IMG/VR virus record: IMGVR_UViG_3300025133_009393 | Reading direction: 5' to 3' (one strand) | DNA: 64,000 nucleotides | Source of the DNA: a virus | Shown: positions 1-64,000 of the stretch, piece by piece | Layout: each line of letters starts with the position of its first letter | How positions within the stretch are numbered: the first letter of the stretch is position 1 | Position numbers and translations under genes: made by a program | The notes under the pieces: generated by a model | The model's input: the letters and a program-made list of their open reading frames with translations, nothing else | The model's database searches: none | What the model was told of the DNA's origin: nothing

Positions 1-947
1 ATATCTTGCTTTGTCGGCTCGGCAGTATGACCCAAAGGAATATTTTTAAGCTGTCCTCTGACATAATTATATAGATAAACTTTATTTAAATTATCATCGG
101 TGGCAACCAACGAGCTGCTAGCATAAAAACTCGCTCTTCTATCTTTTACAGAAGAATCCCACTGGGCTTCTAGGCAGGGTTTCTTAAAGAAGAATTGTGT
201 TCCTCTACTAAAGAACTTCTTTGTGTAATATGATCTCCTATTAGTACCATCAAACTGACTTTCGTTTTCATATGTACCAGACATTCTTATCATTACACCG
301 TCGTATCTTTGATATATCGCGCCCGAAGGACAAGCTCGAAGCCAAGCCTCGACCCAATCTGTCACATCGACTTTCATATCTTCGTTGCCGCGTTCGAAAT
401 ATGCGCTAGCTGTAATCGAGCGCTCAGCGTGGCCAGAACTAGCCGGCTCGGTGCGATTATAATCTGTTGTACCAAAGGCGCCCGGGGATCCCCAATACTG
501 ATCAGTGCGCGCGCGGTTCCAATTAGAAGAGCCAGAATCAGTGTATCCTTCCATATCTAAGCCATAGCCTTCAGTCCAGCCTTCATTCTGCAATGGGTCT
601 ATAGCTTCTGGCCAGGCCTGTGTGTTAATTGGTAAAATATGTAAATAATACTTTTCTGGCAATGTTTGTGAATGCCTTGCATTGAACATTCTTAAATAAA
701 ATTTTACCGAACCACTAGCAGGAATATCCTCTGTCGTGAATCTAGAAGAAGATATCTCGTTTATGGGAAAGCTAATCAATATTCTTGATGCTTCTAGAGA
801 GGATGACGATGCTTGGCCATAGATAGAAAATACCTCTAGAATATCAGATGCTCCCATGTTGGCTTCGCTACCTGAGTTTGTCAGGTCTGCCTTGAAAGCA
901 TTTGTTATAGTATTGTCTTTATCAGCATAGAATCTTTTAATTGCCAT
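1..947 (-). CDS. Putative virion structural protein, truncated by the window edge
   Basis: Not in the ORF track. ATG at 945-947 directly after the baseplate wedge stop. Reads MAIKRFYADKDNTITNAFKADLTNSGSEANMGASDILEVFSIYGQ... and appears to stay open toward position 1. Function inferred from context only. Confidence 0.7.
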   Translation of the reverse strand, partial: MAIKRFYADKDNTITNAFKADLTNSGSEANMGASDILEVFSIYGQASSSSLEASRILISFPINEISSSRFTTEDIPASGSVKFYLRMFNARHSQTLPEKYYLHILPINTQAWPEAIDPLQNEGWTEGYGLDMEGYTDSGSSNWNRARTDQYWGSPGAFGTTDYNRTEPASSGHAERSITASAYFERGNEDMKVDVTDWVEAWLRACPSGAIYQRYDGVMIRMSGTYENESQFDGTNRRSYYTKKFFSRGTQFFFKKPCLEAQWDSSVKDRRASFYASSSLVATDDNLNKVYLYNYVRGQLKNIPLGHTAEPTKQD

Positions 948-948
948 T

Positions 949-2742
949 TTATCTGACCGTCCCTCTTATATCTTTTAAAGGAAATTTCATTTCCATAATC
1001 GTATCTTCCGGAACATCAATAAATCTTCCATCTGCAGAAATATGTTCATCAATATTGAGAACAATACTAGAGTATGGATTACCGGATAGATTCTTTATTT
1101 TTACCGAGACGACATCAACGACGCCCGGGGTGTCATTAATTACATCATATAGCCTCGTAATCATTAAAGGCTCTCCCATATCGTACGGATTGGTGAGAAA
1201 TTCCTGCATTCTAACTATAATTCTATTGAAAACATCGTATTTATTTGATCCCAAGTCTGATACAGCTACAAAGTCAATGCCAAAATTTGCAATTCTGCCA
1301 TTAAGAATATCAATAGTATCATTAATCATTTTATACTGACTTATCCAAGTTTTTAAATTATTTTTAATAGTGGCATTTGTATTCACCAATTGATTATCCG
1401 AATCTTCGGACAGCACATATAAATTTAAGTTTCTCTTAAAAGAGTCGTTATCATGAGTCATATTACACCTCTTAATCTTGCCAAATTTAGATGGCATAGC
1501 GTAAATCAAGCTCATATAATCGTTTTTTGTGACGGCTCTGTTTTGGGTTGGAAAAAATCCCAAAGCACGTCTTTTTAACTCTTCGCCATCTGGTGTGGCA
1601 ACATCACCAATAATCGGCTCTTCATTGATGACTTCTAGAGAAGCTCTAACCAGAGCTTTCTTGATATTGGATGATGCATCTTGTGAAAATCTATACGTAG
1701 CTTCCACCGGTGCAGTGACCGTGCCAGCAGAAGCGTTGATTACTGTAGAGGAGTTTCTACGAACCACAACCGTTAAACTAGTATTGGTTGGAGCAACGCC
1801 AAACTTATCAGTCTTTAAGAGTTTTGAAGGATCTAGATAACTCAAAGTCTCATATGGCCTTCCGTGCCTTTCTAAAACTAAATTGCTTGGATGAACAATT
1901 GGATCAAGCCTCATTTCGGTATCTGATCCATAACCAAACCGCAGAAAGACATTGTTCTCATCATCTCTCTCGACAACATATCTCCTAGGAACACTCTGAG
2001 CCTTCAATATGTTGGGTGCCATTTTTTTGGTATTACCAGTATTTGGAATCGATCGATAAATTATGTTTTGTGATAGATGATCAACTTCGTAATAAAGATG
2101 CCCCTCTGAGTCATATACAGTGGCTACCTCTGTTATGTTATCGATGGGTACCTCAAGCCTCAAAAACTTCTCATACTCTCCAACTTCTAGAATAATTTCT
2201 TCAAGTTCGCCCGACATTACCTGTCCGTAGGTTTTTATGGCCCATCTGCTGACTGATCCGTTTGAAGCTTCGCCGGCCACAACTTCGTTGTCTGGGTGTG
2301 AAAAATCTACATCGTTCAACAAAACATACGTTGCTCCGCTATCTGCCGAGAATCTAGAGCCTCGACGAAGAACCGGAGCATAAGTAGCATCTGGGCCTAG
2401 GCCGTCTGCAGTCGACGGTACCAAAAGATAAAGAGCCAAGCTGCCAAAAGAGGCTGCGGGGCCGGGACGTTTATAGCCTAGCTGTTCTGCATGCTTTGCA
2501 ATATTCTCATATTCAGAAGCAGTAGACATGAAAGATTCATTTACATTATAATCTACGTAAAACGATAACATGTCGCCGATGTAGGCAACTGTATCTAACA
2601 TTAAAGAAGCAAATCCAGCATCAGAGAAATCCTGTACTGTATCGGGATAATATATCCTAGCATACTCCTCCAGATCTTTCCTGATAGAAGCAAAATCTCT
2701 ATTGGTGTACTTAATTGGAACTATTTCTTTGTTTTTTGCCAT
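949..2742 (-). CDS. Baseplate wedge subunit (T4 gp6 / baseplate J-like)
   Basis: N-terminal YTNRDFASIRKDL...DFSDAG...LSFYVDY...ESF...A...LGYK and C-terminal QNRAVTKNDY motifs are typical of gp6-like wedges. Adjacent to gp25. Confidence 0.9.
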   Translation of the reverse strand: MAKNKEIVPIKYTNRDFASIRKDLEEYARIYYPDTVQDFSDAGFASLMLDTVAYIGDMLSFYVDYNVNESFMSTASEYENIAKHAEQLGYKRPGPAASFGSLALYLLVPSTADGLGPDATYAPVLRRGSRFSADSGATYVLLNDVDFSHPDNEVVAGEASNGSVSRWAIKTYGQVMSGELEEIILEVGEYEKFLRLEVPIDNITEVATVYDSEGHLYYEVDHLSQNIIYRSIPNTGNTKKMAPNILKAQSVPRRYVVERDDENNVFLRFGYGSDTEMRLDPIVHPSNLVLERHGRPYETLSYLDPSKLLKTDKFGVAPTNTSLTVVVRRNSSTVINASAGTVTAPVEATYRFSQDASSNIKKALVRASLEVINEEPIIGDVATPDGEELKRRALGFFPTQNRAVTKNDYMSLIYAMPSKFGKIKRCNMTHDNDSFKRNLNLYVLSEDSDNQLVNTNATIKNNLKTWISQYKMINDTIDILNGRIANFGIDFVAVSDLGSNKYDVFNRIIVRMQEFLTNPYDMGEPLMITRLYDVINDTPGVVDVVSVKIKNLSGNPYSSIVLNIDEHISADGRFIDVPEDTIMEMKFPLKDIRGTVR

Positions 2743-2760
2743 CTTATTTCCTCATATAAA

Positions 2761-2770
2761 TTAAGTAGTT
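2761..2770 (-). promoter_or_regulatory. Candidate phage late-promoter motif (AACTACTTAA)
   Basis: ACTA-N-TTA motif just upstream of the RBS (GAGG) of the wedge gene. The same motif recurs upstream of other genes. Confidence 0.4.
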
Positions 2771-3160
2771 CTATTGTGCAATATTCAAATCTATTAAATC
2801 ACTAGTTCCCAGAGGTGTTATTTCATAAATTATTCTAACTTGTAATACTTCTTCTGCATACAACTCTTCTATATCCGGAGGGTATTTCACATCGAGTAAT
2901 TTAATATAAGGCATATAGATTTTTACTTGATTTTGAATTTTTGCCCTTAAAGCAGATTTGCCTTCCTCTCTCTGTTCAAACAAAAAACGATATATACCCA
3001 CACCAAAATTTATATCCATCATTCTCTCGCCCGGGCTGGTGAGGATGAGATTTTTGAAATTTTGCTTAATTGCCTCTTTAAACGTTTTCAGCATTGCATA
3101 TTGACCATCGGTAGGATTCATTGTTAAGGGTAGGTGTGGTGTTATTCCATAAACGGGCAT
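2771..3160 (-). CDS. Baseplate wedge protein gp25 / GPW-like
   Basis: IKQNFKNLILTSPGERMMDINFGVGIYRFLFE is the GPW/gp25 signature. Confidence 0.92.
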   Translation of the reverse strand: MPVYGITPHLPLTMNPTDGQYAMLKTFKEAIKQNFKNLILTSPGERMMDINFGVGIYRFLFEQREEGKSALRAKIQNQVKIYMPYIKLLDVKYPPDIEELYAEEVLQVRIIYEITPLGTSDLIDLNIAQ

Positions 3161-3184
3161 ATATTTCTCCTTAGTATTTTAATT

Positions 3185-6100
3185 TTATGAAGTCGGAACA
3201 TGCGCACAAGGATCAACACCTTCAAGCAACTCTTGTGCCAATTCCTCTTTTTCTTGATCGAAGGCGTCAAAAAGACCTTCTGTAATAAGTAGCAAGCAAT
3301 AAATAAATCCGAACAATGTCATGGGTGGCCCAACTCCCCAGCCAAAAGGCGGCGGCGGAAATAAAAATCCATATGGCAAGTTTACTGGGAATTGAGCAAA
3401 TGAAATTGCCGGGACCATGAATGGAGAAATAGCCTCAACGACTTTTTTAACTTCGTCGATAGCTTCTCTCATTTCCACTTCAGCCTCTTCAAGAGCATCT
3501 TCTGCGGATTGGATGCCATCTTTTATTCCTTGAACAGTAGCTTTTATTTTTTCGTATTCTGCTTTTAGCTCTGCTACTTCTTGTTGTTTTTGCTCTAGCT
3601 CAAATTGAACAGATGGATCCGGAGGCTGCTGTTTGTTAGCTTCTTTCTGGAGTTTGTCTATAGAAAGTTCTGTAGTATCAATAGCTATCTCCATCATTCC
3701 TGGCTTATCATCTGTTCCAACCGCCGATTCAGCTTTCTCTAATTGAGTTTTGAGTTCGGACAGGACCAAGCCTACGCTGGCTATAATTCCACTTCTTACC
3801 TCTTCGGCGATCATGATCGAAGTATTAACAATTGTCATAATTAAATCGTTAATGGTTATGGCGGTACTAACACAAGGATCTGTTAATGTTACAACTCCCT
3901 TGAGAATTAATCTAGGCGTCGTATATAACATCTTCAGCGCTATATCTCCCCATGGCGTGTTGTGTGAGCTAGTCGATTGTGCGTCAGTGCCGATCTGGTA
4001 ATTAGCTATACTACCATATGGTCGCATCGAATAAGGTAATTCAAATTCTCCTTCCTCTATCAAGCCCATAACAAAATCTAGAATTATCTCGCGAGTTGCC
4101 TTAAAGCGATTCTCCATTCTAAGATCTTGGTTACTTAAGCCGGCGTGCAGACACATGAATGACAACAATCTATCATATGGAAATATATGATTAAACAATA
4201 AATTATATTCAGGAGTTTTTCTTAGTTGATTCATCAATTCAGGAACTGCCTTTGCATATGAAGCCGCTAAGGTACCCCTGCCTCCAACATCAGGCGGCCT
4301 AAACGCACCAAACTCCAAGGGGGCGCCGGTACAATATATCTCTTCTACATCTATAAGCGCGTCGGCAAAAGGAATTGGATGAACTCGCAGGCTCCGATGT
4401 TCTAGGCCGTCTTCAGTGCCACCGGACGTCTCATAATATTCGATCCTATCTCTGTATTCATTTAAATCAAAAGCTTTCTGCTTCGCCATCATTAATTCAA
4501 AAGAATTCATAATACCCTTGGTGCCGACGGATCCGGCGTCTTGTGCTTTTTTAGCATCGCTATAAAGCATATCCATGGCATCAGACAAGCCTTTTGTTAT
4601 TTCAGCTCTATAGTCTTCATGTTCTTTAGTCTCTCCTTGGTGACGGCCGCCGCCATATTTGTCAGCTGGAGGGACATACATCAATCTTAAACCATATTTC
4701 ATACAAATAAAATACTGTTTAAAATACTGCAAAGTTGTTGCATTTACATGTCCAGTTTTCGGAACTGTTATCGAATCATATTCGCCACTCCAAAAAGAAT
4801 ATTTATAGCCAGGCCGGTAGTTGCCGCCGGCGTGAAAGTCGTCGGGACCGGTCGAGTGGCTGTTAAGCGGACTACCGGCGTTCTGTTTTTCCCACTCTGA
4901 TACCTCTTCAAAATATGCGCCGGCCTCAGTGGTGGAAGGTATCATGCCTCCGTAGTTATAGGAGCCGCGGCCCCCTTGGCCGTATTCTAGACTAATCCTA
5001 GGATACGCCATACCCTGTTCTAAAATTTCGCTAAAGTGAGTCTCCGCGTTGTGCCAGCCATGTTCATCTGCGAGCTGGCCAAATGCTGAATCAATCATAA
5101 TTAAGTTTGCATTTTCAAGTACATGTGACCAGCCGAAGACGCGTCTATCACTAGTCGTATGAAGTTTAACATATTTATCGGTGTTGGCCACGGTGGGGCC
5201 GCCGGCGACCATCACGAGGGGATCGGACTCCAGCCCCACCGGGTTGTTGCCGCCCGTCCAAGTTTCTTTAGCACCTTCGGCTGTCATGACATATCCCGGG
5301 GGGTACTTTGGATTATAAACAAGGCGATCATATTGGGGGTTGAAATCATAATATTCATCAGACATATTATAAAGCTGTCCGGCGTCCATCGGGGTCTCGC
5401 CGACGGTCATATGGACATCGATGTGTGCGCGCGCTTTCGCTTCGACGCCGGTCAAGCCGAGGTGGAGCGTTGTATTCATCGCTGACAGTCTGATAAATTT
5501 ATTTTTCAGGTCTACAAGCCTGCTATATGCTGCATGCTCGGCGTTCTTCACCGCGGCTTCTAGTTTAATTTGATTTTCTTTAAATTGTGGATCATCTTCT
5601 TCCATATATAGATCAACAGCGCTAGACTCAAGGAAACTGAGCTTGTATGCTTTTCGATATCTTAAATATTGTTTATGGACAGCCTCTAAAGTGATTATTC
5701 CGGTATAATTGGGGTTAGACACTGGGAAGAATCCATAGTCTGTCGTCTGTACGTCCATGGTACCATCTTCGTTCATATGAAGATCCAATGGCTCTCCATC
5801 TTCGTGAAGAAACTCATATCCAATGTTCGGAGAAGCTTTATCCTTTACATAGGACTCATATACATCGTGAACGAGGCGTGGGAGACCGTCGATGGTATGA
5901 CCAGCGTTATGGTTAGGAGAGGCAAACGGGAAGGCCGGGCCGAGCTTACGGAAGCCTACTAGATTTTTAAGGCCGGCAGAGGTTTGAGTTTCAAGAGTTG
6001 CGTAATCCAGCATTGTTCCGGCGGGGGGCACATCGGGGGCGGGCACATCGACGGTAAGTACTTTCCAAGGTGTACTCTTTGACTTGGTGATCTTGTTCAC

Positions 6101-9100
6101 TGCCACATCGCGCGATGCGCTAATATCATCTTTGTATCTGAAAATACCCTGACAGGGTCGCATACAATCAAAAGAATATATTATGTCAAACAAATCATCG
6201 ACTTTTTGAAGCATCTCTTGATACTTATCTGCATCCTTCGCTGCATGTGCGCCGACCTCGGGCACATGTCCATGAGCAATATTCCAACCAAATGGACGCC
6301 TGTGTCCCAAAGGTGTTTCCATAACAACATCATACAGGTAGTCAAAAGGACCGGCGATTTTCTCGAAAACTTCACCCCAGAAGTCTATGCTGCTAACTCC
6401 CGCTTCATCGAGTTTTTCATATGGTCTGTCTTTGTCCTCGAAAACCTGAATAAAAGGATCTAAAGTTGCAAGATCCGGGACATCGATAGCCATAGGATTG
6501 CCGAGTGTATCGGTCGGCTGGGGCATTGGATATGTCTTGTTAAACGCCGTATTGTAGATCTTGCTATGCTGGCCTGGAGTTTGGGGGTCGCCGGCGGCAT
6601 TTCTGTGTTGCACCCACAGATAAGGCTGCAAGATAAAGCCTCCGTCTCTTAAAAGTTTCTCTTGGTTGCTTACACTCATCTTAAAAAGATTGGACGGATA
6701 AGCATTGGCAGAATGATTAGCTACCAGGGCCCCGCCATTTTTTGTTTTCTGGGCAGCTCCCTTATTCCAGTCATTTGTATACTCAACTAAATTATTGTCC
6801 GGACTTTTTGAATTAATATATAGTCCATAATCCGGATGCTCGGTGGGGCCCGCAATGCCGAACTGATGGGCGGCAGGCCGGCCGACTGCATAAAGTTGAT
6901 TCGTGTTAAGCCCAGAAGCGAAAGGAGCAATAATGAGGTTATCGACAAAATCATGATAATTTTTAATTCTCAAATGTGAATGACCTAGATCATCCAAGAG
7001 CCTGTTCATTGTCGCTACCATAACAGAGTATTGTCTTTCAAATATTCTTTCAATGGCTTTGTGTGCGGGCCATCTTTTGTGATCTTCCTCTAACTCGTGT
7101 TTGTGGTTGTAATTTTTGCCATCATCGAGGCCTACAGTATAAATCGGCTTGTGAAGAACATAGTTCTTAATTCTATGTTTGTGAGGGCGCCCGAACCCTT
7201 GTGGGTCGGCGCCTGGAGATACAATCTCCACCGCCCATCCATCACCATTTTTATCAATTTCATATGTATGTTTATGATAACTTTTATTGGGATGTTGAGT
7301 TATGCCTCTTCCGTCAGCCAATTCGTCCAGCAAGATTGAACTACATCGAGCGCCGATAAGTTCATAATATTCTGGAGATTCAGACTTTAGCTGATTCATC
7401 ACTCTATTGATGGCCAAAGATCTAAAATATTGTTTATGCATGGCGGGGCGCACATCAAAAGTTGTTGCAACTGGTAAATATTCAAATAAAATTTGCATTG
7501 CAGACAATCGAAGTCTCATTTGAAGGAGACCATCGAGGGAAGCTTCTTCGATGGGCTCTAGGCCGAGGGCCTGATCTTTGCTGCCCTCGACGGCCTCTAG
7601 ATACATTGCATCTTGCTGCATTATTTTTTTATCTTCTTCTGATATAAGCAATGGCTGTCGGCATAATACCTCTCTTAACCGATTATCTATCTGCTCTCTT
7701 AGCGGCTCTAGACCCAACAATCTTTCAGCGACAGTGCCATCGTTAAACTCGCATATATCCGAATATGAAGTTAAAAATAATTTTCTAATAAACTTATCAA
7801 TAAATTTGACACTAAAGAACGGAGATACTAAAGTTCTTTCCCGCATCTTGTGTACAATACGCTCTGTTTCAAAAGGGTGTATGTGGTTCGCGAAAACAGC
7901 CGATATCTTTTCCTCGGACTGCTGGGTCAGACTAAAATCTTTAACAGCAAAATTTGGATCCGCATCAGAACTGGGATTTGATTTCCAAGGTAACCTTCTG
8001 GTAAATTGAGCAACGGTCAGTTTACCGAACAGGTCAGCAACTGATCTTGGCTGTTTGGTAATGTCTATCCCGGATGCTTCCATCGCATTAAGAGAGGCCT
8101 GTGACCAATCTTTTGTTTCAAGTTCATCAATCAATTTTAAGCCAGAATTATCAACATTTATACGAAATGCATCAGAAGACTTGCCTGATGCATCTATATC
8201 CGATTCTATTACTTCGTATGAAACTTCCAGGCTAGATTGATTAACCCTATCCATCAGCTTTGATGTAGCTTTGGATGTAATACCGCTTACTTCCTCGTAT
8301 GTTTCATCAGGCCGGCCGGTTAGCGCTAAACTAAATGCCTGTCTCATTGCCTTTTCGGCGCCCGGGTCGTAGTCTCGGATCATCTCAAAAAATTCAGGCT
8401 TCATGGTTGTCGGATCTTTGTGTGAAGGATCGGTGCCATAAGAGCCGGCTGTGGACGTCGGACCATTAACTGCAGTAAGCAGCTGAGATTGTGCTTCGCT
8501 TCTCGGAACAGTCAAAATATGCTTAACAGTACTATCTTTGTCGTCATATATCCACTCTCCCTTTACCCAATGCGCCGGCTGTTTATAGTGGCCAGGCACC
8601 CATACAAGCTTAGACTGCGATGAGGTAGCAACCTCTTTGGCCTCGATCGCCAGCTCGGACCGGGTCATTGCGTCGGCTTCGGCTTCATCATCCTTTGAAA
8701 GCTCTCCATAGGACCAATAGCCGCCAATCCATACCTCTTCTTCTCCAGTAATCGGTACATGGTGGCCAGGAACATATCTTACATCCGGCGCAGACTCTCT
8801 TTTCAAAGCGCTGCGATCTGATAAAGAATCGTAAAGTCGTTGGAAGGGCTTGAGTGGTGGCTCTGCTTTCATAAGAGCTGCCGGGTCTTGTTGTGGTAGT
8901 TCAAAAGTAAGGCCGCGATCTCGCAATTCTTGAAGCGGAATAAGAGTTGTACAAGAACGATGGGGCAGCCCGGGCTCCAAGTCATGACCCCGGGCATGAT
9001 ATCGACACCAGTTTTTGTATCCGTCATCATCTGTGTTCCCGCCTTCGCCAAAGTCAATTGGACTAGTTGGATACCCCCGGGGCAGTGGGGAGCCTGCGAT

Positions 9101-12100
9101 CTGGTAGGTGCCTTGCTCATCCATAAGTCTTTTTAGAGTCTGCTTGTCCGCGAGACTAACCAAGCCAGACCCATTTTTTTCATTGAAGCCACCCGGGTGG
9201 CGACCAGTTTTGTCATAGCAAAAAGCCATTACGTAATCTTCATACGCAAAGTCGACTATAGTTTTGCCACTTTTTTCATAATGTACATTCTTTTCTTCAT
9301 AATCAGTTTCGTATTGAAACGTAAGCGGCCTCTTTAAAATAACAGCATAATAGCGTTTACGTCCGGACGGCCAATTGTCCATCCATTGCTGCCACCAATC
9401 ATCTTCGCGTATTAACACTGCAGGAGTATGATTGAAAACATATTTACCATCAATATATAAAAACTCCGGAGCGTCGTTGGGCTTGCCGCGCTGGGCGCCT
9501 TCGATGTGACGGTCGTCGGTGATCTTCCAGCCACGACCCTTATCGGCAAAAACAAACGATTTTGATTCTTTCTGGCGTGTGATCATTGGGCCACGACCGG
9601 GGGCTACTGCTCCTAGCTGGTCCAAGCCAGGATCAGTAGTAAATTTTGGAGCAGGATACTTTTTATAATCAGGGGCGCTAGCGACCCATTCATCCATAGA
9701 GCCCAAAACAGCAGCCATATCAGCCATCACCGCTGCTTCTCTTGCGGGGTCCGGACTAATAATTGCCTTAATAGAGGATGCTTCTTTTCGAAAAATGTTT
9801 TTAATTATGCCAAAGATGGTATCCAAAACCATTTTGTTGGCCCGAGCGATGGACGGGGCGACGCCGCCAGGAATTAAATCTTCACAACGAAGAGTGGGAA
9901 GTTTATTTCTCAACAACTCAGAGGGATCTTGTCTCAGTAGGCTCATTAAATCTTTTATTTTTTCCAAATTACCATCAAGCTCATTTTTAAGTTGAGATTC
10001 GATTTCTTCATCCGAAAATCCATGAGATAAAAGGGCGGCGCGTTTGCCGGCAAGAGAATCAAAATCTTCACACAAATCTTCAATGTAAGGAACATATTCT
10101 TGATACTCCTCACACACGTCTAAATCAATGTAGCTACCAACATGTGTAAAGAACATACGGATATCCGGCAAAGTACTGAGTGCTGGTAAATATTCTTGAT
10201 AGTCTCTTTCTATTAAAGATCTTATTAACATCAGTATACTTTGTGGGCTCACACCATTAAAGAGGTTGCATAATTCTCGTCCGGTTAACATTCTCGCCAC
10301 GTTTTTCATAAATCTAGCGGAATTGTCTGTTGGGAGATCATATGCTTCGTAAGCTTCCCTTAAGGCTGGGCCAGCTGCTTCACTAACAAATGCCGGGAAT
10401 CGATTTTCGAGTACTCCATATTCACCGGAACCAACACTTGGGCCCGGGCCTGGCTCTGTAAGACATGCATTCATCAGCTCGGACATTGCACCTTCGACGA
10501 GGCCGGAAACGATACCGGCAGTTATCTCCCAAAGCATATCTTCGTAAATTTCTACTAAGTCTCCATTAGAGCTTGTTATCTTCTTATATTTTGGAAACGT
10601 AAATTTTGGTATTGTCGGGAGATCCGGAACAAAATCCATAAGGAATTGCCAATCAAACGAACCTTCCGGAGTTGTGAGATCCTCAAATACAGCTGTGGGG
10701 TCTTCTAAGAAATCTCCCGGGAGGTCCAACATTGTCTGAGTAATATCTGTACAGATCTGCTTAAAGTCAAAAAATTGTTTTAACTCTTGTATAAAAGCAT
10801 CTACATCTTCGGCAACGACGGCTGTGTCTGCCATAAACTCCGCAACGTTTCCGGAATCATCACCAGGGACGCCGCTTTGAGCAGCTGTGTATTCTGCCGG
10901 AGACATGCCAGTGCCAGCTTCGACGGCTTCCCCTATAACAACGCCAAAAGGATCTGCTACATAATCAGATTCTACTTGAGACTGCATTTCGGATTGGGCG
11001 CCGGCGGCGGAAGAAGCAATTGCTTCTACATCATGTAAGCCTTGTTGAATAACACTATTGCTGTTGGTGCTTTCTCCTGTGAATATTTCCTCCGGAGTTC
11101 CGCCGAAAGCCGAAGTGGTTAAGCCATCGATAGTTCCCATCGTTACTGCTCCAGAAGCACTTAAAACCAAACGCATTTCGTCGACACCAATAGCTTTAAG
11201 CAGCTCTCTAAATAAATATTCGCATAATGCTTCGCCAGTAAGTGGAATTCCAGCTAAATGTGATAGACACTTTAATATCTGAGCCCAAACATGTTTCATA
11301 TCAACTTGATTGAAAAGTTTCATATAGATATCTTCAAATGTTTTCCACTCTTCAGATTCTAGCCAAGATGGTTCATATATAGGATCGCTGTCTGAATCTC
11401 TCTCTTTCGATGCAGCGAGATAGGCCTGTGTACGACTTTTTCTAATAGCAACGGTTTTTTCTAGTTCTTGTTGTTCATGATATTCTTTTTCTGTCAAGAT
11501 TGATTTTTGATATAGCTCATCCAATCTTTCTTTATCTTTTTTCTCTTTTCCTTGTACAGCTTCGTAGTCAGAGGCCGTCATCCCAGAGCCGTTAGGATAG
11601 ATTTTAACAGCAGGATATATTACGCCGTTGACGAACTCTATCCATTCATCTGTATTTCCTTTTTTCTTGGTATCGTACGCGTATATTTCTTTATACAGAG
11701 AAACTAAATGTAATGTTCTGGGTGAGATTTTATTTCTTAAACATTCCAATCCAACATGGCATATAGACAATGCAGTGGTTTTTGCACCAAAAGACACCTG
11801 AGATATTAACATATTATCCTGGGCACATTGAAATTCCATATATGCTCTCGGAGTTTTTATACCCTCTGGAAAGCCTTCCGGCTCGTATCCCTGGCCTGGA
11901 TATTTCAAAAACTCATCAACTATGTCATTCAAACTTTCAAGCTGTCGGGCCTCATGAGCCAGGTCAAGATGATGTATTACTCCGCCTCTTCTTTCAAAAT
12001 CTTTAACTTTTTTATCATATCTTCTCAATATGCTGGCGATTTTTTTCATTGTTGTGGAAAAAGAAGAAGCCCCCAAGTCAAAGAACGTATTAAAACAGCC

Positions 12101-13678
12101 TCCATGCTCGGCACAATATTGTTTATGATCATGAAGCTTTGCCTTGCTTATATCACCTTCGAAGGGTATGCTATCTATGAAAGCTCGGCTGACCGCAACA
12201 AAAACGTGGCGGCGGCCGTCTCTGGGGTCTATATAGACACCAAAAGAGTCCGGAAACCTCTCCGTCTGATATCGGCCAGCGACGTTTGCCGCGGCTGTAG
12301 CCATAGCCCCCGGGGGTGGATTCGGTACAAAAGCTATATCGTTAGATATCGGAGCTTCGGTTGGTGGGGGCTTGGGATCCAGCAAAGATATTTTTTCCAT
12401 CAACGCGGCGCGCGTATTCAGGCCGGCTGATTCCAAATTTTTTCTAAAAAACTTAACTACTTTTTCTACGCCATCTGCTCTTTGTTCAAGATAGCCCGGG
12501 CTTGGTAGAAGACGAACTACTTTTACACACCAAAAATCCTCTCCAAGTAAGCCTGGATCAGGAATTGGAAGATTCGGATCTTTTTCAAGCCAAGCCAAAG
12601 GATAGCGACGTATCTGAACCAGGCGTGTTTGCCACCTCCGTAAGCCCCATTGCCCTTTTTTTGGCAGCGGTATATCTTGAAGTACGGAAGGGATAGCAAT
12701 GTTTGGATTTCGTTTTACTCTTTCATAGCCATGAAAATTTAACTGATACTCGCGAGTTTGAATAATGTCCAAGCCATGTTGTGGCGCCTTCGGGTGTGGA
12801 ATTTGATCTAACTTAGAATCCCAACGCTCTCCTTTGATATAAGGGCCGGGCTTATTCGGGCCTAGGCCTACGTAGTACGTTGTAAAGGTCTTCAGTCTGC
12901 ACAACATAGGGGCACAATCGTCCATCTTTTTGTACCAATTGAAGCCTTTGTTTTTGCTCATCGAGTCAGCAATCGAGGCTGGTGTCCAGGTATAGTTTTT
13001 TGGTGGCTGTGAAGGGAATGGCAGCGGATGCCATGGTGGCTTGGCCGGATCGGTTTCGGGGGCCGCCCCTTCCAAAACAGGTGGGAGATCATCTAAAAGC
13101 TTGACTAGTGTTTCGCGGAAATTAGCTTCATCAATATTGAAACTAGCCTCATATCGAAAAGAATATCCATCCAAATCTCCGTGCGTTTCAGCGGGATTAA
13201 TAGAGTCAGCAAAAGGAAAGTCTGCACCTATGGTGAAATCCTTAATCTGAGAAAACCAGTCTATAATAAAACTCGGAGGCGGATCAGGATGAGGGTTCAC
13301 ATCCGGATCAGATGTACCCCAAAATTTAGGCCAGTCACTATGAGTGCCGGTACCAATGACCCATCTAAAATCTATCATCTTTGTGAGTTTTTTGGAATAT
13401 TGTATAGCAGAAGCATGAGAAACCGGGTCGCCGTCGTCTATACCTACAGACTCTCTCCATACTCTAAATTTTTCACTATCTTTAGTAAAGAATTCATAGA
13501 AAGTCTTCTTAACTGTAAATTCAGATGACTTTATTATTTGCTGAAGTGAATCCTCTGAAATTTCTAAAGTCCAGCCGCCGGTATCATGATACTCTTTCCA
13601 AAAATTCTTCTTCGTAGAAACTCCTGAAATATTATATTGAATATTCGAAGGCGATTTTAATGTTATAACTGTTCCCAT
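3185..13678 (-). CDS. Giant 3497-aa protein, probably baseplate/tail-associated
   Basis: Uninterrupted ORF between gp25 and the spike/gp5-like genes. Has a C-terminal coiled coil and a Pro-rich/hydrophobic end. No family recognised. Confidence 0.6.
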   Translation of the reverse strand: MGTVITLKSPSNIQYNISGVSTKKNFWKEYHDTGGWTLEISEDSLQQIIKSSEFTVKKTFYEFFTKDSEKFRVWRESVGIDDGDPVSHASAIQYSKKLTKMIDFRWVIGTGTHSDWPKFWGTSDPDVNPHPDPPPSFIIDWFSQIKDFTIGADFPFADSINPAETHGDLDGYSFRYEASFNIDEANFRETLVKLLDDLPPVLEGAAPETDPAKPPWHPLPFPSQPPKNYTWTPASIADSMSKNKGFNWYKKMDDCAPMLCRLKTFTTYYVGLGPNKPGPYIKGERWDSKLDQIPHPKAPQHGLDIIQTREYQLNFHGYERVKRNPNIAIPSVLQDIPLPKKGQWGLRRWQTRLVQIRRYPLAWLEKDPNLPIPDPGLLGEDFWCVKVVRLLPSPGYLEQRADGVEKVVKFFRKNLESAGLNTRAALMEKISLLDPKPPPTEAPISNDIAFVPNPPPGAMATAAANVAGRYQTERFPDSFGVYIDPRDGRRHVFVAVSRAFIDSIPFEGDISKAKLHDHKQYCAEHGGCFNTFFDLGASSFSTTMKKIASILRRYDKKVKDFERRGGVIHHLDLAHEARQLESLNDIVDEFLKYPGQGYEPEGFPEGIKTPRAYMEFQCAQDNMLISQVSFGAKTTALSICHVGLECLRNKISPRTLHLVSLYKEIYAYDTKKKGNTDEWIEFVNGVIYPAVKIYPNGSGMTASDYEAVQGKEKKDKERLDELYQKSILTEKEYHEQQELEKTVAIRKSRTQAYLAASKERDSDSDPIYEPSWLESEEWKTFEDIYMKLFNQVDMKHVWAQILKCLSHLAGIPLTGEALCEYLFRELLKAIGVDEMRLVLSASGAVTMGTIDGLTTSAFGGTPEEIFTGESTNSNSVIQQGLHDVEAIASSAAGAQSEMQSQVESDYVADPFGVVIGEAVEAGTGMSPAEYTAAQSGVPGDDSGNVAEFMADTAVVAEDVDAFIQELKQFFDFKQICTDITQTMLDLPGDFLEDPTAVFEDLTTPEGSFDWQFLMDFVPDLPTIPKFTFPKYKKITSSNGDLVEIYEDMLWEITAGIVSGLVEGAMSELMNACLTEPGPGPSVGSGEYGVLENRFPAFVSEAAGPALREAYEAYDLPTDNSARFMKNVARMLTGRELCNLFNGVSPQSILMLIRSLIERDYQEYLPALSTLPDIRMFFTHVGSYIDLDVCEEYQEYVPYIEDLCEDFDSLAGKRAALLSHGFSDEEIESQLKNELDGNLEKIKDLMSLLRQDPSELLRNKLPTLRCEDLIPGGVAPSIARANKMVLDTIFGIIKNIFRKEASSIKAIISPDPAREAAVMADMAAVLGSMDEWVASAPDYKKYPAPKFTTDPGLDQLGAVAPGRGPMITRQKESKSFVFADKGRGWKITDDRHIEGAQRGKPNDAPEFLYIDGKYVFNHTPAVLIREDDWWQQWMDNWPSGRKRYYAVILKRPLTFQYETDYEEKNVHYEKSGKTIVDFAYEDYVMAFCYDKTGRHPGGFNEKNGSGLVSLADKQTLKRLMDEQGTYQIAGSPLPRGYPTSPIDFGEGGNTDDDGYKNWCRYHARGHDLEPGLPHRSCTTLIPLQELRDRGLTFELPQQDPAALMKAEPPLKPFQRLYDSLSDRSALKRESAPDVRYVPGHHVPITGEEEVWIGGYWSYGELSKDDEAEADAMTRSELAIEAKEVATSSQSKLVWVPGHYKQPAHWVKGEWIYDDKDSTVKHILTVPRSEAQSQLLTAVNGPTSTAGSYGTDPSHKDPTTMKPEFFEMIRDYDPGAEKAMRQAFSLALTGRPDETYEEVSGITSKATSKLMDRVNQSSLEVSYEVIESDIDASGKSSDAFRINVDNSGLKLIDELETKDWSQASLNAMEASGIDITKQPRSVADLFGKLTVAQFTRRLPWKSNPSSDADPNFAVKDFSLTQQSEEKISAVFANHIHPFETERIVHKMRERTLVSPFFSVKFIDKFIRKLFLTSYSDICEFNDGTVAERLLGLEPLREQIDNRLREVLCRQPLLISEEDKKIMQQDAMYLEAVEGSKDQALGLEPIEEASLDGLLQMRLRLSAMQILFEYLPVATTFDVRPAMHKQYFRSLAINRVMNQLKSESPEYYELIGARCSSILLDELADGRGITQHPNKSYHKHTYEIDKNGDGWAVEIVSPGADPQGFGRPHKHRIKNYVLHKPIYTVGLDDGKNYNHKHELEEDHKRWPAHKAIERIFERQYSVMVATMNRLLDDLGHSHLRIKNYHDFVDNLIIAPFASGLNTNQLYAVGRPAAHQFGIAGPTEHPDYGLYINSKSPDNNLVEYTNDWNKGAAQKTKNGGALVANHSANAYPSNLFKMSVSNQEKLLRDGGFILQPYLWVQHRNAAGDPQTPGQHSKIYNTAFNKTYPMPQPTDTLGNPMAIDVPDLATLDPFIQVFEDKDRPYEKLDEAGVSSIDFWGEVFEKIAGPFDYLYDVVMETPLGHRRPFGWNIAHGHVPEVGAHAAKDADKYQEMLQKVDDLFDIIYSFDCMRPCQGIFRYKDDISASRDVAVNKITKSKSTPWKVLTVDVPAPDVPPAGTMLDYATLETQTSAGLKNLVGFRKLGPAFPFASPNHNAGHTIDGLPRLVHDVYESYVKDKASPNIGYEFLHEDGEPLDLHMNEDGTMDVQTTDYGFFPVSNPNYTGIITLEAVHKQYLRYRKAYKLSFLESSAVDLYMEEDDPQFKENQIKLEAAVKNAEHAAYSRLVDLKNKFIRLSAMNTTLHLGLTGVEAKARAHIDVHMTVGETPMDAGQLYNMSDEYYDFNPQYDRLVYNPKYPPGYVMTAEGAKETWTGGNNPVGLESDPLVMVAGGPTVANTDKYVKLHTTSDRRVFGWSHVLENANLIMIDSAFGQLADEHGWHNAETHFSEILEQGMAYPRISLEYGQGGRGSYNYGGMIPSTTEAGAYFEEVSEWEKQNAGSPLNSHSTGPDDFHAGGNYRPGYKYSFWSGEYDSITVPKTGHVNATTLQYFKQYFICMKYGLRLMYVPPADKYGGGRHQGETKEHEDYRAEITKGLSDAMDMLYSDAKKAQDAGSVGTKGIMNSFELMMAKQKAFDLNEYRDRIEYYETSGGTEDGLEHRSLRVHPIPFADALIDVEEIYCTGAPLEFGAFRPPDVGGRGTLAASYAKAVPELMNQLRKTPEYNLLFNHIFPYDRLLSFMCLHAGLSNQDLRMENRFKATREIILDFVMGLIEEGEFELPYSMRPYGSIANYQIGTDAQSTSSHNTPWGDIALKMLYTTPRLILKGVVTLTDPCVSTAITINDLIMTIVNTSIMIAEEVRSGIIASVGLVLSELKTQLEKAESAVGTDDKPGMMEIAIDTTELSIDKLQKEANKQQPPDPSVQFELEQKQQEVAELKAEYEKIKATVQGIKDGIQSAEDALEEAEVEMREAIDEVKKVVEAISPFMVPAISFAQFPVNLPYGFLFPPPPFGWGVGPPMTLFGFIYCLLLITEGLFDAFDQEKEELAQELLEGVDPCAHVPTS

Positions 13679-13691
13679 ATCTTATTCTCTT

Positions 13692-14729
13692 TTAGTTTGT
13701 CATATTCCATTTGCTCAAGCTTGGCCACATGCCGCTGGCCACGACTTTTTTGTATTCTTCTGAAGTGATCGTCCGGACCCCGGTCTTAGTTTTCTCTAGT
13801 TCAACTCTTCCTAAACCCCAATCTATTTTCAAGGTTTTTAAAAAGCGCTGAAAGTTAAGAATTTCAGTCTTTTGCTCTTTGATAACATCTATCATTTTTT
13901 GAGGCAAACTTTTAACCCCCTCTGGCGAGGGAGTGGTTTTTCCAAAATAAAACGGCGAATGATGCTCGTGGAGCGCAATAACTTCCCATACTTTCAGCGC
14001 GTGTTCCATATAACGATCGTACATCTTTGTTGAGTCAATTATCTGATCTATAATTACGCTAAGCAGCATATTTAAATTAAGACCTTTTACTAGCGGCTGA
14101 ATTGGGTAGTCCTCGTCAGTATCCCTTTGTGGATTTTCAGATTGATTGCCGGCTATAAGATGAATTCCGCCAACAGATTGTATTTTTCCGTTTTTTGGGC
14201 CGCGCGAATCATAAGGATCAGTATAAGTAACTAATTTTATAGTTCGGCGGCCGACGATGCGTACATCATCAGCCTTGACAGCTACGGCAGATAACCCCTT
14301 TCCAGAGCGAAGTATTTTGCTTTTTATGTCTAAATAATCATCTATATTTGCTTTTTGACTAACATATATTCTGGCTGCGTCGCGACGAAAATCTGTGTTT
14401 GTATAGGTAGCAGATCCATTTTGATAGGCCTTTGTATATCTTCCGACAACGATATCAACAGCTCCGCATTGGGTGTGTGTGCGGCCGGCGTAGCCACTGG
14501 CTTTTGAGCCCGGGCGGTCGCGTCCGAGAACAATATAACAATTATTTGCATCACCTGAGCCTGGACACAGTTCTTCCCAATCAGCTTTAATAAACTTTGC
14601 TGAGCCATCGATGACATTACCTCGATCTAGATTCGCATCTATTCGATCCTCAACCGAGATTCTATCGTGTTTGTTTTTTATTTTTGGATCTAAATTATCT
14701 TGATCTAATGATTTTTTTCCGGTACTCAT
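13692..14729 (-). CDS. Putative baseplate central spike / gp5 C-terminal-like protein
   Basis: Beta-rich repeats (IVLGRDR, VDIVVGR, ARIYVSQK, VAVKADDVRIVGR), a HEHH motif near the C-terminus like the HxH metal site of spike tips, and position downstream of the gp5-like gene. Confidence 0.5.
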   Translation of the reverse strand: MSTGKKSLDQDNLDPKIKNKHDRISVEDRIDANLDRGNVIDGSAKFIKADWEELCPGSGDANNCYIVLGRDRPGSKASGYAGRTHTQCGAVDIVVGRYTKAYQNGSATYTNTDFRRDAARIYVSQKANIDDYLDIKSKILRSGKGLSAVAVKADDVRIVGRRTIKLVTYTDPYDSRGPKNGKIQSVGGIHLIAGNQSENPQRDTDEDYPIQPLVKGLNLNMLLSVIIDQIIDSTKMYDRYMEHALKVWEVIALHEHHSPFYFGKTTPSPEGVKSLPQKMIDVIKEQKTEILNFQRFLKTLKIDWGLGRVELEKTKTGVRTITSEEYKKVVASGMWPSLSKWNMTN

Positions 14730-14747
14730 TTAATTCCTTTTGTTTCT

Positions 14748-17270
14748 CTAAGCTTTAAATCTTTTTAATACTTCTATCCATGATATGTTTGATTTATTTC
14801 CTTTTGCTACCGTTTTATTGGCGCCGCCGGTGCCCATCCAAACGCATAGCATACTTGCCGGATGAGTTTTTTGCATTTCTATAACAGCCTCGACGTTGCC
14901 GTAGACTTTTCCTGTCTTAGGATTAAACCGGCCGGAGTCTATCACGGGAGCAAATTTGCGAGAAGCCTTACGAGCTTCTTTATGATGTATCTTAATCTTC
15001 TTTTTATAAGTCTTGGCAATTGTTGCATATACCATCGGAGCATAAAGATCAAACATTTGATTTAACTCTTTAGTTCTCGCCTTCAACACTCCGGATGACC
15101 ATTTCGACATGCATGTATTTGCAAGAGGAATCCCGGGAGCAGTAGCACGAAAAGCTCTTACAAATTCTGACATCCTGCCAACCACATCCGGATAAAAAGG
15201 CGATCCACTGGTGCCTAGCCACTGCTTCTCAGCATTAACCCAATGAAGCTTCGAGCCTAGTTTTAAGGCGCGTTGGGCCATTAAAACACCCTCTCTTGCT
15301 GCTTGTTCGTAGCTCGTACAATAACTATACGCCCAAGTATGAAGAGGGACATTTGCCCTGACAGAAAGATTCTTTATAATTGCACAATGTTCTGCGAAGC
15401 TCTTAGCGCCTCTGTAATTTTTTTCAAACTTCATCTCGCCGCAGCCGCTCTTCGCACACACAAAGCCAAAATGCTTGATATATTCCGGATTAATTGCATC
15501 TCCTGTCGCTCCGGTAGCATAATACATAAAACCAATGGGAGGGCCTGCGCCGCTTCGCTTAACAGCTGTTTTGAGAGCGCCTTTTAGGACAGGAGCATAC
15601 TTGTATGTTTTGCATGGAACACAATTGGGCGGCTTTGATTTGTTGAGCTTGTTTTCTAATTCTTTTATCGTTTCTTGTATTTTGTTTAATTCCTTTTTTA
15701 AGTCGTCTGGTGGATTTTCGCCAGCAGCCTTGATCTTTTCTTGTATTTCCGTTCTTTGTTTTTGAGCTGCAGCAAGACGTTGTTCGTCTGCCGCATTTGA
15801 ATTATCAGTTCCTGATTTTCCTTCTTTTTTGAAGACCTCTCCTCCCTCATCAAGAAGTTGGTCTTTGTTCTCCTTGGAAGCAGTTTTATCAGCCTCGGCG
15901 GAGGGTGACTTACTTTTTTCTGCAGGAGCTGGGGCTTCCTTGCCCGGGGCGGGTTTAACAGCTCTTGCTTTTGCCCCGAACCTTATTGCGATGTTAGCAA
16001 CATATTCTGTTGCACCTTTTTCATCCAAGTGTAAGCCATCATGATCTGTTTTTCTACCCATGTACTTGGGAAGATATTTTCCCCAATCTTTAATTGGATC
16101 AACATAATATAAAGTTTTGCCATAGCCCCACTGTGAAGATAGTGAGGAATTAAAATTTTTGTTGATCGTTGTTCGATAAGCAAATTTTCCTGGCTTTTTT
16201 ATTTGATGTAAATCATCGCCGGTGTACCTGCCGCCGGGTACAACCGGCGGGCAGCCGCATATTATAATTGCACCAGATTGAGTTGGGTTAGTCCAGCCGG
16301 CTTGTTGGCGTATTCTCTGTATTAATTTAACCATATCCGGAGCAGCTTGGGCCTGCCATGGCTCGCCCTTGTTATTACCACCCATACTAACAACAATTAA
16401 GGCCGGCTTATATTTTGCAATATATTCAGCAATACAACCCCACAACTCAGCTTTTGCTGGATTGGTTGCAACTTTACATTTAGATGCATCCGCAGAAAGC
16501 CATGGATCAACTCTTGCTCCGGAGCGGTGGACGCGTTTGGTTTTCCACCCAGAACTCTTGAAATATGCTTCCAATGTTTTACCAAAATATCCGGCTATTT
16601 GGCTATCTCCAAAAACAAGACATCTATTGTTTCCCGTCTTCGGAACTAATGAACCTTTTGCGATTGGGAACGTACTTGTATCAATGGGCGAGCCGCCGCC
16701 TTTCCCATAACTCAAGCACCCCTTAATACATTTTTCAGCACCCTGTTTTGCAGACATAGCAGCCCTCGCGGCGGCGGCTGCGTCGAGCATGCCAAGCGGC
16801 GGTGCAATAACTGGTCCTAAATATATTGGACCGGTCCAATTTTGTTTATTTTGATAATCAACCCACACCAATTCTCCAATTTTTGGCTCTGGTACATTGT
16901 TATCTTTGGCCGTAAAAGTTGGATGCATATCAATAATATTATGATCATCCGAATGTGCCGGCTCCATAACCGGCGAATGAACTTCTGGGATTCTTGCTTT
17001 TATCTGTACCCGAACTGACAAGCCGGCTCCAACGTCAGTTTTAGATATATCTGCAAAATTATTAGGCTCTGGGGCTCCAGCTTCAATACGCAGTACATAT
17101 GCCAAAAAAGGACCAGTATTGTTAAATAAATCGGCCCTATAAGCCTTGTTGTGGCTCCAATTCGCACCTCGAAGCCAATCGCTTTCTTTGGAGTCCATTC
17201 GATCTCCAGAAGATGGCATCTCTATCGGGTTTAAATCACCCCAAGCATATTTTTTAAAGGGAACTCCCAT
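14748..17270 (-). CDS. gp5-like hub protein: OB-fold, SGNH/GDSL esterase and GH25-like TIM-barrel
   Basis: N-terminal IKARIPE...PKIGELVWVDY (gp5 OB-fold-like). SGNH blocks VFGDSQ, GGNN and DGLH. C-terminal GFVCAKSG...HTWAYSY...WVNAE resembles GH25/DUF1906 muramidase-like barrels. Confidence 0.65.
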   Translation of the reverse strand: MGVPFKKYAWGDLNPIEMPSSGDRMDSKESDWLRGANWSHNKAYRADLFNNTGPFLAYVLRIEAGAPEPNNFADISKTDVGAGLSVRVQIKARIPEVHSPVMEPAHSDDHNIIDMHPTFTAKDNNVPEPKIGELVWVDYQNKQNWTGPIYLGPVIAPPLGMLDAAAAARAAMSAKQGAEKCIKGCLSYGKGGGSPIDTSTFPIAKGSLVPKTGNNRCLVFGDSQIAGYFGKTLEAYFKSSGWKTKRVHRSGARVDPWLSADASKCKVATNPAKAELWGCIAEYIAKYKPALIVVSMGGNNKGEPWQAQAAPDMVKLIQRIRQQAGWTNPTQSGAIIICGCPPVVPGGRYTGDDLHQIKKPGKFAYRTTINKNFNSSLSSQWGYGKTLYYVDPIKDWGKYLPKYMGRKTDHDGLHLDEKGATEYVANIAIRFGAKARAVKPAPGKEAPAPAEKSKSPSAEADKTASKENKDQLLDEGGEVFKKEGKSGTDNSNAADEQRLAAAQKQRTEIQEKIKAAGENPPDDLKKELNKIQETIKELENKLNKSKPPNCVPCKTYKYAPVLKGALKTAVKRSGAGPPIGFMYYATGATGDAINPEYIKHFGFVCAKSGCGEMKFEKNYRGAKSFAEHCAIIKNLSVRANVPLHTWAYSYCTSYEQAAREGVLMAQRALKLGSKLHWVNAEKQWLGTSGSPFYPDVVGRMSEFVRAFRATAPGIPLANTCMSKWSSGVLKARTKELNQMFDLYAPMVYATIAKTYKKKIKIHHKEARKASRKFAPVIDSGRFNPKTGKVYGNVEAVIEMQKTHPASMLCVWMGTGGANKTVAKGNKSNISWIEVLKRFKA

Positions 17271-17276
17271 TATAAA

Positions 17277-17573
17277 CTATTCCTGATTAATTAAATCAAA
17301 CAACTCTTCTTTATCTTTACTGGAAAGTCCTACCTCAACATTACTCTTTTTATGCATCAAGCCTGTGATTTTCACCAGTTGCTCATTTGATCTCTGTAGG
17401 GTCTCCAAATACTTAGCAGCAACCGGGCCAAAATATTGATGCTTAGAATCATCAGTTTTTATATGAATCATTAAGTCAGCCAACAACTTCATTGCCAATG
17501 CGCGGTCATGTTTGACATTCTGTATAGCGTCTACCATACATTCTTCTGTATCTAAATTTCGCCTTTTTCCCAT
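17277..17573 (-). CDS. Hypothetical protein
   Basis: 98-aa helical ORF packed in the operon. Confidence 0.7.
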   Translation of the reverse strand: MGKRRNLDTEECMVDAIQNVKHDRALAMKLLADLMIHIKTDDSKHQYFGPVAAKYLETLQRSNEQLVKITGLMHKKSNVEVGLSSKDKEELFDLINQE

Positions 17574-18253
17574 TTTTTTCTAAAAACCCTATATTTGATT
17601 CTCATCTTATTTAAGTTGTTAACAACTTGTTTTGTATTAAGACCAGTAATTTCCCTAATATATAGATAAATAGCTTTTTTATTAAAAATTTCTATTTCAT
17701 CTGATGTTTCAAAAAGAATTTTAATTGCTTCTAATACTTTGCGCTCGTTTTCTTTAAGTTTCATTTTTTCCCAACTTTGGATCTCACGCCAAAAATTGTT
17801 CCAAAATTCATATTGTTCGCGAGCATGGGCATATGAATTCTGTGTAGATAGATATTCGCATTCTAAATCGTTTGTCAGGTCATCAAAATGCACTTCTCTC
17901 TTCATACTTCTAGAATTTTTTTTAGTTTTATGAATAAACCAATTTTTTGTAATAACACTGAAGTATGAAAAAGCCTTCGAGCCCTTGCTGGGTTCAAACT
18001 TATCCAATATGGTAGTAAGCCATATCTTGCACTCTTCTTTCAAAACATCTATGTTTGGAAGATTAGTAAACTTATAAGTATATACAATCTTGTCAACCAT
18101 CTCATTAAAGGCCGGCTGAATCCACTTGATATATAATTCTGTTCTTATTTTATTGTCGCTAGTTCGAGCATATTTTACAATTGCATCTTCATGCGCTTGC
18201 GTAAAATAATCATTCTTGCTCTTCTTGCGACGTCTTCTCTTCTGCTTGATCAT
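17552..18253 (-). CDS. Phage RNA polymerase sigma-factor-like protein (possible late sigma)
   Basis: Sigma70 region-2-like LDKFEPSKGSKAFSYFSVITKNW and a C-terminal HTH-like segment. Start moved to MIKQK (18253) because the longer frame overlaps the upstream gene. Confidence 0.7.
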   Translation of the reverse strand: MIKQKRRRRKKSKNDYFTQAHEDAIVKYARTSDNKIRTELYIKWIQPAFNEMVDKIVYTYKFTNLPNIDVLKEECKIWLTTILDKFEPSKGSKAFSYFSVITKNWFIHKTKKNSRSMKREVHFDDLTNDLECEYLSTQNSYAHAREQYEFWNNFWREIQSWEKMKLKENERKVLEAIKILFETSDEIEIFNKKAIYLYIREITGLNTKQVVNNLNKMRIKYRVFRKKWEKGEI

Positions 18254-18593
18254 CGTTTTCCTCTTCTTCAAAGAAATATTTTTCTCTATAAAAATCCATC
18301 TCATTAATCAATTCACCCAAGTGGACGATCATGCCTTTGAGAGTTTCATCACCATAGAACATCTCCATTTCGTACAGCTGTTTAATATGATTTTCAAATT
18401 CTTCCATGTCTTGTAGTATATTAGAAAAATCCTCATTAATCTCGTTATAGTGGCTCAAAGTCTTTCCAATATACCACATCAATCCACATATTGCCAAGAT
18501 CGAAAGAAAAAGAAACAATTCAGTGTATCCAATAACATATCCTATTAATATAGCGTTTGCCAAAACTGACAATCCAATGCCTATTTTAATCAT
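18210..18593 (-). CDS. Membrane protein with coiled coil
   Basis: Two N-terminal hydrophobic segments followed by an acidic helical region. Confidence 0.65.
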   Translation of the reverse strand: MIKIGIGLSVLANAILIGYVIGYTELFLFLSILAICGLMWYIGKTLSHYNEINEDFSNILQDMEEFENHIKQLYEMEMFYGDETLKGMIVHLGELINEMDFYREKYFFEEEENDDQAEEKTSQEEQE

Positions 18594-18847
18594 TCGTACT
18601 CCTTCTCCTGAAAGGTTCTTTTCTCTTCTTTCAGATCCTGCTTGAACTCTTCTATTTTACTCTTAACAACGTCACCAACTTTGCCCGTGGCGGTGCTATC
18701 TTTTATATTTGCAACATAAAAAGAAGGTACCCTAAAAAGGGTTCCTTCTTCTTCGCACTTCTGACAGTCTTTTAGACGCTCAGAAATAGAATGAAAAGTC
18801 TCAAATTCATTTTCACATTCCCCACACCGGTAAATATACCTAGGCAT
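18590..18847 (-). CDS. FmdB-family zinc-ribbon protein
   Basis: MPRYIYRCGECENEFE...CQKC matches the MPxYxYxCxxC...CxxC pattern. Confidence 0.85.
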   Translation of the reverse strand: MPRYIYRCGECENEFETFHSISERLKDCQKCEEEGTLFRVPSFYVANIKDSTATGKVGDVVKSKIEEFKQDLKEEKRTFQEKEYE

Positions 18848-19028
18848 CGTCGCTAGCTTCTTCGTTTCCGAATTTGACTATTGGAGGATTCATAATATAA
18901 AGTTTAGAGTCTTCACTTACTTTGAATTCAAAACCTTTTAAAGTTGGAACAATATCACTTTGTTCTAATAATGATTTTTGAAGAGCCATCATTACTGCTC
19001 CTAACGCTTCGTCAGATAATTTTAACAT
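18840..19028 (-). CDS. Hypothetical protein
   Basis: 62-aa ORF with AGGAG RBS, overlapping the next start. Confidence 0.7.
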   Translation of the reverse strand: MLKLSDEALGAVMMALQKSLLEQSDIVPTLKGFEFKVSEDSKLYIMNPPIVKFGNEEASDDA

Positions 19029-19039
19029 TTATTTCTCCT

Positions 19040-19840
19040 TTAAATATTTTTTTTAGTTATTTTACAGGCAGCTTGTGCCGAATTAACAACATATGCTAAC
19101 CACTCATATTCAACTTCGTACTTTTCTACAAATTCTATGAAAGCCTTATATTCGTGTAACTTCCAAGCATTATAACCAATCAGTTCATCAAACATAATAA
19201 CAGTGCCAGGTATTATCTTGTGTTGTAGAGATTCAAGTACATCAACCGCAGAACTATATATATCACTATCGATGTGTAAGAGAGCGCAAGGCTTGTCATA
19301 ATCTTTGATAAATTTCGGAATTGTATCCTTAAACCATCCTTTTATAAACCTAGCACCATCAACTTGAGGTATTTTTCCCTCTGCTGACAGCCCTCCTTTT
19401 TTAGTACCCTCTCCTGTCCATTCTTCAGGCAAGCCTTCAAAAGAATCAAAGCCATAAAACAACTCTTTTGAATCCGGATACAGCTCTTTTTTCAAAGAAG
19501 TTAAATATCTAGCGCTTGTACCCTCAAACGTTCCAAATTCAGCCCACAATCCATCAATCTCTACTTTGGACAGACAATGTCTATAATAAGAAAATTCTCT
19601 TGCTAAAACATGCTCGGTGGCCTTGTTAGGCACTTTATGACGTGGATGCATTTTGTAAAATCTATAGCCTTGATTAAAAAGCTCTGGCAATTCTAATATG
19701 ACTTCTTGTTGAATTGGAGCAATTAAGTTAACCGAAATATTTCCTTCTAGGCCGTTTTCGTCGACCGCCGTCGTGGATCTTATAATTCCTTGCCTCTCTC
19801 TTAAAAGTAAGCTAAATTTTTCATCTGTTTGTATTGTCAC
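19040..19840 (-). CDS. TylF/MycF-like SAM-dependent O-methyltransferase
   Basis: AEFGTFEG, YGFDSFEGLPEEW, KGWFKDT, LHIDSDIYSS and FDE motifs. Confidence 0.85.
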   Translation of the reverse strand: MTIQTDEKFSLLLRERQGIIRSTTAVDENGLEGNISVNLIAPIQQEVILELPELFNQGYRFYKMHPRHKVPNKATEHVLAREFSYYRHCLSKVEIDGLWAEFGTFEGTSARYLTSLKKELYPDSKELFYGFDSFEGLPEEWTGEGTKKGGLSAEGKIPQVDGARFIKGWFKDTIPKFIKDYDKPCALLHIDSDIYSSAVDVLESLQHKIIPGTVIMFDELIGYNAWKLHEYKAFIEFVEKYEVEYEWLAYVVNSAQAACKITKKNI

Positions 19841-20142
19841 TATTTTTCCTTAAAAAATACTTCTGAATTTATATTTTTATCGTCTATAAAAAGATCGTAT
19901 GCCGGCTTACCTAGTTTTAGCTCATGGTATTTTACACCCCATTCACTAAATTGTTTTTCAGTAACTTCTCTCCAATCTAGGCCGGTACCTGTCCCTCTCG
20001 CGGTCCAATAAACAATTGTATTTCCATTATCGTACAATTCATTGATTTTGTTAATATGTTTTTGCATTGGCTTTGCAAGAGAATAATCTCTACTTTCGGG
20101 GGTGATACATATTGTTTCATCTATATCTACATATATAATCAT
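19840..20142 (-). CDS. Small HAD phosphatase (capsule biosynthesis EcbF/BcbF-like)
   Basis: YVDIDETI, WTARG and GKP..D..IDDK HAD motifs. Confidence 0.85.
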   Translation of the reverse strand: MIIYVDIDETICITPESRDYSLAKPMQKHINKINELYDNGNTIVYWTARGTGTGLDWREVTEKQFSEWGVKYHELKLGKPAYDLFIDDKNINSEVFFKEK

Positions 20143-20146
20143 TATT

Positions 20147-21013
20147 TTACCTTATTACTGAATATAGCCAGCGACCACATTGTGGATCGTCCAGCTGTTT
20201 ATCGGGATCGTTTAAATAAACAATCTCAATATTATTCTCCTGTAAGTGTGTGTGGAGTTGATACTCTACAGCATACTTTTTTGATTCGGGACCATGGTCA
20301 TATTTTTCCATAGGTGGATAAGCATCTTCTTTTTCATTTAAAGAGCAATATATATCCATAACGGATGGGCATCCAAAAGCAAAGCCATCAAATAAGTATC
20401 TATCCATAAACCGATTTTCCGCAGGGGGAAGCCAGCCGCCAAAAAGAAATATTTTGTTGTCTATGCTGCCGTATTGTCTGATTGTTCGGGCTACCAATTC
20501 TTCGAAATCTATACCAATATTCAGCGTATAATCGTACCTACTACGTATAATTAGATCATATTCAAAGCCGCCATCTTTGGCATATTGACGTGCCAATTGA
20601 TTGCTTCTGCTCATCTTGTGAAGTTGCCTTTTTTTTAACCACTGCCATTTTGTTATTTTTTCAACTTCATTGTTGTCCTCGTCGATATCTTCATCTTCAA
20701 TGTATAGTTTCTTCAGCCTATCTCCGCATATATCATTTATTCTATCAGTTATTATTCGATCATCAACATTGTAAATTATACCGTACGTATTGAACATCTT
20801 CATCCAGCCAATTCCACCAGGAAGATATTCCTTTACTACTCCATTTAACGGCGGCAAATTTACATTCGAAGCAACTCCTTTTTTTTGAGTAACTGCATTT
20901 GATGTGTAAGCAAAAACGTCAACATCGTTAAATGCCATGAGAGCTAGCTGATGATTTGCATGTGCATCTGCAAAGCGATTAATCTGTCCGGAATAACATA
21001 AAGCGATTTTCAT
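20147..21013 (-). CDS. Hypothetical glycosyltransferase-like protein
   Basis: KIALCYSGQ, YDLIIRSRYD and DGFAFG motifs, seen in GT-A-like proteins of viral glycan clusters. Assignment rests largely on context. Confidence 0.5.
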   Translation of the reverse strand: MKIALCYSGQINRFADAHANHQLALMAFNDVDVFAYTSNAVTQKKGVASNVNLPPLNGVVKEYLPGGIGWMKMFNTYGIIYNVDDRIITDRINDICGDRLKKLYIEDEDIDEDNNEVEKITKWQWLKKRQLHKMSRSNQLARQYAKDGGFEYDLIIRSRYDYTLNIGIDFEELVARTIRQYGSIDNKIFLFGGWLPPAENRFMDRYLFDGFAFGCPSVMDIYCSLNEKEDAYPPMEKYDHGPESKKYAVEYQLHTHLQENNIEIVYLNDPDKQLDDPQCGRWLYSVIR

Positions 21014-21702
21014 TCTTTTTTTTCGTTTAAAAATTTATACATAGCTTCGCACAAATCAAATTGCCACTCGTAATCGATGTCGAACACTTCTTCTTCTGGA
21101 ACGGGAGTCAATTTAATATCTCCTTTTTTACGAAAATCGCCCATCCAGATCCCTTTGCCAACTTTATCTAGTCTCGCTGCATACAAACAATGTGCAGCCT
21201 CATTGATAACTTTGGTAGTCCTTGTATTCATACAATCCTCGGTTAGAGGTGTTAAACACTCTTCCTCGTCGTTCCAAAAATAATTCTTTTTTTGTATAAC
21301 TCCGAACATACCATCTGAGTCTGAGTTGATATACTGTTCAACAAAATTATCAATAGTTTCGATCTTAATCAGAGGACAGCATGCACTGACAAGTATTGCG
21401 TATTTAAAAGGTAGCTTATCCCACCACTCATATAGCTCTGTCAGTTTTGGATTGTCTGCTTCAGCAGACTCCTTGCTTCTGTGGTAAATATTAACACCAT
21501 GTTTTCTTCCTATCTCCAACAGCTCTTCTTCGTATACAGAAAGATAAAAATTCTCTTTTGGTATAATCTTAGAATTTAAAATCTTTTCAACGCAAATATC
21601 TGTTATGGTCGTGCCCGCAAAAGGCCTTGTCATTTTTCCAGGTGTCCTCTTAGAAGAAAGTCTAGCCTGTACAATCACACACACATCTTTTATATCTTTC
21701 AT
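21010..21702 (-). CDS. neuA: CMP-nonulosonate synthetase (acylneuraminate cytidylyltransferase)
   Basis: IVQARLSSKRTPGK and FDIDYEWQF motifs of NeuA/KdsB-type cytidylyltransferases. Confidence 0.8.
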   Translation of the reverse strand: MKDIKDVCVIVQARLSSKRTPGKMTRPFAGTTITDICVEKILNSKIIPKENFYLSVYEEELLEIGRKHGVNIYHRSKESAEADNPKLTELYEWWDKLPFKYAILVSACCPLIKIETIDNFVEQYINSDSDGMFGVIQKKNYFWNDEEECLTPLTEDCMNTRTTKVINEAAHCLYAARLDKVGKGIWMGDFRKKGDIKLTPVPEEEVFDIDYEWQFDLCEAMYKFLNEKKE

Positions 21703-22059
21703 TTAGTCCCCCTTTATAATCCTGTATGAGTCTTTATCAAAATGCTGAGTTGAGAATTCAAATAGTTCTGTGTCTTCTAGAGCCAACATTTGATGTCGCA
21801 AGCCCCTATACACATGAAAATTGTCTCCTTTGTTCAAAATAATTTCTGCCGCGGCTTCAATATCATCTTCATCGGAATATTTTACAAGCATCTTTCCAGA
21901 CTGAATGTAAAAAACCTCGTCTTTTAATTTATGATAATGCCAAGAACATCTTTTGTCTTTTGCAAAGTAAAGTAGTTTACCACAGTATTCCTCGCAATTT
22001 ATAATCCATTTTTCAAATCCCCATCCTTTGGGGACAAATTTTATTTCTGGTTGTAACAT
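21703..22059 (-). CDS. Cupin-fold sugar isomerase
   Basis: VPKGWGFE, SWHYHKLKDEVFYIQSG and HQM cupin motifs. Confidence 0.85.
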   Translation of the reverse strand: MLQPEIKFVPKGWGFEKWIINCEEYCGKLLYFAKDKRCSWHYHKLKDEVFYIQSGKMLVKYSDEDDIEAAAEIILNKGDNFHVYRGLRHQMLALEDTELFEFSTQHFDKDSYRIIKGD

Positions 22060-22060
22060 T

Positions 22061-22795
22061 TTATAATCCTTTTGTTAGCCATCCGCCATCAACGTATATG
22101 TCTTGTCCAGTTATATAATCAGAAGCATTCGAGGCTAGAAATATTGCAATTCCAGCCAAGTCAGACGGATTGCCCCATCTTTTTAAAAAAGTCTTTTCTT
22201 TTCTTTCTTCATATGTTTTTGGGTTTGACCAGCTTTTTTTAGTCATCTCTGTTAACATATACCCCGGGCCAATATTGTTAACTCTTATATTATATTTTCC
22301 CAGATCACAAGCTAATGATTTGGTCAGTTGCTTGAGGCCGCCCTTCATCGCAACATATGCTGGATTATCCGGAAAAGCCATTTCTGCATTCAAGCTAGTA
22401 ATATTAATAATTGATCCGCCACGATTTTTCATTTTTGTAGCCAATCTTCTCGATATCAAATAGGGCGCCTTTAAATTGACTTGGTATGTTTTTTCCCAAT
22501 CTTCGTCTTTATAATCAAAGATATTATTTCCATATGTTACGCCGGCGTTATTGACTAAAATATCAACATTTTCATTTTCTGCTTCAATTATGCTTAACGC
22601 CATATCGATATCTTTCTCATCAGACAAATCACATCTTATGTAATTCAATTCTGAATTCTCTAATATATCTAAATTATAAACTTTGGCGCCGGCTAAAGAA
22701 AGTCCACTAGCGATTGCCTGGCCATTTCCTTGAGAAGCGCCAGTTACGACTGCAACCTTCCCTTCCAGCGAAAAGAGATCTTTAATAGTTTTCAT
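22061..22795 (-). CDS. SDR oxidoreductase (gluconate 5-dehydrogenase-like)
   Basis: TGASQGNG, LVNNAG, YVAMKGG and YITGQDIYVDGG. Confidence 0.9.
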   Translation of the reverse strand: MKTIKDLFSLEGKVAVVTGASQGNGQAIASGLSLAGAKVYNLDILENSELNYIRCDLSDEKDIDMALSIIEAENENVDILVNNAGVTYGNNIFDYKDEDWEKTYQVNLKAPYLISRRLATKMKNRGGSIINITSLNAEMAFPDNPAYVAMKGGLKQLTKSLACDLGKYNIRVNNIGPGYMLTEMTKKSWSNPKTYEERKEKTFLKRWGNPSDLAGIAIFLASNASDYITGQDIYVDGGWLTKGL

Positions 22796-23493
22796 CTTAT
22801 TAAAACCCTATTAAGTCGTATTTCTTCAGATATCATATTGGAATCATACGATATAATCTTTACTATAAAGTCAGCAATTTCTTCCGGGCGCATAAAAGTA
22901 TCATAATCTTGATTTCTAACTTGCAAGCCCATTGAAGTCTGTATTGAGCCAGGAGAAACTGAATATACACGTATTCCCTCTTCTTTCAACTCATCATAGA
23001 GTGAACGTGTGAGACCCAAAAGAGCATGTTTCGAAGCGCAATATATTGACGTTTCTTTGAATCCGGCGTATGAGGAAGAGGAGCAAATATTTACTATCCT
23101 TCCCCACTTCCTTTCCTTCATTCTTTCGCTAAGAATTTTACACAAAACGAATGGAGCACGTACATTAACATTAAAGCATTTATTATACATCGCAATAGAA
23201 GATTCTTCTAGAGTCGAAACAGGAAAAATACCAGCACAATTAATTAAAATATCAATATCATTTACTGATAGGCATTTTTGCGCAGTATTCTTTATTTCTT
23301 CCACATTCTCTAGATTACAAACACTATAACCTAAAGAACTCTCTCCTAGACTTTCTTGTAATTCTAAGAGTTTTTTTTCATCTCTTCCTATTGTATATAT
23401 GTTACAGCCGACAGAGGCTAAAAAAATAGAGATCTCTCTTCCCAGTCCGCGAGTGGCGCCGGTTACAAAAGCGTTTTTTCCATTTAAAAGCAT
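22792..23493 (-). CDS. SDR oxidoreductase
   Basis: TGATRGLG, LINCAG and YCASKHA. Confidence 0.9.
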   Translation of the reverse strand: MLLNGKNAFVTGATRGLGREISIFLASVGCNIYTIGRDEKKLLELQESLGESSLGYSVCNLENVEEIKNTAQKCLSVNDIDILINCAGIFPVSTLEESSIAMYNKCFNVNVRAPFVLCKILSERMKERKWGRIVNICSSSSYAGFKETSIYCASKHALLGLTRSLYDELKEEGIRVYSVSPGSIQTSMGLQVRNQDYDTFMRPEEIADFIVKIISYDSNMISEEIRLNRVLIR

Positions 23494-23496
23494 GGG

Positions 23497-24372
23497 CTAT
23501 AGCTTTGCTTTCTGGTGCCAATAAGGATTTGCTAGCTTCTTACGAGAGGCTGCTTCTACTTCTGTCATTCTTTTGACACCATCGCCCATTGATTTTGCGG
23601 CAATATTCAAATAGCGTACCAACGTCTTAAAGCCTTGAGGCTCCAAAGATGCTGCCTGATCAGATCCGTACATTGTTCTATCTAGAGTAATATGTCTCTC
23701 GATACTAGTGGCGCCCAGAATAAAAGCCGCTACAGAAATTTGCAGGCCTCGCTCATGGCCACTATACCCAACATCGCAATTATATGCTTCTCTTAAAGCA
23801 CTAATCATTTTAAGATTTGCCTCCTCATCTTCCATTGGGTAAGACGAGTTACAATGCATCAGCTCAAACGGACATTTATGATTTTCAAAAATCTTTACTG
23901 CGTTCTGTATTTCATCCAAAGTACTCATGCCAGTTGAAATAAAAGTGTATTTTCCTTCTTCTGCAACCTTATGTAACATTGGATCTAGAGTTAGCATAGC
24001 CGATGCCACTTTGTTATATTTTAAATCATACTTGCGCAAGAATTCTTGACTTTTCAAATCCCATGCCGAGGCGAACCATTCAATATTTACCTTCTTACAA
24101 AATGCATCAATCTGATCATACTCTGCTTCACCAAATTCTAAACCATTTTTCTGTTCTCTATTTGTCTTTCCAAATGGACTTTCTCTAAATCGATCTAGAT
24201 CTTCCGGAGTGTACACATCTTCTACTGTTCGTTTTTGAAATTTTACAGCGTCGAAGCCGGCTTTTTTCGCCTCTACGATAAGCTTTTTAGCTGTTTTCAT
24301 ATCTCCATTGTGATTGATACCAATTTCTGCAATCAAAAATGGTTTCTTTTCGTTTTTACCCGTTTCAAACAT
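23497..24372 (-). CDS. neuB: Nonulosonate (N-acetylneuraminate-type) synthase, short form without SAF domain
   Basis: IAEIGINHNGD, VKFQKR, GYSGHE and IERHITLDR. Confidence 0.92.
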   Translation of the reverse strand: MFETGKNEKKPFLIAEIGINHNGDMKTAKKLIVEAKKAGFDAVKFQKRTVEDVYTPEDLDRFRESPFGKTNREQKNGLEFGEAEYDQIDAFCKKVNIEWFASAWDLKSQEFLRKYDLKYNKVASAMLTLDPMLHKVAEEGKYTFISTGMSTLDEIQNAVKIFENHKCPFELMHCNSSYPMEDEEANLKMISALREAYNCDVGYSGHERGLQISVAAFILGATSIERHITLDRTMYGSDQAASLEPQGFKTLVRYLNIAAKSMGDGVKRMTEVEAASRKKLANPYWHQKAKL

Positions 24373-24408
24373 AGTTCACCTCTCTTAAAATGTTGTTTTA
24401 CGTGCCTT

Positions 24409-24437
24409 ACTATAACATATTTTACTATTTTTGTAAA
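24409..24437 (-). promoter_or_regulatory. Sigma70-like promoter TTTACA-N17-TATAGT with extended -10 TG
   Basis: Lies in the 78-bp gap between 24372 and 24451, one of the few gaps in the sugar cluster, upstream of neuB. Confidence 0.55.
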
Positions 24438-24450
24438 GCCACAACAGCTG

Positions 24451-25407
24451 TTATGCAAACTTCTGCAGCTTTTTATATTTCTCTTCTAAGGGGAAATTCT
24501 GCCTAGATATATCAGTAGACATATTCGAAGGATGTCCTTCTCCTAGGTTTTGAAATTTTACATTCTTTCCTATATCGTTAAGGAGATAGTCCCATAGAAA
24601 TACGTAACCTCTCTTATAAACTCCATAATTACCCTTTCCAGTGCGTACTTTCTTTCCCTGAAAAGCATGCTTGACCACTTCTCCGTTTTCGTCTCCCTTC
24701 TTAAGACCGTCCATTCCTACGATATGTACTTCTTTGGCGCCAAGCAAAACAGCCATACACAACAACCTAGGAACTGTACCTATCTTACAACGAAATCTAG
24801 TGTGTGCGTATATAGCCCTATCCGGATACTTGTTCTTGATAGATTGGAAATAATCTTCTTTCTTAAATTTATCTTCAATGCATATGATTGTTGAATTATT
24901 CTCTAGGTAATTGTGAAACTTTTCGTTATTTTCACTAAAATCTGTCTCACCGGTAAAAAAGGCAAACGAAACATCTATATTCTTCATCTTTTCATTGTGA
25001 TAAAAATGATTGCAAGAAAAAACATAGTCATACTCTTCGGGATCCCAATCACACTGTATCGCGGTGGGGCCTGCGCCGACGACCAAAATTTTACTATCTT
25101 TGAATTTTTCCAATTGAGGAATATTCTGGAAGATGGCCTCTTCGCTGCACAACATATCCTCTCCAAAAGCGTCATGATATAACTCTTTAACGAAAGATAA
25201 ACCATATTGTTGATTATTGAGAAAATCTTCCTTGCTGCTCATAAATGAACTATACAAACTAGGTGTGTTTGTCCAATTTTGAGCGGAAGAGAAACGTACT
25301 CCCTCTTCCAGATCTAGCCAGTGCGTTGCGTATTTGCCTTCTTTTACCTTTATTCGAGGCATTTTCTTGCAATTATTCCAAATAATCTCGTATTCATTAT
25401 CAATCAT
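24451..25407 (-). CDS. GT42 (Cst-II)/Maf-like sialyltransferase
   Basis: ILVVGAGPT...VFSCNHFY and AVLLGAKEVHIVGMDG parallel the Cst-II motifs IIAGNGPS...FRCNQFY and ALGYKEIYLSGID. Confidence 0.7.
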   Translation of the reverse strand: MIDNEYEIIWNNCKKMPRIKVKEGKYATHWLDLEEGVRFSSAQNWTNTPSLYSSFMSSKEDFLNNQQYGLSFVKELYHDAFGEDMLCSEEAIFQNIPQLEKFKDSKILVVGAGPTAIQCDWDPEEYDYVFSCNHFYHNEKMKNIDVSFAFFTGETDFSENNEKFHNYLENNSTIICIEDKFKKEDYFQSIKNKYPDRAIYAHTRFRCKIGTVPRLLCMAVLLGAKEVHIVGMDGLKKGDENGEVVKHAFQGKKVRTGKGNYGVYKRGYVFLWDYLLNDIGKNVKFQNLGEGHPSNMSTDISRQNFPLEEKYKKLQKFA

Positions 25408-26062
25408 TTATTTTCTCCACTTCTGCTAATTTAATTAATAGTTTTTTGCCATCAGATGTTTTGATATAAGCGTTAGGGTATGGATCTGATAACATTCGTA
25501 TCTTGTTATAAAGATAACCTGACGGCTTACTCGCAAGTTCATCTAGTGTTATTTCGCTTTGTTTTGGAGTGCGCCTAGGGTAATAAGTTGCTTTAGTTTC
25601 GTCTTGCTTGGCCGGCCTAGGCATTTCGTTTAAAATTTCTTTTGTCATCTCTGTGCCTTTTTCCACTATTCTCATAAATATTTCTTCCAAAGAGCCTCTT
25701 AACGACAAGTCTTTCTGCACTAGAATATCGCCAGCATCATACTCTTCATTTATTATAAATAAAGTAATTTTAGTATCTAATACTCCTCTTATAATTTGAT
25801 TTTGCAAAGGAGAGCCACCTCTAAATCTAGGAAGATCAGAAGGGTGTAGCATAATTGATTTAAAATTTTTATGTATCTCCTCGTCAATTTGCCAACTCCA
25901 TCCATAAAAAAATATAATATCTGGTTGAAAATCGAAGATTTTATTATTGTTAAAGCTCTCTTTGTTCAAAATTAAAAAGTCACATTCTAGATCTTTTATT
26001 AAATTTTGATATATTTCTATAGCCCACTTTCGATAGCCAACGCAAGCTAGCTTCACTTGCAC
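25400..26062 (-). CDS. Sugar N-formyltransferase (Fmt-like fold)
   Basis: LHPSDLPRFRGGSP, DAGDI and RMLSDPYPNA, located inside a sugar cluster. Confidence 0.85.
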   Translation of the reverse strand: MQVKLACVGYRKWAIEIYQNLIKDLECDFLILNKESFNNNKIFDFQPDIIFFYGWSWQIDEEIHKNFKSIMLHPSDLPRFRGGSPLQNQIIRGVLDTKITLFIINEEYDAGDILVQKDLSLRGSLEEIFMRIVEKGTEMTKEILNEMPRPAKQDETKATYYPRRTPKQSEITLDELASKPSGYLYNKIRMLSDPYPNAYIKTSDGKKLLIKLAEVEKIND

Positions 26063-26727
26063 ATCCTTACAATCTGAAACGCTTCTGCATATTTATAACC
26101 ACTTTGCATACCTCGCGACATAGACAAAGTTTTAATTCCCTCATCGCTCCTGGGGAATGGCCAAGGGCGACATTCAGTGAAATATTCTTTTATGGCCAGA
26201 CACTTATTTTGCACATCTTCTTCGGACAAATTATAAAACATATTTGGACAAAACGAGTCTTTAAAGCCCCACTCAGTACTACTCAACACCTCATAGCATA
26301 GTACTCTTTTTACAGTCGACATGCCAGGACGAGTTGCTATCATTGTAGCATCATGCACTTTTCTATGATCAGTGTTGCTATCACTGCTCCAGTGAGTAAA
26401 GACAGTATCCGGTTTGAAATCTTGGATCTCTTTTTCGATCATTTTGTTTATTGTTAGCTGCGGAACTTGATCTAATCTTCCACATGGCAAGTTGTTAAAA
26501 ACAATATTAGATACTCTCACCCTTGATAATGCTCGACAAGCAGAATCATTACGAATTTGTATTTCTTTAGCGTATTTTTCTTGATCACTTGAATCAAAAC
26601 GACATGTCGTGCCCTCGGCTATAAAAACAACCTTAAAATCGATTGATTTTGAAAACCTACTCATTATGCCGCCGCAGCCAAGAAGCTCATCGTCTGGGTG
26701 TGCAGCTATTACCAATGCTTTTTTCAT
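26053..26727 (-). CDS. PIG-L/LmbE-family N-deacetylase
   Basis: IAAHPDDE and DSNTDH motifs. Start at MKKALV after a GAGGAG RBS. Confidence 0.9.
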   Translation of the reverse strand: MKKALVIAAHPDDELLGCGGIMSRFSKSIDFKVVFIAEGTTCRFDSSDQEKYAKEIQIRNDSACRALSRVRVSNIVFNNLPCGRLDQVPQLTINKMIEKEIQDFKPDTVFTHWSSDSNTDHRKVHDATMIATRPGMSTVKRVLCYEVLSSTEWGFKDSFCPNMFYNLSEEDVQNKCLAIKEYFTECRPWPFPRSDEGIKTLSMSRGMQSGYKYAEAFQIVRMCK

Positions 26728-27253
26728 AGTCTCCTCTAAGTAAAGATAAAATATGAGAATTATAGTACTTCCCATTATAATAATAATGCTGTCTCAAAGT
26801 AGCATCAATCGCAAAACCAGCTTTTTTGAAAAATTCCAGCTTCTTGTTGTCAATCTCATATATCTCAGCCCAAATCTTATTCATATTCATTATATGAAAA
26901 CCGCGTTTAAGCATTAGTTCTAAAGCGCGTGGTGCATATTTTTCATCTATCCATTGAGCGTCTTGTCCGATATAAAAATGCAAATCACAGTGCTTGTTTA
27001 GCCAGTCTATATAAGTAAAACCAGCAACACCAACTGGATCTTTGCTTTCAACGAAGTTATCATAAATCATAAACATTTCAAATCGATCATCGTTAATCAT
27101 TGAATCATACCACTTTTCTTTTTGAGAAAGTGAGAATTCTCTATATTCTCTAAAGTATCTTCTTAAATTTTCATTGTTTCTCCAGCGCTGTAATAGTTTT
27201 AAATCATCTTTCTCAATAGCCCTGATTCCAACAACTTCGTTGGCTATCATCAA
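26687..27253 (-). CDS. GNAT N-acetyltransferase (PseH/RimJ-like)
   Basis: IRAIEKDDL..L..WRN, NKIWAEIYE, and F.KAGF..DATLRQHYY motifs. Confidence 0.85.
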   Translation of the reverse strand: MMIANEVVGIRAIEKDDLKLLQRWRNNENLRRYFREYREFSLSQKEKWYDSMINDDRFEMFMIYDNFVESKDPVGVAGFTYIDWLNKHCDLHFYIGQDAQWIDEKYAPRALELMLKRGFHIMNMNKIWAEIYEIDNKKLEFFKKAGFAIDATLRQHYYYNGKYYNSHILSLLRGDYEKSIGNSCTPRR

Positions 27254-28311
27254 ACATGCTCCTTTCTAAAATAATCTCCACTTTTAATCAACTTGTTAAT
27301 TTTCTTTCCGATAATTTCATCAACTTTATTAATTGATATCGCATCCTGCGGGCTTGGTCTTTGAAACTGAATTGATTCTCGATCGATAATTTCGCCCGGG
27401 CGCATATCTCTGGTGGTTCTTATTGATCTTCTTTGCAAGATGACAGTCTCTTCCTCGTTTGGTTGTACCTCTTTCGTACCATGACCCATAGATAACTCTA
27501 ATAATCTAGCATCATCGACCATTGCACGCCAAGTTTTAGGATCCATAGAAAAAGGATGATCAGGCCCGGGACGGCTAGTATCATCAGTAAAGTGTTTTTC
27601 AATAACTCTTGCGCCTAGGGCAATTGCTCCCAAAGCCGTAACATGACCCAAAGTATGATCACTAAGTCCTAAAATTAAATCCGGATACATAGCCTGATAT
27701 GTTTTAAGTACATTTAAATTAATGTACTTAAAATTTTCTTTTTTTGCAGTGTAGTTTGTATTACACTGCATCAATACAATCTGGCTATTATGAGGTCGGA
27801 TAACTTCGACGGCTCTTTGGACTTCTCCAATATTCCCAGCGCCGGTTGCAAGAAGCACCGGCTTATTTGTCTCTGCGACGCTCTGTAACATTGCTTCCCA
27901 TCCAAGGTCACCGCTTCCAATCTTGAAAGCAGGAACAAATTCATTTAAATGTTGTACCATATCTAAATCGTACGGTGTTGAAAAAAAAGTTATTTGTAAT
28001 TTTTTACAATGCTCTCTTAATTCTTGCGTCCAATTCAAAGGTACTTCTGCGTCTTTGTAGACTTCAAAAATCGATTTTTTCCAAGACGATTGATGGCTAA
28101 ATTTGCCACCTAAATTTTTAAAACCATAGTCGCTTACATATTTTGTAACATCATGGTGCTGGAATTTTACAGCGTTTGCGCCGGCTTGTTTTGCAAGCTC
28201 AATTAGTTTCTTTGCTCTTTCTAAGTTTCCATCATGATTGGCTGCAATATCAGCAATAAAATAAGTCTTAGAATTTTTTGAAATTTTACAGTTATCTATC
28301 TTTATAATCAT
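27250..28311 (-). CDS. neuB: Nonulosonate synthase with C-terminal SAF domain (PseI/LegI-like)
   Basis: IADIAANHDG, VKFQ, GLSDHT, IEKHFT and a C-terminal RRSI...RP SAF region. Confidence 0.92.
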   Translation of the reverse strand: MIIKIDNCKISKNSKTYFIADIAANHDGNLERAKKLIELAKQAGANAVKFQHHDVTKYVSDYGFKNLGGKFSHQSSWKKSIFEVYKDAEVPLNWTQELREHCKKLQITFFSTPYDLDMVQHLNEFVPAFKIGSGDLGWEAMLQSVAETNKPVLLATGAGNIGEVQRAVEVIRPHNSQIVLMQCNTNYTAKKENFKYINLNVLKTYQAMYPDLILGLSDHTLGHVTALGAIALGARVIEKHFTDDTSRPGPDHPFSMDPKTWRAMVDDARLLELSMGHGTKEVQPNEEETVILQRRSIRTTRDMRPGEIIDRESIQFQRPSPQDAISINKVDEIIGKKINKLIKSGDYFRKEHV

Positions 28312-29041
28312 TTTTTATTATCTCCATGCCTTCCAAAAAAGATACCGTCTTGTCCGGGTTTTCTAAAACAAGGTCTTGATATTCTATTTCAACAGGATTT
28401 ATCAACTGTTGATCTAATCCAAGGATCTTTGCTAGTTCTGTTAAGAATTGATATTTGCTTATAGTTCTGTCACTTGCTATAGTATAAACCCCGCTTATTT
28501 TATTGTCAAGTAATTCTTTAATACATTCCGAAAGTTGATCAACATGTACAGGATTAAAAAAACTATTTTCATATCCGTTTATTTGCTTTCCATTTTTTAA
28601 ACTGGTAAAAGCCCACTCAGCCAGATTTGAGGAACCATATATATTTGTTCGAATTACTAAATTATCTTCGTCCAGCAAGGCTATATTTTCACCTACTTTT
28701 TTAGTTTCAAAATAAACATTTTTTTTGTAAATTGATTTTTTCCATACTGGAATTGTCGAAATATACACAAGCTTTTTACAATGCTTACTGAGCAAATCGT
28801 TTATATAGGCATGTAAGATTTTACATTTTTCTCTATTTTCTTGGCAATACTTTAAATTTGTAAAAGCTGCACAATGTATTATTACATCATAATATTTATC
28901 TACGAACCATTTATTAGTTTCTTGAATATTAGTTAAATCTAAATCTTGTTTTCCATTCAACATATCCGCCGCCGGAAATATGTTAGATAATGATGAACCT
29001 AACATGCCGGTGGCGCCGGTTATAAGAATTTTATCATTCAT
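28292..29041 (-). CDS. RmlD-like NDP-4-keto-6-deoxyhexose reductase
   Basis: ITGATGMLG, IHCAAFTN, YISTxx and YFETKK. Confidence 0.8.
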   Translation of the reverse strand: MNDKILITGATGMLGSSLSNIFPAADMLNGKQDLDLTNIQETNKWFVDKYYDVIIHCAAFTNLKYCQENREKCKILHAYINDLLSKHCKKLVYISTIPVWKKSIYKKNVYFETKKVGENIALLDEDNLVIRTNIYGSSNLAEWAFTSLKNGKQINGYENSFFNPVHVDQLSECIKELLDNKISGVYTIASDRTISKYQFLTELAKILGLDQQLINPVEIEYQDLVLENPDKTVSFLEGMEIIKNDYKDR

Positions 29042-29043
29042 TT

Positions 29044-29742
29044 TTATTTTGTAACTTTAACAAAATGTTCAAAACCATTTGATGCATCTGGCGCATCATC
29101 GATATGTATAGTTCCTTTATCTTGATACAATTCATTAAAATTATGTATATATCTCATACGGGTATTTGGCTTCTTTGAAAAAGACTCACCATGTTCTTCA
29201 GCATGTACAATACCTAAATTCGTATGATCATATATGCTATTTACTATATTAGTTATATATTTTGTGTCTAGAAATCCTTTGGTAATCGCGATGACCTGTC
29301 CCGTGGCCGCTACCATGGTAGACCGATCTGATTCATCCCAATTTGGAATATGTATTAACACTCCAGCTGTAAAAATTACATCAAATTTTCTACCTTTTAA
29401 TTTACTTGATAAATCATAAATCGAGCCATGTATAGTTTCCATAGCATCTAATTTAGATTTTGCATATTCTAATGCAGGCTTGTTAATATCATATCCTGTT
29501 AATTCAACAGATGAATCTAATTTGTGAATTTCTCGTAAATTATATCCTCCTAGGCATCCTATTTCTAAAATCGACCTTGGATTAAGCTCAAGTATAAATT
29601 CTGCTAGTTTTGCTCTTCTTTCTGTTTTAAAATTTTCATAACCAGAATGATCAAATTCGGACGTGCTAGCCCAATGTTTTTCTAATTCTTTAACTATCCA
29701 GGGTGTAGAAAGCGTGCGAGGAGGGTTGTTAGACTGTTTCAT
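29044..29742 (-). CDS. Class I SAM methyltransferase (pseudaminic-acid-cluster-associated type)
   Basis: ILEIGCLGGYNL, GYDIN and FDVIFTAGVLIH. Confidence 0.8.
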   Translation of the reverse strand: MKQSNNPPRTLSTPWIVKELEKHWASTSEFDHSGYENFKTERRAKLAEFILELNPRSILEIGCLGGYNLREIHKLDSSVELTGYDINKPALEYAKSKLDAMETIHGSIYDLSSKLKGRKFDVIFTAGVLIHIPNWDESDRSTMVAATGQVIAITKGFLDTKYITNIVNSIYDHTNLGIVHAEEHGESFSKKPNTRMRYIHNFNELYQDKGTIHIDDAPDASNGFEHFVKVTK

Positions 29743-29770
29743 TTTTTTCTCTCATTTTTATGTTTAATGT

Positions 29771-29822
29771 TATTAACATTTTAATCCTTTTTCTATTAAC
29801 ATTTTAATCCTTTTTCTATTAA
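29771..29822. repeat. Tandem duplication of 23 bp (2 copies plus 6 bp)
   Basis: TATTAACATTTTAATCCTTTTTC at 29771-29793 and 29794-29816, followed by TATTAA. Confidence 0.95.
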
Positions 29823-30779
29823 TTCTGCTAATTCGTTTATATCTTCTTTAACCCATAGGCCTGAATTAAACTCGGGGCCATGGTACTTGTTCCAATCCTG
29901 ATATGTTTTTTTTGTATATTGAGGTCTAATTTGTAATAAATTTATATTAGGTACTTCATATGTAAAATCTAATTCAGTTTTTGCTAACATATCCTCATGT
30001 AATTTTTCTCCTGGCCGGAGGCCTACGATGTTTATTTTTGACTTAATAGTTGATATTTTTTCTAAGGCTTGTATACACAAAGGAAGTGTGTAAGAGTCAA
30101 TCTGAGGCACAAAAACTTCACCTCCTATAGAATTTTGTAATGCTCCTAAAACACAGTCGACAGCATCTTCTAATGTAAATAAAAATCTAGTCATTTCCAC
30201 TGATGTTACTTGTAGCACTTCTCCCTTTTTCATCATATCTAACCATAAAGGAATAAAAGATCCTCGCGATGCAATTACATTTCCATATCTAACTGATGAA
30301 AATATAGTTGTATTGGAATTATAATCGTAATTTGTAAATATTCTTTCTGCAATAAATTTACTCGACCCATAAACATTAACAGGCTGGCATGCTTTATCTG
30401 TCGAAACTAAAATACATTTTTTAATATTATTTTCTAATGCTGCTCTTGCAACATTTTCAGACCCTAATATATTTGTTTTTACACACTCATCAGGATGAAT
30501 TTCCATATCATCGATACGTTTAAGTGCTGCAGCATGTATAATATAATCTGGCTTATGGCGTTTTAATGTAACATTAAATTTATCATAATCTCTAATATCG
30601 CCAATTACACACTTTACTACAGGATCTCTACCAAAAATTAAAGCTTGCTTGCCCTCGTCGCGACTAAAAACAATTATTTCCCATTTCGGAAATTGCTCTT
30701 TAATCTTCTTGATCAAAGCTTTACCGAGCGATCCAGTGCCGCCGGTAATCATAATCTTCTTACTTTCTATCCTTTGCAT
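29796..30779 (-). CDS. pseB: UDP-GlcNAc 4,6-dehydratase (PseB/CapD family)
   Basis: ITGGTGSLG, FSRDE, HAAALK, STDKA, YGSSK, RYGNV..SRGS and RPGEKLHE. Confidence 0.85.
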   Translation of the reverse strand: MQRIESKKIMITGGTGSLGKALIKKIKEQFPKWEIIVFSRDEGKQALIFGRDPVVKCVIGDIRDYDKFNVTLKRHKPDYIIHAAALKRIDDMEIHPDECVKTNILGSENVARAALENNIKKCILVSTDKACQPVNVYGSSKFIAERIFTNYDYNSNTTIFSSVRYGNVIASRGSFIPLWLDMMKKGEVLQVTSVEMTRFLFTLEDAVDCVLGALQNSIGGEVFVPQIDSYTLPLCIQALEKISTIKSKINIVGLRPGEKLHEDMLAKTELDFTYEVPNINLLQIRPQYTKKTYQDWNKYHGPEFNSGLWVKEDINELAELIEKGLKC

Positions 30780-31662
30780 TTTGTTTTATCCCTCTGTAAG
30801 CATTGTATTTGCTATCCTCGCCTAAATTATTATACTCTACATTTAAATTTAGGCTAAACAAGTGGTGCCAAAAAACAAAAGCTTGTTGTTCAAAGCGCGC
30901 CGTATCATAAAAAGGCGGTGGATTTTTCTTGTCTTCAAAAGTATGAACTTTCATGTCATCACTCAAGAAACCATCCAATCCGACATAATCGATTTTTTTA
31001 GCTCCCAATAGCGCTGCTAAAAGTATAGCCCTTGATGTATAACCTAAGCGCGAAAAGTACCTAGTCAAGAATAAAAAAACATCTGCTCCGTGATTTTTAA
31101 ATTGATTCAAAGGATCTATGCCTCTGCGATCTGAATGTTCAAAGCCAATCAATGGATTAAATCTTTCGACATACTCAGCCAATGCTGAATCTTTTAAATC
31201 AACTTGGTGTCCCAGCAAGAGCAGATCTGCTTTTATATCCTTAAATCTTTCAGTTTTGTAAAAATAATTGCAAGAAAAAACATGATCATATTCACATACT
31301 TTTTCTGCATCTAGCTCATTGGTGCTGGGACCACCGCCGAGGACCAAAACCGAAGATCCAAGAAACTTTGCAAAGCTCTTGTTTCCGGTAATAACAACTT
31401 CTGGCGATAAAATTAAATTTTGATAATCGTCGTATTTATTTTTAGGGCCAAAGCTTTGATTAAAAAAATCTAATGCATAGCTTTCCATCCATTCTTCCGG
31501 AGGACAATTAAAATTGAACCAGCCGCCTTCATACTGTTGGTTTCTATTATTATATCCGAACGTCTGATCAGTTTTTGTATCTAGCCATTCATTTTTATTC
31601 TTTGCTGCAACAAAGCGTTTGCTCCAATCATCTTGCAGCGTAGGTAATAATTCTTGATCCAC
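30760..31662 (-). CDS. Second GT42/Maf-like sialyltransferase
   Basis: VLVLGGGPS...VFSCNYFY and AALLGAKKIDYVGLDG. Clear paralog of 24451..25407. Confidence 0.7.
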   Translation of the reverse strand: MDQELLPTLQDDWSKRFVAAKNKNEWLDTKTDQTFGYNNRNQQYEGGWFNFNCPPEEWMESYALDFFNQSFGPKNKYDDYQNLILSPEVVITGNKSFAKFLGSSVLVLGGGPSTNELDAEKVCEYDHVFSCNYFYKTERFKDIKADLLLLGHQVDLKDSALAEYVERFNPLIGFEHSDRRGIDPLNQFKNHGADVFLFLTRYFSRLGYTSRAILLAALLGAKKIDYVGLDGFLSDDMKVHTFEDKKNPPPFYDTARFEQQAFVFWHHLFSLNLNVEYNNLGEDSKYNAYRGIKQNAKDRK

Positions 31663-32380
31663 TGTACACTCTCTTGCTATAAAATTTAGTAAAGCCTTTG
31701 GTTGCTAAATACTGCTCTAAAAGTTGAATATTGCATGACCAATAAGTTGTAAAGTCTCCATCGACTTCATCGCCGGGATAATATATCATAACCGGTTCAG
31801 CTGAACCATCTTTCCTGGCTGGCAAAGGCCACTCTCTTCTCCAAGAATAATACTCAGCATTAATTGTCTCTATAACCACCGTTTCTTTAGTCACAGAGAG
31901 AACTTTGTCCAAAATAGATAGTGGGTTAGGCAAATGATAGAAAACGCCTAAAAACAACGCTACGTCGTGCTCTCCGACGGTCTCTGGAGATATATCCTCC
32001 AGGGGCACTATACTATCCTGTACTTTGGAGTTTAAAATCTCTCTGGCCAAAAGAAATCCTTCTTGCTGATTCCAAATATCATCTTGGGTTTTTTCATCTA
32101 ATTCTTGATTAGTCCATCGATACGGATCGACAGCTAAAACACTAGTTGCGCCACACTTTTCAGCGTGAAACGAAAAACAACCATCGCATGCTCCGATATC
32201 GATAACACTCTTGCCTTCAAAAAGATCTGGTGTCATTTCCCACTCTTTTAAGTCCAAAAAGGTATTTTTCTTTCCAGGGGTTATTTGTCCATTTCCCAAA
32301 TCAATTTGCTGGCGCCACTTGATCTTGTCGACTCGCGCATCATGATCCGGATTTGTATATTTAAAGTTAAAGTCTGCCAT
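31628..32380 (-). CDS. Class I SAM methyltransferase (CmoB/DUF1698-like)
   Basis: W.QQIDLG, VIDIGACDGCFSF and LFLGVFYHL.NP. Confidence 0.8.
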   Translation of the reverse strand: MADFNFKYTNPDHDARVDKIKWRQQIDLGNGQITPGKKNTFLDLKEWEMTPDLFEGKSVIDIGACDGCFSFHAEKCGATSVLAVDPYRWTNQELDEKTQDDIWNQQEGFLLAREILNSKVQDSIVPLEDISPETVGEHDVALFLGVFYHLPNPLSILDKVLSVTKETVVIETINAEYYSWRREWPLPARKDGSAEPVMIYYPGDEVDGDFTTYWSCNIQLLEQYLATKGFTKFYSKRVYSGSRIITYAAR

Positions 32381-32381
32381 T

Positions 32382-33209
32382 TTAATTTCCTCTTAGTTTT
32401 TTACGTATTGGTTTTTCGCCTTCAGTCACTCGTTTCTCTCCGTCACCATACGCCAATTCTAGTTCTCTAACGCCTTTTACTAGCTTAATCAAGCCTTGTG
32501 GTTCAACAGAAGACATATGATCTGATCCCCATGTCGTACGATCAAGGGTTATGTGTCTCTCAATGATAGAGGCGCCTAAATATACCGCAGCGACCGAAGT
32601 GCCAAGTCTAAATTCATGTCCACTGTAGCCAACCTCACAATTGTATCGCTCTTTTAACGTCTTGATACAGCTAAGATTTAATTCTTCTAGAGGCGCCGGA
32701 TACGTCGAGTTGCAATGAAGCATCGCAAAATCAGTGCCCTGCAGTATTTCAACAGCGGCGTCTATTTCTTCCAATGTGCTCATGCCGGTAGATATGATAA
32801 CTCTTTTGCCGGTTGATGCAGCTGCTTTGAGAAGTTCGTGATTTGTTAGCATTGCTGACGGCATTTTGATATATGGTACATCGTACGTCACCAAAAAGTT
32901 AAGACTATCTAAATCCCATGGCGAGGCTGTCCAAGCAATTCCTTTTTCCTTACAATAACGATCGATTTCATCATAATCGTGCCGGCCAAATTCTACCTTA
33001 TATTTATAATCCAAATAAGTCATTCGACCCCATGGAGTATCTCTCATTACTTTCTTCTGATGTTCAGGCACACAGACGTCTGGATTTCTTTTTTGAAATT
33101 TAACAGAATCACAACCAGCAACTGCTGCAATGTCTATCAAACGCTTGGCAACAGCCAAACTTCCATTATGATTGATGCCTATTTCTGCTATAATATGTGT
33201 CTTTTTCAT
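32382..33209 (-). CDS. neuB: Third nonulosonate synthase, short form
   Basis: IAEIGINHNG, VKFQKR, GYSGHE and IERHITLDR. Confidence 0.92.
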   Translation of the reverse strand: MKKTHIIAEIGINHNGSLAVAKRLIDIAAVAGCDSVKFQKRNPDVCVPEHQKKVMRDTPWGRMTYLDYKYKVEFGRHDYDEIDRYCKEKGIAWTASPWDLDSLNFLVTYDVPYIKMPSAMLTNHELLKAAASTGKRVIISTGMSTLEEIDAAVEILQGTDFAMLHCNSTYPAPLEELNLSCIKTLKERYNCEVGYSGHEFRLGTSVAAVYLGASIIERHITLDRTTWGSDHMSSVEPQGLIKLVKGVRELELAYGDGEKRVTEGEKPIRKKLRGN

Positions 33210-35272
33210 TATTTCTCCAAATATTTTCTAGGTACATTTTCGTGTACATGTGAGCCCGGGGCGGCGATATGTAAGTTAATGTTCTTTTCTTTTAGCCACT
33301 CATAAAAACTCTTGCTGGCTTCTATGTTCGTTTCGATTTCTTCATCTCGCATCGGATCTGATCTTCTAACCACATTCGGTACGTTTTCTTCTAAATCATA
33401 AAAATGTATTGATTTTGTCTCCCCGGGAGTTTCAAAATCCCAACCTATAGTATGCACGTTAGAAATACCTAAATGCTCAACTAAATAAAGACCAATTTCA
33501 TACATCATTCCAGGGCCCCAAAGCCGATCTGTTGTTTTCTCTAAAACATAATCATCAAAATTTCTAGTAACTGCCAAGCTATGATTAAAGTCTTTGTTTG
33601 AGTTGACTATTGGTAAAAATATATCATATTCTTGTTGCTTTGTCCAGACGTGATTTACCATTACTTCTTCCGGTTCGCCGGCTGTGGCAATAATAACCGG
33701 TTGACTTTCTTTATAATCATAGACTTTAAAGTTGTTACAATTGAAAAGGTGAAAATCAACTATATCTGGTACATAATCATACGCTTGTTTAATGGCTATT
33801 ACTAATTTATCTTTCAACTTCTCTCTTAAGAATTCAGGTGAATAATTTTTGAGGGAAGGACCACAAGATAAAATATAGCAATCTTGACCCTTAAAGCTAT
33901 CTTTCAATATATCAACCTTCTTTTTTGCATCAGATTGCGAATTGATCTTAGATTTTAAAAAGCTAGTTTTAGAATTAGCGCTAGCTTCGATGTCTGATGT
34001 GTTGCTTTCTCCATCACCTAAAGTCTTGGCGGCGTTCATAACAATTTTAGCCAATCCTTGGCCAATAGTTTTCTGATCCAGCTTAAGACTTTGCATGTGT
34101 TCCCAACCTATCCAGCCTTTTTCTTCCAAAGAATCTTGTCTCCACATTTCATATGCCCTTCTTAATTCTTTTCGAGCGCTTAAAATATGCGGTTCATATA
34201 AATTCATATCACAATGATATTCCGGACGAGTTGTATATGGTTTCCAATGGCCATCAACAAAAAAGGCCGCATTTTGATGTGCGAAATCCATATAGCCTGT
34301 GGCGCCGGGGACAAGAACTGGAGTGCGATGCATCAAAGCCTCCGCAACGGTTAAGCCATAGCCTTCTGCTCTTGTCAAAAGCGCAAATAAATCTGCCCTA
34401 TTATACAGCCAAGATAATTGATTAAATGGTAAAGTATCTGTCAATAACATAATATTGGCATTTGACTGTTTTCCAGTTGGTGTAAAAATTTCTGATTTTA
34501 CCTTCTTAATTTCACCAGCAATCATATTTGTCTGCTGCTGCATAGGATATCTATCAACAAAATCAGGCATTAAGTTTATATATGTCTTGATAATCAACAC
34601 TGCGTCTTCATTATTGGCGAATTCCATTGCAAAAGATGAAACCAACTTTTCAAAACCCTTTCGCATGGTCCACTGAGACATAGAAAATACGACAAATTTA
34701 TCTTTTAATACCTCTTCCAAGTTATCGATTGGCCGAGGATCAACAATATTGTTGTTCAAAACATAAGGTAAGAGATGACAATCAACGTCGATATCTCTTA
34801 AACTGTGTGAATAAACATTTTTATTCCATTCGCACGGCACTATTACTGATTCCGTGTTGAGCTGCTTATATACCGTTTTCCAACTATCTGGAAGGGCATC
34901 CGCTTCCCAAACAGATATATTGATATTTTTTGTCGAATTGTGTATAAGTTTAAGGCCGGCTGCCCATACAGGATCTTTTTTAGATTGAAGAAAATACACC
35001 ATGGGTGCGGGCATTTGCCAGACAGCTAAATATTCATTTTTGCAAAAGACATCGATCTCTTCTTCTGACTTAAACTCGTACTTCTCAATCAGTCTCTTTT
35101 CTTCTTTGGTAATACGATTTGTTTTATCCAGCTCGACAGGAATCGTATGAATCTTAAAATTAAAAGATCCGGGATTGTCTGTCAAAAAGTCATCAATCGC
35201 TTTAAGATAACCTCTAGCAGCCGAAGCATAGCCGCTAGTATCGCGATACTGGCTTATAAATACAATATTCAC
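33209..35272 (-). CDS. GT4 glycosyltransferase fused to a C-terminal Maf/DUF115 (GT42-like) domain
   Basis: SGYASAAR, RKG and EGYGLTVAEA (GT4), then CYILSCGPSL and HLGISNVHTIGWD (Maf-like). Confidence 0.8.
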   Translation of the reverse strand: MNIVFISQYRDTSGYASAARGYLKAIDDFLTDNPGSFNFKIHTIPVELDKTNRITKEEKRLIEKYEFKSEEEIDVFCKNEYLAVWQMPAPMVYFLQSKKDPVWAAGLKLIHNSTKNINISVWEADALPDSWKTVYKQLNTESVIVPCEWNKNVYSHSLRDIDVDCHLLPYVLNNNIVDPRPIDNLEEVLKDKFVVFSMSQWTMRKGFEKLVSSFAMEFANNEDAVLIIKTYINLMPDFVDRYPMQQQTNMIAGEIKKVKSEIFTPTGKQSNANIMLLTDTLPFNQLSWLYNRADLFALLTRAEGYGLTVAEALMHRTPVLVPGATGYMDFAHQNAAFFVDGHWKPYTTRPEYHCDMNLYEPHILSARKELRRAYEMWRQDSLEEKGWIGWEHMQSLKLDQKTIGQGLAKIVMNAAKTLGDGESNTSDIEASANSKTSFLKSKINSQSDAKKKVDILKDSFKGQDCYILSCGPSLKNYSPEFLREKLKDKLVIAIKQAYDYVPDIVDFHLFNCNNFKVYDYKESQPVIIATAGEPEEVMVNHVWTKQQEYDIFLPIVNSNKDFNHSLAVTRNFDDYVLEKTTDRLWGPGMMYEIGLYLVEHLGISNVHTIGWDFETPGETKSIHFYDLEENVPNVVRRSDPMRDEEIETNIEASKSFYEWLKEKNINLHIAAPGSHVHENVPRKYLEK

Positions 35273-35273
35273 C

Positions 35274-36629
35274 CTACACCATCATAAATCTTGTATTGTT
35301 TTCTTGGTTGATCTGGGGTGTGTTAGAGACAACCACGTCCTCATTATAACATGCACTTATGGTATCGTTGACTTTCTGGTACATCTCTTCTTTCGTAAAA
35401 CTCTTTACGATCCATTTCTTTAATTCAGTAGCCTGTTTTTTAAATCTACCGTAATCTTTGTAGACATCGCTCATTCTGTTCCTATACGATTTCTCTTCGG
35501 GGTAGCACCACATTGAATCAGCTACAACAACGCCTTCCCATACTGCTTCCCTGGCAACCGGTCTTATAGTATAGTCGATCCGCGAAAACATAGCTTTATT
35601 TTTTACTTTACCTTTTTTGTTCTTTGTCGGCTTATATAAAAAGTCAACGTGACCACTCCAATCTGGAGCTATGACTGGCAGTCCATAGTAAGCAGCTTCG
35701 AATATTGGCAAGCCAAACCCTTCTCCATGCGTCGTCGTGACGTAAGCTTTGACTTTTCGATTCGTATACAAAGATTTCATCTGTTCTTCGCTTAATTCGC
35801 CATGAAGAAGGTAGACTTTACACTTCCTATCGGGTGCTTTTCTGTTCACAATATCTTGAATTGCTCCAGATAAAGATATTCTGTCTAATAAATTATTTTT
35901 AACAACATTAGATTTTACTATCAATCCAACGTCTTCTTGATCGTGGAACTCTTTTATAAAACCAAGCACTGTGGCTTCTAAGTTTTTTCTAGCTCCCCAT
36001 TGCGCAACGGTCAAGAAATTAAAACTAGTTTTTAAATCCAAATCAATTTTAGATGTCTCTAGATCTTTAACAGGATAGTGGATTACATCAAACGGAGTAG
36101 ACGTTTTAAAATTGGGAATTTTCTCACCCGTTTGTTTGTTTGTTACGCTATAGCTCGTATTTTGATAAGTATCTTTCGAGTGATTAGATACCACAATAAT
36201 CCTATCCATCATGTTTGCGCGTTCGATCCACAATGGAGCAACTTTTGTAGTCTCAATTCCTGCAGTTACGCCTATGTTGACTTTTGCCATCTTTTCCCAT
36301 TCATTAGGAATCGTAACTTGTAGTGATAAATCATATTCAACTGGCGTGTTATTTTTTTCGCTGTCTTGATGATAATTTATAGTCTTGTTTAAAATTGAAT
36401 CAATATATTCTCGCTCTTCCGAGGCTTCATGAATCCACCCAGTCTTTCCCCAATTAACAGCCAGAGCATGTATATCATACTTTTCTTCCTGGCTTCTCAA
36501 AGCGCGAAGAATAAATCTTGCATGCTCACCGTAGCCGCTTCTTGTCAAGAGCGGCCCTCTTAAAATAACTCTCTTTTTCATTTCATCTCCATTAATTTCC
36601 AAGATTGGTATTTCTTGCGTGTTTCCCAA
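35274..36629 (-). CDS. GT4 glycosyltransferase
   Basis: SGYGEHAR, RKN and HGEGFGLPIFEA. True start probably at MKKRVIL. Confidence 0.9.
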   Translation of the reverse strand: MGNTQEIPILEINGDEMKKRVILRGPLLTRSGYGEHARFILRALRSQEEKYDIHALAVNWGKTGWIHEASEEREYIDSILNKTINYHQDSEKNNTPVEYDLSLQVTIPNEWEKMAKVNIGVTAGIETTKVAPLWIERANMMDRIIVVSNHSKDTYQNTSYSVTNKQTGEKIPNFKTSTPFDVIHYPVKDLETSKIDLDLKTSFNFLTVAQWGARKNLEATVLGFIKEFHDQEDVGLIVKSNVVKNNLLDRISLSGAIQDIVNRKAPDRKCKVYLLHGELSEEQMKSLYTNRKVKAYVTTTHGEGFGLPIFEAAYYGLPVIAPDWSGHVDFLYKPTKNKKGKVKNKAMFSRIDYTIRPVAREAVWEGVVVADSMWCYPEEKSYRNRMSDVYKDYGRFKKQATELKKWIVKSFTKEEMYQKVNDTISACYNEDVVVSNTPQINQENNTRFMMV

Positions 36630-37867
36630 GAGCCATATGTTTTGTGAATATCAGTTAAAGTTTTATCCCAAGATTTACAGAAATTTTCAAAATTGTAATT
36701 CTCCAACACATGCTCGCGGCCGAGACGGCCTAACTCTTCTCTCTCTTCTTTCGTCATATTATATATTTTTTCTAACGCTCCCACAACCTGCTCTTCACTC
36801 TGTCTATCCTCATAAATCCAAGGAATCTCCTGAGAGCCGATAATAGCTCTGGAAGCCGGAGTGAGGCCAACACCAAACCATTCTTCTCCGTCTGTAACTT
36901 GCTCTTGAAGGCCGCCTGTCATGTTAACAATAATTGGAGTTTCACACGAGAGAGATTCTAAAGTGGAAAGACCAAAACCTTCGGCATCAGATATATTTAT
37001 TGTACAATCTGCTATATTGTACAGACTGGCCATGGCTTCATCCGGCAGTTTATCTTGCGAAAATCTAACTTGACCATCTGTGATGCCCAACTCTTCGATG
37101 ATAGCAACTAAGTCTTGTCCATTTGGATCTTTTACATCTGTATGCATTAGCAATATTGCTTTATCATGCCCGACTTTATCCAAGAACTTCTTAAACCAAA
37201 AGATCAAAGAGCCGCTTTGTTTTCTTCTAGCGTTACGATTGTTCCAGAAGAAAATTAGCTTCTCACTATCTTCTTCATCGAAATGAGCTTCTTTAAACTT
37301 TTTGGTCTGCTCAGAATCTAGTTTTTTAAACAATTCTGTATCGACCGAATGGGGCAAATGCCTAACATCTAATTCTGGCGAAACCGTACGTACGATATCG
37401 TCTGTTACTTTTGAAATTGTCACGACTACATCAGATGAATCATACCAAACTTTATTGAATTTTGGATAAGGATAGTTATCCCATACGTGATAATATACCA
37501 TGGGCACCAGAGGCCTAATTTCATTTTCAATTTCCCACAGCCAGGCAAAAAATCTAGGATCTGTCATAAACCAAATCATATCCGGACGCTCGGTCCTCAA
37601 AACAGAACGAATCATATCTTGAGTACCATAACTATCAACAGGATATATTCTCCAGTCTTCTCCAAATTCCTCTGTGGTGACAGGGGTATAATCACGGTGT
37701 TTAATTGCGCCACCAAAGCTTATAAATTGATACTTACCAGTTCTAAGCATCGCCTGAATCATATTCTTTGTTTGTATCCCGACGCCCGAAGGAGAGAGGG
37801 GATGATCACTTATAGTGAAAATTTTAATTTTCTTTACCTTTTCCATATTTTCCTCTTTTAGCGGCAA
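36578..37867 (-). CDS. GT4 glycosyltransferase
   Basis: SGVG, NRNARRK and AEGFGLSTLES. Confidence 0.9.
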   Translation of the reverse strand: MPLKEENMEKVKKIKIFTISDHPLSPSGVGIQTKNMIQAMLRTGKYQFISFGGAIKHRDYTPVTTEEFGEDWRIYPVDSYGTQDMIRSVLRTERPDMIWFMTDPRFFAWLWEIENEIRPLVPMVYYHVWDNYPYPKFNKVWYDSSDVVVTISKVTDDIVRTVSPELDVRHLPHSVDTELFKKLDSEQTKKFKEAHFDEEDSEKLIFFWNNRNARRKQSGSLIFWFKKFLDKVGHDKAILLMHTDVKDPNGQDLVAIIEELGITDGQVRFSQDKLPDEAMASLYNIADCTINISDAEGFGLSTLESLSCETPIIVNMTGGLQEQVTDGEEWFGVGLTPASRAIIGSQEIPWIYEDRQSEEQVVGALEKIYNMTKEEREELGRLGREHVLENYNFENFCKSWDKTLTDIHKTYGSWETRKKYQSWKLMEMK

Positions 37868-38844
37868 AATTTTGTTTCTTTCTCAAAATCGCGGTCATAC
37901 ATCATGATCGCCAATTGTTTGAAAGAAACTTCAGGTTGCCAACCCAATATTCTTTTAGCCTTCGAAGAATCTCCCCAAAGTTTTGGCACTTCACAAGGCC
38001 TATAAAACTTAGGATCAATTACTACATGGTCTGAGGCATTCAAACCAGCATAATTGAAGACATAGTGTAGAAAGTCATCTACTGAATTTGCTTGACCGGT
38101 AGAAATAACATAATCATCCGGCTCTGTATGCTGAAGCATCAAATGCATAGCTTTTACATAGTCCCCTGCGAAGCCCCAATCTCTTTTGGCCTCTAGGTTG
38201 CCTAGGCGCAACTCGTCCTGCAAACCTAGCTTAATTCGGGCTGCAGCCTTTGTTATCTTTCTAGTAACGAAATTCTCGCCTCTTCTTGGCGATTCATGAT
38301 TAAATAGAATTCCAGAACTAGCGAATATTCCATAAGATTTTCTGTACGTGGCCACTAAATGATGAGCGGCTAATTTAGCACAGGCGTACGGAGACACCGG
38401 CGAAAAAGCAGTATTCTCATTCTGCGGGCACTTAATATTATCTCCAAACATCTCAGATGTGGATGCTTGGTAAAATTTCATATTTATATCTATATTTCTT
38501 ATAGATTCTAATATATTAAGAGCGCCAAGAGAATTAATCTCGACAGTAGACAAGGGGGATCTAAAAGATTGTCCAACATGACTTTGTGCTGCCAAATTGT
38601 AAATCTCTTGTGGCCTATATTTGGTAAGTAAGTTCTGGATAGATGACATATCAGTTATATCACCCTCTTCTAGAATCAATCTTTCGTTATCTTTAATGGT
38701 AACTAGATTGCTTAATTTACCCTTCTCTGGGCATACAGTTCTTCTTAAAAGACCAACAACAGTATAGTCATTTTCTATTAAGTGTTCAGCTAAATATGAA
38801 CCATCTTGACCATTGATTCCGGTCACTAAAGCTACTTTTTCCAA
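37858..38844 (-). CDS. gmd: GDP-mannose 4,6-dehydratase
   Basis: TGINGQDGSYL, NLAAQSHV, YQASTSEMFG, FNHESPRRGENFVTRKIT and RDWGFAGDY. Confidence 0.97.
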   Translation of the reverse strand: MEKVALVTGINGQDGSYLAEHLIENDYTVVGLLRRTVCPEKGKLSNLVTIKDNERLILEEGDITDMSSIQNLLTKYRPQEIYNLAAQSHVGQSFRSPLSTVEINSLGALNILESIRNIDINMKFYQASTSEMFGDNIKCPQNENTAFSPVSPYACAKLAAHHLVATYRKSYGIFASSGILFNHESPRRGENFVTRKITKAAARIKLGLQDELRLGNLEAKRDWGFAGDYVKAMHLMLQHTEPDDYVISTGQANSVDDFLHYVFNYAGLNASDHVVIDPKFYRPCEVPKLWGDSSKAKRILGWQPEVSFKQLAIMMYDRDFEKETKFCR

Positions 38845-38856
38845 TTTATACCTATA

Positions 38857-39621
38857 TTATTTACAATGTTTGGTTTTATAAAATTCGCACCCATAGCCTC
38901 GTGTACAGGAGAGACGATTTTTAACAAATTTACTTCTCCCTATATTATACAATGCTTTGTCCAATAAGTTAAGTACATTTTGTGTTTTCTTCGCTCCGCT
39001 TGTCACGCGAAATATTTCAACTACATCTTTCTTTGCTGTTCTTTTTAGGAGAGCAAAATGTGTTTCAACATCTTTTGGATCAATAGAGTGCTTTTTTGCA
39101 AAAAAGTGTTTATAAAGCGTTAATTGGTAAGTGGTCATACTATCAGATTTTCTTTTTGAATCCCACCCCCATGAACAAGTCTTCCAATCAATTACATGGT
39201 ATTTGCCGTTTGCCTTAATGACAAGATCTACATAACCTTTAAATTTTGGATCATGATTGTCTATGTCTTCATAAAGCATCTCCTCTGTTGAAACCACTTC
39301 ATATTTACCAAAATATGAATCAAGAGCAGGAAGCATTCTCTCTATCAACAGAGGTGCTTGTTTAAACATGTTTTTAATCAAATCTCTACTTTCGTCAATA
39401 TCAAGCTCTTTAAGCCTAGACGAAAATTGATCATTAAACATATCAACCGGATTTTCTACATTCTCTACTAAAAGCTTTTCTGCAACATTATGCAGTGCAG
39501 TGCCAAAAGCAGTATACTCATTTCCGTCAAATACATTAACACGATCAATATATGCTAATTTTTGTTTATACGGACACTCACTCCAAGTTTTTAACTCAGA
39601 AAACGAAATATGTTCTCGCAT
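38857..39621 (-). CDS. PD-(D/E)XK nuclease (AddB/Cas4-like)
   Basis: ISFSEL...CP, FGTALH, KGYVDL, IDWKT, YQL..Y and a C-terminal Cys cluster. Confidence 0.88.
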   Translation of the reverse strand: MREHISFSELKTWSECPYKQKLAYIDRVNVFDGNEYTAFGTALHNVAEKLLVENVENPVDMFNDQFSSRLKELDIDESRDLIKNMFKQAPLLIERMLPALDSYFGKYEVVSTEEMLYEDIDNHDPKFKGYVDLVIKANGKYHVIDWKTCSWGWDSKRKSDSMTTYQLTLYKHFFAKKHSIDPKDVETHFALLKRTAKKDVVEIFRVTSGAKKTQNVLNLLDKALYNIGRSKFVKNRLSCTRGYGCEFYKTKHCK

Positions 39622-39957
39622 CTATCCCTCGGTCTTTGTATCTGTTTTTGCAACTACTTTTGTCGGCGTGCTTTTTTTAGTTTTTTTAGTTGTAGTCTTT
39701 TTTTCTACTGCAGAAAAAACCCATTGTGCTGTTAGCTGATTCGGATTAGTATTCCATAATTCAGTCGGCTGTAAGCATTCTCCAACTTGTGTCTTCTTTT
39801 CTTGCAAAGCTAATTTAACGTCTTCTGTCGTTACAAGAACGCGACGACCTCTAGTAGTTTTTATAGAAGGTACTGTAACTGTTACCACGAGTGTATTACC
39901 TTTTTTTTCAATTGAATCAATATTCATCTTTTTCCTCCATGTTATATATAGTATCAA
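39622..39957 (-). CDS. Hypothetical protein with Lys/Thr-rich tail
   Basis: ORF in the operon. Start is probably MNIDS. Confidence 0.6.
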   Translation of the reverse strand: MILYITWRKKMNIDSIEKKGNTLVVTVTVPSIKTTRGRRVLVTTEDVKLALQEKKTQVGECLQPTELWNTNPNQLTAQWVFSAVEKKTTTKKTKKSTPTKVVAKTDTKTEG

Positions 39958-40597
39958 TCTTTTGATATAATTTAGGACTTATATTATTTAAATATTTTCT
40001 GTCTCCCAGAACATATTCTTCAAATCCATTGGCGAAATACTCTCTTAAAGAAGTAGCTCCATAAGCAGAGGCAAACAAGCCTTCAGTTAGGGCATTCAAA
40101 ATAGGATAGCCTACAACTTGATAAAAAAAGCTATCTAATTTTTCTGAGTATTCTGGGTTGAGAAAATCATATGTCTCAATATCATAATTGTGATGTTTTA
40201 TCAAGCTTCTTAATCGCACTCTTTTTCCTAAAAATTCCTCTTCGATCGAAGAATCGGAATAAATTTCGTCCTTAAAGTTCTCTTCTAGCGCATGAGATAT
40301 CTCATGCACAATATCATCTAATATGCTTTCTTGATCATCTTGATCGCTATTCACATATATTGCGCGCTCATCGTAAAGAGCGCTTATATTTCTTTCCTCA
40401 AAGAAAGAAAATCTGCCAACATATATAGCGTCAATCAGACTTAACATATATCTTGGAACTAGGCTTTCTATTACCTGTGTGATATATCCCAAATCAACTT
40501 CTTTTGGAAGGGGATTAATGATCATTATCGGCTTGTTATAAACCTTGTACCCTTGCGCGCTTTTTAAAATACTTTCTTTGATATAATTTTTAATCAT
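39917..40597 (-). CDS. Zincin-like metallopeptidase
   Basis: VHEISHALE and a downstream REYFANGFE motif. Confidence 0.65.
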   Translation of the reverse strand: MIKNYIKESILKSAQGYKVYNKPIMIINPLPKEVDLGYITQVIESLVPRYMLSLIDAIYVGRFSFFEERNISALYDERAIYVNSDQDDQESILDDIVHEISHALEENFKDEIYSDSSIEEEFLGKRVRLRSLIKHHNYDIETYDFLNPEYSEKLDSFFYQVVGYPILNALTEGLFASAYGATSLREYFANGFEEYVLGDRKYLNNISPKLYQKIDTIYNMEEKDEY

Positions 40598-40865
40598 TCT
40601 CTGTGTTTTGTTTTATCTCGCGTGCAGTTTCGACATCTGCCATTGCTTGCTGATATCCTAAAATCCAATTTTCTTCTGCCAAGGCTAATAAAAACTCTGG
40701 AAATTCTCTTGCCATAACTTCAACAATCATCTCTATGTTGACATTAGAATCATTTGGATTTAGTTTTTCTCCAACATATTCTACTAACATGTTTTTCAGA
40801 TCGTTTTCTGGCTCTATTGTTTCTTTTAATGTAGGGTTTTCTACCAAGTCCATCTTTTCCTCCAA
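40590..40865 (-). CDS. Hypothetical protein
   Basis: 91-aa acidic ORF with a promoter-like upstream region. Confidence 0.65.
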   Translation of the reverse strand: MEEKMDLVENPTLKETIEPENDLKNMLVEYVGEKLNPNDSNVNIEMIVEVMAREFPEFLLALAEENWILGYQQAMADVETAREIKQNTEND

Positions 40866-40937
40866 TATATTTCATATCAACTGCGATTATGAACATTATT
40901 AATAATATAATAACCAAATACATAGTTGTAAATAGTA

Positions 40938-42245
40938 TTATAACACTTTTGCAGCCAATGTTGCAACTTTTGACCTTTCTCCTTTTAATAGGGTCATATG
41001 GCCAGAGATTTCGTAATTCTTCAACTTTTCTACAGCGTATGTTAAGCCATTAGAAGTCGCATCTAAATATGTATTATCGATCTGTTCAACATCTCCGGTC
41101 AAAATAATTTTTGTATTTTCTCCCACACGAGTAACAATTGTTTTAAGTTCATGGACTGATAAATTCTGTGCCTCATCTATAATAATATAAGCGTTAGAAA
41201 TCGATCGACCTCTAATATAGGTAAGCGCTTCAATTTCTATTGTGCCATTTTCAAAAAATATGTCCATGGCACTTTTCTTGCCACTCATTAGAAAATCTAG
41301 ATTATCTTGTATAGGCATAAGCCAGGGTCTCATTTTTTCTTCCAGAGTACCAGGCAAAAATCCTATGTCTTTTCCTAACGGCTGTACGGGCCTAGATACG
41401 ACTAATTTTTTATATATACTTTTTTCAAGTACCTGTTCCAAACCGCATGCCAAGGCCATTAAAGTCTTTCCACAGCCGGCTTTGCCAAACATTGTTACGA
41501 TTGGCACATCCGGATCTAACAAGAGATTTAGCGCAAATGTCTGTTCTTTATTTCTAGGTTTAAGTCCCCATATTCCCTGCTTATAATCAGCAATTCTCTC
41601 TAAAGGAATATTGTAGTTTATAAACCGTGCTAGTGCAGTTTTCTTTTCATTGGAGTTTGAAACCAACATAACAAAGTGATTTGGAAATAATTCCACATCT
41701 TCTTTTTCTATTATCACCTCTTCGTTATTATAAAATCGATCAACAGTCTCATCATCAACCAAGTGCTTGGAAAAGCCTGTATATAGATTACCAATATTAT
41801 CAACAACTTGGTCTGATATATAATCTTCAGTTGGTATTTGTAGCGAATCGCATTTTACACGCATATTAATATCGCGGGTGACTACAATTACTTGTCTTTT
41901 TCCAACATGTTGCTTTTCTGTAATAGCAGTACCGATAATTTGATTATCTGCCGACGTCAAATCTAGATCCCCTGGTATTAATTTTGGATCATAAGATTTG
42001 ATTGAGAGAATTCCTTTGCCTTTTCCTAATCTCACTCCTTTATACAGATTGCCTTTACTTCTTAATTTGTCTAAAGTGCGTATCGTCATTCTAGCGTTTA
42101 AGCCAACGCCATCTTGTCTTTTTTTGTGCTTATCAATCTCTTCTAACACCTTCAAAGGAATAATAATATCATTATTTTTGTAAGAAAATATTGACTCATG
42201 ATTCGTTAAAAAGACATTAGTATCAATAACATATGTTTTTTTCAT
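40938..42245 (-). CDS. phoH: PIN-domain plus PhoH ATPase (PhoH2/YlaK-type)
   Basis: YVIDTNV PIN start, GKAGCGKT Walker A, GFLPG, YIRGRS, IIDEAQN and GDVEQID. Confidence 0.93.
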   Translation of the reverse strand: MKKTYVIDTNVFLTNHESIFSYKNNDIIIPLKVLEEIDKHKKRQDGVGLNARMTIRTLDKLRSKGNLYKGVRLGKGKGILSIKSYDPKLIPGDLDLTSADNQIIGTAITEKQHVGKRQVIVVTRDINMRVKCDSLQIPTEDYISDQVVDNIGNLYTGFSKHLVDDETVDRFYNNEEVIIEKEDVELFPNHFVMLVSNSNEKKTALARFINYNIPLERIADYKQGIWGLKPRNKEQTFALNLLLDPDVPIVTMFGKAGCGKTLMALACGLEQVLEKSIYKKLVVSRPVQPLGKDIGFLPGTLEEKMRPWLMPIQDNLDFLMSGKKSAMDIFFENGTIEIEALTYIRGRSISNAYIIIDEAQNLSVHELKTIVTRVGENTKIILTGDVEQIDNTYLDATSNGLTYAVEKLKNYEISGHMTLLKGERSKVATLAAKVL

Positions 42246-42330
42246 TCATTTATCCTTTTAAAAATATACATAATTCTCCCTTAAGCTGACTAGGCAGAAC
42301 TATATACCTTATAGGGGGGTAACTTGCAAT

Positions 42331-43071
42331 ATGAAAAAATTATTTTTTTTAACACTGATTTTATCATTTTTAACAACTTCTTGTGTTACCACCAGACTGC
42401 CAGACTATAGTATAACTAGTATACTTCCTATAGATTCTTTTGTTAAAGTAGAAGTACAAGTAAAAGCAACAAAGTGTCAAGAAGGAGAAGATGGCGTCTG
42501 TGTTTCAAACAAGGCGGTGGCGCATGGATCAGGTGTTGTACTACAGAATACCAAGGGGGGCGCTTACATTCTAACAGCTGGGCATGTTTGCGAAGAGGAC
42601 GATCTTAAAAACGAATTAGAAAGCGAAGGCTTTATCTTCAATATGCGGTTCGAAGTATTAAATGTGTATGGAAAAATTCACGACGCCGTGGTCGTAGGCA
42701 TGGATAGAGGCTTAGATACATGTATTATGTTTGCCCAAGATATGCAAGAAGACACTGTGCGTTTAAGACGATATAGTAAGCCAAAAATTGGTGAAAAAGT
42801 GTACAACGTTGCTGCTGCTGCAGCTATTTTTGATTATAAGATGGTACCAATTCTAGAAGGTAGATATTCAGGTGATACTTCATCGATGATGGGAGATATA
42901 AAATTTTCCGTATATACAATTCCGGCGATCGGTGGGTCAAGTGGGTCGCCAATTGTCGACAAAGATGGAGTATTGGTAGGAATGATTCATTCTGTCCATG
43001 TAAGATTTCCAACGGTATCATTCTCTCCAAGAACAGAAGATTTATATAAATTTATATATTCAGTTTTATAA
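42331..43071 (+). CDS. Trypsin-like serine protease, probable lipoprotein
   Basis: Lipobox LTTSC, catalytic LTAGHVC and GGSSGSP. Confidence 0.88.
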   Translation: MKKLFFLTLILSFLTTSCVTTRLPDYSITSILPIDSFVKVEVQVKATKCQEGEDGVCVSNKAVAHGSGVVLQNTKGGAYILTAGHVCEEDDLKNELESEGFIFNMRFEVLNVYGKIHDAVVVGMDRGLDTCIMFAQDMQEDTVRLRRYSKPKIGEKVYNVAAAAAIFDYKMVPILEGRYSGDTSSMMGDIKFSVYTIPAIGGSSGSPIVDKDGVLVGMIHSVHVRFPTVSFSPRTEDLYKFIYSVL

Positions 43072-43097
43072 AAAAAAAGAGGGGCATTGCCCCTCTT
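43069..43097 (-). terminator. Rho-independent terminator between convergent genes
   Basis: AAGAGGGGC-ATT-GCCCCTCTT hairpin next to an A-tract, which is the U-tract on the minus strand. Confidence 0.8.
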
Positions 43098-43116
43098 AGC
43101 TCAAAAACTTAAATTT

Positions 43117-43200
43117 TTAAACCCAGCCTTTTTTACCGACAACATACCCTACAACTAGGGAAACGCCGGCAACTAGACCAGTCAATAATAGACCTTCCAT
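43117..43200 (-). CDS. 27-aa single-pass membrane microprotein
   Basis: Not in the ORF track. GGAGGTGA RBS, then MEGLLLTGLVAGVSLVVGYVVGKKGWV, then the terminator. Confidence 0.7.
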   Translation of the reverse strand: MEGLLLTGLVAGVSLVVGYVVGKKGWV

Positions 43201-43205
43201 TATAG

Positions 43206-43760
43206 TCACCTCCTTATTTTATTTGTATAATCATACATAACGATACCAGAACTAGTACCAACATTCAAACTACGTACAGAGCCATATTGTGGTATCTCCA
43301 CTACATAGTCCGACCACTCCAAAAGTGTTGATGTAACGCCCTCTCCTTCTTCGCCAAAGATCATCAAAGGCGGCTTTTCTAAGCGATTCCAATCAAAATC
43401 ATCTAATTTCATGATATCATTTTTTTCAACATTATTGTCAAACGCAACGAAAGTATACCTCTCCTTGAGCGTTAATACGTCCTCTAGCGCATTTAGATGT
43501 TTTAAAGGGGTGTAGTGGTGAGTGCCGACTGCACCTCGTCTATCCCACTTTTTCTTACCGATATAGAAGACCTCTTTGGCATTAAATGCATTTGCATTGC
43601 GTACCATAGTTGAAATATTAAAATCGCCGTGCCAATGTTCCATTAAAACTGCATAATCAAAACATGTTTTTTGTAGAGTTTCTTGGATTTCTTTAGCGCT
43701 TAGACTTTTAAATTCGTCTTTTACATTTCTTGTCCAAAAGGACCATTTTTTCTTATTCAT
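43206..43760 (-). CDS. SpoU/TrmH-family RNA methyltransferase
   Basis: FNISTMVRNANAF, IFGEEGEGV and IPQYGSVRSLNV SPOUT motifs. Start set at MNKKK. Confidence 0.9.
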   Translation of the reverse strand: MNKKKWSFWTRNVKDEFKSLSAKEIQETLQKTCFDYAVLMEHWHGDFNISTMVRNANAFNAKEVFYIGKKKWDRRGAVGTHHYTPLKHLNALEDVLTLKERYTFVAFDNNVEKNDIMKLDDFDWNRLEKPPLMIFGEEGEGVTSTLLEWSDYVVEIPQYGSVRSLNVGTSSGIVMYDYTNKIRR

Positions 43761-44004
43761 CTTCGGCTGGCGGAGTATCAAGTTTAGTATCTGGCGCGCC
43801 ACTAACACGAATATTCTCGTCTAAAGTAGCCAACAAGTTTTCTGCTGTCGATAGCTTCTGTACTAAAAGATCAATTTCGTCTATTATCCCAGAATGGCCT
43901 GGTGTTACAGATGGATCGTTTAAATATAATGATAGTGTAGCCAAAGCTTCTTCTTTTTGCGCAGTATAACGCGCGACCAATGCTCTTAATAGTGCTGTTC
44001 CCAT
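43753..44004 (-). CDS. Hypothetical protein
   Basis: 83-aa helical ORF with RBS. Confidence 0.65.
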   Translation of the reverse strand: MGTALLRALVARYTAQKEEALATLSLYLNDPSVTPGHSGIIDEIDLLVQKLSTAENLLATLDENIRVSGAPDTKLDTPPAEDE

Positions 44005-44008
44005 ATTA

Positions 44009-44305
44009 TTATCCTTTTAGTTTTCTAAATTTTTCTTTATGTGTATTTCTTATTTTTTCTGCAGCCTCTAATCTAGAAGAAAACTGCCCACAGAAAACGC
44101 TTGGAAAGGCATATGCAGTATATTTTATAATATATCTGTCTTTTACCCTTAACCTAAGAGACTTGTCGATTCGATATTTCTGCCAATCAATATCCTGTCT
44201 CTCTCTAATATCAAATTCTATATAGCCAGTACATATCTTGTCATGCCATACGTACTCTTTATTAGATTTTAGCTTATCTTTTTGGAAATTGATCTTTTGT
44301 TCCAT
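44009..44305 (-). CDS. Hypothetical protein
   Basis: ORF packed in the operon. Confidence 0.6.
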   Translation of the reverse strand: MEQKINFQKDKLKSNKEYVWHDKICTGYIEFDIRERQDIDWQKYRIDKSLRLRVKDRYIIKYTAYAFPSVFCGQFSSRLEAAEKIRNTHKEKFRKLKG

Positions 44306-44328
44306 AAAAATAAACTAATAACTTTCTT

Positions 44329-44544
44329 TTATTTGTCAAGTTTTTTTATACTCTTTTCAGGAAAAGACATGTCTTTAACTGAGACTACATCCCACTCGCT
44401 CTTAAAAGAAGTAGTTCCCAAAGTATGACGAAATATATTTGCAGTAGGCATTGCGTCTGCAAAGCTTATTGCTTTAACTTCTAGATTTTCAATTTTTTTC
44501 GAAGTTTTGTCGAAAAAAGTAAAATAGTATAATTTATAATTCAT
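44329..44544 (-). CDS. Hypothetical protein
   Basis: ORF packed in the operon. Confidence 0.6.
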   Translation of the reverse strand: MNYKLYYFTFFDKTSKKIENLEVKAISFADAMPTANIFRHTLGTTSFKSEWDVVSVKDMSFPEKSIKKLDK

Positions 44545-44547
44545 TTT

Positions 44548-44751
44548 TTATCCTAATAAGAGATCTTTTTCTTTGGTTGTTTCGTTAATCTTTTCTTTTT
44601 CATCTTGTTCAAGAAGATCTTCGAAATGTAGCTCTGCCAAGTGAGAATATTTCTCAAGTACTTGCTTGAGGGTCATATTTTCCTCCCTCATTATTTCTTT
44701 TATTTTTTTTATTACGTTTGGCATTTTTCTTTTTTTCTTTAATTGGTTCAT
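44548..44751 (-). CDS. Hypothetical protein
   Basis: Small ORF. Start is probably MPNVIK. Confidence 0.5.
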   Translation of the reverse strand: MNQLKKKRKMPNVIKKIKEIMREENMTLKQVLEKYSHLAELHFEDLLEQDEKEKINETTKEKDLLLG

Positions 44752-44932
44752 AGTCCGGATGGAGGCGCGTTTTTACAACAAAGCTTTCGCGGCTAGCCAT
44801 GAATTTAACTTTTACCTGCATTCCCTCGTGAGAAGAGTTATCTTTCCACAAAGAGATAAGCTTATTCCTTTTTGCATCCGCCTCTTTATACGAGGTATGG
44901 AAAGATTCATTTTTCCATGGCTTGTTGCTCAT
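44654..44932 (-). CDS. Hypothetical basic protein
   Basis: ATGA start/stop overlap with the upstream ORF. Confidence 0.6.
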   Translation of the reverse strand: MSNKPWKNESFHTSYKEADAKRNKLISLWKDNSSHEGMQVKVKFMASRESFVVKTRLHPDYEPIKEKKKNAKRNKKNKRNNEGGKYDPQAST

Positions 44933-45141
44933 TTCTTCTGCTTAGCTATAGCTTGCAGACCATCAACAACCTGATTTAAATCAACGGTAACTTGCTTTTT
45001 AAAATCATTCAATTCTTTTTTCAAAATGTGAAGCTCATCTGATAGTACGCTCATTCGATTTCTCACGTGATTACTAGACGAAATTACCTTTTGTATTTCG
45101 CCTTCCTTCGGTTGTGATGATGTTTTTTCGTTTTTAGCCAT
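44929..45141 (-). CDS. Hypothetical coiled-coil protein
   Basis: AAGGA RBS, immediately downstream of the tmRNA. Confidence 0.65.
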   Translation of the reverse strand: MAKNEKTSSQPKEGEIQKVISSSNHVRNRMSVLSDELHILKKELNDFKKQVTVDLNQVVDGLQAIAKQKK

Positions 45142-45161
45142 TTTATTTTTCCTTTTGTGTT

Positions 45162-45474
45162 TGGTGGAGATGCCGGGAGTCGAACCCGGGTCCTAAATAT
45201 TTTATTTATTAAGTCATTCACAAGGATAGTTGAAGACCACCTTCCAACAACCACCTGTCATAGACAGGGTATCCGATTTTTCTCAATTTGTTAAGCTCAA
45301 AATGCAACTTTTGTTAACAAGGCAGTTACCGCCCCGTGATTATGCCGCTAGGGCGTAATCAAAATTAACGCTATTATCGTTGGCGTTTAAAGTTTTGAGT
45401 GTTTTTACTGTGCCACACTCACACAGCCTTGCACTTAATAAAATCATATATCCAGTCGATACCAGTTCATCCCC
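45162..45474 (-). ncRNA. ssrA: tmRNA (SsrA), one-piece, tag ANDNSVNFDYALAA
   Basis: 5' GGGGATG...TCGAC and 3' CCGGGTTCGACTCCCGGCATCTCCACCA give an acceptor stem with G3-U wobble, T-arm and encoded CCA. pk1-like CTGTG/CACAG plus TGAGTGT/ACACTCA. Tag ORF at 45340-45384 ends in YALAA*. Confidence 0.97.
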
Positions 45475-45496
45475 ATATTTTAAAGATCTGTTCTTA

Positions 45497-45524
45497 ATTA
45501 TACGTACAAAAAATATAAAGTCAA
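45497..45524 (-). promoter_or_regulatory. Sigma70-type promoter for the tmRNA (TTGACT-N16-TATAAT)
   Basis: Near-consensus -35 and -10 boxes. The -10 box ends 22 nt upstream of the mature 5' end. Confidence 0.8.
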
Positions 45525-45531
45525 GTATTTT

Positions 45532-45783
45532 TTATCGATCTGGCTCAAAAGTCACGCTTGACAATTGTGCTCTAAAGGCAGAAGCAATATCATTGCGATC
45601 TAATATTCGAAATAACTCCATTAATGCGTTCGCGACTGAGAGGCGCGCATTATTATCTCGTGAAACCTTCATTACTACTTGGTCGATCGCGTGGGTGACC
45701 GCCCAATCTGCATTTTCAGTAAGAAGTATTTTTTCCGCCTCTTCTTTAATAATTTGGTTTAATTGTGATTTTGTAATATTCAT
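45532..45783 (-). CDS. Hypothetical protein with leader motif B (MNITKSQLNQIIKEE)
   Basis: GAGGA RBS. The motif is shared with ORFs at 63.2-64 kb. Confidence 0.75.
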   Translation of the reverse strand: MNITKSQLNQIIKEEAEKILLTENADWAVTHAIDQVVMKVSRDNNARLSVANALMELFRILDRNDIASAFRAQLSSVTFEPDR

Positions 45784-46148
45784 GATTTATCCTCTTTTAT
45801 AAAATAATTAGTAATCTTATATTGTTTGAGCAATTTTCGAAATTCGTTTTTGCTGATTCCTAAAAAAGCAGCTGCTTCATTCTTTGTTCTTGCAGCTGAA
45901 TATGAATATTTTAATGCTGCAGCTTTTGCAATTCTTGGAAGAGATTCCCATAATTTGAGGCCATATAATTTTCCGCCAATTGAACGTGCAGCCAATTCCA
46001 AGCGAAGAGCTATAATTTCTTCCATTGTCAAAGAAGAAAGCATAACTTCAAAATCACCGGTTATCTTGCCATCAGATTTGAGCTTATTTGATACTGAGTA
46101 ATACTCTTGATCTGGCTTAGAATACCTTTTTCTTTTACGCTCCCACAT
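45780..46148 (-). CDS. Fis-type HTH DNA-binding protein
   Basis: C-terminal AL......TKNEAAAFLGISKNEFRKLLKQYKI matches the Fis/HTH_8 pattern. Confidence 0.65.
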   Translation of the reverse strand: MWERKRKRYSKPDQEYYSVSNKLKSDGKITGDFEVMLSSLTMEEIIALRLELAARSIGGKLYGLKLWESLPRIAKAAALKYSYSAARTKNEAAAFLGISKNEFRKLLKQYKITNYFIKEDKS

Positions 46149-49018
46149 TAGGCGCCCATTGGAGGCAATTCAGCTTGCGGCTCAGCTATAGGAGCCGGCT
46201 CGGCTTCTGTGGAAGTTTGAGCTTGTTTTTCATATTCATCAGTTGTTGGCTCTTTCACGTTAGTCTCAACTTCTTCTTCCCACTGATCAAAATATAATTT
46301 CATATTGGTCAAAAGCCAATCATAAAACATTTCTCTATCATCCTGGCCTTCAATGTCAATATACATTTCTTCTATTTGTTTATTAACGTTTTTAAATGCG
46401 GTCAAGGCATCAGTTCTTCCTTGTCTTTGATTCGCTGTTTGATCGTGACCGGGAACTGAGAAGTCTTCACGCTCTTTTTCTTCTGGATCTGGCGTAGCTT
46501 CTTCTTCGGCTGCTTTAGCCGGAAGGCCGTCGTCGTCGATCATTTTATCTTCGTCACTCATATCCAAAGTAATACCTTCTTCTTCTTGCTCCTCTAGCGG
46601 ACCTTCGCCCAAAGCCGGTTGATCTGCAGGCACACCTTCATCTCCCAACATGTTTCTATAAGGCCGCAGTAGATTTTCGATTCCATTGATAATATGTGCC
46701 CTAAAAGAGTCTCTTTGCTCCCTGTCTGATCTTAAACTTTTAAACCCATCCTTTAGGGTCGTTAACATTTGAGTTTTTTTGAATAATTTAGCCAATTTGT
46801 TAATACCAGTATTATCAAAATAATGCTCTTCTTTTGCTTCTTTGATCAAGCTGTGAATAACGCCTCTTAATTTTTGTTCTTCTAGGAGCGCTTGTTGTTC
46901 TTCTTCTATTTTTCTAGTTTTGATAGTCTTAATTGCTTCGCGAATAACTTGTCGCATCTTTAGTTCTTCTAAGAACTCGATTCTATTAAAAAATTCCATT
47001 ATTAATGGCTCCCTTGCATCCTCTCTAATTAGGCTCTCTTCTTCTGAAACATCTCTTTTTCCAGGCGCGCCATGAAGGCCGCCCCCAGAGGCAGTTGAAA
47101 TTTCTTCTAATTCTTCCTCTTCTTCAACATCTTCTTGCTTGGTGTATTTTTTCTTTTTCTTGCTTTTGCATGATGCCCCTTCATTCATAAACTCCTCAAC
47201 CAATGAATATAGGGACTCCATAGTCAATGTTTTTTTTTCTTCATCTTCCGGCTGGTCTTCTATAGCTGATCCCAAGCCAACGCCTAGAATAGTCAATATC
47301 TTATCAACATCTTTTTCACTGCTTCTAGGAATATAATCTAATATTATATTCATTTGATCTGGAAGATTTGCTAACGCTCTTCTAAAAGTTGTAGCACTCA
47401 TATTTTCATTGTTTGAATCTAAAACAGTGGGTGTTGGTTCGATATGAACAGTAACATCGTTAGGATTATATCTTTTATCGTTTAATATAAACTCATATCT
47501 TTTTCCATCTTTTCCGCCGGCGGCTAAATAATATTCTACATCTTCTGGATCTGATATTTTAACTAAATCGACGACTTCTCCAATTGGACCGCCGGATGTC
47601 GTTACAAAATCGACTCTTTTTTCTATTCCACTATTTTTTAGATAAATTTGCCAAATTTGCATTGCTTGTTCGGTCGTTACTGGATCTCCCAGCGTTTTAT
47701 CGTTGCCAATATAGCGCATTGTTTTAGGATTATCACTCGTGCTCATAAAGATGGTGACAGCACCCTTTGGGCCGACGCGCTCCAAATAATCTTCTACCAA
47801 ATTAAGGTGGCCGCGGTGGGGAGGCTTAAAGCCGCCGGCAATTAAAGCAACTTTTCTCTTAGAGACAAAATCGTATTCTCCTTCAGGCTCTATTTCCGGA
47901 GTGTCTCTAAATTCAGTAGCCATACCCTCTAAAATAAAGTTGCCCGTCACTTTAACCGGATCTGCTTCTAATCCGCGTAGGACGACACCTTCATGTTCAA
48001 ATAAATTACCAAACTCACTTTCTAGCGCTCTTTTTACGTCATTGCCCAGCTTTCTAGTTGCTTCATTAAAAACAGCGCCGGCAATTGCTTTCTGCATGTC
48101 CTGATTAATATTAGAAAGAAAACTTGACAATGGATTTTTTTGCAAAACCTGCACATAAACATCCTTACTAATTGCCCATATTGGTCTTTCATTAATATTC
48201 AATACAGTATCATGACCCGGGTTTGTTGCAGTAGATAACCACTGCTTAAGAGTGCGAGTATCAGGTTGTTTTTCTGTGATCATAATAGGAAATTCGGAAT
48301 TTAATGTATCTGTGAAATCAACCTCTGAAACTAATCTGGCCGGAACATCTCCAACTAAGTTATAGCCCTCTTCGGCAGCGATCGATTGCACCTTTTCTAT
48401 AAGTCTATTTAACACTTCTCTATCATAAGGTATTTCTATACTTCCTACATCGGTTGTTGGCTTGCCAGTTTCATCAGTTGGTCTAGGTAAGCCCGGGCGA
48501 TCCATCGATTGACCTCTTTCGACTCTCCATTTTTGTGCTTTCTTTTCGTAGAATTGATTTATTCCATGAACTGCTAAAATAGGCTCTGGATATTCAATGA
48601 CATTAGTTTTGCCTTTTTTCATATATTCAGTATTAAAGAATTTGGTTGGATCATCCCACATTCCTAATTCTCTCAATTCCGGCTTAATTAAAGGTAGCGC
48701 TTTGTTGAATATCCTCAATAAATCGTCAATAGCAGGGGGCATACCATGGCCTTGAGGCCATTTTTTATAAGCATCGGCAGCTGTCATTCCAACAACAGAT
48801 TCAATATGAGATGTGCCGCGGTCCATACGAAAGTCTTTTCCAGAAGGTTTTGTTTCATCATCAACTAGTTTGAAACTTACATTGATACCATCGAATTTAA
48901 CACTTCCGCCATGTTCCTTAAGATGCTCTACGATCTTATTAAAATATTTTACTAAATCTAATCCTACTTGAACTTCTGTCACGTCAAATGGATGTTGCAT
49001 ATGTCCTGGTGTGCCCAT
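46148..49018 (-). CDS. Multidomain protein: ligase-like nucleotidyltransferase, HxGH cytidylyltransferase-like domain and acidic C-terminus
   Basis: GHMQHPFD, VKFDG, HEGVVLR and VKVTG (ligase motif I/IV/V-like). GGFKPPHRGH and MSATTFRRAL (HIGH superfamily). Confidence 0.7.
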   Translation of the reverse strand: MGTPGHMQHPFDVTEVQVGLDLVKYFNKIVEHLKEHGGSVKFDGINVSFKLVDDETKPSGKDFRMDRGTSHIESVVGMTAADAYKKWPQGHGMPPAIDDLLRIFNKALPLIKPELRELGMWDDPTKFFNTEYMKKGKTNVIEYPEPILAVHGINQFYEKKAQKWRVERGQSMDRPGLPRPTDETGKPTTDVGSIEIPYDREVLNRLIEKVQSIAAEEGYNLVGDVPARLVSEVDFTDTLNSEFPIMITEKQPDTRTLKQWLSTATNPGHDTVLNINERPIWAISKDVYVQVLQKNPLSSFLSNINQDMQKAIAGAVFNEATRKLGNDVKRALESEFGNLFEHEGVVLRGLEADPVKVTGNFILEGMATEFRDTPEIEPEGEYDFVSKRKVALIAGGFKPPHRGHLNLVEDYLERVGPKGAVTIFMSTSDNPKTMRYIGNDKTLGDPVTTEQAMQIWQIYLKNSGIEKRVDFVTTSGGPIGEVVDLVKISDPEDVEYYLAAGGKDGKRYEFILNDKRYNPNDVTVHIEPTPTVLDSNNENMSATTFRRALANLPDQMNIILDYIPRSSEKDVDKILTILGVGLGSAIEDQPEDEEKKTLTMESLYSLVEEFMNEGASCKSKKKKKYTKQEDVEEEEELEEISTASGGGLHGAPGKRDVSEEESLIREDAREPLIMEFFNRIEFLEELKMRQVIREAIKTIKTRKIEEEQQALLEEQKLRGVIHSLIKEAKEEHYFDNTGINKLAKLFKKTQMLTTLKDGFKSLRSDREQRDSFRAHIINGIENLLRPYRNMLGDEGVPADQPALGEGPLEEQEEEGITLDMSDEDKMIDDDGLPAKAAEEEATPDPEEKEREDFSVPGHDQTANQRQGRTDALTAFKNVNKQIEEMYIDIEGQDDREMFYDWLLTNMKLYFDQWEEEVETNVKEPTTDEYEKQAQTSTEAEPAPIAEPQAELPPMGA

Positions 49019-49027
49019 AAAAAACTC

Positions 49028-50107
49028 CTACTTTATATAACTTCCGGCTGGGGAATTGGTTGTTACCCTATATACGTTTTTACGTCTAAGTCTTAGTGAA
49101 GGCGGGCCTACTGCCCACGCAACTCCCAAACCTAAAGGTACTGATTGGACTTTTCTGTCATACTGCTCTGATATGCAAAGCAGTGTATTTAAATTGTAAT
49201 CAACTCCAATCAGAGGCCTGTCGATCGGACATGGTAATGTCGTTCTAAGCGCGCCGGACGGGCGATTTTCTTCATCACACAAACCTAGCTGAATCATTCT
49301 TTCAGTGCAGATTCTTGTGCCATCGTTCGCACGAAGTACTTCTTCTGGAATTTCAACTTTGGTAAAAGTGCCACCTTGTACTGGCGGGGTCCAGGCTTCT
49401 ACATCTGTACTATTTTGCCAAGTATCTACCCATACTGTCGTATCTACGGATATTGTAACAGTAATTTCTCCATCTTCATCGACTCGTTCAATGTTTTCGT
49501 CATCAGCATCAAAAATTACCTCAAATCTTCCATCACTACCAACGACAATTGTATCATCATCTTCGGTTTCTCTTTCTTCGGTAGTTTCATCCTCTGTCTG
49601 ATCTTCTGCAAAAACTAATGTTACCTCTCTTTCTCCGGATGTTGTTACGTCAACAGACTGTGAGCCTTGAGCTGCTACGCCGGGCGTCAAAGAGACGGCA
49701 ACGGCGGCTGGTTGTTGAGCTGCAACAATTATACCATCCTGAAAGACAATCTCAAAGGCGCCCACGGAAGGAGTTATTACAGTTTTGGTTTCAGCTGTAG
49801 ATTCTTCACGATCATTTGTAACATCTGCAACCGTATCCTGCCCGACGGATGTCTGTACATTTCCAGTGGCATCGCCGCTAACATCTGTAAAAGACGCGTC
49901 GGTTGTATTAAATACGTCGGACACATCAGAGCCGGCGAGTTCTATGGCTGCATCTCCGGCTGCAAATGCCGGCGACAAAGTTGAGCTAAGGGCAAAATTA
50001 TTATCCTCTGCATTGATAAACAAAGGATTGCCTTGAATATTTAAACTATTAACTAGCCCACCGTCTTTATCTTGTACATCTCCAAATACTTGAATTAAAT
50101 CTGCCAT
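49028..50107 (-). CDS. Acidic hypothetical protein, probably structural
   Basis: N-terminal NPLFINAEDNNFAL...SPA...G motif resembles the cap that follows beta-helix domains. Thr/Glu/Asp-rich. Confidence 0.55.
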   Translation of the reverse strand: MADLIQVFGDVQDKDGGLVNSLNIQGNPLFINAEDNNFALSSTLSPAFAAGDAAIELAGSDVSDVFNTTDASFTDVSGDATGNVQTSVGQDTVADVTNDREESTAETKTVITPSVGAFEIVFQDGIIVAAQQPAAVAVSLTPGVAAQGSQSVDVTTSGEREVTLVFAEDQTEDETTEERETEDDDTIVVGSDGRFEVIFDADDENIERVDEDGEITVTISVDTTVWVDTWQNSTDVEAWTPPVQGGTFTKVEIPEEVLRANDGTRICTERMIQLGLCDEENRPSGALRTTLPCPIDRPLIGVDYNLNTLLCISEQYDRKVQSVPLGLGVAWAVGPPSLRLRRKNVYRVTTNSPAGSYIK

Positions 50108-50128
50108 ATTACAGCCATTCTCCTTAAA

Positions 50129-50140
50129 ACTAATTAGTAT
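50129..50140 (-). promoter_or_regulatory. Candidate late-promoter motif ATACTAATTA (palindromic ACTAATTAGT)
   Basis: Intergenic and upstream of an AAGGAG RBS. The identical 10-mer occurs at 57870-57879. Confidence 0.45.
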
Positions 50141-50141
50141 C

Positions 50142-51182
50142 CTAAGTCGTTAACTTATGAGTCAAATTTCTTTTATAATAATCTGCCTTCATAGCATAGT
50201 TAGAAAATTTGCTTGTCGATATAATACAATTTCTTATTGTACCACCTTTTACTTCAATTCCACAAGTACCAGTTACGTTGTAAATCGTACAATTCTGCAC
50301 AACTGAACCAGAGCCAGCAGATACTGCGTAACTTCCACCCCAGCCTCCGTTTAAAGGTGCGTCTGTTGTGTTAATGTCATTAAAAATCACATACGCACAT
50401 TTAAGACTGCCAGAAGATTTTAAGCCATGATTGCATTTTCTTATTACTGATCTTCTTATCCGACTTCTTGGCGAGAGGCCTTTTATGGGATTTGAGGTTT
50501 GTTCGATGATAACACCTTCAACGTATACAGTTCTTTCTTTATCATCTCTGATACAATCAATTGCTGTAGAAGTTGTATTCTTCATCGTCAAAAAAGCATA
50601 AGATGCGCTATGAGATGTCTTAAACACAGAAGAAGGAGCAGGATCGCTTCCGCTTAAAACAACTTTTGATGCATCCCTAGGTCTTCCATAGATTTTAATA
50701 TTATCGCAACCTTTTAAATCAATTGGAGAGCTGATTGCATATGTCCCACTAGATAATAATATTTGATGGCCGGCTTCCGGATTAGCTAAGGTCTTTATAA
50801 GATCAACTGCACTAGAAATAGATGTTACCCTGCCTTTTCCAGCTGGATCAACCGTAATTGGATTAATTTTAAAAAAGATCTTTTCTGTAGTTGCGCCGGC
50901 ATTCGTTACTGCGGTACGACCTTCATCATTGCTTCCAGTCATAATTGCAAACTTAACTGTATGTAGAGATCCGGCGCGCAGGCCATCACCAGACGTCAAT
51001 ATTACTTTATCCGGCTGCATGCCAATGGTTTTTTTCAGGGTACCATCAATATACACACCAATATGATCATCGGTAGAGCCAGTACCAATAATTGTTCCAT
51101 TCACGCTTAAAGGTACAACTATACGACTATCTATATTATAGAATCGATTTTTTTTAGATAGATATTTTAGTGTTTTAGCCAA
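50142..51182 (-). CDS. Right-handed beta-helix (pectin-lyase-like) protein
   Basis: GHQILLSSGTY cap followed by repeats IRRSVI, VQNCTIYN and IRNCII. Confidence 0.7.
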   Translation of the reverse strand: MAKTLKYLSKKNRFYNIDSRIVVPLSVNGTIIGTGSTDDHIGVYIDGTLKKTIGMQPDKVILTSGDGLRAGSLHTVKFAIMTGSNDEGRTAVTNAGATTEKIFFKINPITVDPAGKGRVTSISSAVDLIKTLANPEAGHQILLSSGTYAISSPIDLKGCDNIKIYGRPRDASKVVLSGSDPAPSSVFKTSHSASYAFLTMKNTTSTAIDCIRDDKERTVYVEGVIIEQTSNPIKGLSPRSRIRRSVIRKCNHGLKSSGSLKCAYVIFNDINTTDAPLNGGWGGSYAVSAGSGSVVQNCTIYNVTGTCGIEVKGGTIRNCIISTSKFSNYAMKADYYKRNLTHKLTT

Positions 51183-51192
51183 TTGCTAGTTC

Positions 51193-51861
51193 CTATTTAC
51201 ACCATTTCTCCATTAAGGTTTCGTATAATACGCGGCCTTTCCACTCTTCTGTAGATTCTTGTAGAGTCTCTTCTTCATTAACTTCTTCATTTTCTTCAAC
51301 AACATCTTCTTCATTAACTTCCTCTTCGGTTATTTCTTCCTCGACTGTCTCTTCTTCTACAACTTCTTCTCCCTCACTCAAAGTTTTTTGAATAGCTGCG
51401 CGAATTGATTCGCGTAATTTCTCTTCTGTCATTTGTTTACTCTCCTTAGTAATTTTTTTTGAATCTTCCCAATCTCTGAGAATCATTTGTCCCTCTAAAT
51501 AGGCTTCTTGTTCCATTAATCTCATATGTTCATTTTTCTGTGCGTATCCTTCACCTACAGATAAATCTTTATCAAACTCCCCTCGACAATTTTGTGCATG
51601 ATGTACTAATTCGTGAGAAAATGATCTTAATATATCTTTTGGATGCCTTTTATCTACATATACAACAATTTCCATTGTTTGTGGACTATAATGCGCTGTT
51701 TTCCCTAGAAGATCCTCGGCATTTTGTGGATCTGACACCAAACTAGCAGAAACCGGCTTATTAAAACCCAAACGCTGTTGTGCGTACGGAAAGAACTCTT
51801 TAATAAGATTTTCCATATGTGTCATATCTGCAGATGTTTTATTGTTTATTATAAGTTTCAT
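51193..51861 (-). CDS. HExxH metallopeptidase-like protein with acidic tail
   Basis: RHPKDILRSFSHELVHHAQ, MEQEAY and a Glu-rich C-terminus with repeated V/I/L-x-E. Confidence 0.7.
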   Translation of the reverse strand: MKLIINNKTSADMTHMENLIKEFFPYAQQRLGFNKPVSASLVSDPQNAEDLLGKTAHYSPQTMEIVVYVDKRHPKDILRSFSHELVHHAQNCRGEFDKDLSVGEGYAQKNEHMRLMEQEAYLEGQMILRDWEDSKKITKESKQMTEEKLRESIRAAIQKTLSEGEEVVEEETVEEEITEEEVNEEDVVEENEEVNEEETLQESTEEWKGRVLYETLMEKWCK

Positions 51862-52633
51862 ATAATTCCTCCATAAGAAAATCTGTAATATCGCTTATTG
51901 TTTTCTTACTTTCTTGCAGCTCTGGTTCTGCTGTGGCTTCAGGTTCTGATGGGTTGACACTGTCTTCAAAGTTAGCATTCATATAATCTAAAAGATCATC
52001 AAAGCTTTGAGATACATTTTCCTCGGTTTTGTCGACTATCCCGTCTAAACGCATAATTTCAACATCCCATTTATTTTGAGGATTATTTTTTCTTATCTTC
52101 TCTAGCTTTGCTTCTAAAGCGGCCATTTGCGCATCAGTTTTTTTAATCTTTTCTATCTGCTTAAGCCTTTTTTCCATCTCTTTCAAGGGGTGAGTTGTGC
52201 TTTTCTCTAGACGACCCTTTTTTAATTCTAGCTTTTTAAGCCTCTGTTTTGTTCTAGGCGTCTCTTTTTGTTTCTTTGTTCTTTCAATAGCATAGTCTAG
52301 TTTCTCTATTTCTTCTTTTTTGGACGTTGCAGCTGCTAGTGCTTGTTCTTTTTTTCTCTTTTCAATTCTTTTTTGTATTGTTTTTATACGTTTATTACGC
52401 GCGTCTCGTTCTATTTTTTGTTTTTTTTCTTTTGCGTCGATTCTTCCAGATGCTTTTTGAGTCAAATTGCTTATATGACCAATTGCACCACCTGCAACTG
52501 CTGCTTTTGGTGCGTCGATATAGGCTTCAATGATCGTATTAGCATCTTTAACGGCTAATTTGGCTTCTCTCAAGGCGCCAGAAAGGTCAAATTTAGGCGT
52601 TTTTTGGGCTATTTTTAGCTGTTTTTTGTCCAT
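51839..52633 (-). CDS. Lys/Glu-rich coiled-coil protein
   Basis: Start set at MDKKQL (GGAGG RBS, just after the upstream stop). Confidence 0.65.
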   Translation of the reverse strand: MDKKQLKIAQKTPKFDLSGALREAKLAVKDANTIIEAYIDAPKAAVAGGAIGHISNLTQKASGRIDAKEKKQKIERDARNKRIKTIQKRIEKRKKEQALAAATSKKEEIEKLDYAIERTKKQKETPRTKQRLKKLELKKGRLEKSTTHPLKEMEKRLKQIEKIKKTDAQMAALEAKLEKIRKNNPQNKWDVEIMRLDGIVDKTEENVSQSFDDLLDYMNANFEDSVNPSEPEATAEPELQESKKTISDITDFLMEELYETYNKQ

Positions 52634-52634
52634 A

Positions 52635-53627
52635 TTATGCCCCTCCGAAGCCAGATGGAGATGATTTTGGTCTGCCAGGGTCGGGTTTTTTAGTGAAAGG
52701 GGGTGTATTTTTCTGTTTTCCGAGGCCAATTAGTCGTTTTTTCATTCTTTTATGACGTTTTTTGATCGATTTTTGGTATTTTTCGATCTCTTCGAGCTTA
52801 AAAAAGCCTTTTTCTGTTGTTTTTTCATCATTTGACATATAAATACGTAGATTTTTAACGAAATTCTGCGTCATGGAGTGTATTTTATCGTATGATCGGG
52901 TAACTAAGTCGCCTAAAACCTCCATATATCCGGTTCTACGTAGCATTTTAAACGCTAAATTCTCTATAGAGTATATCCCAGCGTCTTCCAGGCCTGTACT
53001 TCTCATATTTTTGATCTTTTCTTTGATCTTAATGCCATATTTATGCGCTTTTTTGTATTCTCTATCTTCATAAAGGTCTTCGACGCGTTCAATACAGTCA
53101 ATTATACCCATTGCTTTCTTTTTTATGCCATTATAATCAATATTTACGTCTTTTTTAACCGGTTGTTCGCGCCATTTATTGTTTTTTAATGAATAAACAC
53201 CCTCAGAATGGTGTTTTTCTCTGACATTTTGTACATATATTTCAACTTCGTGACCAAAAATCTCAATATTGTGTCTATTATTCCATACAAATATCTTTCC
53301 GCGGAAGAATTCTTCTACCAATTCTACATCTTTGTTGATTCTTTTGAAGTTTAGTAATATATGAAGATCAATATCCGAATATTTAGACCAATTATAGCTA
53401 GCTGAGGAACCAGTAACAGTAATATCTTCAATTAAGCCCTTTTCTAGTCCCAAATCATCAAAGAAATCGAGTGCGATTTGTCTTAATTGTTCTAAAATAC
53501 CATCTTTCAGCGTATTTTCGTCTTCCCAAAGCTTCGGATTCAGTGTTTCTTGAGGTTTTAAGCTAGATAAATCAAAATTTTCATTATCTTGAACGAATTC
53601 TTCCCATATTTTTTGACCTTCTAGCAT
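52635..53627 (-). CDS. Pol-beta superfamily nucleotidyltransferase
   Basis: TGSSASYNWSKYSDIDLHI (GS...DxD) and a third acidic residue in EVEIYV. Confidence 0.8.
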   Translation of the reverse strand: MLEGQKIWEEFVQDNENFDLSSLKPQETLNPKLWEDENTLKDGILEQLRQIALDFFDDLGLEKGLIEDITVTGSSASYNWSKYSDIDLHILLNFKRINKDVELVEEFFRGKIFVWNNRHNIEIFGHEVEIYVQNVREKHHSEGVYSLKNNKWREQPVKKDVNIDYNGIKKKAMGIIDCIERVEDLYEDREYKKAHKYGIKIKEKIKNMRSTGLEDAGIYSIENLAFKMLRRTGYMEVLGDLVTRSYDKIHSMTQNFVKNLRIYMSNDEKTTEKGFFKLEEIEKYQKSIKKRHKRMKKRLIGLGKQKNTPPFTKKPDPGRPKSSPSGFGGA

Positions 53628-53639
53628 ATTTTAACCCCT

Positions 53640-53846
53640 CTATTCTTCCAAATCTTGTATAATTTCACCACATTTTTCGCATGCAATCACTGGAATTGGC
53701 ATTATTGTTTCTTGTCCGGTAGGCGAAAGGATTGCACTCAGTCTTTTTATACGTAATATATTCTTAAAATATATACTTTCACAGCTTGGGCAAGCTACAT
53801 CTTCCATATCAGCAGCATTAATTCGAATGTTATTGTTAATATCCAT
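53640..53846 (-). CDS. Small zinc-finger protein
   Basis: CPSC...CEKC. Confidence 0.7.
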   Translation of the reverse strand: MDINNNIRINAADMEDVACPSCESIYFKNILRIKRLSAILSPTGQETIMPIPVIACEKCGEIIQDLEE

Positions 53847-53847
53847 G

Positions 53848-54444
53848 TTATTTTTCCACTTTTTCTATATTAATTAGTTTAATCTTTTCTAAAGCTTTGA
53901 TTGTTTCTTCTATAGAAGTATGTAAAATAGCAATACCGCCATTTTCTTCCCATTTTTCTGTATATAAGGTGAAATCATCAATCAAAATACAAGGTTTTCC
54001 GTCATTTTGAGCCCAAATTTCTTTTTTTCCGTCCAAAGGAAGGAAAATATCTTCATTTTTTGGCCTAGGGGATAGAAATTGATCGATCCAGTCGATTTTA
54101 CCCTTTGCAGAGGCCTCATCCCAGGGGTGAGATAGGACTTTTACCGTCCCTAGGCTGTTCAGGTACTCCCAAAAGGGCAAAATACCCGCAAGAGGCCTTA
54201 AATTAGCCCAAAATTGACGATTATTACCCAATAATTGCCTAATCCAGACCAAAGTCTCTTGAATATCCGGATCTTGGTGGTCTTCAGACCATTTCCAATG
54301 CATTTTGATGATTTTTTGAAGATTTTTGCGTATTTTTGGACTTTTTGTCTCTAAATAAACGCCATTATCAAATAAATCGACCAAAACACCGTCCATGTCG
54401 CAATAAATTACGTATGGAAACGTATTTTCATCATTTTTCTTCAT
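53848..54444 (-). CDS. HAD 5'(3')-nucleotidase (NT5C-like)
   Basis: IYCDMDGVLVD, GK..W, ILIDD and W...GG.AILH. Confidence 0.85.
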   Translation of the reverse strand: MKKNDENTFPYVIYCDMDGVLVDLFDNGVYLETKSPKIRKNLQKIIKMHWKWSEDHQDPDIQETLVWIRQLLGNNRQFWANLRPLAGILPFWEYLNSLGTVKVLSHPWDEASAKGKIDWIDQFLSPRPKNEDIFLPLDGKKEIWAQNDGKPCILIDDFTLYTEKWEENGGIAILHTSIEETIKALEKIKLINIEKVEK

Positions 54445-54451
54445 TTTTTAC

Positions 54452-54760
54452 TCACATTAGTGTTTTTTCTTGTTTCTCTAAGTTAATAAAGAAATCCTCA
54501 GTATACATTATACTATTTTCACTGTCTTCGTCAAGTAAAAAATTAATTTTAAATTCTGAGCGGGGCATTTGGATAACCATTGGCTCTCCACCATGCTTTT
54601 CGACGATTTTCATCGCATTTTCTTCTGCCAAGCCGTAACTTCCCCATTCACTAGGCGCTTTTATACCATTTTTGACTATTTCTTCTTGAAATACGGTCGA
54701 GGTACCATAATAAAGATCTTCTTGGATATACTTTCGCCAGTTTTCAAATAGGAGTTTCAT
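54452..54760 (-). CDS. Leader-motif-A protein, possible ART/Tpt1-like fold
   Basis: MKLLFENWRKYIQE, then LYYGTS...I.KNGI and GGEPMVIQ, which resemble the LYHGT motif of ART/KptA folds (weak match). Confidence 0.5.
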   Translation of the reverse strand: MKLLFENWRKYIQEDLYYGTSTVFQEEIVKNGIKAPSEWGSYGLAEENAMKIVEKHGGEPMVIQMPRSEFKINFLLDEDSENSIMYTEDFFINLEKQEKTLM

Positions 54761-55169
54761 CTACTACTTTCCTCTTGATCCTATAAAATGCAACATGTGT
54801 TTCTAAGTTGTTTTGAGTAAATGAATCAATCTTCAATAATGCTACAAGATAATTAGCATCCGGATCGATTTTGCTCAAATGAGTTGCATACATAATCGCT
54901 AGCAAAGAAATGCCATCTAAATCATTCTGAGACGCATCTCCGACCCATACCAAAGATAACAAATCATCGACGCCCATACAATTTTTATGTCTATGAACTC
55001 TGACTCCCAATTGTTGTACAAAATAACTCTCTGCCGGCATTCCACAAGTCGCAACAAACCTCTTAACAGAAAGAGGAGATTTATTAACCAATCCTGGATT
55101 GCTTGTGGTTGTTGCACAAGCAGAAAATGCAAACATTAGTAATATCGCACATAGTTTAATCTTTTTCAT
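54744..55169 (-). CDS. Lipoprotein
   Basis: Signal peptide with FSAC lipobox. Confidence 0.7.
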   Translation of the reverse strand: MKKIKLCAILLMFAFSACATTTSNPGLVNKSPLSVKRFVATCGMPAESYFVQQLGVRVHRHKNCMGVDDLLSLVWVGDASQNDLDGISLLAIMYATHLSKIDPDANYLVALLKIDSFTQNNLETHVAFYRIKRKVVDETPI

Positions 55170-55960
55170 TTTTCGTCCTTGTTACTTTTTTTAAAAATAC
55201 AAATTTGCTCTGGGCCTTTGGCTGACTCGTTATATTCTGTAGATTTCCACGCTTCTAGAGAATATTCGGGTTTAAAAAATTTTGTTATAGAATCTTTATT
55301 AAACAAATGACAATGAGGATGAAAATCTAATTTATCAATTTTTAATTTGACAGGCCGATTATAAGGTACTTGAATTATTAAAGTATTACAATTTAAATTA
55401 ATTGCTTGGTTTTTAAATTGGCTAAGGTCATCAAAATGTTCTAAAACGTCAATAGCTGCAAGAATATCATATTTTTTATCTTTAATATCTAAAAAGTTGC
55501 AATTGTGAACATGCTCAAATTTGCCATTTAAATATTTTTCACATGACCCTATATCTAATTCACAAACACTAACTTTTATATTTTCAAAATGTTCTTTAAA
55601 ACATTGGCTAAAAATTCCATCGTAAGCGCCAATCTCTAAATAATTAGTTAAGTTATATTTTGAAAGCAAATCTGTTTCTTTTACAAATTTTATTATATGA
55701 GCCGCCCATTTTTTTCTAATTTCTGCAGGGACTTTTTTGTCTTTATTGAGTTCTCGAAAAACATTTTTGTAATACTCTTCTACCTCTTCTTTCGTTTTTT
55801 GCCAATTCCAATAAAAATGACCACAGCCTTCTTCTGCCGGGGGGCTACTACCATCACCATCACTGCATACAAATGTTTTTTGATATCCTTTTCGCACGTC
55901 GGTCCAGAACCGCTTGGGGCCTGCAAGGCGCATCGTTTTTTTACAACATTGACAAATCAT
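55166..55960 (-). CDS. Class I SAM methyltransferase with N-terminal Cys/Zn segment
   Basis: CQCC...C...CGH, YLEIGAYDG, DVLEHF and QVP. Confidence 0.8.
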   Translation of the reverse strand: MICQCCKKTMRLAGPKRFWTDVRKGYQKTFVCSDGDGSSPPAEEGCGHFYWNWQKTKEEVEEYYKNVFRELNKDKKVPAEIRKKWAAHIIKFVKETDLLSKYNLTNYLEIGAYDGIFSQCFKEHFENIKVSVCELDIGSCEKYLNGKFEHVHNCNFLDIKDKKYDILAAIDVLEHFDDLSQFKNQAINLNCNTLIIQVPYNRPVKLKIDKLDFHPHCHLFNKDSITKFFKPEYSLEAWKSTEYNESAKGPEQICIFKKSNKDEK

Positions 55961-56388
55961 TTTCTATCCTCATATGCTTTTTTAATTACTTTTTTAAATT
56001 TATCAGATGTATTAAAATCTTTTTCTAGGATCTTATCGACATCAAAAAATTTATGATCTGAATGTTCATGGCTTAAGGAAATATCAGTGTCAGGCAAACT
56101 AGCTCTATAGAAGGTAATTCTGCCTTGCTTAAGGACTTCTACAGGATTTTGTATATCCAGGCCTGTCTCTTCACTAACTTCTCTTTTAAGGCCCTCTACG
56201 TGGCTCTCATCGCGATGTATGTGACCGCCGGGTAAATCCCACTCACCCTTGAAATTTCCTAGCGCTGATTTTAATAACAAGACCTTATCATTTTCATCAA
56301 ACAAAACAACTTTTGATACTTGATCTGAATCCAATGGAGCTTCCTCTTTAATTAAGTAGTTGCGCCAATTTTCAAACAGGAGTTTCAC
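55957..56388 (-). CDS. NUDIX hydrolase carrying leader motif A
   Basis: WDLPGGH...GLKREVSEETGL Nudix box. N-terminus MKLLFENWRNYLIKE (GTG start). Confidence 0.9.
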   Translation of the reverse strand: MKLLFENWRNYLIKEEAPLDSDQVSKVVLFDENDKVLLLKSALGNFKGEWDLPGGHIHRDESHVEGLKREVSEETGLDIQNPVEVLKQGRITFYRASLPDTDISLSHEHSDHKFFDVDKILEKDFNTSDKFKKVIKKAYEDRK

Positions 56389-57863
56389 TTAGGAGGCCTC
56401 CCTTCTCTTCTTCTCTGCAGAACGTTGAAGGCCATATCCCTTGTTCTCTGCTGAGGATTGTTTTCTGCTATATCCTTTAAGATATCTGAAGGAACAACCT
56501 CGTGATATTTGACAATTCTTTTAGCAACTCCAATATATTCGTAAAACTCTTCACTGGCTAGCCATCTTAATATGTATGTTGGAATATTAAAATGATCCAT
56601 AGTCGCCATTTCTGCTAATGTGTTTGCCATGCCATATGGATCTTCTAAAGAATTCAGAATTTCCCTCATCTCATCTATCTGTGGCGCTGTATAGCGCGGG
56701 TTGTCGACAAGGCGTATTTTTACCATCCTCTTCAAATCAAATATTCTGAGCATCTCATATTTGTTATATGCTTCTGTTTGAGTAAGTAGATCATGCAACA
56801 CTTCAAAAGATTCTCCCGTGAGCCTCTGGTCCTTCGAATCCATGAATTGTGATGATCCGTAGTGGAACTGAAATTTATTTAAATTGCTTTTATTCTGGAA
56901 ATAAAATAAAGGATCTTCTTCTTCATAATAATCTTCAAAATAATCTAAACCGGGGGCAGCAGTACACCAGTCGGTGCTTTTACCTAATTCGCATGCGGCG
57001 CCTTTATTGTGAAGCGCCGCAATCGTCCACTTATCGTCATCTCTGAAGATTTCTGTTCCTTCTTCAGCATCAAGATAATTCTTCTTCTCTTGTGCTTTAT
57101 CAATTTCCTCCTTTGCGGCGTCTGTCATCTCAATAAGATCTTCCATAGTCTTGACTTGCATTAAATCTTGTCTAGGCATAAATCGCTGATGGTGGAAAAA
57201 GGTTTCAATGCTGTTACGCTCACGGGCAAAGATGCGGCCAGCGATGAAATTAGCAGCAACTTTTGGATTTTCTCTTGCCACCTTTAATAGCCAGAGAACA
57301 GCTGTGCCCTTTTGATTATCAGTCAAATCATATGGAACAGAATCTAAAAGATAGTTTTTGAAGTTACGATGTTGGGTATTCCAGTGCGGCATATAAGATA
57401 GATCAGGATGATCAGGGTGTTTTTGTTCTACGTCATAGCGATACGCTTTAATAATCTTTATAGTGCGCTTGGAATCAAGGATCTCTTTTGCATCTGAAAA
57501 GGAAACCTCATTAAGGTACTTCCGCCAATTTTCAAACAAATTTAATTGATGAGGAGTTTCTTTAACACGCGTTAAAAATTCTTCGATGCTTTCATCTGAC
57601 CACGTACCATCTTTCGGAATTTTTGGCCACTTATCTGCTTTGTCTGTACCATCTGGAATAACCGCCTTATATTTCCAATCACCGATACGTTCATCAAAAT
57701 AATAATCGATTATTGGCTGGCGGGGGGCCCATCGGTGCTGTGAACTTTGTGCAGAATTAAAACTAAATTTATCTGATATAATATATTCTATTTCATTTTT
57801 GTCCAAAGTTGGTTCGACAGTCTCATTTAAGTACTTTCGCCAATTTTCAAATAAGTATTTCAT
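56385..57863 (-). CDS. Protein with two copies of leader motif A and a PcfJ-like domain
   Basis: MKYLFENWRKYLNE at the start and LFENWRKYLNE near aa 110. AACELGKSTDWCTA...FEDY...KFQFH...FMD is PcfJ-like. Confidence 0.65.
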   Translation of the reverse strand: MKYLFENWRKYLNETVEPTLDKNEIEYIISDKFSFNSAQSSQHRWAPRQPIIDYYFDERIGDWKYKAVIPDGTDKADKWPKIPKDGTWSDESIEEFLTRVKETPHQLNLFENWRKYLNEVSFSDAKEILDSKRTIKIIKAYRYDVEQKHPDHPDLSYMPHWNTQHRNFKNYLLDSVPYDLTDNQKGTAVLWLLKVARENPKVAANFIAGRIFARERNSIETFFHHQRFMPRQDLMQVKTMEDLIEMTDAAKEEIDKAQEKKNYLDAEEGTEIFRDDDKWTIAALHNKGAACELGKSTDWCTAAPGLDYFEDYYEEEDPLFYFQNKSNLNKFQFHYGSSQFMDSKDQRLTGESFEVLHDLLTQTEAYNKYEMLRIFDLKRMVKIRLVDNPRYTAPQIDEMREILNSLEDPYGMANTLAEMATMDHFNIPTYILRWLASEEFYEYIGVAKRIVKYHEVVPSDILKDIAENNPQQRTRDMAFNVLQRRREGRPPK

Positions 57864-57869
57864 ATAGAG

Positions 57870-57879
57870 TAATTAGTAT
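57870..57879 (-). promoter_or_regulatory. Candidate late-promoter motif ATACTAATTA
   Basis: In a 16-bp intergenic gap directly upstream of the leader-motif gene 56385..57863. Confidence 0.45.
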
Positions 57880-58119
57880 TTACTCATTCTTACTCCATAA
57901 CTCCTCAAAAATATAATGAATTGTTGTTAATATAACAGCTTCAACTGCAACCATCTCCAAAGTACTATATAATTCATTTAGATACAAATAAGCTATAGCT
58001 GTAGATATAAAAAAAGTAACCACTCTCCAACATAACACTTTCTTAAGATTCTCACGATCCGGATTGATATCAATCATCTCAGGATCTTTCTTGAGAAAGT
58101 TTCTAATCTTTTCTAACAT
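57880..58119 (-). CDS. Small membrane protein (DUF2061-like)
   Basis: KVLCWRVV...two TM segments...HYIFEELW. Confidence 0.65.
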   Translation of the reverse strand: MLEKIRNFLKKDPEMIDINPDRENLKKVLCWRVVTFFISTAIAYLYLNELYSTLEMVAVEAVILTTIHYIFEELWSKNE

Positions 58120-58142
58120 AACATCTCCAAAAAAAATATATT

Positions 58143-58751
58143 TTATAAATTAAATGCACGAAGCATTTTTTTAGTTTCAATGATCATTCTAGTGTGCCTA
58201 GGCGTCCAGCCTCTATATTTATGACCTTCATGATCCGGATCTGCAGATCCGTTTTCAGCCCTCAATGCTATGTGTACTAATTCATGAATTAAGGCACTTT
58301 CAGATATCCTATGATGATAACCTTCCCATACCCAAATTATACTATCAGTCTCCACTAGGCCGATGATATTACGATTTTTGCATCTTTCGCCATTCAAATC
58401 ATAACCTTTTATGCCCACACGCTTTTCGGTACCCCATTTAATCATAACTTTTTCTAACATTCCTCTGATTATCATTTTTCTATCCCCAAAGTTTTCTAAC
58501 CACTGGTGATAAAAAACAAACAGCGCTAGCGCTGTTTTGTGTACTGGATAAGTTTCACAATTCGGAATTATTTGGCTAGCTTTGTTAAAATAAGGTATTA
58601 AAATCATTTGTGGAAAAGATTGATTTGGATCACACCATTTTACTTTATAAACCATTTTGTAATCATTTTTAAGGAAAATAGTTGAATTATGCGCGCTACA
58701 TGTAGTACCAAATAATACTACCATCAAACAAAGTAAAATATTTTTTTTCAT
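58143..58751 (-). CDS. Exported HExxH protein
   Basis: Signal peptide and SALIHELVH. Confidence 0.6.
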   Translation of the reverse strand: MKKNILLCLMVVLFGTTCSAHNSTIFLKNDYKMVYKVKWCDPNQSFPQMILIPYFNKASQIIPNCETYPVHKTALALFVFYHQWLENFGDRKMIIRGMLEKVMIKWGTEKRVGIKGYDLNGERCKNRNIIGLVETDSIIWVWEGYHHRISESALIHELVHIALRAENGSADPDHEGHKYRGWTPRHTRMIIETKKMLRAFNL

Positions 58752-60655
58752 TCATCTGATCCGCCTTTGCATATTTCATCAAGAATTTCCATCAAACTAG
58801 CATACATTTCTGTAGGATTATTCGTAAGTTTATACCAAGCTCCATTTCCGGAGACTGCTAAATCTTCCCATTGAGCCGCTCCAGAAGATCTAGAAAATGT
58901 ATATAATTTAAGTTGTGGTGTTCCGGAAACTGCCGATTTAACTTCTCCCAAACTCAGCTCCGGGTTTAAATAACTTTGAGGCTCCTCATCACTAAAAACA
59001 ATAATTATACGATCGGCGCCTGGTCTCCAGCTGATATCGAAATTTTGTAATGGTGGAACAGATTCTACAACGTTAGTGCCTAGGCCGATGAGGCCCTTCC
59101 AATTTAAATTAATTATCGGTTGTGGCAACGTAGCAGTGATATTGTGTACGGATATATAAACTGCATCTAAAAGCATTTCAAAAGCCGTACTCATAGATTC
59201 CATACTAGTATCCATTCCAGCCAATGAATTTAGAAAATCTGAAAATCCAATCAAATCTTGCACCATTTCTAAACGTTCATCATAAGGCCCGAAAGCTACT
59301 GGGCCGCGTATAAAAGACCATTTAATAACTTCTTCGTCGCTAAAATTTTGCGCAAATTGGTTTAAAGCAACCATAACGGCATCAATTTCATCACTCATCG
59401 ATCCAGACCAATCAACGATAAAGAGAACATCTGTCTCTTTCATTTCTTCGCCCCAATCTGCTATTCCATCACAGTCATCGTCCAAGCCATTACATATTTC
59501 TTGCTGTGGGACTACTTCATCTTTACAATAATATGGAATAAAGTTTTCATCATCGTTATAATTACCCCACGTGCCAGATTCGCAAGTCATTTCGCCAGGC
59601 AAGCATATGCCCATCAATAAAGTTCCTTCTGGGCCCGTATAGCACGCGTTGTAAAGATCTTCATCAATTTCTTGATTACAGTTGTCATCAAAATTATTAC
59701 ATTTTTCTTGTGCCAATTCCATACCAATTAAAGGATCGCATATAGCAGAAGGATCGCCGGATGGTACCCAATAACATAAAGCATAACATTCAGTCATTGC
59801 TAAATTTGTGCAGTCGGAATCTAAACATTGACAAGTTTTATATCCCTGGCCGCATATAAGAGGGTCATCTTGACATGGAAATAAAACTCCAATATCTTGA
59901 ATAGTGCATATGCAATCTAAATTTTCATCGATTTGACCGTCGCAATCATTGTCCAGGCCGTCACATATTTCATCTAATTCTGGCGCCGCGGTGCATGATA
60001 TCCAGTTACCATCATCACATATTTCATAGCCGGCGCCGCATGCTGTAACACAAGGTTGAAATAAATCTTCATCTGTAAGCCCGTTGCAATCATCATCATA
60101 TCCATTACATTCTTCTGGCGGAACGATGCCACATTCCGAACAATCGTTTAGTTGGCCTTCATCGATCTCGCCGTCGCAGTCATCGTCTTCATAATTGCAT
60201 GCTTCCTCTTCGCATGCTGTAGTACAATCTGTATATTGTATCAAGCCCTTATTACAGACTTCTTGTTGTATACCTGGATATCCATCTTCGGTTGTACATT
60301 CTATTTCATCAATTATATACTGAGTTGGATCACATTCCATGTATTGTATACATTCAGATTCAGAATACAATACTTTGGGATCTTCACAGATATTAAAGCA
60401 TATTTCTTTTCTCCAAATTTCATCCAGTGGAGGACAAAAATACCAATCACACTCTATACATTCCGGTGCTAGTGGCTCTGGCTCTGGCGTCCAGGGGACA
60501 ATTTCTGGGCCTTCATTGACGTCTCCTTCGACATCTTCTTCGTACGATACATCAGTCGATACATAGCCTGGTTGATGATCAGCGCTTAAGCAAGACAAGA
60601 CAAAGCTACTCATTATTATTAATAAAGTAGCCTTGCTTATCTGTTTCAAGTTCAT
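58748..60655 (-). CDS. Lipoprotein with Cys-rich metal-binding repeats and C-terminal VWA domain (CglB/CglD-like architecture)
   Basis: Lipobox VLSC, five E-x-C-N/D-x2-D-D/N-D/N-C-D/N-x3-D repeats, MIDAS DWSGSM and IVFSDEE. Confidence 0.8.
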   Translation of the reverse strand: MNLKQISKATLLIIMSSFVLSCLSADHQPGYVSTDVSYEEDVEGDVNEGPEIVPWTPEPEPLAPECIECDWYFCPPLDEIWRKEICFNICEDPKVLYSESECIQYMECDPTQYIIDEIECTTEDGYPGIQQEVCNKGLIQYTDCTTACEEEACNYEDDDCDGEIDEGQLNDCSECGIVPPEECNGYDDDCNGLTDEDLFQPCVTACGAGYEICDDGNWISCTAAPELDEICDGLDNDCDGQIDENLDCICTIQDIGVLFPCQDDPLICGQGYKTCQCLDSDCTNLAMTECYALCYWVPSGDPSAICDPLIGMELAQEKCNNFDDNCNQEIDEDLYNACYTGPEGTLLMGICLPGEMTCESGTWGNYNDDENFIPYYCKDEVVPQQEICNGLDDDCDGIADWGEEMKETDVLFIVDWSGSMSDEIDAVMVALNQFAQNFSDEEVIKWSFIRGPVAFGPYDERLEMVQDLIGFSDFLNSLAGMDTSMESMSTAFEMLLDAVYISVHNITATLPQPIINLNWKGLIGLGTNVVESVPPLQNFDISWRPGADRIIIVFSDEEPQSYLNPELSLGEVKSAVSGTPQLKLYTFSRSSGAAQWEDLAVSGNGAWYKLTNNPTEMYASLMEILDEICKGGSDE

Positions 60656-60670
60656 CTGTATATTACTTCC

Positions 60671-60910
60671 TCATTTATCGATCAATCCTTCTAATCGTCC
60701 CATTATTCGAATGATCTCTCGATTATCTTCTTGTATTTGTTTTATATCTGTTTTCAATTCAGTTATATCTGTTTCTATTCTTCTTACTTTTTCATCACTT
60801 GTTGTTTGTACCCAAAAAATGGTACCAGCAACACACATGACGACAGCAGCTGCGAAAGTAAACCAGTCTTTTATTTGATCAAATGTTGCCATTATTTCTC
60901 TTCCTTTCAT
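60671..60910 (-). CDS. Single-TM coiled-coil protein (holin-accessory-like)
   Basis: TM segment FAAAVVMCVAGTIFWV followed by a heptad coiled coil. Confidence 0.6.
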   Translation of the reverse strand: MKGREIMATFDQIKDWFTFAAAVVMCVAGTIFWVQTTSDEKVRRIETDITELKTDIKQIQEDNREIIRIMGRLEGLIDK

Positions 60911-61139
60911 TTCGGACTCTTCGTTTTTTCATTTTATTTTCCATTCTTCGAAGACTATTTTTTATTTCTTTTTGCTGTTTACGAATGTGATGTTTTTTAT
61001 TAATATTAATAATTTTTGTTTCGTTGTATATAGTATTAGTATTTTTAATTTCTGCAGCATATGCTAGCGTAAAAGCCAGACATGATATTGTTAACATCAT
61101 ACCGACACAAATTAAAAAATTGTTGCATCTTCTTAACAT
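60879..61139 (-). CDS. Exported basic protein
   Basis: Signal peptide ending AYA, then a Lys/Arg-rich tail. Confidence 0.55.
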   Translation of the reverse strand: MLRRCNNFLICVGMMLTISCLAFTLAYAAEIKNTNTIYNETKIININKKHHIRKQQKEIKNSLRRMENKMKKRRVRNERKRNNGNI

Positions 61140-61396
61140 TATTTAAACACCCTTTCTTTGGCTGTACTAAAAAGTTTGGGAATAAAACTTTTTTTAAGTT
61201 TCAATAATCTATCAAATTTTACTTTTTGCCTAGCGTCAGTAAAGAGTGTGATCGGCTTTTTTCGTTCACCGTCAATCAATTGCTCACTAAAATCGTAAAA
61301 TTTTGATTTAGGCTCTTTGGAGAAAGTATTAGATGCAGAAAATATAATTAACATTGCTACTGAGAAAGATAATATTAATTTAATATATTTTTTCAC
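61139..61396 (-). CDS. CglF/GltF-like gliding-motility protein
   Basis: 85 aa with signal peptide, then YDFSEQLIDGERKKP...ARQKVKFDRLLKLKKSF, which parallels my recollection of the CglF pattern DF...I.G...KP......R.......LI..R..F. Confidence 0.6.
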   Translation of the reverse strand: MKKYIKLILSFSVAMLIIFSASNTFSKEPKSKFYDFSEQLIDGERKKPITLFTDARQKVKFDRLLKLKKSFIPKLFSTAKERVFK

Positions 61397-61422
61397 CTAA
61401 CATATTTCTCCTTTTTTCTTAT

Positions 61423-61686
61423 TTATGCATCAGCCACTTTTTTTGTAATCATTAAAGATCTGGTAATTACATCAGCTTTGAGTTCTTGCATCAAATGAGA
61501 CCAATTTTCAATATCTGATTTTGTCATCTCGTCCATCATTGACCATAAAGAATCAACTTCGTCTTTCAAAGAATCATTTTGTTGTTGCATGTTTTCATTT
61601 TTCATGATAAGATATTTATTCTCCTCTACGAGAAGATCAACTTCCTCTTTAAGACTAGCAATTACTTCTTTTAATTCTTCTTTCAT
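61423..61686 (-). CDS. Coiled-coil protein
   Basis: Heptad pattern. Confidence 0.65.
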   Translation of the reverse strand: MKEELKEVIASLKEEVDLLVEENKYLIMKNENMQQQNDSLKDEVDSLWSMMDEMTKSDIENWSHLMQELKADVITRSLMITKKVADA

Positions 61687-61694
61687 ATTAATAA

Positions 61695-61862
61695 CTATTT
61701 GTCTTTTTCAATTTCATCCCAAACTTTTAACAAAGTACGACATAAATTTGTTATAATTTGATTTCTATCATGAAATATATTCAATTCTTCTGTCATTGAT
61801 ATTCTAAGTAATTTTGCTACTTCTTCTTTAGAGTAGATATCTACTTTAAAATATGGAGACAT
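61695..61862 (-). CDS. 55-aa hypothetical protein
   Basis: Not in the ORF track. MSPYFKVDIYSKEEVAKLLRISM...WDEIEKDK fills the gap and starts next to the upstream stop. Confidence 0.55.
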   Translation of the reverse strand: MSPYFKVDIYSKEEVAKLLRISMTEELNIFHDRNQIITNLCRTLLKVWDEIEKDK

Positions 61863-62234
61863 TTATGCTATTTCCTCAAATTTGTTTCCCTTTTGGCCAT
61901 CTTGCGCAGCTTCTAATGTTTCATCCAAAAGTTTAAGAGCCAGTACTGCTTCTAATATTTTCATCATCTTATTCATAACGTTATCTGCAGAGTCGACTGC
62001 ATTATTATGCAGCTGCAGGAAATCAGACGTTGACATACTCTTAAGAGGTTTGGGCCCATCTCCAGGTAATGCAATATCTTGTCCATTCGAACTAACGTTA
62101 GCGTCGATTAAATTGTTATTCGAATTATTCGAATCTCCAACGTTGATGGCTGCAGCAACATTATCTGAACTCGCTGCAGCGAGACGCCCAGCTCCAGAAG
62201 ATACGCTTACAGCGTTAACACCATCTACTTGCAT
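61863..62234 (-). CDS. Hypothetical low-complexity protein
   Basis: AAGGAG RBS and an upstream TACTATTTA motif. Confidence 0.7.
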   Translation of the reverse strand: MQVDGVNAVSVSSGAGRLAAASSDNVAAAINVGDSNNSNNNLIDANVSSNGQDIALPGDGPKPLKSMSTSDFLQLHNNAVDSADNVMNKMMKILEAVLALKLLDETLEAAQDGQKGNKFEEIA

Positions 62235-62325
62235 AAATTTCTCCTTATTATAAAATAAATAGTAATTTATATTTACTTTCGCAGACCATATATTATATTA
62301 TACCATATAAGAGAAGAAAAAAAAC

Positions 62326-62535
62326 ATGAATATAGGTGATTTAGTAAAATTAAAAGGCTTTGAATTAACAGATCCAAATGATATACCACACGGTATTATA
62401 GCTGCTAATTTTGGTCTAGGCAAATTTAAAGTAAGATGGCTTAATGATGATATTGCTGGTCGCTGGGCTTTGACACCAATAGTTTCTGCAGATAAATTAG
62501 AATTAATTAATAGCGTTAAGGTCTCAGATTCTTAA
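62326..62535 (+). CDS. Small SH3/KOW-like hypothetical protein
   Basis: MNIGDLVKL...GII...VRW pattern typical of small phage beta-barrels. Confidence 0.6.
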   Translation: MNIGDLVKLKGFELTDPNDIPHGIIAANFGLGKFKVRWLNDDIAGRWALTPIVSADKLELINSVKVSDS

Positions 62536-62818
62536 AAAGATCATCCATAAAAAATTCTTTTGTATCTTCATCCTTGGTTAAAAATATAGTATATTCCCAG
62601 ATATCAACTAAAGATCTGCCGGCTTTAGTAAAATCTTCATATCCAGATTTAAACGTATGATCATCTCTGAAAAGAGTAACAAAATAAGGCTTCATAAACC
62701 ATGGATTAGAATTTTTCATATCATCGCGATATATAAAGCCAATTGGATCTTCACTGTGATCTGGTACAATTATTTCATATTTGTTACGGCTAATTTCTTT
62801 ATATCTAATTTTCTTCAT
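62516..62818 (-). CDS. Hypothetical protein
   Basis: Start probably at MKKIRY. Confidence 0.55.
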   Translation of the reverse strand: MKKIRYKEISRNKYEIIVPDHSEDPIGFIYRDDMKNSNPWFMKPYFVTLFRDDHTFKSGYEDFTKAGRSLVDIWEYTIFLTKDEDTKEFFMDDLFKNLRP

Positions 62819-62850
62819 TGCGTTATTAACTAGTATATCATATATATAAC

Positions 62851-63054
62851 ATGGTGAAAATAACAGAATATAAATTGGGTGAATTAGTTGAATTAACAAC
62901 TCAAATAAGAAAACCCAGGCTTAAAGGAATTATAATCGAAAAGCTAGGTTATAATAAATCTTTAAATGATTTTGTATATTTGGTATTTTGTTTTTCTTTT
63001 AAACCACCAAAGAAAATTAAGTGGACTCACAAGTCAATTAGAAAAATTTCATAA
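62851..63054 (+). CDS. Small SH3/KOW-like hypothetical protein
   Basis: YKLGELVEL...KGIIIE...YLV pattern, similar to 62326..62535. Confidence 0.5.
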   Translation: MVKITEYKLGELVELTTQIRKPRLKGIIIEKLGYNKSLNDFVYLVFCFSFKPPKKIKWTHKSIRKIS

Positions 63055-63163
63055 ATAATTATTTTTTTAGGAATTTAGAAAGTCTTATGTATACATACTA
63101 TTAGAGGTGCGTAAAGTTTTACGCACTTCGTGTAGCTACCGTCTTTCGATAGGAGGAAAGCCA

Positions 63164-63256
63164 ATGGGTTGGTTTATCTTCGGTACAGTTGTAGGTGTAT
63201 GGAGCCACCATGTATATCACCATCTTACCGAGCCAAGTTACAAGTTTTATGACTGA
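63164..63256 (+). CDS. 30-aa hydrophobic microprotein
   Basis: Not in the ORF track. AGGAGG RBS, then MGWFIFGTVVGVWSHHVYHHLTEPSYKFYD. Confidence 0.55.
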   Translation: MGWFIFGTVVGVWSHHVYHHLTEPSYKFYD

Positions 63257-63353
63257 TCAATAAGAGATTGCTTCTAGAGGGCCGGCCACACTTTCGTAGC
63301 TTCTTAAGTTCTTCTTTAATAATCTGTTTTAATTGATCTTTTGTGATTTTCAT
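63225..63353 (-). CDS. 42-aa ORF that is mostly leader motif B
   Basis: Not in the ORF track. MKITKDQLKQIIKEELKKLRKCGRPSRSNLLLISHKTCNLAR, with an AGGA RBS. Confidence 0.55.
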   Translation of the reverse strand: MKITKDQLKQIIKEELKKLRKCGRPSRSNLLLISHKTCNLAR

Positions 63354-63363
63354 CTGTTAATTC

Positions 63364-63990
63364 CTATTCTCGATTTCCGTAATGACGCAACTGACGCTCT
63401 TTGCTTGAACCAACTGGCGCTGCTTTAGGCATATTAAAGGCTTCTACGTCCGTTTCTGCCGTTTCTGGTTTTTTAGTACCGATAGCAGCCTGTTTAGCTA
63501 AATATTCTAGCTTTGCAGCTAGGTCATATTGGTTCTCGCCATATTGCAGGTCCAGCAATTCCCCAACAGCTTCTAATACTTCGGCTGTCTTTTTCTCTGC
63601 TCGCGCGGTAACATCGAACATGTTAGGAGAATGCCCAACTTCTGATGCTGGTGTACCAGAAGGAGTTCCTGTTATAAAATCAGTACCGGCGACCGGTCGC
63701 GTACCTTCAATTGTCAGTTGAAACTCTTCCTTAATAATTTGTTCTAATTGTTTTTTTGTGAATCCTTCTGGGGCACTACTTGCCAGCCCATCATGCATAT
63801 CCTGTACAGACATTACAGAATCCTCATCATCTTCTATCAGATTAGCTAATTCTTCTTTAATAATCTGTGTTAGTTGTTGTTTTGTAATATTCTTTTTATT
63901 TTCGAAGAGACTTCCAGTCGTAACGTCTCTTAAGGAATATTGCCTTAATTTCATAGCATATTTTTCAACTTTATCATTTACTCTCTGCAT
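63364..63990 (-). CDS. Protein with two internal copies of leader motif B
   Basis: KNITKQQLTQIIKEEL and GFTKKQLEQIIKEEF. Confidence 0.7.
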   Translation of the reverse strand: MQRVNDKVEKYAMKLRQYSLRDVTTGSLFENKKNITKQQLTQIIKEELANLIEDDEDSVMSVQDMHDGLASSAPEGFTKKQLEQIIKEEFQLTIEGTRPVAGTDFITGTPSGTPASEVGHSPNMFDVTARAEKKTAEVLEAVGELLDLQYGENQYDLAAKLEYLAKQAAIGTKKPETAETDVEAFNMPKAAPVGSSKERQLRHYGNRE

Positions 63991-64000
63991 AATTAGATTT

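Follow-up and report, generated by a model that had tools for sequence, protein, structure and literature searches.

A short N-terminal tag on unrelated viral proteins as a probable T4-style capsid-targeting and cleavage signal

We identify a short peptide tag that heads at least 166 non-redundant, mostly unrelated open reading frames (ORFs) on IMG/VR virus contigs. The tag has a sharp boundary and is restricted to viruses and to protein N-termini, its cargo is diverse and shuffled between genomes, its bearers encode a prohead protease, and the cargo avoids the [LI]-x-E sites of that protease class. We propose that it is probably a portable T4-style signal for capsid targeting and cleavage, not homologous to the T4 sequence MKTYQEFIAE and serving a large, swappable set of cargo proteins.

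Results

The window, by which we mean the whole 64-kb stretch of viral DNA that was analysed, holds four in-frame copies of the tag (M-K-L-L-F-E-N-W-R-K-Y-L-x-E), three at N-termini and one inside a 492-residue ORF; a scan of all six reading frames across the 64 kb gave no further copy. The N-terminal copies begin three minus-strand ORFs: 54452-54760 (102 residues, starting MKLLFENWRKYIQE), 55957-56388 (143 residues, starting MKLLFENWRNYLIKE from a GTG codon, with a GTGA overlap with the upstream stop) and 56385-57863 (492 residues, starting MKYLFENWRKYLNE). ORF translations and the six-frame scan thereby bear out an earlier note on this DNA, which had seen nearly the same peptide at the head of three otherwise unrelated ORFs. 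The features are as follows.

57822..57863, minus strand: N-terminal tag of the 492-residue ORF, MKYLFENWRKYLNE (ORF translation, six-frame tag scan)
57549..57821, minus strand: portable N-module, residues 15-105 of the 492-residue ORF (alignment A6)
57507..57548, minus strand: internal tag QLNLFENWRKYLNE, residues 106-119 of the 492-residue ORF, at the junction of carrier and cargo (six-frame tag scan)
56385..57506, minus strand: cargo domain of the 492-residue ORF, residues 120-492 and stop (stand-alone tagged homologues)
56344..56388, minus strand: tag of the NUDIX ORF, 15-residue variant MKLLFENWRNYLIKE with GTG start (ORF translation)
55957..56343, minus strand: predicted NUDIX hydrolase body of the 143-residue ORF (PF00293, phrog_1198)
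54719..54760, minus strand: tag of the 102-residue ORF, MKLLFENWRKYIQE (ORF translation)
54452..54718, minus strand: small domain with LY[YH]GTS...PSxWG...AE...GGxP, weakly ART/Tpt1-like in predicted fold (homologues, AF2, Foldseek)

No TATAAATA was found beside the tagged genes of the window, and sigma-70-like sites are no more frequent by these genes than in shuffled sequence.

A degenerate DNA pattern of the tag was searched in IMG/VR and in a collection of cellular genomes. The pattern matches at least 120 IMG/VR contigs, and 98 of the 137 IMG/VR matches listed lie exactly four codons past a start codon; the earlier note had called for just such a scan for N-terminal enrichment on diverse domains in related phages. 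It had also named occurrence in cellular proteins as an argument against its reading, and none of the 120 cellular-genome matches listed has the MKLLFENWRKYL context. Records carry 6-10 copies, all on one strand and mostly clustered. In seven such arrays 48 of 83 ORFs are tagged, and tagged genes are often adjacent and overlap head-to-tail in operons. A chance origin of the tag was rejected by the controls (cellular-genome matches and per-record copies).

The tag comprises 14 residues and its conservation ends sharply at Glu14: across the 166 non-redundant ORFs, positions 1-12 carry 2.3-4.3 bits of information and Glu14 carries 2.7, after which the value drops to 0.85 and to about 0.3. Of these ORFs, 121 have the Glu of [LIVMF]-x-E as residue 14 and 17 have it as residue 15; counted anywhere within residues 11-20, the motif is present in 155 (93%). 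Variants with a one-residue insertion (YLLTE, YLIKE, YMLKE) retain the hydrophobic-x-Glu site.

Searches of cultured phages with 25 residues of the tag region (tblastn) returned nothing, and those with 45 nt (blastn) gave chance matches only. A profile of the tag, for which a positive control worked, has no match in Flavobacterium phage immuto, Microcystis phage Mel-JY01, Rhodothermus phage RM378, T4 or LR756508 (uncultured), and we found no paper in the literature describing the tag. The explanation that we favour takes the tag bearers to be a lineage of uncultured marine T4-type myoviruses.

Tagged ORFs include NUDIX, protein kinase, SET, RNase_T, NT5C, 5'-nucleotidase, HNH, PGDYG, DUF7178, TMEM65 and alpha/beta hydrolase families by Pfam; the majority match no Pfam family, and no PHROG is common to all of them. 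Arrays vary between records, and it is exactly at the tag that one cargo gives way to another. Of the cargo bodies, 78% are net acidic; they reach 837 residues, and 11 of 166 contain a hydrophobic 19-mer. Both NUDIX and NT5C occur in these phages in tagged and untagged forms.

Among the three tagged proteins of the window, the 143-residue ORF is by its sequence a NUDIX hydrolase, as the earlier note had called it: PF00293 matches residues 27-127 of 143 with E 1.2e-16 and 61.4 bits, well above the curated cut-off of 21.1, and the PHROG match is phrog_1198. The tag lies outside this domain, as it lies outside the fold of the 102-residue ORF, whose AF2 model (pLDDT 71.5) places tag residues 1-12 below 50 and begins its fold at residue 15. 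A Foldseek search of the PDB with that model ranks Tpt1/KptA in the top 18 places (best E 5e-3, TMq 0.54, TMt 0.33), followed by PARP14, exotoxin A and DarT, and 16% of the members of one look-alike cluster in the Atlas are PARP. At about 88 residues the domain spans only about half of Tpt1, an enzyme with catalytic Arg/His residues partly in the N-terminal lobe; the domain did not show the family's catalytic residues, the ORF has no Pfam match, and the LYHGTS of its relatives is LYYGTS in the window copy. What stands of the earlier "ART/Tpt1-like" assignment is thus a weak fold resemblance in the model, with putative activity. The same domain recurs in other phages as C-terminal cargo, behind six or more different tagged carriers; a hydrophobic-x-E(E) directly precedes it in 10 of 12 such carrier-cargo fusions and is absent from its untagged distant homologues.

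The 492-residue ORF, as predicted from its homologues, is itself a carrier-plus-cargo fusion with a second, internal tag. Its N-module stands ahead of four different downstream domains across seven proteins (alignment A6), and its cargo domain is a separate tagged gene in related phages (L252:5992-7209, L100 and L087 begin with the tag). An internal tag of the same kind precedes another cargo in P0001, the sole candidate when residues 1-40 were searched against an index of 5.8 billion proteins (a word index requiring several shared words). The AF2 model of the N-module is poor (pLDDT 51) and unfit for structure search. The suggestion that this ORF is PcfJ-like gained no backing from Pfam: neither the whole ORF at E ≤0.01 nor its cargo domain and three homologues at E ≤1 matched any family, PF14284 included. 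A search of the phage collection with this ORF gave no match, and the Atlas neighbours of its cargo domain are viral hypothetical proteins with LRV/HEAT leads. Neither the fourth, internal copy of the tag nor the fusion of carrier and cargo appears in the earlier note.

An S77 prohead protease (PF03420) is encoded in both complete tag-bearing IMG/VR records tested and in 7 of the 10 tested overall. A gp23-type capsid protein is present in all 8 large tag-bearing records tested and in 0 of 5 further fragments of 8-48% completeness. The protease of these phages begins MxKKVLLRE, and an invariant LLENQAKELL(R/K)E stands just ahead of the conserved core in these capsid proteins. Both sites are like the cleaved ELLRE of T4 gp24, which starts MAKINELLRE and whose 10-residue N-terminal peptide is cut off by gp21 (PMC9958956), and the capsid protein would presumably be cleaved at LLRE. 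The pattern L-[LF]-E-N-x-x-K-x-L-(x)-x-E, chosen after seeing both sequences, is common to the tag and the capsid-protein segment. Relaxed by conservative substitutions, it picks out 137 tags and all of the capsid proteins, with a single further match among 642,370 residues; the capsid protein is not among the best 25 non-tag matches of the tag profile. We regard mimicry of the capsid-protein propeptide end by the tag as a lead.

The cleavage motif itself is depleted from the cargo. The observed/expected ratio of [LI]-x-E is 0.996 in tagged bodies versus 1.26 in untagged ORFs of the same contigs, a tagged/untagged ratio of 0.79 (95% CI 0.72-0.87) that is reproduced with same-strand controls and a family-level bootstrap (0.80, CI 0.71-0.91); six control motifs give ratios of 0.92-1.08. 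This avoidance suggests that the cargo survives the protease intact.

Discussion

We infer that tagged proteins dock on the prohead, are cleaved and packaged, and are injected. As an amphipathic helix, the tag would anchor its protein to the scaffolding core of the assembling prohead. The contact may be the one made by the major capsid propeptide near its cleavage site, a segment that the tag resembles. Cutting after the Glu of L/I/V-x-E, the gp21-type (S77) prohead protease would then free the cargo inside the head, and the cargo would exit together with the DNA when the phage infects. Where a carrier is joined to cargo, an internal tag or a bare hydrophobic-x-E between the two may be cut likewise, amounting to polyprotein-like delivery. 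A portable T4-like tag for capsid targeting and cleavage had been suggested in the earlier note; this is the best-supported reading, on the indirect evidence of the sharp 14-residue end, the confinement of the tag to T4-type phages with an S77 protease, the avoidance of [LI]-x-E and the kept fusion junctions.

A more ambitious reading, which we put forward tentatively and hold somewhat short of even, is that in an abundant marine phage lineage one tag modelled on the capsid propeptide end loads dozens of swappable enzymes as ready-made injected effectors, among them the ART-like domain, NUDIX, kinases, SET methyltransferase and nucleases, and including carrier-cargo fusions cut by the head protease. 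A role for these enzymes against nucleotide- or ADP-ribose-based host defences is speculation. Cargo that is mostly acidic, reaches 837 residues and in a few cases has a hydrophobic stretch would be awkward beside packaged DNA and counts against head loading, and NUDIX and NT5C also occur untagged and therefore could equally act in the cytoplasm.

The closest parallel is found in T4. The internal proteins IPII and IPIII both begin MKTYQEFIAE, 10 residues that suffice for packaging and of which residues 8 and 10 control processing (PMC9026906); the leader is all that T-even internal proteins have in common (PMC12373910). The T4 capsid targeting sequence and the polymorphic T-even ip loci go back to Mullaney and Black 1996 and Repoila et al. 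1994, as cited in PMC9026906, PMC3012670 and PMC12373910. Our tag shares with that sequence a short N-terminal leader with an MK start, Glu6 followed by an aromatic residue, and an I/L-x-E end, and with T4 internal proteins a leader on unrelated products of adjacent genes, variable loci and a gp21-type protease in the phage. The two differ in that there is no sequence homology beyond the pattern MK...E-aromatic...[IL]-x-E, and the tag has 14 residues against 10. Where T4 has three proteins, up to 10 exact FENWR copies occur per record, more with variants, on at least 166 distinct cargos; these are mostly acidic enzymes of up to 837 residues, unlike the small inhibitors of T4. Internal tags and carrier modules also set the tag system apart from T4 internal proteins, and it is known from sequence alone.

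In the giant phages phiKZ, 201phi2-1 and SPN3US, ejection and head proteins are processed by cleavage at S/A-x-E (PMC5694885). Many head-internal proteins of these phages, enzymes included, are cut after Glu by a T4-related prohead protease, and paralogues can have identical N-termini, as with the shared tag (PMC5694885). Their propeptides are, however, mostly 80-130 residues long, with no single universal short tag, and these phages are not close relatives of the tag bearers.

Most likely, the tag system is an enlarged version of the T4 "load into head, then clip" signal. If the tag is a head-loading signal, any tag-bearing protein of marine viromes becomes a candidate virion-delivered effector, and hundreds of "hypothetical" phage genes become a defined, testable class recognisable directly from metagenomes. 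Marine phages would have expanded the T4 internal-protein principle to entire sets of enzymes, a modular effector delivery far larger than that of the T4 internal proteins. How T4 sorts proteins into its scaffolding core remains "mysterious" in a published account (PMC9958956), and the likeness of the tag to the end of the capsid propeptide offers a specific hypothesis of docking. For engineering, the tag could be a handle by which cargo is packaged into such phages.

Tagged proteins might instead enter the prohead and be clipped without being delivered, either aiding assembly as core or scaffold mass or in DNA packing, or being degraded or expelled. We consider this unlikely, even with all of the evidence on targeting and cleavage fitting it equally well. 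T4 internal proteins are DNA-binding and basic, and the mostly acidic cargo here is unlike them, a point in favour of an assembly role, as is the degradation of most T4 core proteins by gp21 (PMC9958956). However, the cargo is made up of diverse folded enzymes, and its avoidance of internal [LI]-x-E would be pointless in a disposable scaffold.

It is similarly improbable that the tag is an N-terminal signal for stability or turnover, such as a degron for ClpXP or another AAA+ protease, that gives proteins a timed cytoplasmic life independent of the capsid. Flynn et al. are said to have described, in 2003, a loose N-terminal pattern for ClpX (Met-basic-hydrophobic x3-X5-hydrophobic); MKLLFENWRKY fits this N-motif 2, 98 of the 137 matches listed are N-terminal, and many cargos are ordinary cytoplasmic enzymes. 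Yet E6, N7, W8 and R9, all near-invariant, occupy the X5 stretch, where such a degron sets no constraint, and an internal copy behind a carrier module, however fully conserved, cannot serve as an N-terminal degron. Turnover also leaves unexplained the sharp hydrophobic-x-E end, the kept x-E fusion junctions and the avoidance of [LI]-x-E.

Less probable still is that the tag is a leader recognised by some other product of the phage, be it a modifying enzyme (a RiPP-like maturase), a chaperone or a protease unconnected with the capsid. Leader-guided maturases follow such a logic, one short leader likewise serving many unrelated bodies. An adjacent maturase was rejected: in Pfam searches of 35 untagged neighbours in seven arrays NUDIX alone recurs, three times, with no other recurrent enzyme and no radical-SAM protein. 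The arrays also lie at varying distances from any single gene, and to our knowledge the prohead protease is the only [LI]-x-E-specific enzyme in such phages.

Codon usage bears on the last alternative. The window copies vary in their codons (Leu CTA/CTG/TTA/TTG, Arg CGA/CGC/CGG, AAT/AAC, TAT/TAC), and across 192 tagged ORFs all synonymous codons are used at degenerate positions with the residue kept at 90% or more, as the earlier note had it when stating that codons differ while the peptide is kept. Usage is nevertheless skewed toward CTC, CTA, TTT, GAA, CGA and AAG: CTC makes up 38% in the tag versus 8% in the bodies, CTA 53% versus 12% and CGA 51% versus 14%, and TTT and GAA reach 97% in the tag. 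The least probable of the alternatives, a unit conserved mainly as nucleic acid (a translation-initiation cassette and/or a PeSL-like recombination joint, with the peptide a by-product), accords with this skew to one DNA version, with the exchange of cargo exactly at the tag and with the head-to-tail overlap of tagged genes, but all six Leu and all six Arg codons occur at near-invariant positions, the in-frame internal copy retains the peptide without a start codon, and the DNA upstream of tags is not conserved. A purely DNA-level repeat was rejected, since synonymous codons vary while the residues stay.

A role in recombination is compatible with a peptide function and probably additional to it: being some 40 nt of similar DNA as well, the tag probably also provides a joint for the swapping of cargo genes. 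In this respect it is like the PeSL cassettes of T4-type phages, short gene-boundary repeats in hyperplastic regions where genes are gained, lost and swapped (PMC2839356, PMC4122927). PeSLs are intergenic promoter-terminator DNA, whereas the tag repeat is coding and conserved as peptide.

Tagged genes of the window

The window, whose gene content includes a baseplate wedge gene, PhoH and glycosyltransferases, clearly comes from a large T4-type phage. In a region coded entirely on the minus strand, three open reading frames (ORFs) begin with a nearly identical 14-residue leader, M-K-L-L-F-E-N-W-R-K-Y-L-x-E (the FENWR tag), of which Glu14 is the last conserved residue:

54452-54760, minus strand: tagged ORF of 102 aa
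55957-56388, minus strand: tagged ORF of 143 aa, with a GTG start that overlaps the preceding stop codon as GTGA
56385-57863, minus strand: tagged ORF of 492 aa
54744-55960, minus strand: two untagged genes between the tagged ones, for a 141-aa protein whose signal is of the lipoprotein type (…FAFSAC) and a 264-aa SAM methyltransferase (Methyltransf_23) rich in Cys at its N-terminus

The shared N-terminal peptide described in the earlier note is borne out by the ORF starts and by a six-frame scan, which found one further copy, in frame at residues 106-119 of the 492-aa ORF, and no others in the window; relatives extend the observation greatly. Window copies differ from one another at synonymous sites, as do those of relatives, in agreement with the earlier statement that codons vary while the peptide is kept. 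Similarity starts with the start codon, and the upstream DNA of the window copies shows no conservation.

Judged by where its parts recur, the 492-aa ORF joins a carrier, which is a tagged module, to a cargo, the protein body behind it. Residues 15-105 (the N-module) recur behind the tag in seven proteins with four different downstream domains (alignment A6), and residues 120-492 form a stand-alone tagged gene in three related virus loci (L252:5992-7209, with 67% identity; L100; L087). P0001, from a large protein index, keeps the N-module and the internal tag with a different cargo, and in loci L044 and L062 the N-module precedes the domain of the 102-aa ORF. Because the 492-aa ORF and P0001 both keep the internal copy, the tag appears functional, or at least conserved, at internal positions, which would fit a binding-and-cleavage element and argues against a strictly N-terminal signal.

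Neither the 492-aa nor the 102-aa ORF matches a Pfam family, leaving the PcfJ-like assignment once proposed for the former without Pfam support, whereas the NUDIX assignment of the 143-aa ORF is firm (Pfam), the domain beginning only at residue 27. The window NUDIX also matches phrog_15528, annotated as a portal protein and NUDIX-like at profile positions 521-632, so in some phages a head protein seems to include a fused NUDIX domain.

In other phages the domain of the 102-aa ORF forms the C-terminus of six or more different tagged proteins. Hydrophobic-x-Glu lies directly N-terminal to it in 10 of 12 fusions (LSE, LEE, LNE, LTE, LYE, LDE, LVE, FGE and others); untagged distant homologues have no such site before the domain. 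An AF2 model of moderate quality (pLDDT 71.5) has a disordered tag and a fold from residue 15. Tpt1/KptA structures take the first 18 places among its PDB matches, ahead of PARP14, exotoxin A and DarT. Since these matches score weakly (E 5e-3, TMq 0.54) and the window copy has Tyr for the relatives' His in LYHGTS, the predicted ART-like fold counts as a lead; the ART/Tpt1-like identity suggested earlier has the weak fold match for it and the missing histidine against it. An untagged relative, P0014 (100 aa), ends in a tag-like peptide, KIFENWNKFLKGV, which looks like read-through into the next gene's tag.

Distribution and boundary of the tag

FENWR(K/N)Y, back-translated into a degenerate DNA pattern, matches at least 120 IMG/VR contigs. 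As to copies at random positions or in cells, the start codon lies exactly four codons 5' in 98 of the 137 viral matches listed, giving MKLLFENWRKYL. In 596 Gb of cellular genomes the pattern occurs as often as chance predicts, and none of the 120 cellular matches listed has the tag context. ORFs with the MKLLFENWRKYL start span 72-837 aa and have unrelated continuations.

For 166 non-redundant tagged ORFs, gathered with a somewhat wider peptide pattern, information content is 2.3-4.3 bits at positions 1-12, 2.7 at Glu14, 0.85 at position 15 and about 0.3 beyond; because it falls after position 14, the unit is exactly 14 residues. The Glu of hydrophobic-x-Glu is residue 14 in 121 of these ORFs and residue 15 in 17, and just 11 have no such motif within residues 11-20; variants one residue longer, such as YLIKE in the window, retain the site. 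Tag codons are skewed to one DNA version (CTC, CTA, TTT, GAA, CGA, AAG), a sign that the tag also spread through duplication or recombination, and one that would suit a tag acting as a DNA-level cassette. Such a cassette explains less, however, than a signal read in the protein: every synonymous codon is used at the near-invariant Leu3, Leu12 and Arg9, which implies selection on the peptide.

Exact FENWR copies number 6-10 per whole IMG/VR record, on one strand only and mostly clustered; seven such arrays contain 83 ORFs of 90 aa or more, 48 of them tagged. Pfam families among 69 tagged proteins are NUDIX, protein kinase, SET, RNase_T, NT5C, 5'-nucleotidase, HNH, alpha/beta hydrolase, PGDYG, DUF7178 and TMEM65; most have none, and no PHROG is common to the tagged proteins. 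A leader for some other partner likewise explains less, as Pfam finds no recurrent maturase-like enzyme among the untagged array neighbours.

The capsid protein places the lineage as a distant T4 relative, nearest among cultured phages to Flavobacterium phage immuto (45% identity), Microcystis phage Mel-JY01 and Rhodothermus phage RM378. The tag is absent from these three and from T4, in a search whose positive control worked. Marine Bacteroidota or Myxococcota are candidate hosts. Lineage gp23-type capsid proteins (L259-L261, L268-L272) measure 581-677 aa against 521 aa for T4 gp23, with a variable insertion after a conserved VSVQPMSLP segment.

Head protease and its sites

Of ten tag-bearing records, seven encode Peptidase_S77, the T4 gp21-type prohead protease, among them the two complete ones; those without it are fragments. 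All eight large tag-bearing records encode a gp23-type capsid protein, which was not found in five smaller fragments. In each capsid protein of tag-bearing records LLENQAKELL(R/K)E immediately precedes the conserved core, and the S77 protease of these phages starts MxKKVLLRE. The T4 vertex protein gp24 starts MAKINELLRE, exactly the ten residues that gp21 cuts off, and T4 gp23 is cleaved after FLTE, residue 65 (PMC9958956). Since the LLRE sites of the lineage's capsid protein and protease match sites cleaved in T4, we infer that L-x-E specificity seems to be conserved. In T4, Asp in place of the Glu of the site prevents cleavage.

Few sites for such a protease would be expected in cargo that had to survive beside it. 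Tagged cargo bodies contain less [LI]-x-E than untagged ORFs from their own contigs (observed/expected 0.996 against 1.26; ratio 0.79, bootstrap 95% CI 0.72-0.87), and the ratio is 0.80 (CI 0.71-0.91) when controls come from the same strand and the bootstrap is done by family. Control motifs (reversed; Asp, Gln or Lys for Glu; other spacings) give ratios of 0.92-1.08. The hydrophobic-x-Glu junctions before the domain of the 102-aa ORF provide a second, independent test of a link with the protease.

Interpretation of the tag

T4 IPII and IPIII both begin MKTYQEFIAE, a capsid-targeting sequence that is enough to package foreign proteins and is cut off by gp21, with residues 4 and 7 serving targeting and residues 8 and 10 processing (PMC9026906); this leader is the sole common part of T-even internal proteins (PMC12373910, PMC3012670). 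From sequence alone, the present tag resembles it in every feature that was testable. The two are not homologous, however, and the present tag stands on a much larger cargo set that includes many enzymes, with internal copies and carrier modules in addition. Our literature search found no paper describing it.

The best available reading, and on wholly indirect evidence a fairly probable one, is that the tag is a T4-style capsid-targeting and cleavage signal. The portable capsid-targeting tag of the earlier note thus draws support from the sharp hydrophobic-x-Glu end, the S77 protease, [LI]-x-E avoidance and the x-E fusion junctions, and none from homology with the T4 leader. That tagged proteins are packaged but not delivered explains less, as does a degron. 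A role against host defences is speculation.

The tag and the propeptide end of the capsid protein (LLENQAKELLRE) have in common L-[LF]-E-N-x-x-K-x-L-(x)-x-E, a pattern picked after both sequences had been seen; the T4 gp23 propeptide contains KIFENQEKDF. Relaxed by conservative substitutions, the pattern matches 137 tags, every capsid protein examined and one other site in 642,370 open-frame residues, and in a tag-profile search the capsid protein falls outside the best 25 non-tag matches. Hypothetically, the tag may dock through the scaffold contact normally made by this propeptide.

Further leaders

A second leader, M-(K/N)-I-T-K-x-Q-L-x-Q-I-I-K-E-E, has four copies in the window and heads 18 distinct ORFs in related virus loci, often within FENWR-tag arrays. 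Other array genes start with a third and looser leader built on the core W-(K/Q)-x-F-(L/I)-x-E, as in MKKWKDFLTE:

45532-45783 and about 63230-63353, minus strand: second leader, N-terminal
about 63888 and 63762, minus strand: second leader, internal, both in ORF 63364-63990
L124:704-1126, L124:1119-2231, L127:7821-9008 and L252:10350-12968: third leader

Together with tag variants such as MKLLLENWRKF and MKLLMEQWRGY, the third leader suggests a family of related tags with a common core W-basic-x-aromatic-L-x-E. Directly adjoining a second-leader gene is a tmRNA gene (45162-45474, minus strand; ARAGORN) with the tag peptide ANDNSVNFDYALAA. Members of a large-protein family (610-872 aa; motif similar to RFTI(A/S)YEIEL; L042:553-3066, L252:1707-3539, L252:10350-12968) bear a full tag, a decayed one (MKMLFENKEL...) or the third leader, which shows, as far as sequence comparison can, that leaders are swapped or lost on one body.
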